IMG/VR virus record: IMGVR_UViG_2737471821_000004
DNA length: 27,699 bases
Reading direction: 5' to 3' (one strand)
DNA from: a virus
Taxonomy: Duplodnaviria > Heunggongvirae > Uroviricota > Caudoviricetes
Numbering within the stretch: position 1 is the stretch's first letter; every line of letters starts with the position of its first letter. Of the stretch, positions 1 to 27,699 are shown one piece after another. Both the position numbers and the translations under genes were made by a program. The notes under the pieces were generated by a model, which worked only from the letters and a program-made list of their open reading frames with translations, did not search any database and had not been told where the DNA came from.

Positions 1-129
1 CTATTTATCGGAAGGTTTATCTTGCTGCGGTTTGTTGTTGACCATATCGCACAACATAGAGAGCAGCATTAACCGTACTTTAAAGGGAGAATGACTAAAC
101 ACGCGCATACACCTCTTGAACTCATTCAT
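1..129 (-). CDS. Small hypothetical ORF (42 aa, MNEFKRCMRVFSHSPFKVRLMLLSMLCDMVNNKPQQDKPSDK) in the flank beyond the integrase end
   Basis: Minus-strand ATG at 127-129 with an AGGAGG Shine-Dalgarno 5 nt upstream; in-frame stop at 1-3. Below the ORF-track length cutoff. No family recognised. Confidence 0.25.
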   Translation of the reverse strand: MNEFKRCMRVFSHSPFKVRLMLLSMLCDMVNNKPQQDKPSDK

Positions 130-296
130 AAGACCTCCTGACTTGCTAATCCCGTCGATCCTTGAGGGATGATTGCATTACATACAAATATAGCACAGGC
201 TATATTATAAAGCATCAACTATCTACGAAAAACAATAACTTACAGTGTTATCAATAAGTTACGTTAGTTAATATCTGTGAGTATTCGGCAGTATTT

Positions 297-1337
297 CTAA
301 GCTGTCGCGACATTTTTGCGACATTTTAAGGGGTTAAGTCGCACGGCATCTTCAAGGTGGCTTGGGGCGAAATGGGCATAACGCATTGTCATAGTGATGT
401 CAGCGTGGCCGAGAATTTTTTGCAGAACCAGAATGTTTCCGCCGTTCATCATAAAGTGGCTGGCAAATGTATGGCGCAGTACATGGGTAAGCTGGCCGGA
501 GGGGAGTTCAATGCCTGCACGTTCCAGAGCAGAGCGGAAAGCGTTGTAGCAGGGCTTGGGGAACAGAGCGCCTTTTGTTTCAGGTAATTCGGACAGAAGT
601 TCATCATCAAGGGGAATTGTTCTGTTGCGCTTCCCTTTGGTTTTGACGAACGTGACTTTACCCCCGGCGATCTGGGAGCTTTTCAGCGTTGCCGCCTCAT
701 TCCACCTTGCGCCGGTAGCAAGGCAGATTTTGACAACTAATTCTAGGTACTTAACTTTACTTCGTTTGCATTCCAGTAAAAGCCGATCAATTTCTTCGGT
801 AGTGAGGAAAGCCATTTCGGTTTCATCAGTACGATACTGTCTGACGTTTTCTAGTGGGTTGGGTGCTGACCATTCACCAATCCGTTTCAGCTCGTTGAAC
901 ATAGCCAGGAAGTAAGCATGTTCAAGGTTCATAGTTTTCGGGGAAACCTTAGATACTCTGTTGGTACGGGCATAATGCCCATCCAGCCTTTTAGCGCGGT
1001 AGGCTGTGAACAACTGGGCATTAAATTCTGTGGCCAGCGGGAATCCCATGCATTCCGCCGCCCAGGTCATAGCATTTTTACGCTTTTCGCCATTGCTCAA
1101 AGCTACGCCGTGGCGTTCATACCACATTGTTATCAGATCTATTAAAGTTCGCTTGTCCTTCCCTTCACCCAGCCACGGAGCTGCGTCTACTTTCTGAAGC
1201 GTATGGTTTTCGAATGCCAGGGCTTCCCCTTTCGTGGCAAATTTTTTACGTATACGCTTCCCGTTCTTGCCATTACTGCGGTTGACGGTGTAGAAGTCGG
1301 CGATCCATTCGCCTGTAGGAAGTTTACGAACGCTCAT
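297..1337 (-). CDS. int: Tyrosine site-specific integrase, P2/186 family
   Basis: 346 aa; N-terminus MSVRKLPTGEWIADFYTVNR...GKRIRKKF matches the remembered 186/P2 integrase N-terminus; C-terminal catalytic region HVLRHTFASH ... MTMRYAHF (R, H-x-x-R, Y); sits directly downstream of cI as in 186. Confidence 0.93.
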   Translation of the reverse strand: MSVRKLPTGEWIADFYTVNRSNGKNGKRIRKKFATKGEALAFENHTLQKVDAAPWLGEGKDKRTLIDLITMWYERHGVALSNGEKRKNAMTWAAECMGFPLATEFNAQLFTAYRAKRLDGHYARTNRVSKVSPKTMNLEHAYFLAMFNELKRIGEWSAPNPLENVRQYRTDETEMAFLTTEEIDRLLLECKRSKVKYLELVVKICLATGARWNEAATLKSSQIAGGKVTFVKTKGKRNRTIPLDDELLSELPETKGALFPKPCYNAFRSALERAGIELPSGQLTHVLRHTFASHFMMNGGNILVLQKILGHADITMTMRYAHFAPSHLEDAVRLNPLKCRKNVATA

Positions 1338-1338
1338 T

Positions 1339-1920
1339 TTATTTTATCGTCAGAACAACGCGGCCTATGATTTTTATGTCGTCAATTCCGCAATCAAATG
1401 CCATACCAACACCGCTAACTCTGACTTTTCGTACCGGAATCCGTGTAAGAGTGCGGACGCTTGTTTTTCCTTCAACTTCAACCAACCAATCATCGTCATA
1501 AACTTCAGAATAAGACTGGTCAACAATGTACTGAACAAGGCCATCCAGAACACAAATCGGTTGTTGCGGTAAGGGCTTACCAGGCAGGAAGATGACTTTA
1601 TCAAGCATAAGTGTGCCAGCGTCATAGAGTTGGCCATCAACAATCTTGCTGCGCGGTATTTTGAGTATGTCTAATTCATCATCATTAAATTTACGTCCCT
1701 GTCCTGTCGCCAGCCACTCCAGATTAGCGCCTGTTTCGGCTACACATTTCACGACAATGTCTGCCGGGAAAACTCCACGCTTGTAGCGTGAAGAAAGAGA
1801 ACTGGCTGCCATGTCCAGATGTTCCGCGAGCTGTAACTTCTGCGTAAATCCGTAAGCCTCGATCACCCTGTCAAGAATCGGTGTGCTATCTACGTTTAGG
1901 TCGATTTTAAATGTGCTCAT
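1339..1920 (-). CDS. cI: CI-type immunity repressor (186 CI-like)
   Basis: ORF track gives 1339..1974; start trimmed to the ATG encoding MSTFKIDLNVDS. Strong resemblance to remembered 186 CI (AYGF.QK.QLA, ETGANL.WL.TG, C-terminal GIDDIK..GRVV). Transcribed towards int. Confidence 0.85.
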   Translation of the reverse strand: MSTFKIDLNVDSTPILDRVIEAYGFTQKLQLAEHLDMAASSLSSRYKRGVFPADIVVKCVAETGANLEWLATGQGRKFNDDELDILKIPRSKIVDGQLYDAGTLMLDKVIFLPGKPLPQQPICVLDGLVQYIVDQSYSEVYDDDWLVEVEGKTSVRTLTRIPVRKVRVSGVGMAFDCGIDDIKIIGRVVLTIK

Positions 1921-2055
1921 AGCGAATCCATAAGTCTCGATTCGAGAAATTAAAATTGACACTTCTCGAAACACGAATTAATCTGGCTCCATATTTCGAA
2001 TGTTGCCTTATATAACCCTGTATTGCCGTACAGGTTAACTTGTGGAGTTTGCCTC
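1921..2055. promoter_or_regulatory. Lysis-lysogeny switch region between divergent cI and cox/apl; candidate promoters and operators
   Basis: 135-bp non-coding gap. Palindrome TCTCGATTCGAGA (about 1934-1946) and repeated TTCTCGAA / TTTCGAA half-sites; TTGACA at about 1956-1961 with TAATCT 17 bp downstream (candidate rightward promoter); CTG-N10-CAG palindrome at 2018-2033. Confidence 0.5.
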
Positions 2056-2277
2056 ATGCGTCCGAACATTACAATCATCATCCCTGAGCCATACCTGCCT
2101 TTAGACGAGTATTGCCGCCGTACTGGTACCAACAAAGAAACCGCCAGGAACCTGATCGAATACGGGAAATTACCTATTAAGCCGAAGGGTAAGCAGAAGA
2201 AAGGCTTGGTCGAAGTCAACATGGCCGCGCTCACTATTCAGGCTTTAAGCGAATGTGACATTTCGCTTAACGCGTAA
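2056..2277 (+). CDS. Cox/Apl-like excisionase and transcriptional regulator (HTH)
   Basis: ORF track 2023..2277; likely start at ATG 2056 (MRPNITII..., GGAG 9 nt upstream). HTH segment LPLDEYCRRTGTNKETARNLIEYGKLPIK resembles the P2 Cox HTH; first gene rightward from the switch, as cox/apl. Confidence 0.65.
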   Translation: MRPNITIIIPEPYLPLDEYCRRTGTNKETARNLIEYGKLPIKPKGKQKKGLVEVNMAALTIQALSECDISLNA

Positions 2278-2307
2278 TCCATCCTACGGATTCGGGAGAG
2301 GCAAACA

Positions 2308-2811
2308 ATGTTTGATTACCAGACCTCTAAACATGCGCACTTTGATGCGGCTTGCCGAGCATTTGCAATTGAGCACAATCTTGAAGATGTGGCCGCTGCC
2401 GTTGGTATGAGGCCGCAGATCCTGCGCAACAAACTGAACCCAGCACAACCGCACCGCCTGACCTGTGATGAGCTTTTGGCTATCACGGATTACACCGAAG
2501 ATGCGCGTTTGCTTGATGGGATGTTAGGTCAGATTAACTGCCTTCCATCCGTGCCGGTGAACAATGCCACAGAAGGTAACATGCAGTTGTGCGCACTGAG
2601 TGCCACAGCCAGTGTGGGCGCGATTGCTGGGGAAGCCGTATCAACTGGCTATATGACTGCCGCCCGCCGTACTCAAATTCTGGATCGTGCCCGCGATGCA
2701 ATCCGTAGCTTATCCGTGCTGGCTTATACCGTTGAAAGCCGTATTCACTCTGCGCCTGTTCTGGCTGCGGCGGTGGAGCTGGTCACAACCAACGCCACCG
2801 GCCTGATGTGA
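2308..2811 (+). CDS. cII: CII-like transcriptional activator (186 CII family)
   Basis: 167 aa; MFDYQTSKHAHFDAACRAFA...LRNKLNP.QPH...TDYTED...CLPSVPVN closely follows the remembered 186 CII sequence; correct position after apl. Confidence 0.85.
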   Translation: MFDYQTSKHAHFDAACRAFAIEHNLEDVAAAVGMRPQILRNKLNPAQPHRLTCDELLAITDYTEDARLLDGMLGQINCLPSVPVNNATEGNMQLCALSATASVGAIAGEAVSTGYMTAARRTQILDRARDAIRSLSVLAYTVESRIHSAPVLAAAVELVTTNATGLM

Positions 2812-2820
2812 GGGAACACC

Positions 2821-2994
2821 ATGAAAGCGTTTGTCACTTACCTGAAAAAAGAATCACCAGCCATGCAGTTGCCGAGTGGTTCAACGGGCTGGATAGAACT
2901 GCCAAACGGTCAGCGCTGGAACCCTGGCCACATGTACAAATTCAATGGCCAGCAGCCGCGCCGCCCGTGGTGGCGTCGTCTGATGGGACTATAG
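2821..2994 (+). CDS. Small hypothetical protein (57 aa, MKAFVTYLKKESPAMQLPSGSTGWIELPNGQRWNPGHMYKFNGQQPRRPWWRRLMGL)
   Basis: ATG at 2821 with GAGGGA upstream, 10 nt after the cII stop; ends just before the RBS of the next gene. Too short for the ORF track, and competes with the 5' part of track ORF 2808..3431. Confidence 0.35.
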   Translation: MKAFVTYLKKESPAMQLPSGSTGWIELPNGQRWNPGHMYKFNGQQPRRPWWRRLMGL

Positions 2995-3002
2995 GGGGCG
3001 TT

Positions 3003-3431
3003 ATGGCGATTAGCCAGGAACAGCAAAAGCGCGGGCTGGAGCATTTAAAACAGATCCGCCGCAAATACTTCAACGAAAGCAGCGAGGCCGCTGAATGGTG
3101 GGACAACTTAACACCGGAGTGGCGCGGCGTGGTGCTTCATGCTGCTGCGGTTACTTCTGGTTCCGGGGCATTTAAAGCCCACTTAAGCAAATGTTGCTGG
3201 CGTGAGATTTATGAACGCCTGGGCTATCGGGACATGATTCAACTGCGCCAGGGCATTTCACGGGCGCGGTTAACGTTTGAAGGTTTCGGCAGTTTACGTG
3301 ACAGCGATTTTTCAAAGCGCACCGCGAACCGCCCGATCAAAAAGGCACATCCAATTTATAGCAGTAGTGGGGTACAGATGGTGATTGCACCTCATATCGT
3401 CCATAAGTTCCAGCAACAGGGGAATCACTAA
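3003..3431 (+). CDS. Hypothetical early-region protein (142 aa)
   Basis: Track ORF 2808..3431 trimmed to the internal ATG at 3003 (MAISQEQQ...) preceded by AGGGGG; stop overlaps the next start (TAATG). No family recognised. Confidence 0.5.
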   Translation: MAISQEQQKRGLEHLKQIRRKYFNESSEAAEWWDNLTPEWRGVVLHAAAVTSGSGAFKAHLSKCCWREIYERLGYRDMIQLRQGISRARLTFEGFGSLRDSDFSKRTANRPIKKAHPIYSSSGVQMVIAPHIVHKFQQQGNH

Positions 3432-3832
3432 TGACCATTATTTCCGTTGAGGGTAAATCGTTGGGGGCTGAACTGGCTGTGTGGGGTGTCCCGCATAACT
3501 ACGCTGTAGTGTTTACAGAGAAAAGCACCAGTAAAAATGGCCGCATCGCTTTGCATCCGTTCTTCTTCAATGACACCGAGCACATGACGAATCCGCGTCA
3601 CTGGCTGGCGATCAATGCCGCTTTCTGGTGCTGCGTGTATCGCGAAGCGGAAAGCAAAGAAGCCCAGATAGAAGCGCTGGCGGGGATTCGTGCGATTTTC
3701 TATACAGCCGGGGCGCTGGGAGTTGGCGAGATAAATGCACTGATCCAGGAGTGGTGGCGGACAACCTATGAACTGCACCTGATTCCGGTACCGAACTACT
3801 CAGCTGCCACAGTACACCCCACTTTTCACTAA
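3431..3832 (+). CDS. Hypothetical early-region protein (133 aa)
   Basis: ATG coupled to the upstream stop, RBS AGGGGA; protein-like composition; position equivalent to the fil/dhr/unknown-ORF stretch of 186. Confidence 0.55.
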   Translation: MTIISVEGKSLGAELAVWGVPHNYAVVFTEKSTSKNGRIALHPFFFNDTEHMTNPRHWLAINAAFWCCVYREAESKEAQIEALAGIRAIFYTAGALGVGEINALIQEWWRTTYELHLIPVPNYSAATVHPTFH

Positions 3833-3899
3833 TTAACCGCCTGAATTTTTTGGCCATGTTTCAAGTGGCCGGGGATTCTTTTGCCTTAAGGAAACCAAA

Positions 3900-4133
3900 A
3901 TGCATATGACACGTCAGGATTTACCCGCAACAAAATCAGTCACTGACCTGCTGGCAATGCTCACCAAAGCCACGCAGGAAGGTAAAGCCGCTGCTGCTGA
4001 TTTGTGTTCCACCCGTCTGAATAAGCTGGCCACCCATGCAGCCAATGAAGGTTTAAGCGCAACGGAAATCGTTGAGTTGATCCGCGAAGAAGCCGCGGCG
4101 ATTTGCAGCAAAGGCGGTGCGGCATGGCAATAA
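3900..4133 (+). CDS. Hypothetical small protein (77 aa, Ala-rich helical)
   Basis: ATG 3900 with AAGGAA RBS; 3' end overlaps the dam start by 10 nt (coupling). Confidence 0.45.
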   Translation: MHMTRQDLPATKSVTDLLAMLTKATQEGKAAAADLCSTRLNKLATHAANEGLSATEIVELIREEAAAICSKGGAAWQ

Positions 4134-4984
4134 AAACTCCGCTTAAATGGGTGGGCAGCAAAGCCCGCATTATGCCTATGCTGCGTCCGCACCTTCCAGA
4201 AGGTAAACGCCTGGTTGAACCGTTCGCAGGTTCCTGCGCTGTCATGATGAATACGGATTATGACGAGTATCTGATCGCAGATGTGAATCCTGATCTGGTT
4301 AATCTTTATAAGGCGATGGCGTATCACACTGATGCGCTGCTGAATGAGCTGGAGATCCTGTTTACTGCCGGTTCGTTAGGTGATGAAGAAAGCCGTGCCA
4401 TTTTCTATTACGCAGTGCGTGATGCTTTCAATCTTTCTGGTGGTAAGGCCGGTTCTGAATCTGTTGAAAATGCTGCGCGTTTCCTGTACCTGAATCGCCA
4501 CTGCTTCAATGGCCTGTGCCGGTATAATCGCCGAGGCCAGTTCAACGTCCCGTTCGGTAAGTACAAAAAGCCTTATTTTCCCGCTGATGAAATCCGTGCC
4601 TTTGCTGAAAAAGCGAAACGCGCAACGTTCATTACTGCCCACTATTCAGAAACGCTCGATTTGGTTCGGGACGGGAATGACGTTGTTTACTGTGATCCGC
4701 CTTATCTGACTGAAAGCGACAATTTCACCGCTTACCATGAGCGCGGTTTTTCGCACATGGATCAGGGGAGGCTGGCGCGTAAGTTGCGCCGTCTGGCCAG
4801 AAAAGGTGTGCCGGTTGTGGCCTCTAATGCCGATCTGGAAATGGTGCATTACCTGTACGCCGGATTTGAAGCCGTTCGCATTAATGCCCCACGTAGTGTT
4901 GGTGCCGCAGCTGCAAGCCAGAAAGTTGCCGCAGAGTTAATTCTGAAGTCGCCGCTTGGTTCTATAGCGATGGCCTGCGCATGA
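4124..4984 (+). CDS. dam: DNA adenine methyltransferase (Dam-like, GATC N6-adenine MTase)
   Basis: Track ORF 4103..4984 trimmed to MAIKTPLKWVGSKA. Motifs shared with E. coli Dam: LKW.G.K near the N-terminus, VEPF.G, FLYLNR..FNGLCRYN..G.FNVPFG.YKKPYFP, and catalytic VVYCDPPY. No adjacent restriction endonuclease. Confidence 0.9.
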   Translation: MAIKTPLKWVGSKARIMPMLRPHLPEGKRLVEPFAGSCAVMMNTDYDEYLIADVNPDLVNLYKAMAYHTDALLNELEILFTAGSLGDEESRAIFYYAVRDAFNLSGGKAGSESVENAARFLYLNRHCFNGLCRYNRRGQFNVPFGKYKKPYFPADEIRAFAEKAKRATFITAHYSETLDLVRDGNDVVYCDPPYLTESDNFTAYHERGFSHMDQGRLARKLRRLARKGVPVVASNADLEMVHYLYAGFEAVRINAPRSVGAAAASQKVAAELILKSPLGSIAMACA

Positions 4985-7002
4985 CTCCTGTCGCCAATGG
5001 CCAACATCACGCCGTCGATACCTGGCGGCGTGAAACGTTCGCACCGGGTACACCTACAGACGCCACGCTCACTGAGCGCCGCCTGTGGGCGGTTAACCCG
5101 CAGGATTACGAATGGCGCTCACAGTACCTTCATGAGATACCCGACTGGTTAGCCGGGTATTTTGGCCGTCGTTACGAAAAGCTGTTTGCTGGTCGTGACG
5201 GGCGTCGCCGTGCCAATACATTCCTGCGCCAGACTATCGGCGGGAGTGTATTGCCACGTCTGCGCAAAGTGGCTGCGCGTTACTCGCTGGCCGCTGACGC
5301 TGCTGATCTTCCTTTTGGTAAGTCGCTGGAGCGCTTGCCGTCACTAGACCGTCCTGATCTTAAAAAACTGGCTGGCCAGGTATCTGGTTGGATTTCCCAG
5401 TCACTTTATGACTTCACCGAACAGTTTGACTCTGGCACTGACGACGCCAGAGAGCTGCATCGCCGCACCTTGGAATCATACCGCCATCTTTGCGCGGGTT
5501 GCCTGATGCTGAATAACCAGCCGCCGTACTGGGCTGAACATGAGGCCAATGAAGGTCAACTGGAAATGCGTAAGGCGGAATCCGGGATACTGCGCATGAT
5601 GGCGCCGGAATGGTGGTACCTACGTCTTAAACGTGCGCGTGATATGCAGCGCGAACATATGGCCATCGCGGTGGGACAGGTACAAAAAGCGGCCAGCGCT
5701 TATGTATCCCGCAAAACACTGGACGAATGGATAGACCAGAAAAAGCGGAATCTGGAGTTCTTTAAAAAGTTTGATCTGCTGAATGATGAGGGGCTGCGCA
5801 TTGCACTGGACAGCATGGTGCACCGCAGCGTTGCAAATCCGGCGATCCGTCGATGTGAACTAATGGTAAGAATGCGAGGGTTTGAAGATATGGCCAATGA
5901 AGAAGGGCTGGCCGGTGAGTTTTACACCATCACCGCGCCATCACGTTTCCACGCAGTGCACAGCAAAGGTGGCTTTGTATCGCAATGGGATGGATGTACG
6001 CCGCAGGATACCCAGCGCTATTTATGCGGCGTATGGGCAAAAGCACGCGCAGCGATCTCGCGTGCGGGTATTCATGTATTTGGGTTTCGGGTTGTTGAGC
6101 CTCACCATGACGGGACACCGCACTGGCATATGTTGCTTTTTATGCGTCCGCATGACGTGGACACGGTACGCGATATTCTTTGCTATCACGCCAGAATTAC
6201 CGATTCTGAAGAACTGCAATCTGAAAAGGCGCTGAAGGCGCGTTTTCATGTTGAAGCTATCGATCCCGCCAAAGGTTCGGCCACGGGCTACATCGCGAAA
6301 TACATTTCAAAAAATATTGATGGTTTTGCGCTGGATGGTGAGCATGACGAAGAAACCGGCGAAAACCTGCGTGATATGGCTAAGTCCGTTTCTGCATGGG
6401 CTTCACGCTGGCGTATTCGTCAGTTTCAGCAGATTGGTGGTGCGCCGGTAACTGTCTGGCGTGAGCTGCGTCGGTTGCGGGATCAGGTGCTGACCGATCG
6501 CAGAATGGATGCGGTTCTGGCCGCTGCTGATGTCGGGGACTGGGCTGCATATACCCAGGCGCAGGGCGGTGCACTGGTTGCCCGCCGTGATCTGGTTGTT
6601 CGTCTGGCCTATGAAATTACGGAACAGGGCAACGAGTATGCAGAGGACGTGCAGCGCATACAGGGGGTTTATTCTCCTTTGGTTCCTGATTCAGAAGTTT
6701 GCACCCGTCTGGTTAAGTGGCAAAAGGTTGCGAAGTTGGCCGAAGCGCCAGCGGAGGCGGGTTTTTCTGGCGGCAACGCCGCCCCTTGGAGTTCTGTCAA
6801 TAACTGTACGGAGGGGGGAACCCGCAGACGGTTAAAACTGGAATTACGCAGTCGGGGTTTTGATGGTTCTGATGAAGAAATAGCCATTCTCTTGCGGGGT
6901 AGTGGTTTGAGATTTGGTCAGGGCGCTCTGATTTACCGCAACGGGCGGCTTAAAGAGACTCAAAACGAGCCATTGCAGGAACTGTGGCCGGGGTGGTTAT
7001 AG
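4981..7002 (+). CDS. A: Replication initiation protein A (HUH rolling-circle endonuclease, P2 gpA / 186 A family)
   Basis: 673 aa; HUH-type motif PHWHMLLF and tyrosine motif YIAKYISKNIDG; ATGA overlap with the dam stop; position matches P2/186 gene A. Confidence 0.88.
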   Translation: MTPVANGQHHAVDTWRRETFAPGTPTDATLTERRLWAVNPQDYEWRSQYLHEIPDWLAGYFGRRYEKLFAGRDGRRRANTFLRQTIGGSVLPRLRKVAARYSLAADAADLPFGKSLERLPSLDRPDLKKLAGQVSGWISQSLYDFTEQFDSGTDDARELHRRTLESYRHLCAGCLMLNNQPPYWAEHEANEGQLEMRKAESGILRMMAPEWWYLRLKRARDMQREHMAIAVGQVQKAASAYVSRKTLDEWIDQKKRNLEFFKKFDLLNDEGLRIALDSMVHRSVANPAIRRCELMVRMRGFEDMANEEGLAGEFYTITAPSRFHAVHSKGGFVSQWDGCTPQDTQRYLCGVWAKARAAISRAGIHVFGFRVVEPHHDGTPHWHMLLFMRPHDVDTVRDILCYHARITDSEELQSEKALKARFHVEAIDPAKGSATGYIAKYISKNIDGFALDGEHDEETGENLRDMAKSVSAWASRWRIRQFQQIGGAPVTVWRELRRLRDQVLTDRRMDAVLAAADVGDWAAYTQAQGGALVARRDLVVRLAYEITEQGNEYAEDVQRIQGVYSPLVPDSEVCTRLVKWQKVAKLAEAPAEAGFSGGNAAPWSSVNNCTEGGTRRRLKLELRSRGFDGSDEEIAILLRGSGLRFGQGALIYRNGRLKETQNEPLQELWPGWL

Positions 7003-7079
7003 CGGTGTAATTATGTGAAAGGCATTCATTTGTCAGTAGATGGCAGGAAATTAAATTTCACAATTCGTGCTTTAAGGTG

Positions 7080-7099
7080 TACTGTATGTATATCCAGTT
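7080..7099 (+). promoter_or_regulatory. LexA (SOS) box-like site
   Basis: TACTGTATGTATATCCAGTT matches the E. coli LexA consensus TACTGTATATATATACAGTA at 17 of 20 positions, with CTG and CAG arms at the correct spacing; lies about 25-40 bp upstream of the ATG at 7122. Confidence 0.5.
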
Positions 7100-7121
7100 A
7101 TTTATTGCTTGTGGGGGCTAA

Positions 7122-7328
7122 ATGGATCTTTTGGAGGCGTCGGCACAGCTGGAACGCATTGAGTTATTGGCCAAAATTGCCCATGTTTACGAAAGTAACC
7201 AGAGAGAAAAAACAATCGCTTTGGCCTGGATTGGAGAGCTTGCGGGAGAGGTTCGCGAAATAGTTAAAAAGGAAGGGCAACGCCCCCAGAATGGGGGCAT
7301 TTCAGGCGGCGGGAGTCGCTTTCAGTAG
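7122..7328 (+). CDS. Small hypothetical protein (68 aa) downstream of the SOS box; possible Tum-position antirepressor
   Basis: ATG 7122 with GGGGGC RBS; helical, protein-like sequence; occupies the post-A position where 186 carries LexA-controlled tum. No sequence similarity to Tum or DinI could be confirmed by eye. Confidence 0.4.
   Translation: MDLLEASAQLERIELLAKIAHVYESNQREKTIALAWIGELAGEVREIVKKEGQRPQNGGISGGGSRFQ
7282..7298 (-). terminator. GC-rich hairpin downstream of the ogr-like gene (candidate terminator)
   Basis: GCCCCC-AGAAT-GGGGGC perfect 6-bp stem just after the minus-strand stop at 7302; the T-tract on the minus strand is displaced about 10 nt, so only a weak intrinsic terminator. 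Confidence 0.3.
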
Positions 7329-7571
7329 GTCTAATGCCATCTGGCGCTGATCGGGTGAAAGTGCATTCAGTATTTTTTGCACCATCGCATCACCCGTTTT
7401 AGCGCTGGGGCTGAGAGTGTGGGAGAACGTCAGATTCATAACAAACGTGTGGCCACACTCAACATCTGAACAGGCACAGTAAATATCGGCAATCTGCCGG
7501 TGCTTCCTGTTTGTTTTACGAATAACAGCCTTTGAGCCGCATTCCGGGCATTCGATTTTCAGAACTCGCAT
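7302..7571 (-). CDS. ogr: Ogr/Delta-family zinc-finger late-gene transcription activator
   Basis: Track ORF 7302..7625 trimmed to the ATG encoding MRVLKIECPECGSKA...YCACSDVECGHTF; Cys-x2-Cys ... Cys-x4-Cys spacing and the trailing TF parallel P2 Ogr (HCPLCQHAA...HQCQNVNCSATF). Confidence 0.8.
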   Translation of the reverse strand: MRVLKIECPECGSKAVIRKTNRKHRQIADIYCACSDVECGHTFVMNLTFSHTLSPSAKTGDAMVQKILNALSPDQRQMALDLLKATPAA

Positions 7572-7621
7572 ATTCCATGCTCCAGCTGTTAAATGATGCC
7601 TGGATTTTAGCCTCTTTCGCC

Positions 7622-8683
7622 TCATGCCGCACCCTTATCCGTTGATTCTGTGTAACTTAAATCAAAGTTAAGGTGTAGCCTTTCCGGTATTTCAGGATCG
7701 TTGTTAACGGCCAGCATGAAACGGCGCTGGATGGGGGCAATTTCGCTTTTCTTGTAAATGCGTTCAGCCTTTTCAACATCCCCCAGTCCGGCAGTGTTCT
7801 GCGGGACAATACCGGCGAGGCCGGCAGGGAAACGGTGCGCGTTCAGAATGTCCTGGGCGCTGATGTTTTTGATGTTGGCAAATTCATCCTTCGCGGAAAT
7901 ATCCCCCATTTCAATGAATTTGATGGCGTCGCCGTCTCCACCGGGAATGTTTACAAGGATGGTGGAGAAGTTACCGATCCCTTTGCTGTCACGCAGCTGC
8001 TGTTCAATTTCTTCCTCCATTTCGTCCGTCATGCTGGGATCGCGAGTATAAAGAATACCGCCTGTGTGCGCACCGTTGTGGTAATAGCGGCGTCGGAAAA
8101 TGACCGCTTCACTGTTAAGTAACGCGGAATGCACACCGCCGATGTAGTCCGGCAGTCCGTAGATATGCTGTTGTGGGTCATACATTTTGATGAAGATAAT
8201 ATCTTCTTCTGGCCATACCTGCGGTTCTCCTTCCTGTAACACCACGTAGTCACCGGGCTTATCCAGGGCGTTATCTCTGACTTTGCGGCGGCGAATATAC
8301 AGACCGGGCAAGGGTTCAAGTGCGATCACGTCGCCCCAGCCGTTACGAATTTTGGCAATCGCAATATCCCCAAAGGTTATATAGTCAAACGCTGCCGCTT
8401 CCAGCTGGTCGTGAATAAGCCCGCCCCCCAGGTAGTCTGAAACAATCATGTTTTTGCGGGCGTGAATGATGCCGCCGTGCTGACCGTTAAGATTAATCAG
8501 CTGTGCGAGTGCCAGCCGGTCAATCGGCTGGGTGAAGTGATCGGCGGCATTGTCGTACCAGATATCACGGTAATCTGTGCCGGTAGTCAGAACCGGTTCA
8601 GGTTTGCCGAATGTGATAATGCTCATCTTTTTTGATTTGTCGCCGCGCTGGTCGCGCTTAACAAAGCGTTTCTTTTTACTCAT
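7622..8683 (-). CDS. Q: Capsid portal protein (P2 gpQ-like)
   Basis: 353 aa (P2 gpQ about 344 aa); immediately downstream of and coupled to the large terminase on the same strand, divergent from O-N-M-L as in P2/186. Confidence 0.8.
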   Translation of the reverse strand: MSKKKRFVKRDQRGDKSKKMSIITFGKPEPVLTTGTDYRDIWYDNAADHFTQPIDRLALAQLINLNGQHGGIIHARKNMIVSDYLGGGLIHDQLEAAAFDYITFGDIAIAKIRNGWGDVIALEPLPGLYIRRRKVRDNALDKPGDYVVLQEGEPQVWPEEDIIFIKMYDPQQHIYGLPDYIGGVHSALLNSEAVIFRRRYYHNGAHTGGILYTRDPSMTDEMEEEIEQQLRDSKGIGNFSTILVNIPGGDGDAIKFIEMGDISAKDEFANIKNISAQDILNAHRFPAGLAGIVPQNTAGLGDVEKAERIYKKSEIAPIQRRFMLAVNNDPEIPERLHLNFDLSYTESTDKGAA

Positions 8684-10455
8684 GCTGCCTCTTTCCTTAC
8701 ACCCCAGCGGGATTTAGGTTTGTTTTCATAGTTAAGGGGTTCGTTATGCAGACCGTGGGTAATCGCCCAGAACGCCTCCGCGTGGCCAGTATCCTGGCTG
8801 CGGTCAGCGACAAACGTCATGGCGTTGCCGCTTTGTGTGGTGGTTCGGCGCACAGACATAAAGCTGGCCGCGATCTCTTTCAGGTTTTTATCCCACTCAA
8901 TACGTTGGCTTTCCACCACGTCCACCGCTTTCAGCACCAGTTGATTTTTGGTGTTCAGGTCGTAACGAATAGGGACGGCCACGCGCATGGCAAAATGCTG
9001 AATGTTGTCAAAAACACCCTGGCCAATGCCGGTAACGTCTACTCCCAGATAAGTGAAGTTGTATTTTTTGAACAACTGCTCGATCTGTTTTGCCTGATAC
9101 CGGAAGTTCATGCCTTTCCAGTAAATCACCTTCAGAACGCGGAACTTCTCCACGGCGAGCATCGGCGGGGCGATGATGACAAAACAAGACAAATCACCGC
9201 TGCGAGCCGGGTCAAAGCCGCCCCAAACTGGCCTGTCACCGAATGGCCGCGCTGCATCAGGGTTGTGATCCTGCCAGGTGTCGATTTCAACGCCGCAGGC
9301 TTCCAGGTCAGAAAAGCTGAAAACGGAATCTTTGCTGTCAACGAACACGCACATATAGAGCATGTTAAAAGTGGCGTCGTTGTAGCGGTTGCGAAGTTTC
9401 TCGATGTTCGCCAGGTTGAAACCGCCCGCAATGGCATCTTCCATCGTAATGACGTAGCGCCATTGCCCATCCGGGCAGAGTCGCCCGCCGTCACGCATGT
9501 CGTTAAAGGACGGAAACTTAATGGCCGCACGTTTTTTACTGCCCTGTTTCCACTCATCGCCCGTCCAGAACGGGTAAGCCTGGTGCGTTTTTGCCGATGG
9601 CGTTGAAAAATAGGTGGTGCGCCACTTGTCATGTGTGGCCATTGCGCTGGCCACTTCGTTAAGTTTTGCAAAGTTTGGCACCCAGAAATATTCGTCACAG
9701 TACAGGTGGCCACTGTAGGACTGGGCGGTGTTTTTGTTGGTGGAGAGAAAACGCAGTTCTGCGCCGTTGCTTAAGCGGATCGGGTTGCCGGTTAGCGTAA
9801 TACCGAAATACTGCTCTGCAATATTCACGATGTAAGACCGGAACACTTCAGCCTGTGCCTTTGACGCTGACAGAAAGATTTGCGGATCGCCGGTCATCAC
9901 CGCGTTTTCAAACGCTTCAAACGCAAAATACCAGGTCGCACCGATCTGGCGGCTTTTCAGGATGTTCCTGACAAGCTGGCCAATGTTATTGCGCAGGTGT
10001 TTCTGATATTCAAAAAGATGTTCTTCAGCCCATGCGTCAAAGTCCTCCTGCGTCAGCGACGTAATATCGTTTTTCTTGTATTTCCGTTTGCTGCGTGATT
10101 CGTCGTCATTGTTGTCCCGCGCAGCTGCTTGCCCGGAACTCTGACCGCTGGCCATTTTCTCTTTGTGTTTATTACTCTGCGCACGCAGTTTCGTGGCATG
10201 AGCAATGAGCATGTCCATTTCTTTCAGGTCGAGATCGGTTTTGTTATCGCGGCTGGCCAGCAGCTGGTAACGGCGTTCAATTGCTTCCTCTGTGCTTTCA
10301 AAACTGAGCAAATCCGCCCAGCTGTATTTCTCCGCCCAGTAGTAAACGATCCGCGCATTCGGCAGATTTAATTCAGATGCGATTTCCTTTGGCGTATAGC
10401 GGCGCAGATAAAGTGCGCGAACAACGCCTTTTAATTCTTCAGAGTATTTAGCCAT
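8680..10455 (-). CDS. P: Terminase large (ATPase) subunit (P2 gpP-like)
   Basis: 591 aa (P2 gpP 590 aa); first gene of the leftward P-Q operon, divergent from gpO. Confidence 0.85.
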   Translation of the reverse strand: MAKYSEELKGVVRALYLRRYTPKEIASELNLPNARIVYYWAEKYSWADLLSFESTEEAIERRYQLLASRDNKTDLDLKEMDMLIAHATKLRAQSNKHKEKMASGQSSGQAAARDNNDDESRSKRKYKKNDITSLTQEDFDAWAEEHLFEYQKHLRNNIGQLVRNILKSRQIGATWYFAFEAFENAVMTGDPQIFLSASKAQAEVFRSYIVNIAEQYFGITLTGNPIRLSNGAELRFLSTNKNTAQSYSGHLYCDEYFWVPNFAKLNEVASAMATHDKWRTTYFSTPSAKTHQAYPFWTGDEWKQGSKKRAAIKFPSFNDMRDGGRLCPDGQWRYVITMEDAIAGGFNLANIEKLRNRYNDATFNMLYMCVFVDSKDSVFSFSDLEACGVEIDTWQDHNPDAARPFGDRPVWGGFDPARSGDLSCFVIIAPPMLAVEKFRVLKVIYWKGMNFRYQAKQIEQLFKKYNFTYLGVDVTGIGQGVFDNIQHFAMRVAVPIRYDLNTKNQLVLKAVDVVESQRIEWDKNLKEIAASFMSVRRTTTQSGNAMTFVADRSQDTGHAEAFWAITHGLHNEPLNYENKPKSRWGVRKEAA

Positions 10456-10616
10456 GCGGATAATTATGCCGTGGCTGTGATGAAAAAACGGTGGTGTTAA
10501 TTCGTGTCTGTTCGGTAAAGCGTTATAACCGAACTGTTCAGAATAAAGCGTAATGCGGTGGTGGTTTTATTTGGCAATAATTGGTTTGCAGCGTCAGGGA
10601 GTGGAACAGGGGGGAT
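10456..10616. promoter_or_regulatory. Divergent late promoter region between P and O
   Basis: 161-bp gap between divergent operons; dyad GTTCGGT-N11-ACCGAAC at about 10510-10534, roughly 55-60 bp upstream of a plausible rightward start; no canonical P2 TGT-N12-ACA element found. Confidence 0.4.
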
Positions 10617-11420
10617 ATGTCACATTTAAAAACTGACTGGCTGTGTGTTGCTACTGAAGGGGATACCGTTGATGGCAGGGTAATTAAACGGCAGTGGATC
10701 ATTGATATGGGGGAAACCTATGACTATAGCCACTATGTCGCTTTAATCTGGCCAGAACATGAGGATGATTGCGGGAATTTTGGTGAAGTGCTGGAAGCCA
10801 CCTGGAATGATGGTGAAGATGGACTGGCACGGTTATATGTCAGCCTTTGCCCGAATATGCGTCTGATTTTCGCAAATCATGAAGATCAGCTTTTGTTCTT
10901 CTCCATTGAGCCGGAAGAAAACTGGCGCGGTAGCGGGCGTACTTACCTGAAAGGGCTGGCGGTAACAGATACACCTGCCAGCGTTGGCACCACACGGCTG
11001 CGCTTTAGTAGTCGGCGCAATAAATTAACAAAGCAGGGATATTACAGCTGTGTAATTTCCCGCGACGGAAAAATTAAACAGGAAGCAAGAATGAAGAACT
11101 GGCAGAAACTGTTTGGTATTAAGCCAAAGTTTGAAGATGAAACGCCGCAGGATAATCCTGCTCCGGATGAAGATAAATTACAGGCGCTTGCCAATGTGGT
11201 GAACGATCTGGAAGCGCGAGTGGCGAAAATTGAAACTCAACTGAATGACGTTCAGGGTGATGTTGACACAATTGCTGAAGTGGTGGATACGCAGGAATTT
11301 GCGGCAATTCGCGATAATGCAAAAGAAATCGTAACCCGCTTTAACGAACTGGGTAATAAAAACACCCGTACACCGGGGCGTACTATAAAAGATAAAGCCG
11401 GGAAATTTAATTTCCTGTAA
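10617..11420 (+). CDS. O: Capsid scaffolding protein (P2 gpO-like)
   Basis: Track ORF 10581..11420 trimmed to ATG 10617 (MSHLKTDW..., GGGGGG RBS). TEGDTVDGRVIK and YLKGLAVTDTPASVGT parallel P2 gpO VEGDTCDGRVIS and YLVGLAVTDDPASLGT. Confidence 0.85.
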   Translation: MSHLKTDWLCVATEGDTVDGRVIKRQWIIDMGETYDYSHYVALIWPEHEDDCGNFGEVLEATWNDGEDGLARLYVSLCPNMRLIFANHEDQLLFFSIEPEENWRGSGRTYLKGLAVTDTPASVGTTRLRFSSRRNKLTKQGYYSCVISRDGKIKQEARMKNWQKLFGIKPKFEDETPQDNPAPDEDKLQALANVVNDLEARVAKIETQLNDVQGDVDTIAEVVDTQEFAAIRDNAKEIVTRFNELGNKNTRTPGRTIKDKAGKFNFL

Positions 11421-11482
11421 TTCGCTTTATTGCTAATTAGCCCAGAATATATTTTTAAATCGCTTAATTGCGAGGGAGTTTT

Positions 11483-12505
11483 ATGCACCTTAATAATCGT
11501 GCGCGGGATTTACTGGATAAATATTCGGCGGGGATGGCGCAGCAGTTTGGTGCGCGTGATACCAGTCGATATTTTTCCCTGAATGACCCGCAGGAAAATG
11601 CGCTGCGTCTTGCGTTGCTGGAGTCCGTCGAGTTCCTGAACATGATCACCTGTCTGGATGTTGACCAGCTGAGTGGCCAGGTGATCTCTGTCGGTTCCTC
11701 TGTGCTGCATACCGGCCGCAGCGAAAATGGCCGTTTCATTCGTCAGGTAGGCGTTGACGGTAATGACTATTCCCTGGTTGAAACAGACAGCTGTGCCGCG
11801 TTGCGCTGGGATCTGCTTTCTGTCTGGGCAAACGCCGGTAAGGACGAAAACGAGTTTTACAACCTGGTACAGGCATTCACCACGCAGGCTTTTGCGCTGG
11901 ATATGTTGCGCATTGGTTTTAACGGTAAAAGTCGCGCGAAAACCACTGATCCGGAAACTAACCCGAACGGCGAGGATGTGAACGTTGGCTGGCATGAGCG
12001 TATGAAAACGCTGCTGGGCGGCAATCAGATTATGACGGATGCCGTGGTGCTTGATGAGGCCGGGGATTACAAATCACTGGATGCAATGGCGTCCGATCTG
12101 ATTAACGCCAAAATCCCGGCACAGTTCCGCAATGATCCGCGTCTGGTTGTTCTGGTTGGTGCCGATCTGGTCGCAGCTGAACAATACCGACTGTATCAGG
12201 CAGCAGACCGTCCGACTGAAAAAATCGCGGCGCAGATGCTGGGAAGCACCATTGCTGGCCGTCCGGCTATTATCCCGCCGTTTATGCCGGGTAAACGCAT
12301 GGTGGTTACGCCGCTTTCTAACCTGCACATCTACACCCAGCGCAATACCCGTATGCGTAAGGCGGAGTTTGTTGAAGATCGTAAGCAGTTCGAAAACAAA
12401 TACCTGCGCAATGAAGGTTACGCGGTGGAAGTGCCGGAGCTGTATGCGGCTATTGATGAATCCGCTGTGACAATCGGCAAAGTCTCCGAACCGGTGGAGG
12501 GTTGA
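11483..12505 (+). CDS. N: Major capsid protein (P2 gpN-like)
   Basis: Track ORF 11468..12505 (TTG) trimmed to ATG 11483 after GAGGGAG. GFNGKSRAKTTD, GDYKSLDAM, DPRLVVLVGADL and LSNLHIY parallel conserved P2 gpN blocks. Confidence 0.88.
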   Translation: MHLNNRARDLLDKYSAGMAQQFGARDTSRYFSLNDPQENALRLALLESVEFLNMITCLDVDQLSGQVISVGSSVLHTGRSENGRFIRQVGVDGNDYSLVETDSCAALRWDLLSVWANAGKDENEFYNLVQAFTTQAFALDMLRIGFNGKSRAKTTDPETNPNGEDVNVGWHERMKTLLGGNQIMTDAVVLDEAGDYKSLDAMASDLINAKIPAQFRNDPRLVVLVGADLVAAEQYRLYQAADRPTEKIAAQMLGSTIAGRPAIIPPFMPGKRMVVTPLSNLHIYTQRNTRMRKAEFVEDRKQFENKYLRNEGYAVEVPELYAAIDESAVTIGKVSEPVEG

Positions 12506-12508
12506 TAA

Positions 12509-13210
12509 ATGGCACTTTCCCCCGCGCAGCGTCACAGCCAGCGTATTGCGATGGAACAAAAGCTGAAGCGCAGCCAGGCACTGGAAACCACGGAAAGTAT
12601 GCACTTGCTGGTCAGGGCGCTGGAAACGGATGTGGAATATATTCGAAGTCTGCCTACCATCGCCGATCGCGTCGAGTACAAACGCAATGTGCTGTTGCCG
12701 CGCTGGGTTCCCACTGTGGAAGCCTATCTGGAGAGTGGCCAGGAGTATGCAAATCCGGTTTTTGCCTGGTGTGTTATCTGGCTGTTTGACGTGGGCGATC
12801 TGGATAAGGCGCTGGACTGGGCTGACATTGCTATCAGCCAGCAGCAGGCAACCCCGGATCGGTTACGCAGCAATTTTCCCACTTTCGTGGCGGATACGAT
12901 GCTGGCATGGGCGCAGGAAACCGCAGGGCGCGGGGAAAGTGTGGAGCCTTATTTCACCCGCACGTTTGAGCGGGTGGCAAACACCTGGCGACTGCATGAG
13001 CAGGTGACGGCCAAATGGTTCAAGTTTGCCGGTCAGGAGTTGCTACGCAATGACGATGGCCAGAAAACGGCGGCGGGCGTGGATGATATTGAAACGCTGG
13101 AAAAAGCCGATCAGCTGCTGGCTATTGCAGAAAAACACTACTCAAAAATTGGCGTCAGAACGGCGCGGCAGACAATTGCCGCCCGTATCCGAAAACTGAC
13201 TCAAGGGTAA
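12509..13210 (+). CDS. M: Terminase small (endonuclease) subunit (P2 gpM-like)
   Basis: 233 aa; N-terminus MALSPAQRHSQRIAM parallels P2 gpM MTSPAQRHMMRVSAAM; position after N. Confidence 0.8.
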   Translation: MALSPAQRHSQRIAMEQKLKRSQALETTESMHLLVRALETDVEYIRSLPTIADRVEYKRNVLLPRWVPTVEAYLESGQEYANPVFAWCVIWLFDVGDLDKALDWADIAISQQQATPDRLRSNFPTFVADTMLAWAQETAGRGESVEPYFTRTFERVANTWRLHEQVTAKWFKFAGQELLRNDDGQKTAAGVDDIETLEKADQLLAIAEKHYSKIGVRTARQTIAARIRKLTQG

Positions 13211-13306
13211 AGACTACCGCAAGCCAGGCGGACGCGGTGGAGGGCAGAACACCTTGTGTGTAACTGCGCCGTGGAAACCGGCCAGTCCGCCTTTTTCGGG
13301 GGATTT

Positions 13307-13759
13307 ATGTTTAGCGGAAAGCCGCTGGATTATCAGGATGAACCGCTGACCAATAACGGATTCTGGCCAGATCTGAATCTGAAGGATTTTCAAGCGCAGC
13401 GGTCACTACCGCCAGATATTGACGCTGACACCATCAGCCAGGCGTTGCTTGCAGCGGTGGCGGAGGTGAATGCGGAACTGGAAAACGTGGAGTCCAGTTG
13501 GATAGCGAAAGGCTACACGCTGGCGGCAGAGGTACCAGGTGTAAAAATGGGCGGACTGAACAGCCTGTGCGCCCAGTATATGAAGGCCGTTTTTGCTAGG
13601 GCAAAAGCGGATCTGCTGGGGGAGTTCGCCACTATCGGGCGGCGCGATACTCATCCGGGACAGGAAAGTATGGAAACCCGAGCGGGGTTACTGGCTGAAG
13701 CATCGGTGGTGATCCGCCGTATGAAAGGGCTGAAACGGGCAACGGTGAAAAAAGTATGA
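13307..13759 (+). CDS. L: Head completion/stabilisation protein (P2 gpL-like)
   Basis: Track ORF 13256..13759 (GTG) trimmed to ATG 13307 with GGGGGA RBS; size (about 150 aa) and position after M as for gpL. Family assignment by position only. Confidence 0.55.
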   Translation: MFSGKPLDYQDEPLTNNGFWPDLNLKDFQAQRSLPPDIDADTISQALLAAVAEVNAELENVESSWIAKGYTLAAEVPGVKMGGLNSLCAQYMKAVFARAKADLLGEFATIGRRDTHPGQESMETRAGLLAEASVVIRRMKGLKRATVKKV

Positions 13760-14262
13760 GCCAGACGCAGATCCAAAGCCTGACCACATTTTTTAAAGAT
13801 AACGTCCCGCCCCGTGCGATGCAGTCATTTGACAGTGTGCTGGATGAGATGAAGTTCATCCCTGCGGCGAAGGATTACGGGCTGGGACAATATCGCCAGG
13901 CGGTTATCCGATATGACGCGGTTCTGAGCTGGGAGCGTTTCCCGTATCGCCTTTGCCCGCCGCAGTTGCTTATGTCCTTACTGGCTGCGTGGCTGGATGA
14001 TGCTGACAGGGAACTACTGGATGAAGTGGGGCTGAGTGAAGCTGAACCTGACTGGGATGTGTCGGTGGAGGATGAGGAAGTGGCCACTGTGGTGCTGACT
14101 GTTCCGATGGTAGAAGAACTGGTGATCAGGCAGGACGAAAACGGGGCTATTCCGTGGCGGGGTGAGCGCTGGTCACTGGTTGAGCCTGAAATCTGGACGG
14201 CACTGACCGCCAGTATTTACAGCGTGGATGAGGCCGGTGCGCCGGTGGGGGATAGCGAATGA
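13756..14262 (+). CDS. Hypothetical virion protein (168 aa; head-tail joining or tail completion candidate)
   Basis: Coupled (overlapping stop/start) to L upstream and to the next gene; acidic; assigned by position between head completion and putative sheath genes. Confidence 0.45.
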   Translation: MSQTQIQSLTTFFKDNVPPRAMQSFDSVLDEMKFIPAAKDYGLGQYRQAVIRYDAVLSWERFPYRLCPPQLLMSLLAAWLDDADRELLDEVGLSEAEPDWDVSVEDEEVATVVLTVPMVEELVIRQDENGAIPWRGERWSLVEPEIWTALTASIYSVDEAGAPVGDSE

Positions 14263-14966
14263 TTGCCGGTGGCGAGCTGAATAAAAAACAGCTGGCCGAA
14301 TTGCGCAAGGCACTGGCCAGCATGGAGCTGCCGCCGAGAAAACGGCAGCGTCTGATCTGGCGTCTGGCCAAATATGGCGTGATTGCTGCGGCAAAGCGGC
14401 ATGTGCGCAATCAGGAATCCCCGGATGGCCAGAAGTGGCCGGGACGTAAGACAAAACGCAAAGGGAAGATGCTGCGCAACCTGCCAAAGCTGCTGCATAT
14501 CCGTGAAATGCCAGAAATTCAGGCTGTGCGGATCTATTTACAGGGCGGTGGATACCGGAACGGGGAAGCGCCGGTACCAGCCGGAACGGTGGGGTACGCG
14601 CAACAAAACGGAATGCGCGTAAAGGTCAGCCGCAGTAATCAGCCACGGAAGGCAGAGGCCGGGAAAATGGCGACGCCTGCCCAGGCCAAAAAATTACGGG
14701 CGCTGGGGTACCGGGTGAAAACCGGTAAGAGATGGAAAAAGCCCACACAGGGCGAAATCACCAAAACGATGCCATACAGCCAGGCGGGGCTGCTGATTCG
14801 AAAACTCAGTAATAAAGCCGTGAAAACCAGCTGGACAGTGGATCTTCCTGCTCGTGTGTTTCTGGGCATGAATGATGATGAATTTGACAAGGCGCTGGCG
14901 CGTCAGCTTCAGGCCATAGGTTTTGGCTGGGATGTTAAGGCGCAGGATATTAAGGGGAAAGCATGA
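14259..14966 (+). CDS. Putative virion morphogenesis / tail completion protein (235 aa, highly basic C-terminal half)
   Basis: Coupled to neighbours; Lys/Arg-rich segment (RKTKRKGKMLRNLPK ... KTGKRWKKPTQ); resembles the virion-morphogenesis class by position and composition only. Confidence 0.4.
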   Translation: MIAGGELNKKQLAELRKALASMELPPRKRQRLIWRLAKYGVIAAAKRHVRNQESPDGQKWPGRKTKRKGKMLRNLPKLLHIREMPEIQAVRIYLQGGGYRNGEAPVPAGTVGYAQQNGMRVKVSRSNQPRKAEAGKMATPAQAKKLRALGYRVKTGKRWKKPTQGEITKTMPYSQAGLLIRKLSNKAVKTSWTVDLPARVFLGMNDDEFDKALARQLQAIGFGWDVKAQDIKGKA

Positions 14967-16090
14967 CCTGGCCAATTGTGACGGTAAACCAGGTAAACCA
15001 GCTGATGGGCGAAACCAATGAGGTGGAACGCACACTGCTGTTTATCGGTACGGGTACCAAAAATGTGGGGAAAACGCTGGCGGTGAATGCCCAGAGTGAT
15101 TTTGATTCACTGCTGGGCGAGGAAGCCAGCCCGCTCAAAAATGATGTTCTGGCTGCGCTGGCGAACGCTGGCCAGAACTGGTGGGGGTTCATTCACGTTC
15201 TGCCAGCTGACGCGGAGGCAGATGCCTGGGTGAAAGCGGTTCTGGCCGCGCAGGTGGTGTGCTCTGTGGAAGGCGTGGTGCTGTCTGACGATGTGACCGC
15301 TAAAGCGCAGGTAAATCAGGCCGTGACGTTACGATCCACCCTGATTTCAAAGTATGGCCGCTGGGTGTGGTTTATCCTGGCCGCGCAGGGAATGCAGGAC
15401 GAAGAAGCCCAGGCGGATTATCTGGTACGCATGGCCACCCTTCAGGATGGCATTGCAGAAAAGGCAGTGCAGCTGGTTCCCCGCCTGTGGGGAAATGAAC
15501 CGGGCGTGCTGGCTGGTCGCCTTTGTAGCCGTGCGGTAACCATTGCTGACAGTCCGGCGCGGGTTAAAACCGGTGCTCTGATGAATCTGGGCAGTGATGA
15601 GATGCCGGTTGATGGTACCGGAGAAGTGCTGGAACTGGCCACACTTCAGGCGCTTGAAGCACAGCGTTTCAGTGTGCCGATGTGGTATCCGGATTATGAC
15701 GGTTTTTACTGGGCAGATGGCCGCACGCTGGATGTTGAGGGCGGCGATTATCAGTCGATTGAAACCCTGCGCGTTGCGGATAAAGCTGCCCGCCGTGTTC
15801 GTCTGCTGGCTATCAGCAAAATCGCGGATCGCTCGCTGAACAGCACGCCGGGAAGTATCGCCGCACATCAGACATTGTTTGCCCGTCCATTGCGTGAAAT
15901 GTCCACTGCGGCCAGCATTAACGGTGTGTCATTTCCGGGTGAAGTGAAGCCGCCGCAGGATGGTGATGTGACCATTGTCTGGAAAAACAAAAAGGCGGTG
16001 GATATTTACATTGTGGTGCGCACCTGGGAAGTGCCGCTGCAAATCACCATCAGTCTGTTACTGGATGCGAGTCTGGAGGCCACAGCATGA
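14963..16090 (+). CDS. Putative contractile tail sheath protein (375 aa)
   Basis: Largest ORF directly upstream of a roughly 150-aa tube-sized gene, with baseplate J/I-like genes downstream; no similarity to P2 gpFI seen by eye. Confidence 0.4.
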   Translation: MTWPIVTVNQVNQLMGETNEVERTLLFIGTGTKNVGKTLAVNAQSDFDSLLGEEASPLKNDVLAALANAGQNWWGFIHVLPADAEADAWVKAVLAAQVVCSVEGVVLSDDVTAKAQVNQAVTLRSTLISKYGRWVWFILAAQGMQDEEAQADYLVRMATLQDGIAEKAVQLVPRLWGNEPGVLAGRLCSRAVTIADSPARVKTGALMNLGSDEMPVDGTGEVLELATLQALEAQRFSVPMWYPDYDGFYWADGRTLDVEGGDYQSIETLRVADKAARRVRLLAISKIADRSLNSTPGSIAAHQTLFARPLREMSTAASINGVSFPGEVKPPQDGDVTIVWKNKKAVDIYIVVRTWEVPLQITISLLLDASLEATA

Positions 16091-16542
16091 CCAAACGTAT
16101 TTCGGGTATGTCGTTTGACACCTATATGGACGGCGATCTGATCCATATCGAGAAAATCACGCTCGATATTACGGATAACAGCGCTGCCGCCCAGACGCGT
16201 GGCGTCCCTGATGGGTATGTGGATGGCGATGTTGCCGCTGAGGGGGAAATTGAAGTCAGTTCAAAAACACTTCAGGTGCTGACAGCCAAAGCCCGTGCAG
16301 CGGGTTCATGGCGTGGGCTTCCACCACTTGATTTTCTTTTCTATGCCAAAGCCAGTAGCGAAGAAATGAAGGTGGAGACGTTCGGCAATAAATTGCAGGT
16401 CAGCAACCTGCTGGATATTGATCCGAAAGGTGGCGGTGTGACCACGCACAAAATCAAATATTTCGTGACCAGTCCGAAATTCGTCAACATCAACGGTGTG
16501 CCGTATCTGGAAGCGGAAGCCACAGAAAACTTGATCGGATAA
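16087..16542 (+). CDS. Putative tail tube protein (151 aa)
   Basis: ATGA-coupled to the upstream gene; size typical of myovirus tube proteins; positional inference. Confidence 0.4.
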   Translation: MTKRISGMSFDTYMDGDLIHIEKITLDITDNSAAAQTRGVPDGYVDGDVAAEGEIEVSSKTLQVLTAKARAAGSWRGLPPLDFLFYAKASSEEMKVETFGNKLQVSNLLDIDPKGGGVTTHKIKYFVTSPKFVNINGVPYLEAEATENLIG

Positions 16543-16551
16543 GGGGCAGGG

Positions 16552-16854
16552 ATGCAGGAACATGAAAAGAGCCTTTATTCACTGCTGATCATTGGCGCAC
16601 TGATTGCCATCGGCAATGTGCTGACCAGTAATGACCCAATCACGCCGCGCCTGTTTGCCGGTCGCGTGATCCTGGGCAGTCTGGTTTCAGTGGTGGCCGG
16701 GGCGGTACTAATTCAGATCCCGGATGCCAGCCCGCTGGCCATTCAGGGGCTGGGGGCGGCGCTGGGGATTGCCGGTTATCAGGCGGTGGAAGTGTGGCTG
16801 CGCAGACGTGCAGCGGGAAAGCAGAACGGGAGCAAGACAAATGACCCTGAGTGA
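16552..16854 (+). CDS. Holin (100 aa)
   Basis: Two to three hydrophobic helices (LLIIGALIAIGNVL, VILGSLVSVVAGAVLI, LGAALGIAGY) followed by a charged C-terminus (RRRAAGKQNGSKTNDPE); directly precedes the endolysin. Confidence 0.6.
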   Translation: MQEHEKSLYSLLIIGALIAIGNVLTSNDPITPRLFAGRVILGSLVSVVAGAVLIQIPDASPLAIQGLGAALGIAGYQAVEVWLRRRAAGKQNGSKTNDPE

Positions 16855-17182
16855 AAAACAGCAATTATTCACAGTCATGGTGGCCAGTCTGATCCACTGG
16901 GCAGAAGAACATGGCTACAGACTGACGTTCGGTGAGGCTTACCGTACACCAGAACAGGCCGCGCTGAATGCGAAGAAAGGCAGCGGTATTTCTAACAGCC
17001 TGCACACCCAGCGGCTGGCGGTGGATTTCAATCTGTTCGTGAACGGTCAGTACAAAACCCGCACAGAAGATTATCTGCCACTGGGGGAATACTGGGAATC
17101 ACTGGGTGGTGCCTGGGGCGGACGCTTTAAATCCAGACCGGATGGCAATCATTTCAGTCTGGAACATAACGGGGTGCGCTGA
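16841..17182 (+). CDS. Endolysin, M15-family zinc peptidase type (113 aa)
   Basis: Track ORF 16724..17182 trimmed to ATG 16841 (MTLSEKQQ), overlapping the holin stop. Has SLH....LAVD ... DGNHFSLEH, the His/Asp/His zinc-binding pattern of small M15 peptidase endolysins. Confidence 0.65.
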   Translation: MTLSEKQQLFTVMVASLIHWAEEHGYRLTFGEAYRTPEQAALNAKKGSGISNSLHTQRLAVDFNLFVNGQYKTRTEDYLPLGEYWESLGGAWGGRFKSRPDGNHFSLEHNGVR

Positions 17183-25575: not shown

Positions 25576-27276
25576 ATGAAACCAGTAAAACGTCTTTACC
25601 TTTCAACGGATGAAATTCACCTGGTGGATGCCAGCCTGGTACTGGAGCTGAACAGCTGCGGTCGGGGCTTCATCACCGCAGAGACAACAACCGATTACAC
25701 CGGAAAACTGGTGCGGCTGGATGTGGGGTATACCGATCTGCTTTTGCGCTGGTTTACGGGGTACGTGGAGCGATCGCAGCCCGCAGAAAACGGTTTTCAG
25801 CGTCTGTTCATTCGTGAACTGGTAGGTGTGTTTGAAAGGATGTGGCCATGTTCGTTTCAGCACCCGACTTTGCGTGAAATTGCGGGCTGGCTGGAAGAAA
25901 ACAGCGGGATCACGGTCAGTGTGCCTGATGCACAGTACAGCGATACCCCTATCCCACATTTTACTCATAACGGTACCGGCTATCAGTTGCTGAACAATCT
26001 GGGCAGGGCGTTCAGTATCCAGGATTACATCTGGTACCAGTTGCCTGATGGTTCGCTTTACGTCGGCGGTGCAGAAAAGTCATTGTTTGCCGGTCGTCCC
26101 GTAGAAATCCCGTCAGAGTTCAGCCAGGGGGCTGCTGGTGGTAACTCTGTGACATTACCAGTGATCCAGACTATGCGGCCAGGGGTGGAGATGAACGGTG
26201 AACGCGTGACTAAAGTTCACCTGACTAATGACACGATGGCGATCACATGGACGCCGAGAAACCGCGCAACGGGTAAACCTTTGCAGAAAACACCGGCGCA
26301 ACGGCAGATTGAAAGCCATTACCCGGAACTGGCATCCGGGCTTCATTTGCCAAAGATGGCCAGAGTCGTGGCGCATTCAGAGCCGGTAAAAAGCGGTAAC
26401 TTTGCCGATCCCTTCCGTCCACGTTACGCCGTGGACGTGCAGCTGCTTGACGCAGACGGAAATCCGGACAATCAGACACCTGTTTATTCAGCGGTGCCGC
26501 TGCCGGTACCAATGGCCGGGAATGATTCGGGTATGTTTCAGTTTCCGCCAGAAGGGACGCTGGTTGAGGTTGCATTCACGGGAGGCAGACCGGATAAACC
26601 CTTTATCAGGCAGACCCTGCCGGATGGTACCAGCCTGCCGGACGTTAAACCCGGTGAGCAATTGCAGCAGCAGCGGGAAGAAGTATCCCAGAGAGTGACG
26701 CAGGCTGGAGACTGGGTAAGGCAGACCGATCAGACCATCAGAGAAACATCAATGGTGCGAACCGTAAAAGCCGATACAGAACAGCGCGAGCTGGTCAGCC
26801 GTGAAACCACGGTGAAAGCCACGGATAAAACCACGGTACTGGGAACCGCCACACTGCTGGCCGGAGCCATCCAGCATGTAAGCGCCGGTGATTATAGCCA
26901 GGCGGTGAAAGGTAACAGGCTGGCCAGCATTGAAGGGAATGACGAAACTGAGATAACCGGGAAACAGTCCACTAAGGTGGCGGGAGCCGTAGATGTGGAT
27001 GTGGGGGGAACCCTGACTGAAAAGATTGCTGCATTACGCAAATCGGTGGCATCGGGCGGTCAGCAGATTATGGGGCCAACCGTCCATATCGGCAGTGAAA
27101 GTGTAAACACGCTGACCATGATGTTGGACACCATTGATTTACTGGCAGAGCTGGCGCAGCAATGTGCGAGTCATTCGCACCCCAGTGTTGGTACGCCAAC
27201 CAATGCCGGAGCGTTTACCCGGACGGCGACAAAGGCCGGACAGACCCGGAGCAAGTACCAGAACATCATTGCCTGA
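25576..27276 (+). CDS. gpD-like tail/baseplate hub protein (late control D family) with a long C-terminal extension (566 aa)
   Basis: N-terminal region (TLREIAGWLEENSGITV ... DYIWYQLPDGSLYVGG) resembles conserved blocks of P2 gpD (ARQIAGEHGLTPDV ... ANGYLFYIHGDTLKF); about 180 aa longer than P2 gpD, with a His cluster (SHSHPSVGTPT) near the C-terminus; last gene before the terminator. Confidence 0.5.
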   Translation: MKPVKRLYLSTDEIHLVDASLVLELNSCGRGFITAETTTDYTGKLVRLDVGYTDLLLRWFTGYVERSQPAENGFQRLFIRELVGVFERMWPCSFQHPTLREIAGWLEENSGITVSVPDAQYSDTPIPHFTHNGTGYQLLNNLGRAFSIQDYIWYQLPDGSLYVGGAEKSLFAGRPVEIPSEFSQGAAGGNSVTLPVIQTMRPGVEMNGERVTKVHLTNDTMAITWTPRNRATGKPLQKTPAQRQIESHYPELASGLHLPKMARVVAHSEPVKSGNFADPFRPRYAVDVQLLDADGNPDNQTPVYSAVPLPVPMAGNDSGMFQFPPEGTLVEVAFTGGRPDKPFIRQTLPDGTSLPDVKPGEQLQQQREEVSQRVTQAGDWVRQTDQTIRETSMVRTVKADTEQRELVSRETTVKATDKTTVLGTATLLAGAIQHVSAGDYSQAVKGNRLASIEGNDETEITGKQSTKVAGAVDVDVGGTLTEKIAALRKSVASGGQQIMGPTVHIGSESVNTLTMMLDTIDLLAELAQQCASHSHPSVGTPTNAGAFTRTATKAGQTRSKYQNIIA

Positions 27277-27287
27277 CCATTCCAGAC

Positions 27288-27315
27288 AGCCCGCAAAACG
27301 CGGGTTTTGTCGTTT
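27288..27315 (+). terminator. Rho-independent terminator closing the late operon
   Basis: GCCCGC-AAAA-CGCGGG hairpin followed by TTTTGTCGTTTT, 12 nt after the gpD-like stop codon. Confidence 0.65.
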
Positions 27316-27366
27316 TCTCAGTTCCTTGATAGGATTATTGCATACTCAAATGATAGGAATAGGGAT

Positions 27367-27699
27367 ATGAAAAATTTCATTATATTAGCTGTAGGGGCAG
27401 CAGTTTCATTTAATGTGTTTGCGGCTGAGGTTGTTTATGTGCCAACAGATACGAAGGCTAGTTACACGATTTTAGATAAGACTCGCGACGGCAGCATGGC
27501 TACTATAACAACTGAAAGAAAGGGGCCGTCTGGAACATCATATTCAAAGCGGCTGTACGACTGTACTGCCGGGACAGTTAAATATCTTGGAGACGGTGAG
27601 ACCATCGAGCAGATGAATAACTCAGCACCAGATCCAAATATGGCCCCTATAGTTGACCGCTCAATTGCATACTACATTGGACAAAAAGCCTGCCAGTAA
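27367..27699 (+). CDS. Small secreted hypothetical protein (about 110 aa, AT-rich gene; moron or flanking gene)
   Basis: Track ORF 27307..27699 trimmed to ATG 27367 (AGGGAT upstream). N-terminal signal peptide MKNFIILAVGAAVSFNVFAAEV; two Cys in the mature part; markedly lower GC than the phage late genes; stop at 27697-27699. Confidence 0.5.
   Translation: MKNFIILAVGAAVSFNVFAAEVVYVPTDTKASYTILDKTRDGSMATITTERKGPSGTSYSKRLYDCTAGTVKYLGDGETIEQMNNSAPDPNMAPIVDRSIAYYIGQKACQ

Follow-up and report, generated by a model that had tools for sequence, protein, structure and literature searches.

What is encoded in the short interval between the cII-type gene and dam of this phage genome, and do its products serve the phage itself or act against the host? 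A preliminary description of the window (the whole 27,699-nucleotide stretch of DNA analysed here) had placed four small open reading frames (ORFs) at positions 2,821 to 4,133, likened the region to that carrying fil and dhr in phage 186 and proposed host-interference roles. The proposed gene structure is confirmed, with the same coordinates (Table 1). The E. coli 1919D3 chromosome is 100% identical to the window sequence and PGAP annotates the same four CDSs there, as does the RefSeq annotation of phage ESSI2_ev015 (hereafter ev015). Relatives of just 45-53% identity keep the gene order of the block, and dN/dS was calculated pairwise for the window genes with Salmonella phage S.Kent 1-2-1 as reference. 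Since the dN/dS values are low, the RefSeq and PGAP calls match and the gene order recurs in distant relatives, the four small ORFs are real genes and not chance ORFs. The last three are referred to below by product length as ORF142, ORF133 and ORF77.

Table 1. Features of the cII-dam interval, with dN/dS against S.Kent 1-2-1 for the four small genes.
Feature	Position	Strand	Length (aa)	dN/dS	Basis or detail
cII-type lysogeny activator	2308..2811	+			PF06892 (Phage_CP76), E=1.8e-46; PGAP 'phage regulatory CII family protein'; directly upstream of the block
Spurious N-terminal extension of ORF142, not a gene segment	2808..3002	+			Frame closed in ev129 and S.Kent; no 207-aa homologue
fil homologue, short allele of the 186 Fil cell-division inhibitor family	2821..2994	+	57	0.16	PF10893, phrog_7623, phrog_816, PGAP
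ORF142 (phrog_33841), probable single-unit divergent relative of P2 B	3003..3431	+	142	0.09	phrog_33841, 6.8e-39; hhalign chain; slot in the operon
ORF133 (phrog_3935), conserved partner gene	3431..3832	+	133	0.10	Start overlaps ORF142 stop
Terminator-like hairpin	3847..3885	+			Core 3850-3872, loop GUUUCAA, then GGAUUCUUUUG; tail to ~3883
ORF77, DUF2732 protein, homologue of 186 orf79 and P2 orf80	3900..4133	+	77	0.19	PF10809, phrog_128
dam, D12-class N6-adenine methyltransferase	4124..4984	+			PF02086, E=1e-65; PGAP same coordinates; start overlaps ORF77 stop by 10 nt

One ORF call competes with this arrangement. A 207-aa ORF that opens with GTG at 2808 and ends at 3431 shares its frame with the ATG of ORF142 at 3003; it had earlier been suspected to be spurious, through a merger of two genes across frames. 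The suspicion was right and the explanation loosely so, the long ORF consisting of the 142-aa gene plus an in-frame 5' extension that runs over fil, itself read in another frame. Followed upstream from ATG 3003, this frame stays open in just the window and ev015; it closes after three codons in ev129 and after 14 in S.Kent. None of the 105 ORF142 homologues found reaches 207 aa: the full-length ones have 136-146 aa and the remainder are fragments or chimeras. The alignment with phrog_33841 is confined to residues 77-204 of the long form, and GTG 2808 sits over the stop codon of cII. Translation from that GTG into a single 207-aa protein, leaving the 57-aa ORF as no gene, would agree with the frame that is open from 2808 to 3431 in two genomes, but we give it almost no credence in the face of these observations and of the overlapping fil frame, whose protein sequence is conserved as far as Yersinia phages and 186 and which has a dN/dS of 0.16. 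Because the extension is closed in relatives, overlaps fil out of frame and has no homologue of that length, the 207-aa ORF is a chance over-extension, an artefact.

The 57-aa gene, which had been described as missing from the ORF track and which surfaces only with an ORF length cutoff below 60 aa, is real. It has a ribosome-binding site, GAGGG, 7 nt upstream of its ATG, its reading frame is conserved in ev129, S.Kent, ESSI-2 and YenM_324, and it lies directly downstream of cII, as in P2/186-type early operons. Judged by its sequence, the product is a member of the Fil family: it matches PF10893 (Phage_186_Fil, formerly DUF2724) with 40.1 bits against a gathering cutoff of 25 (E=3e-10), as well as phrog_7623 (4.5e-30) and phrog_816, 'cell division inhibitor' (3.3e-8), and in 1919D3 PGAP names it 'phage filamentation protein Fil family protein'. 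With 186 Fil, overexpression of which blocks cell division according to a note in the 186 record, it shares 39% identity over 33 aa and the N-terminal motif SP...GWIELPNGQRW.P, and both genes directly follow cII. The 186 protein is, however, longer (75 aa) and the alignment is limited to the first ~37 residues, with only profile positions 1-34 of 56 in PF10893 aligned and a full-length match absent. The C-terminal tail (PRRPWWRRLMGL) resembles not 186 but the alleles of Yersinia and Cronobacter phages; its WW..LMGL is common to YenM_324 Fil, which itself matches 51 of the 56 PF10893 positions. Near-identical phages carry an alternative, 75-aa fil allele. Our literature search found no functional papers on Fil, Dhr, DUF2724 or DUF2732.

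At the other end of the block, ORF77 matches PF10809 with 44.5 bits (gathering cutoff 25, E=1.5e-11) and phrog_128 (2.3e-21). The earlier remark that none of the four products shows a motif was thus mistaken for two of them, since the 57-aa and 77-aa proteins score above the Pfam gathering threshold for Phage_186_Fil and DUF2732, respectively, and are named by PGAP. Like 186 orf79, recorded as 'unknown function; not essential', and P2 orf80, the protein has 77 aa and is encoded by the first gene past the early-operon terminator position (tR1 in 186, a putative terminator in P2). Its identity to 186 orf79 is only 33%, and the surroundings differ too: in 186 and P2 the DUF2732 gene precedes Zn-finger, exonuclease and DUF5405 genes, whereas here it overlaps dam directly, with the dam ATG at 4124 and the overlap sequence ATGGCAATAA.

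The terminator position itself is occupied in the window. The spacer between ORF133 and ORF77 is 67 nt long and contains a hairpin, detected by a pattern scan, whose stem and 3' tail are conserved across seven relatives while the loop varies; the length of the spacer is constant at 66-67 nt in the window and closer relatives. Both 186 and P2 have annotated terminators at this very position. The window hairpin has a short stem with some G-U pairing, a U-run that is broken up and an unremarkable folding energy (z = -0.54). Translational coupling had been proposed for the block all the way into dam. It is plausible for ORF142 and ORF133, whose stop and start codons overlap in TAATG at 3429-3433, and for ORF77 and dam, but with a terminator-like hairpin in the spacer after ORF133 the block is not coupled from end to end.

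The gene order also bears out the likeness to the fil/dhr region of 186. In the window it is cII-fil-ORF142-ORF133-hairpin-DUF2732, in 186 cII-fil-dhr-tR1-orf79(DUF2732) and in P2 cox-orf78-B-terminator-orf80(DUF2732). ORF142 accordingly occupies the early-operon slot of the P2 replication gene B (product gpB, PF26815), ahead of the terminator position and the DUF2732 gene. P2 B reportedly binds E. coli DnaB. The study of P2 B and DnaB by Odegrip et al. 2000 (J Virol 74:4057) is listed among the references of PMC11087808 and PMC12661323.

Does this shared slot reflect common ancestry? The ORF142 family, found in P2-like prophages of Escherichia, Salmonella, Citrobacter, Enterobacter, Klebsiella and Cronobacter, does not match the P2 gpB family significantly in a direct hhalign comparison (0.85%, E 0.065), nor does ORF142 match gpB's own phrog_235, so that homology rests on intermediate sequences. 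The first is gp07 of Yersinia phage vB_YenM_324 (YenM_324), annotated as 'replication protein GpB', whose family is matched by that of ORF142 at 99.05% (E 2e-18). This gp07 matches phrog_33841 (1e-8) together with phrog_5349 (8e-6) and phrog_14551 (1.4e-5), the latter two of which are also matched by P2 gpB (1.7e-5 and 1.2e-11, respectively). PV94 gp08 matches the same pair (4e-48 and 4.5e-10) plus phrog_235 (3e-4), and the gpB family profile matches Yen31.17 gp10 (97.2%), C5a gp15 (93.2%) and PV94 gp08 (74.6%). Against a broadened gpB-unit profile, the gp07 family alone scores 92.4% (E 5e-7), the ORF142 family together with gp07 76.9% (E 2e-5) and the ORF142 family alone 12%, in the same register. 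Control comparisons with reversed profiles and unrelated proteins scored 8-19, with no probability above 1.6%. A gpB unit of ~55 residues can thus be traced into ORF142 in two steps (99.05%, then 92.4%).

The unit shared through these intermediates is helical, with the pattern [YW]-x-x-[LM]-x4-R-x-x-x-x-[FH]-[HA]-A...[WF]-[DE]-[DE]...G/A-I-x-x-L-R. The N-terminal and C-terminal halves of P2 B match each other (85.7%, E 5.5e-6), giving two tandem units in ~166 aa, which suggests that P2 B itself arose as a tandem duplication of the gpB unit. ORF142, in contrast, has one unit, with an 11-residue insert, and B has nothing that corresponds to its C-terminal third (GFGSLRDSDFS..RTA..P...MVIAP). An extra conserved gene, ORF133, also follows it. 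The closest parallel is the gp07-gp08 pair of YenM_324, where fil, the homologues of ORF142 and ORF133, DUF2732 and then A succeed one another. There gp08, a 'hypothetical protein', is 49% identical to ORF133, while gp07 (124 aa) is nearer to canonical gpB units and dam is absent between DUF2732 and A. No additional gp07 relatives emerged from a genome-contig search. The predicted structure of ORF142 is of moderate confidence (pLDDT 72.7) and has no match in BFVD with E<0.2, gpB included; Pfam, NCBIfam and PADLOC scans with ORF142, and PDB sequence-profile searches with ORF142 and ORF133, returned nothing. Comparisons of these two proteins with the other early proteins of P2, 186, PV94 and ev015 by BLASTP and hhalign gave only noise, and a search elsewhere in the window found no further B, Dhr or related gene. 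Taken together, the profile chain and the slot argue that ORF142 is probably a divergent, one-unit relative of P2 replication protein B. Being related to gpB, albeit via intermediates, it more probably assists replication than takes over the host or counters its defences.

The same slot can be read differently. ORF142 and ORF133 might be host-takeover proteins in the place of dhr, depressing host replication, for example by sequestering DnaB, and dispensable for replication of the phage. Both genes indeed occupy the dhr position of 186, between fil and tR1, a slot whose content varies among phages; their neighbour fil is a host-interference gene, and a B-like DnaB binder could starve the host replisome too. 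Location is nevertheless all that they have in common with 186 Dhr, a 66-aa protein (phrog_6069) that aligns with neither ORF142 nor ORF133 in BLASTP or hhalign. Moreover, such relatives as could be detected for ORF142 point only to P2 B, which according to its record is essential for P2 and required for lagging-strand synthesis. The strong purifying selection on both genes, which are kept across genera, fits a core function equally well as takeover. On balance we consider takeover by this pair rather unlikely. The original idea of host interference is, then, correct for the first gene, itself a fil homologue, but less apt for ORF142, the probable B relative, and only ORF133 might still have a role of this kind.

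ORF133 is the one orphan in a block whose content is otherwise ordinary and already annotated. Its family is narrow and confined to Peduoviridae, an exhaustive HMM search with its profile recovering 34 clusters, all within the same small family. The predicted fold is confident, yet the model has no relative among solved structures and no BFVD match with E<0.2, and Pfam, NCBIfam and PADLOC scans gave nothing. The gene co-occurs with ORF142-type and other short B-like genes. Yersinia phages with a short, 103-aa B-like protein lack it, however, so B-like proteins can do without this partner. Nor is there support for ORF133 as the source of the missing second B unit: profile comparison revealed no hidden gpB unit in it, and the 103-aa B of the Yersinia phages has one unit and does without ORF133.

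Could ORF133, with or without ORF142, instead be an anti-defence or superinfection-exclusion factor? It is expressed early and, as is typical for many anti-defence proteins described in recent years, it belongs to a narrow, patchy family and has a confident fold without known relatives. ORF142 and ORF133 match neither the PADLOC defence models nor solved anti-defence structures. We regard such a role as quite improbable. Our best guess is that ORF133 is an accessory acting with the B-like protein. A more ambitious proposal, which we put forward as doubtful though conceivable, is that the P2 B-type helicase-recruitment module exists here in an undescribed version made of two proteins, with a single B unit provided by ORF142 and a partner of new fold, ORF133, that stands in for the second unit or provides a link to DnaB or the A nickase. 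Alternatively, ORF133 by itself might be a new effector, with an unseen fold, that acts early in host takeover or anti-defence.

The block as a whole is fairly likely to be the conserved promoter-proximal part of the early lytic operon of a P2/186-type prophage (Peduoviridae, Quadragintavirus-like), integrated next to mntS in E. coli and comprising Fil, the B-like ORF142, ORF133, a tR1-type hairpin and the DUF2732 gene. From the gene boundaries, purifying selection, family memberships, synteny and hairpin conservation observed directly, we infer biochemical activities as follows. Rightward transcription from the early promoter would proceed into the block after apl/cox and cII. The short Fil-family protein, by homology with 186 Fil, would block host cell division early in lytic growth. 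ORF142 would serve rolling-circle replication initiated by the A nickase, probably engaging the host DnaB helicase as P2 B would. Translation of ORF133 would be coupled to that of ORF142, and its product may act as an accessory beside the B-like protein. The tR1-type hairpin could attenuate transcription before the downstream genes, with the DUF2732 protein, non-essential in 186, following and then dam and the replication nickase A.

The main value of these results lies in annotation hygiene: a 60-aa ORF cutoff loses the 57-aa Fil gene, and its neighbour is over-extended to a false 207-aa protein. Current understanding of P2/186 biology is not overturned. As a small, compact orphan with a confident fold and a range limited to Peduoviridae, ORF133 would make a sensible subject for functional studies. 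The 'hypothetical protein' family of ORF142 gains a testable function as a probable one-unit relative of P2 B, and the apparent duplication within P2 B could help to explain how small non-AAA+ phage proteins engage DnaB.

Between cII and dam the window carries four small genes, as the preliminary description had claimed; all are on the plus strand. Their coordinates are confirmed, and the same four coding sequences are found in the RefSeq entry of the related phage ESSI2_ev015 and in the PGAP annotation of Escherichia coli 1919D3; gene calls already present in RefSeq thus match that model. The 57-aa gene had indeed been missed by the ORF track, being listed only with a minimum ORF length below 60 aa, and GAGGG stands 7 nt 5' of its ATG. 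ORF142 starts at an ATG in the same frame as the GTG of a longer, 207-aa reading, its stop overlaps the start of ORF133 (TAATG), and the overlap of ORF77 with dam is 10 nt. The TTG at 4103 given for dam in the mechanical ORF list is wrong. Values of dN/dS against Salmonella phage S.Kent 1-2-1 (0.16 for ORF57, 0.09 for ORF142, 0.10 for ORF133 and 0.19 for ORF77) show that purifying selection acts on each of the four.

Features of the window, in window coordinates
Feature	Position	Strand	Remarks
mntS	1-129	-	host gene; PGAP
integrase	from 297		start
cI	1339-1974	-	list: GTG 1974, 211 aa; PGAP: 193 aa from 1920
apl/cox	2023-2277	+	list: TTG 2023, 84 aa; PGAP: 73 aa from 2056
207-aa ORF	2808-3431		GTG start; rejected
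ORF57	2821-2994	+	Fil family
ORF142	3003-3431	+	phrog_33841
ORF133	3431-3832	+	phrog_3935
hairpin	3850-3872		stem UUGGCCAU/GUGGCCGG, 7-nt loop, then GGAUUCUUUUG
ORF77	3900-4133	+	DUF2732
dam	from 4124		ATG
LexA-box-like site	7080-7099		TACTGTATGTATATCCAGTT
68-aa ORF	7122-7328	+	between A gene and ogr; phrog_698, E = 3.8e-22
Tum-type module (putative)	7080-7328	+	186 p95-tum position

The 207-aa reading was assessed by aligning the cII-to-ORF142 junction of five phages and walking the frame upstream of the ORF142 ATG in each. Among these, only the window and its closest relative, ev015, have an open N-terminal extension; a stop closes the frame 3 codons 5' of the ATG in ev129 and 14 codons 5' in S.Kent. 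Full-length homologues of ORF142 measure 136-146 aa, the remainder of the 105 in the database being fragments or chimeras of 82-158 aa, and none of the 105 comes near 207 aa. The PHROG profile covers just residues 77-204 of the longer form, and the Fil-coding frame that overlaps the extension is kept at protein level as far as Cronobacter phage ESSI-2, Yersinia phage vB_YenM_324 and 186. Taken together, these results reject the 207-aa ORF as a gene and uphold the four-gene model. The ORF had been suspected of merging two genes across frames; it is spurious, the mechanism being over-extension of ORF142, without change of frame, through fil, which is read in another. The same artefact is seen in the list for cI and apl/cox.

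The prophage is present, at 100% identity to the first 12 kb of the window, in 1919D3 and several other complete E. coli genomes, and at least 80% of those 12 kb is found in about 25 of 5,426 such genomes. Over 2300-4200, nucleotide identity is 92-95% to Escherichia phages ESSI2_ev015, ev040 and ev129 (Peduoviridae, Quadragintavirus) and 83% to S.Kent. After mntS, the PGAP order in 1919D3 is integrase, CI repressor, small apl/cox-like protein, CII-family protein, ‘phage filamentation protein Fil family protein’, two hypothetical proteins, DUF2732 protein, DNA adenine methylase, replication endonuclease, ogr, portal and terminase. The positions of mntS and integrase place the attachment junction within about 130-296. 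A 68-aa ORF upstream of ogr is unannotated by PGAP on the identical E. coli sequence; residues 11-42 of 186 Tum match it weakly (E 0.019), and with the LexA-box-like site upstream it looks like an SOS-inducible Tum-type antirepressor module.

None of the four products had been credited with a recognisable motif, but two fall in named families. ORF57 reaches 40.1 bits with the Pfam model Phage_186_Fil, whose cutoff is 25, although it covers only the N-terminal two-thirds of the model, and matches phrog_7623 (4.5e-30) and phrog_816, ‘cell division inhibitor’ (3.3e-8); its first 33 residues are 39% identical to 186 Fil. By these matches it is a Fil-family protein, and the host-interference role proposed for the small proteins would hold for it. 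Functional information on Fil comes solely from the 186 record, which states ‘overexpression blocks cell division’. At its C-terminus ORF57 ends in PRRPWWRRLMGL, a tail like those of the ESSI-2 and YenM_324 alleles, and ev015 has the same 57-aa allele. The allele of ev129 (otherwise 92-93% identical) and S.Kent has 75 aa, with an unrelated C-terminus whose coding sequence overlaps the beginning of ORF142. A mosaic joint is therefore present at the 3' end of the gene (2935-3002).

ORF142 has no match in Pfam, NCBIfam or PADLOC, and its family, from Enterobacteriaceae prophages, is labelled hypothetical throughout. In YenM_324 the gene that separates fil from the ORF133 homologue, gp07, bears the annotation ‘replication protein GpB’; the ORF142 family matches the gp07 protein at 98.3% probability and the gp07 family at 99.05% (E 2e-18, 113 columns). 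Shared PHROG families extend the chain: gp07 matches phrog_33841 (1e-8), phrog_5349 (8e-6) and phrog_14551 (1.4e-5), P2 gpB matches phrog_14551 (1.2e-11), phrog_602 (1e-9) and phrog_5349 (1.7e-5), and Vibrio phage PV94 gp08 matches phrog_5349 (4e-48), phrog_14551 (4.5e-10) and gpB's own phrog_235 (3e-4). Within P2 gpB (gene B, L007:2459-2959 in our comparison record), hhalign aligns the N-terminal half to the C-terminal half (85.7%, E 5.5e-6, 55 columns), so that P2 B appears to have arisen by tandem duplication of a unit of about 55 residues. This unit appears singly in ORF142 and in short proteins (103-144 aa) of Yersinia, Vibrio and Pseudoalteromonas Peduoviridae, whose genes come after cII or fil.

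Profile-profile comparisons with P2 gpB and its unit
Query	Target	Probability	E
P2 gpB family	Yen31.17 gp10 (103 aa)	97.2%	3.6e-11
P2 gpB family	Yen201.16 gp08 (103 aa)	97.4%	1.4e-11
P2 gpB family	Pseudoalteromonas C5a gp15	93.2%	3.1e-7
P2 gpB family	PV94 gp08	74.6%	2.7e-5
gp07 family	broadened gpB unit	92.4%	5e-7
ORF142 family + gp07	broadened gpB unit	76.9%	2e-5
ORF142 family alone	broadened gpB unit	12%	0.0024
ORF142 family	P2 gpB family (direct)	0.85%	0.065

For the broadened profile, the short B-like proteins were added to residues 1-100 of the P2 gpB family. All three alignments to it share one register, ORF142 about 25-97 against gpB about 28-89, and controls (20 unrelated early proteins, and reversed profiles) scored 8-19, with probabilities no higher than 1.6%. 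AF2 models ORF142 with only moderate confidence (pLDDT 72.7), and the model has no match in BFVD. Homology of the roughly 55-residue core of ORF142 to the gpB unit is thus probable. P2 B is reported to engage DnaB (Odegrip et al. 2000); that ORF142 would do likewise, as its functional equivalent, we rate at slightly under an even chance. The window holds no further B- or Dhr-like gene. ORF142 is more probably a replication accessory than a host-interference factor of the kind suggested.

ORF133 is the only genuine unknown of the four. When 1.84 billion representative proteins were searched exhaustively with its HMM, just 34 clusters were returned. The named sources and the phage records fall in the Enterobacterales, and distant members occur in Vibrio phages. 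AF2 models the protein with confidence (pLDDT 84, pTM 0.82) as a small α/β N-terminal part and three long helices. ORF133 contains no gpB unit and bears no likeness to other early proteins of P2, 186 or PV94. In the window's group and YenM_324 the start codon of its gene always overlaps the stop of the B-like gene 5' of it, in PV94 one gene sits between the two, and the Yersinia phages with a 103-aa B-like protein are without it. Our best guess, a doubtful one, is an accessory acting with the B-like protein in replication; it may instead be a Dhr-like takeover factor or an anti-defence factor.

With 44.5 bits, where the cutoff is 25, ORF77 is a DUF2732 (PF10809) protein. It shares 33% identity with 186 orf79, described as ‘unknown function; not essential’ in the 186 record; P2 orf80 is of the same family. 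In ev015 and ev129 two more genes, annotated DNA polymerase exonuclease subunit and RNA-binding protein, lie between DUF2732 and dam (cf. L001:4831-5747, in a comparison record); they are absent from the window, where the two overlap directly at 4124-4133.

In the spacer before ORF77, seven relatives conserve the hairpin's stem and 3' tail while the loop varies freely, which is the pattern expected for a functional hairpin. Its folding energy is unremarkable alone (z = -0.54) and the U-run is interrupted. We read it as the counterpart of the 186 terminator tR1, which according to the 186 record is anti-terminated in lytic growth. Translational coupling, earlier ascribed to the small genes, fits ORF142/ORF133; ORF133 and ORF77 are parted by this spacer, so that the four do not form a single coupled string.

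The window order, cII-fil-ORF142-ORF133-67 nt-DUF2732, may be set beside cII-fil-dhr-tR1-orf79(DUF2732) in 186 and cox-orf78-B-putative terminator-orf80(DUF2732) in P2; order and a 66-nt spacer are retained in relatives with no more than 45-53% identity in ORF142 or ORF133. The proposed equivalence to the fil/dhr region of 186 is borne out by this synteny, the first gene being, by homology, one of host interference, and the region conforms to what is known of how early operons of the P2/186 type are organised.

Follow-up and report, generated by a model that had tools for sequence, protein, structure and literature searches.

A short Tum-like gene behind a LexA box: a probable SOS induction module in a P2-like prophage

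Tum and other LexA-repressed antirepressors

Several phages are known to encode small antirepressors whose genes are repressed by LexA. For phage 186, induction of the prophage relies on Tum, which sequesters the CI repressor (PMC7708051). Tum is a 146-aa protein with a Pfam DinI match over residues 87-145, that is, in its C-terminal half, and its gene is found after the replication gene A in a phage with a CI/Apl/CII switch. The LexA-repressed tum promoter, p95, is composed of a TTCACA -35 hexamer and, after an 18-bp spacer, a TACTGT -10 hexamer that constitutes the left arm of the annotated LexA site; orf97 is located downstream of tum. In PSP3 and Fels-2 the tum gene is split, and the antirepressor activity resides in the upstream half in PSP3 (PMC3121763). 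According to the PSP3 record, tumA (60 aa) is similar to the 5' end of 186 tum, is annotated with "UV induction of prophage" and is followed by the DinI-like tumB. It is a separate gene after A and has a strong LexA box of 29 bits. A comparable logic has been described for GfoA/GftA from the Gifsy prophages and for AntC from N15, which are LexA-repressed small antirepressors that bind non-cleavable phage repressors (PMC3121763); these phages differ in backbone from the one described here, and no sequence relationship to its small open reading frame (ORF) was detected.

Genetic evidence for a short Tum comes from DuoHS, a prophage of E. coli HS. Its tum gene (ECHS_RS04495) codes for 62 aa and lies directly after A with a LexA box upstream, in a phage with a 186-type CI, and both the deletion of tum and a lexA(Ind-) allele abolish mitomycin C-induced lysis and virion formation (PMC12055606, Nat Microbiol 2025). 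DuoHS Tum matches the protein family phrog_698 with an E-value of 5.9e-38; this is also the best family of the ORF studied here, to which DuoHS Tum aligns in BLASTP with an E-value of 9e-9 and about 35% identity. Since DuoHS tum falls in phrog_698 and its deletion has this phenotype, the family contains a member with genetic evidence for the role proposed below. Many proteins of 63-78 aa are moreover named "Tum protein" at NCBI. Short stand-alone Tum genes, such as PSP3 tumA and DuoHS tum, are already known, and the gene reported here is an under-annotated addition to them.

This gene shares with 186 tum the place after A and the type of switch, and with PSP3 tumA and DuoHS tum the arrangement as a short separate gene behind a LexA box. 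The differences lie in what follows it. Instead of orf97, as in 186, it meets a convergent ogr gene; PSP3 retains the DinI-like half as tumB and our prophage has none; and DuoHS, unlike our prophage, carries a separate dinI-like gene and morons after tum and has ogr in the P2 position after gene D.

The prophage, its LexA box and the putative SOS promoter

The DNA analysed, called the window in its full length of 27,699 nt, is identified from its gene content as a P2-like prophage of the ESSI-2/Quadragintavirus type; its lysis-lysogeny switch (int, cI, apl, cII) is of the 186 type. The closest phage records comprise three Escherichia phages assigned to Quadragintavirus (Peduoviridae), ESSI2_ev040, ev015 and ev129, together with Salmonella phage S.Kent 1-2-1 and Cronobacter phage ESSI-2. 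Segment 7003-7400 occurs in 25 of 5,426 complete E. coli genomes and is 100% identical to the window in six; lysogens whose DNA is 100% identical include E. coli XYEH3934 and 1919D3. The landmark genes are as follows.

297-1337, minus strand: integrase gene
1339..1917, minus strand: gene of a 186-type CI immunity repressor, the presumed antirepressor target (Pfam Phage_CI_repr 6.6e-23, Phage_CI_C 4.2e-31)
2023-2277: apl/cox-like gene
2308-2811: CII/CP76 gene (Pfam CP76)
4981..7002, plus strand: replication gene A, which as in 186 comes before the SOS gene and serves as landmark (Pfam Phage_GPA 6.3e-105)
7302..7571, minus strand: ogr-like late-gene activator gene, 89 aa from the ATG at 7571 (Pfam Ogr_Delta 9e-20; ORF listing)

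Other genes of the prophage include a DUF2732 gene and a Dam methylase gene, and the portal gene Q and the terminase gene P lie, as does the ogr-like gene, on the minus strand. The cI reading frame is open up to 1974, and the relatives begin at the methionine encoded at 1917; the ogr-like frame is open to 7625, and the equivalent gene in ESSI2_ev040 is annotated at 270 bp. A search of the window for the P2 cos 19-mer gave no match.

A Pfam search of CI returned no family other than the two given above, for instance no S24 peptidase domain. Because no S24 domain was detected, self-cleavage of this repressor on activated RecA is not expected, and an antirepressor would be the expected route to induction of a prophage with such a 186-type CI. 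The initial annotation had placed a small LexA-repressed gene in the position of tum, and this placement is retained: gene A ends at 7002, and the elements listed next follow it in the order in which p95, the LexA site and tum follow A in 186, in what by sequence is a P2-like phage with a 186-type CI.

7057..7062, plus strand: -35 hexamer TTCACA of the putative SOS promoter (p95 equivalent), identical to the annotated -35 of 186 p95
7080..7085, plus strand: -10 hexamer TACTGT, the left arm of the LexA box; the 186 record gives the same TACTGT as the p95 -10
7080..7099: LexA (SOS) box TACTGTATGTATATCCAGTT, matching the consensus at 17/20 positions; the sole such site in the window

The LexA-like site had been described as matching the consensus at 17 of 20 positions with both CTG/CAG arms intact, which our analysis bears out. 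With up to three mismatches allowed, TACTGTATATATATACAGTA matches the window at TACTGTATGTATATCCAGTT alone, and no match occurred in 100 dinucleotide-preserving shuffles. The site was also scored with an approximate LexA weight matrix derived from 24-25 E. coli boxes described in the literature, whose absolute scores are likewise approximate (training range 13.4-27.5 bits); TACTGTATGTATATCCAGTT reached 26.3-27.1 bits, close to the upper end of that range, against 13.7-14.3 bits for the runner-up LexA-type site in the window and a best value of 20.2 bits over 200 shuffles of the window. The consensus-mismatch test is independent of this matrix.

The predicted promoter closely resembles p95. Its two hexamers, at 7057-7062 and 7080-7085, are separated by 17 bp (18 bp in 186); the -35 is kept as TTCACA or TTTACA in most related loci, and TACTGT is invariant across the aligned loci. 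Since the box overlaps the -10 as in p95, LexA, if bound, would sit over both the -10 and the probable transcription start. A generic sigma-70 scan did not call the putative SOS promoter at 7057-7085 because the TACTGT -10 is weak; a weak -10 fits a promoter that stays silent until derepression, although it remains a caveat. A promoter overlapped by a LexA operator, as expected for a Tum-type antirepressor gene, is what is predicted in silico.

The arrangement was compared over 22 loci: the window itself, 16 relatives from various enterobacterial genera and phages, 186, PSP3, DuoHS and, found through protein identity, three distant members of the family. A scan of genome contigs yielded seven loci, and more were taken from E. 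coli RefSeq genomes, phage records and encoding contigs, so that E. coli, Salmonella, Citrobacter-like, Kluyvera, Enterobacter, Pectobacterium, Cronobacter and Yersinia phages are represented besides 186, PSP3 and DuoHS. The best LexA-like site of the locus (17.8-29 bits) lies directly 5' of the small gene after gene A in 22/22 loci, with a gap of 14-26 nt between box and start codon in the first 17. The CTG/CAG arms are nearly invariant over the 22 loci, the 10-bp spacer and the flanks vary, and most loci retain the -35 hexamer together with a ribosome-binding site of the GGAGG type. This pattern of conservation is a phylogenetic footprint of the kind expected of a functional operator.

A short gene related to the N-terminal part of Tum

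The gene downstream of the box comprises the following elements.

7113..7117, plus strand: Shine-Dalgarno-like GGGGG, 4 nt 5' of the ATG (from the sequence itself)
7122..7328, plus strand: short tum-like gene, 68 aa, ATG start (ORF listing; PHROG, BLASTP, hhalign, dN/dS)
7122-7262, plus strand: conserved helical core, codons 1-47; codons 48-68 form a poorly constrained tail

A 68-aa ORF with a good ribosome-binding site had been proposed at these coordinates, and the proposal stands; relatives have GGAGG or GGGAGG at the place of GGGGG. In comparisons with five or six relatives, the dN/dS ratio for codons 1-47 amounts to 0.08-0.17 where dS is unsaturated, and that for codons 48-68 to 0.5-0.85. 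Similarly, all 17 invariant columns of a 21-sequence family alignment fall inside residues 1-39, and the tail varies in sequence and length; in the E. coli relative L017, in which a DUF2806 moron lies between the tum-like gene and ogr, the protein has 60 aa and an unrelated tail. AlphaFold2 predicts a helical hairpin, with helices at residues 2-21 and 27-53; the pLDDT stays at 90-97 as far as residue 50, and the tail is of low confidence. A Foldseek search of this model against viral structures returned nothing at E<=0.001, as is expected for a bare helical hairpin. No family was assigned to the ORF in Pfam and NCBIfam scans, and PDB sequence searches gave no structure for the ORF family or for the Tum N-terminus, DinI alone being found, against the C-terminal half of Tum; Rfam at a permissive threshold gave no match over 6800-7800. 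One RefSeq genome has the identical DNA annotated as encoding a "hypothetical protein" (WP_040080381.1), and another leaves it uncalled. Selection and conservation identify the 68-aa ORF as a genuine gene whose functional core is short.

An alternative ORF of 82 aa (7015-7263) extends across promoter and LexA box alike; its protein is not conserved in ESSI2_ev040, and it was therefore rejected as a gene.

The relationship of the ORF to 186 Tum was evident by several methods. BLASTP aligned ORF residues 4-41 with Tum residues 5-42 without gaps (E-value 1e-5), and hhalign of the ORF family alignment against one of 186-type Tum N-termini gave 40 ungapped columns in the same register, ORF residues 4-43 on Tum 5-44, with an E-value of 3.7e-6 and 87% probability. 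The pairwise similarity is short, extending over 38-40 residues at about 30% identity. The common motif reads roughly L-E-R-[IV]-E-[LM]-[LI]-A-[KR] and, after some 10 residues, [EDK]-[KR]-x-I-A-L-x-[WL]-I-[GA]-E-[LI]-A. The PHROG searches are reciprocal: the ORF matches phrog_698 (3.8e-22), phrog_8554 (6.5e-11) and phrog_1993 (1e-3), and 186 Tum matches phrog_1993 (1e-22), phrog_8554 (1.4e-11) and, over residues 7-44, phrog_698 (2.4e-5). Yersinia phage YenM_324 provides an intermediate sequence, matched by both the ORF and the 186 Tum queries. Comparison of the same ORF family alignment with PSP3 TumA was not significant (hhalign E-value 0.026), and a profile search of 1.84 billion representative proteins at E<=1e-3 returned 78 matches, all of <=112 aa, with full-length Tum absent among them.

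The architecture of full-length 186 Tum is not reproduced. The 68-aa ORF has no match to Pfam DinI or to phrog_189, and no DinI-like coding sequence was detected anywhere in the window, the best tblastn hit with the C-terminal half of Tum having an E-value of 0.53. BLASTP, hhalign, the reciprocal PHROG matches and the match to DuoHS Tum identify the predicted protein as a homologue of the N-terminal, non-DinI 40-45 residues of Tum with the DinI-like C-terminal half missing. The initial annotation, which had found no similarity to Tum that it could confirm and called for a search against Tum and antirepressor families, suggested a distinct, shorter antirepressor. The product is indeed short, but it is not distinct, as its similarity to the Tum N-terminus is demonstrable.

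Convergence with ogr, joint change with the immunity genes and a model for induction

The tum-like ORF overlaps the ogr-like gene on the opposite strand by 27 bp, as had been noted, the minus-strand ogr ORF ending at 7302. The tail of the ORF thereby contains one further element.

7282..7298, minus strand: G+C-rich hairpin GCCCCCAGAATGGGGGC, the stem of the ogr intrinsic terminator, inside the tail of the tum-like ORF (folding)

This hairpin lies directly after the ogr stop codon and encodes ...PQNGG... in the tum-like frame. In 10 of the 11 loci in which ogr abuts the small ORF, a GCCCCC-loop-GGGGG(C) stem is followed by a T-run on the ogr strand, and the Pectobacterium locus has a different stem after ogr. 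The T-run that follows the hairpin in the window is degenerate (CGTTGCCCTTCCTTTTT), and a terminator scan placed terminator-like sites on the minus strand at 7287-7271; what follows the hairpin on the plus strand is AUUUCA alone, a poor U-tract. In the phage group to which the window belongs ogr sits at the end of the P-Q operon, as opposed to its place after gene D in P2, 186 and DuoHS. The terminator and the 3' end of ogr account for the conservation of the tail at the DNA level, which is hence not due to selection on the tail peptide.

The suggestion that SOS-driven transcription would run antisense into ogr is a possibility, the hairpin at 7282-7298 sitting between the Tum-like core and ogr. 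Since the LexA-controlled ORF is retained where ogr is not adjacent (186, DuoHS, PSP3, YenM06.16-2 and the loci L023 and L017), an antisense role would not be the primary one. It may be speculated that the convergent layout is itself regulatory, either through SOS read-through that exerts antisense or collision control of Ogr, or through partial plus-strand termination at the hairpin that leaves a non-stop tum mRNA; even taken jointly, we consider these two proposals unlikely. If read-through occurred, it would restrain the late genes for as long as LexA stays inactive; if non-stop transcripts were formed, tmRNA tagging and fast degradation would turn the antirepressor into a self-limiting pulse. 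To our knowledge, neither form of regulation has been described for Tum-type modules.

The comparison of the window with ESSI2_ev040 bears on the target of the product. The two phages are almost identical in A (99%), Ogr (100%), Q (100%), Dam (96%) and CII (95%), as against 34-43% identity in the tum core, 38-45% in CI, 40% in Apl and 51% in Int. DNA alignment of the two delimits a swapped cassette of about 235 bp (approximately 7046-7282), consisting of the promoter and the gene core, between almost identical flanks. Where cI and apl differ between the two phages, the tum cassette differs with them, its flanks being nearly the same. Over 13 loci, identity in the tum core correlates with identity in CI (Mantel r=0.80, p=1e-4, a p-value that overstates the evidence since the loci are phylogenetically non-independent and represent few real swap events), as compared with r=0.23 for A. 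Tum proteins of the ev040 type (98-100% identical) are paired with CIs that are 45-54% identical, at 59-71% in the N-terminal and 38-44% in the C-terminal domains; because a single type of Tum occurs with such divergent CIs, specificity would lie at the level of CI clades and not of individual repressors.

Other explanations of the locus have to be weighed against an antirepressor. It is conceivable that the LexA-controlled product is some other small SOS protein, acting on RecA, cell division or superinfection, and that the prophage is induced by another route. The DuoHS deletion phenotype is the sole functional result for the subfamily, Pfam, NCBIfam and PDB give no match to the ORF, and a highly specific binder would hardly be expected to pair, as one ev040-type protein does, with CIs that share only 45-54% identity. 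However, the ORF is homologous to precisely the part of Tum that is not DinI-like, deletion of a phrog_698 member abolishes induction in DuoHS, a CI with no detected self-cleavage domain needs some antirepressor, and the cassette changes with cI/apl where the flanks stay 99-100% identical. We therefore regard a different SOS function as quite improbable.

Still less probable, to the point of being hardly credible, is that the functional product is the transcript, an SOS RNA antisense into ogr, at the end of the terminase-portal-ogr operon, that controls late genes through antisense pairing or transcriptional interference, the ORF being secondary. Such a reading would account for the convergent 27-bp overlap, for the recurrence of this layout in distant relatives (a 30-bp overlap in locus L024, adjacent genes in L025) and for the poor plus-strand U-tract (AUUUCA) after 7282-7298, which makes read-through plausible; but codons 1-47 are under strong purifying selection, the ORF is kept in the phages and loci listed above that have no adjacent ogr, with a moron in between in L017, and Rfam gives no known RNA family for the region. 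As for a chance LexA-like match beside a spurious ORF, a short frame with no Pfam or NCBIfam match that is unannotated in some RefSeq genomes with identical DNA might suggest it. This explanation is effectively refuted by the absence of consensus matches in 100 shuffles, by a score some 6 bits above the best of 200 shuffles, by a box conserved in 22/22 loci, by a dN/dS ratio well below 1 and by the PHROG match of 3.8e-22.

The preferred reading is that 7057-7328 very probably constitutes an SOS induction module formed by a LexA operator, a p95-like promoter and a short Tum reduced to its N-terminal antirepressor domain. As long as the cells are undamaged, host LexA bound at 7080-7099 would cover the -10 and the likely start of the p95-like promoter and keep it shut. 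DNA damage would activate RecA, LexA would cleave itself and the promoter would fire, leading to synthesis of a 68-residue protein whose first 45-50 residues, the homologue of the N-terminal part of Tum from 186, are predicted to fold into a hairpin of two helices. By analogy with Tum, the short protein would bind CI, block operator binding and free the lytic promoter; it most likely wakes the prophage by disabling its repressor in this manner. The 20 C-terminal residues are probably incidental, the frame simply reading on through the terminator hairpin and 3' end of ogr. The computation shows the site with its strength, the layout of the promoter, the conservation over the loci, the purifying selection, the homology to Tum and the joint change of cassette and immunity genes; LexA binding, SOS induction of transcription, CI binding and a role in prophage induction are what we infer. 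The coupling of induction to DNA damage through a LexA-repressed small gene, as put forward initially, is supported by the strength of the site, its presence in 22/22 loci and the purifying selection, and further by the 186-type CI with no detected S24 domain and the homology to Tum.

The current understanding of SOS induction in 186-like phages is not changed by these results. What is less ordinary here is that the short Tum has no DinI partner, that it is carried on a cassette of about 235 bp whose replacement goes along with that of the immunity genes, and that its tail runs through the terminator of ogr. A gene that has been labelled "hypothetical protein" or left uncalled in RefSeq gains a name, and the family alignment shows how small a naturally occurring Tum-like unit can be, namely a hairpin of two helices. 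The window and ESSI2_ev040, which differ by the swapped cassette, provide a natural experiment for mapping the specificity between antirepressor and repressor. For this group of P2-like prophages, found also in Salmonella, Citrobacter, Enterobacter and Cronobacter, the prediction is that DNA damage induces them by way of LexA and a minimal antirepressor of some 45 residues.

Position of the ogr-like gene and annotation of its SOS-side neighbour

The gene for the late activator is placed as follows:

7302-7625, minus strand: ogr-like late activator gene

In P2, 186 and DuoHS, ogr follows gene D, whereas in the window it lies elsewhere, following the terminase and portal genes and adjoining the SOS gene, where it abuts Q and overlaps the tum-like gene. 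Ten of 11 related loci have a canonical intrinsic terminator for ogr, but the one in the window (7271-7298) has a degenerate T-run. In locus L017 (E. coli mip270_05) the tum-like gene is separated from ogr by an inserted moron, a gene with a DUF2806 domain (8474-9511); the insertion abolishes their overlap, and the tum-like protein there has 60 aa and a different tail. The P2 19-nt cohesive-end sequence, GGCGAGGCGGGGAAAGCAC, had no match with up to three mismatches in the whole window.

The RefSeq entries of the tum-like genes present annotation problems. For ESSI2_ev040 gp27 (locus L001, 4177-4437), the CDS is started at an ATG that lies within the LexA box; a GTG about 48 nt downstream, preceded by GGAGG, agrees with the family alignment. 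Where the DNA is identical to that of the window (locus entries L022 and L021), CP110978 gives the label "hypothetical protein" (WP_040080381.1), and CP046006 carries no annotation.

LexA-like and other sites around cI and int

Five relatives carry a second strong LexA-like box near int, scoring 23-25 bits:

L013, 7371-7390: second LexA-like box, ESSI2_ev040
L015, 363-382: second LexA-like box, E. coli prophage
L016, 170-189: second LexA-like box, E. coli prophage
L014, 8206-8225: second LexA-like box, ESSI-2
L019, 3335-3354: second LexA-like box, DuoHS

The box is found immediately upstream of int in four of the five, and past the 3' end of int in ESSI-2. In the two E. coli prophages it separates int from a moron inserted after cI; the moron of L015 is a DUF4276 and AAA-ATPase pair, that of L016 a TPR protein. 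These predicted sites suggest that int or a moron may be under SOS control in those phages. The int-proximal box is absent from the window, in which int directly abuts cI.

The cI/apl intergenic switch region of the window contains a perfect palindrome, CTGTATTGCCGTACAG (2018-2033), of which a near-identical copy occurs in locus L008. Its score as a LexA site is low, about 9 bits, so this palindrome is more likely an operator for CI or Apl.

CI repressors paired with the same Tum

The prophages L013, L015 and L016 encode virtually one Tum, of the ESSI2_ev040 type, despite their diverged CI repressors, which share 59-71% identity in the N-terminal (HTH) domain but just 38-44% in the C-terminal one. 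These sequence comparisons hint at possible recognition by the Tum-like core of the CI N-terminal domain, or else of a small patch that is conserved.

Follow-up and report, generated by a model that had tools for sequence, protein, structure and literature searches.

The last gene of the analysed viral DNA (a stretch of 27,699 nucleotides, referred to here as the window) encodes a 110-aa protein with a predicted signal peptide, and comparison with related prophages makes it very likely that this gene is a moron: a self-contained optional cassette in the short spacer that separates the late-operon terminator from the probable cos site. The initial annotation had offered two readings, a lysogenic-conversion moron at the right end of a prophage or the first host or island gene beyond attR. 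Setting occupied and empty loci side by side resolved this host-or-phage question, with the gene assigned to phage cargo. The analysis also defines the moron slot of ESSI-2-like Peduoviridae, which runs from the last tail gene through terminator, cassette, cos and a second cargo slot to attR.

The open reading frame lies on the plus strand at 27367-27699, from an ATG at 27367 to a TAA at 27697-27699, and its stop codon forms the final bases of the window, beyond which the cassette continues. What the initial annotation had described from the letters alone was borne out here, including an intrinsic terminator before the gene, a drop in G+C after it, a protein of roughly 110 residues with a Sec signal peptide and two cysteines in the mature part, and a window that ends exactly at the stop codon. 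The terminator is a G+C-rich stem-loop at 27288-27306 on the plus strand, trailed by a T-run (TTTTGTCGTTTT), with a folding energy of -15 kcal/mol (z = -3.7 versus shuffles), and it marks the left boundary of the cassette. Its hairpin begins 12 nt past the stop codon of the last late gene (25576-27276, plus strand), which encodes a 566-aa tail spike or baseplate hub, identified as such because it matches Pfam Gp5_C and Phage_base_V. G+C content falls from 54.6% in the spike gene to 43.8% in the 110-aa gene, against 51.8% for the whole prophage, and GC3 is 39.6% versus 58.2% in the spike gene.

That the 110-aa reading frame is a real gene follows from its 80 homologues in a word-indexed search, the 635 representative clusters (443 at E<=1e-10) in an exhaustive profile search, and a dN/dS of 0.15 between the E. 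coli and Salmonella orthologues; the gene is under purifying selection. A longer frame from a TTG at 27307 (130 aa) was rejected since homologues start at the MK... ATG. The Shine-Dalgarno sequence AGGAA (27355-27359, plus strand) sits 7 nt 5' of the ATG and is kept in Salmonella. Just upstream, a promoter-like match (TTGATA-17-AATGAT, 27326-27354, plus strand) agrees with the consensus at 9 of 12 positions and is probably not functional. Such matches were barely enriched over shuffles (7 found, 4.4 expected), in the Salmonella orthologues it is interrupted by 14 inserted bp and has a poorer -10 element, and it would start transcription about 7 nt downstream, after the Shine-Dalgarno sequence. 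Given this placement with respect to the Shine-Dalgarno sequence and the absence of conservation, it was rejected as the likely promoter of the gene. An Rfam search of the 2.2 kb to the right of the spike gene returned sub-threshold Trp and Phe leader matches on terminator-like hairpins, which were also rejected.

Sequence comparison places the prophage, integrated between mntS and mntR, among the ESSI-2-like phages (Peduoviridae). Over the structural region it shares 95-96.5% identity with Escherichia phages ESSI2_ev129, ev015 and ev040, members of the Peduoviridae genus Quadragintavirus, and 77% with Cronobacter phage ESSI-2. The spike has 95% identity to its counterpart in Escherichia phages ESSI2_ev015 and ev129, annotated there as 'baseplate protein'. 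Besides a holin and an M15 endolysin, the prophage encodes two small ORFs downstream that are possible spanins. On the left, the host gene mntS (1-129, minus strand) is identical to K-12 mntS and is annotated in strain 1919D3. Identity to K-12 ends at 209, the last base of the attL core GCTATATTATA (199-209), and the adjoining integrase gene (297-1337, minus strand), taken from the ORF list, is labelled 'phage integrase' in an identical prophage.

The right flank was read from identical E. coli genomes. Eight complete genomes match the right end of the window (27200-27699) at 99.8-100% identity, and seven of these eight match 25000-27699 in full. Positions beyond the window are given on one identical genome, L001, whose coordinates equal window coordinates minus 15199, and the full map from mntS to mntR was taken from strain 1919D3. 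In that strain a second terminator follows the 110-aa gene; some 550 bp of non-coding DNA then lead to a hexapeptide-repeat acetyltransferase gene on the opposite strand, and mntR comes next. Aligning the K-12 empty site to each junction revealed an 11-bp repeat at both prophage ends, the right copy of GCTATATTATA lying at L001 13905-13915 (window-equivalent 29104-29114), about 1.4 kb past the window end. The resulting insertion of about 28.9 kb compares with 28.8-30.9 kb for whole phage genomes of this group. The initial annotation had anticipated an attR repeating the sequence near 130-296; an attR does lie to the right of the window, with a repeated core that narrows to the 11 bp at 199-209. 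Similarly, its placement of the gene at the prophage right end was correct in that the gene is inside the prophage, although the probable cos block and the acetyltransferase gene intervene before attR.

These junctions bear directly on the possibility that the gene is an ordinary host gene, the first on the chromosome beyond attR, a reading suggested only by its position after a terminator and its different G+C content. In K-12, mntS and mntR are 185 bp apart with no 110-aa gene between them, and the two copies of the 11-bp att core lie outside the gene, so that the gene is inside the att-bounded insertion and the host-flank reading is refuted. Among 5426 complete E. coli genomes the gene occurs in 13, always adjoining the phage spike gene. 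In Salmonella relatives whose integration site is dsbB or raiA, the gene likewise comes directly after the spike gene, and this constancy of phage position at different integration sites means that it accompanies the phage rather than the locus. We consider a host origin at this locus vanishingly improbable.

Related spike genes showed how the cassette is bounded. Fifty complete E. coli genomes have such a spike gene, 13 with the 110-aa gene and 37 without it. For most of the relatives lacking the gene, alignment stops within a few bases of query positions 2277 or 2309, which correspond to window 27276 (the spike stop) and 27308 (the end of the terminator). Every relative, with or without the gene, becomes homologous again in a non-coding block some 200 bp long (L001 12661-12871), and where the gene is missing the space from terminator to block is either a gap of about 100-130 bp or holds a different small ORF. 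The cassette accordingly spans about 460 bp, from window 27309 to window-equivalent ~27769, and includes its own terminator at L001 12541-12559 (window-equivalent 27740-27758). Presence and absence in collinear prophages, deviant composition and a downstream terminator of its own all agree with the moron alternative of the initial annotation, in which lysogenic conversion stays hypothetical given an unconvincing promoter match and homologues in late operons.

The conserved block to the right of the cassette very probably contains cos, as judged from the ends of two phage records. In the ESSI-2 record, 15 nt (CTACACCGCACCCGC) are repeated at both ends and map into the block, and the ESSI2_ev129 record has its ends at the same few positions, L001 12715-12729, which we take as the putative cos overhang. 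Adapter sequence is present at the ESSI2_ev129 ends, and we considered that they might be arbitrary assembly breaks; this was rejected because they match the independent ESSI-2 ends. Between cos and attR is a second variable cargo slot, filled here by the hexapeptide acetyltransferase gene (L001 13122-13826, minus strand) and likewise by an acetyltransferase in the induced phage ev129. Relatives have in this slot a PIN protein, a DprA-like protein with two others, an AAA_15/21 ATPase, a YafO toxin or an acyltransferase.

Lambda bor and lom are classical phage morons, and the 110-aa gene resembles them, as well as the cos-proximal cargo of P2, in being optional, terminator-bounded, lower in G+C and located at the end of the late operon. 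Unlike classical morons, it has no convincing promoter of its own. In P2-like phages, antiviral genes have been reported at a hotspot near cos (PMC13586616), and a cos-proximal cargo hotspot includes old/tin (PMC9122126). The cassette is comparable to that hotspot in that it lies beside a variable cargo region near the cos of a Peduoviridae phage, whereas ESSI-2-like phages differ from P2 in having att and int adjoining cos. Temperate phages are well known to carry secreted-protein morons where a late operon ends, and nothing here points to a surprising mechanism. The new elements are the cos-adjacent slot of ESSI-2-like phages, defined here and minable for further accessory genes, and the protein family itself, which is large, unnamed in Pfam and NCBIfam, and mobile between myo-, sipho- and P1-like phages.

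The precursor reads MKNFIILAVGAAVSFNVFA followed by AEVVYV...KACQ, 110 aa in total, with a cut predicted after Ala19. By inspection, the signal peptide (residues 1-19; 27367-27423, plus strand) has a basic n-region with K2, then FIILAVGAAVSFNVF with a 16-residue hydrophobic core, then V-F-A, with predicted cleavage between VFA and AE, and an A-x-A cleavage motif occupies the same position across the family. No lipobox is present and no cysteine precedes residue 66. The 91-aa mature domain (27424-27696, plus strand) is predicted to form an antiparallel beta-sheet with two helices and contains both cysteines, C66 and C109; across 148 family members C66 is invariant and C109 nearly so (at least 90%). 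From the signal features and the model described below, Sec export, cleavage by signal peptidase I and the predicted fold are together likely.

Across Enterobacteria, Pseudomonas and Thiobacillus, family members are about 50% identical and have in common an invariant polar motif (R..G.SG..S.R.Y.C....VKYLG) that corresponds here to R51-x-G-x-S-G...S60-x-R62-x-Y-x-C66...V-K-Y-L-G...C109. The protein matches PHROG 13843, of 'unknown function', over residues 1-110 of 110 (E = 1.9e-47), and neither Pfam nor NCBIfam had a usable model match; weak matches to Phage_portal_2 and phrog_21 were dismissed as noise. In longer relatives the domain is C-terminal, behind a Zn-ribbon with a TM anchor, DUF4124, a lipobox, or rarely SH3_3 or rotamase, and this variety of anchors points to a general extracytoplasmic module. 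Among the sequences read, a clear lipobox was seen in one homologue only, P0080. A literature search that took in TdeM, Adhesin_E in phages and morons of ESSI-2 turned up no account of the family.

Homologues occur in very different elements. The gene is absent from the virion-derived genomes of ESSI-2, ESSI2_ev015, ev040, ev129 and ev239, and a tblastn search of 50,697 phage records located it only in two Klebsiella phages and the P1-like phage D6. The D6 homologue is orf23, just before the portal gene in the late operon, and in Klebsiella, Salmonella and Citrobacter siphophages the homologue is 43 bp upstream of the tape-measure gene, again in the late operon. In a P. putida prophage it directly follows the S24 repressor in the same orientation, a classic position for expression in the lysogen. 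Further homologues are found in a small integrase island and in another P2-like prophage, one family member has a housekeeping (polyamine) context, and the family extends to environmental Thiobacillus and Pseudomonas and to metagenomes. No conserved partner gene was seen across the homologue contexts examined. Judged by these genomic contexts, the family has spread to phages of unrelated types and to integrative islands.

To describe the mature domain, the structure was modeled with AlphaFold2 from a 31-sequence alignment, giving five strands and two helices with pLDDT of 94-98 over residues 21-110. C66 is placed in the turn after strand 56-65 and C109 at the end of helix 100-108, an arrangement in which a C66-C109 disulfide would pin the C-terminal helix to the sheet. 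Foldseek matched the model to six Protein E entries with probabilities of 0.89-0.99, and the top matches in a BFVD search included phage proteins, one of them named 'Surface-adhesin protein E'. The predicted structure is like Protein E in that a C-terminal helix packs against an antiparallel beta-sheet, and like PseM/TdeM in its sheet-helix core fold. It thereby links a vaccine-antigen adhesin and a recently described muramidase toxin that have been studied in isolation.

Sequence comparison with Haemophilus influenzae Protein E (PF16747; PDB 3zh5, 6gus) gave about 8-10% identity, and the 110-aa protein is about 40 residues shorter. The Pfam model PF16747 (Adhesin_E), for which the gathering threshold is 23.7 bits and Protein E itself scores 65.6 bits, did not match the 110-aa protein even at E<=1, and membership in Adhesin_E was rejected as below threshold; 5 of 148 relatives gave weak sub-threshold matches, the best with E of 0.0019. 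Using hhalign against Protein E, alone or as a 16-sequence alignment, only local matches of 21-23 columns were obtained, at probabilities of 4-31%. In these, the VPTD..Y strand and the SIAYY..AC helix align onto the corresponding parts of Protein E, and the family helix that ends at C109 aligns onto the Protein E helix carrying Cys148. The matches are weak but consistent, being co-linear with the fold match, and homology to Protein E is not proved by them. The two proteins also differ in setting: Protein E has a lipobox and is a surface lipoprotein encoded on the Pasteurellaceae chromosome, whereas the 110-aa protein has a signal peptidase I signal, is predicted to be periplasmic, and belongs to a family found on phages and islands across beta- and gamma-proteobacteria.

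PseM of P. aeruginosa is a Sec-exported endolytic muramidase toxin that acts in the periplasm, with a beta-sheet stapled to a helix by Cys87-Cys134 and C-terminal helices alpha5 and alpha6 that build the homodimer and the substrate crevice (PMC12494544). From the matching name, organism and length, PseM (PA0989) is probably the TdeM of PDB 9m3l. C66 and C109 of the 110-aa protein imply the same arrangement as the Cys87-Cys134 staple. PseM continues to residue 186, whereas the 110-aa protein ends after the disulfide helix, without alpha5 and alpha6, and its mature form has about 91 residues versus about 160. A profile search of the PDB detected no sequence similarity between the 110-aa family and PseM-type chains. 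The only nominally significant match from the same kind of search was 6xi1 (E = 5.9e-7), a match composed of four identical 6.9-bit repeats matching YNVDNSKVQYLGEGET, none significant alone; it weakened with a larger family profile and was discarded as an artefact.

Both structural relatives suggest functions that have to be weighed. By analogy with Protein E, the product could be a lysogenic-conversion factor that reaches the cell surface or outer-membrane vesicles and there binds host matrix or complement regulators, for instance vitronectin, laminin or plasminogen, so as to provide adhesion or serum resistance in the manner of lambda Bor and Lom; we regard this as improbable. Beyond the fold match, the comparisons point the other way: because there is no lipobox, no surface anchoring is expected and no known route leads to the surface, Adhesin_E gave no match at E<=1, and hhalign found short local matches only. 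The identity of about 50% that extends into environmental Thiobacillus, Pseudomonas and metagenomes argues for a bacterial target and not one in an animal host. A muramidase or peptidoglycan binder resembling PseM/TdeM, serving as a late aid to lysis or entry or as a competition toxin, is rather unlikely. The protein lacks the dimer and crevice helices alpha5 and alpha6 and has no detectable sequence similarity to such PDB chains. PseM is toxic in the periplasm without PA0990 (PMC12494544), and no immunity gene adjoins the 110-aa gene, which is followed by a terminator and non-coding DNA. The phage already possesses a holin, an endolysin and two possible spanins, and induced, viable relatives exist without the 110-aa gene. 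The missing helices and the missing immunity gene make identity as a PseM-type toxin unlikely.

The same viable induced relatives indicate that the gene is dispensable for virions, which bears on whether its product might be a virion or tail-assembly component. In three phage types a structural gene for spike, tape-measure or portal does adjoin it, but a different one in each type. Of the 50 related E. coli prophages, 37 lack the 110-aa gene, as do the virion-derived genomes. Moreover, a cleavable Sec signal would send the protein out of the cytoplasm, where tails assemble. We judge a structural role highly improbable.

Our overall explanation, toward which the evidence leans somewhat, is a secreted-protein moron with an envelope-acting protective product. 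The 110-aa precursor would leave the cytoplasm through Sec, with signal peptidase I cleaving after Ala19, and the mature protein would fold in the periplasm with its C-terminal helix held to the sheet by the C66-C109 disulfide. Since it has no lipobox, we infer that it stays soluble in the periplasm. We tentatively propose that it acts alone there and binds part of the envelope that beta- and gamma-proteobacteria share, peptidoglycan or something associated with it being the leading candidate. Conservation across classes, varied anchors and a fold in common with a peptidoglycan-active protein are what suggest a conserved envelope ligand. For the phage, the benefit may be superinfection exclusion, or resistance of the lysogen or infected cell to envelope-directed attack.

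Repeated accessory slots, defence-type cargo and proximity to cos make protection the most likely payoff, although a protective role as such is tentative. Exclusion and defence proteins are usually fast-evolving and narrow in host range, and we counted against this role that the family is strongly conserved across classes and has one member in a housekeeping context. In contrast to known defence genes, the 110-aa product matched none of the PADLOC defence models at E<=0.1. T4 Spackle (Sp), a small Sec-exported periplasmic phage protein that alone blocks superinfecting phage in the envelope, offers a functional analogy only, with no relationship in sequence or fold.

A more speculative extension, which we think doubtful, is that the gene belongs to an unrecognised family, with more than 600 clusters at 50% identity, of Sec-exported, disulfide-stapled proteins of Protein E/PseM fold, shuttled by several unrelated types of temperate phage as a single-gene periplasmic weapon or shield. 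Such a protein may block envelope crossing by superinfecting phages or may neutralise peptidoglycan-directed enzymes, for example tail lysozymes or T6SS muramidases, by binding either the cell wall or the enzyme. If this were true, the Haemophilus 'adhesin' and the Pseudomonas 'muramidase' would be specialised offshoots of one envelope-binding superfamily. More generally, a function assigned to this protein could extend to hundreds of 'hypothetical' phage genes. As to when the protein would be made, the late-operon contexts of the homologues in D6 and the siphophages fit expression in the lytic phase as well as they fit a function in the lysogen.

The terminators on either side of the ~460-bp cassette that carries the 110-aa secreted-protein gene (window 27288-27306 upstream; 12541-12559 downstream in L001, the corresponding stretch of an identical E. 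coli genome, which runs on past the window) are alike, both having the form CCCGCA-loop-GCGGGTTTT. The downstream copy, with the tail TTTTTTGTACCC, resembles the single late terminator of the cassette-free Escherichia phage ESSI2_ev129. The terminator may be the site where the cassette was inserted, or through which it recombined.

Beyond the cassette lies a non-coding block of ~200 bp (L001 12661-12871; window-equivalent 27860-28070) that is kept in all relatives compared. The same 15 nt, CTACACCGCACCCGC, stand at both ends of the Cronobacter phage ESSI-2 record and map into this block, and the ESSI2_ev129 record has its ends at that same place. The block probably holds the cos site, ~215 nt past the window end, with a putative overhang at L001 12715-12729.

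A second cargo gene, located between cos and attR, encodes a hexapeptide-repeat acetyltransferase of 234 aa (L001 13122-13826 (-); window-equivalent 28321-29025), which is annotated as 'serine acetyltransferase' and has a Pfam Hexapep score just under threshold. The induced phage ESSI2_ev129 also has this gene. In relatives the slot is filled instead by a PIN protein, a DprA-like protein, an AAA_15/21 ATPase, a YafO toxin or an Acyl_transf_3-type acyltransferase. The region between cos and attR looks like a hotspot for defence or serotype conversion.

At the integration site, the att core region (window 196-209) corresponds to positions 3065-3078 of L002, the empty site of K-12. Read on the mntS strand, the att core GCTATATTATA is TATAATATAGC. 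Since the core occupies positions 3-13 nt upstream of the rybA/mntS 5' end as annotated, it appears to include the mntS -10 hexamer. Phage DNA replaces everything upstream of about -13 at the mntS promoter in the lysogen, which could change manganese-responsive control of mntS.

The last late gene (window 25576-27276), encoding 566 aa, is labelled 'hypothetical' in RefSeq E. coli genomes, yet contains Gp5_C repeats and a Phage_base_V OB-fold, and its homologues occur in phages of Vibrio, Haemophilus, Pasteurella, Aeromonas and Pseudomonas. The prophage combines P2-type capsid genes with an HP1-type tail module. Some relatives are decayed prophages: in E. coli EcPF15 (NZ_CP054227.1; L018 5763-6029) the whole interval that separates the capsid/terminase genes from the last baseplate genes is gone, and in BY63 (L017 1-1081) an IS1 element adjoins a truncated tape-measure gene.

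One sequence likeness to the 110-aa protein family was set aside. Chain A of PDB 6xi1, a 'Flagellin hook IN motif family' protein, has four copies of the motif YNVDNSKVQYLGEGET (88-104, 194-210, 300-316 and 406-422) that resemble YDC....VKYLGDGET, the most conserved strand-turn of the family. No single copy reaches a meaningful score. The match is probably due to chance.

Both ends of the ESSI2_ev129 record (NC_049394.1 / LR597640.1; L031 1-60 and the last 60 bases of L032) carry CTGTCTCTTATACACATCTGACGCTGCCGACGA and its complement, which we take to be the Nextera transposase adapter. The deposited genome is contaminated with adapter at its ends, and the final CDS in its annotation is probably an artefact of this adapter sequence.
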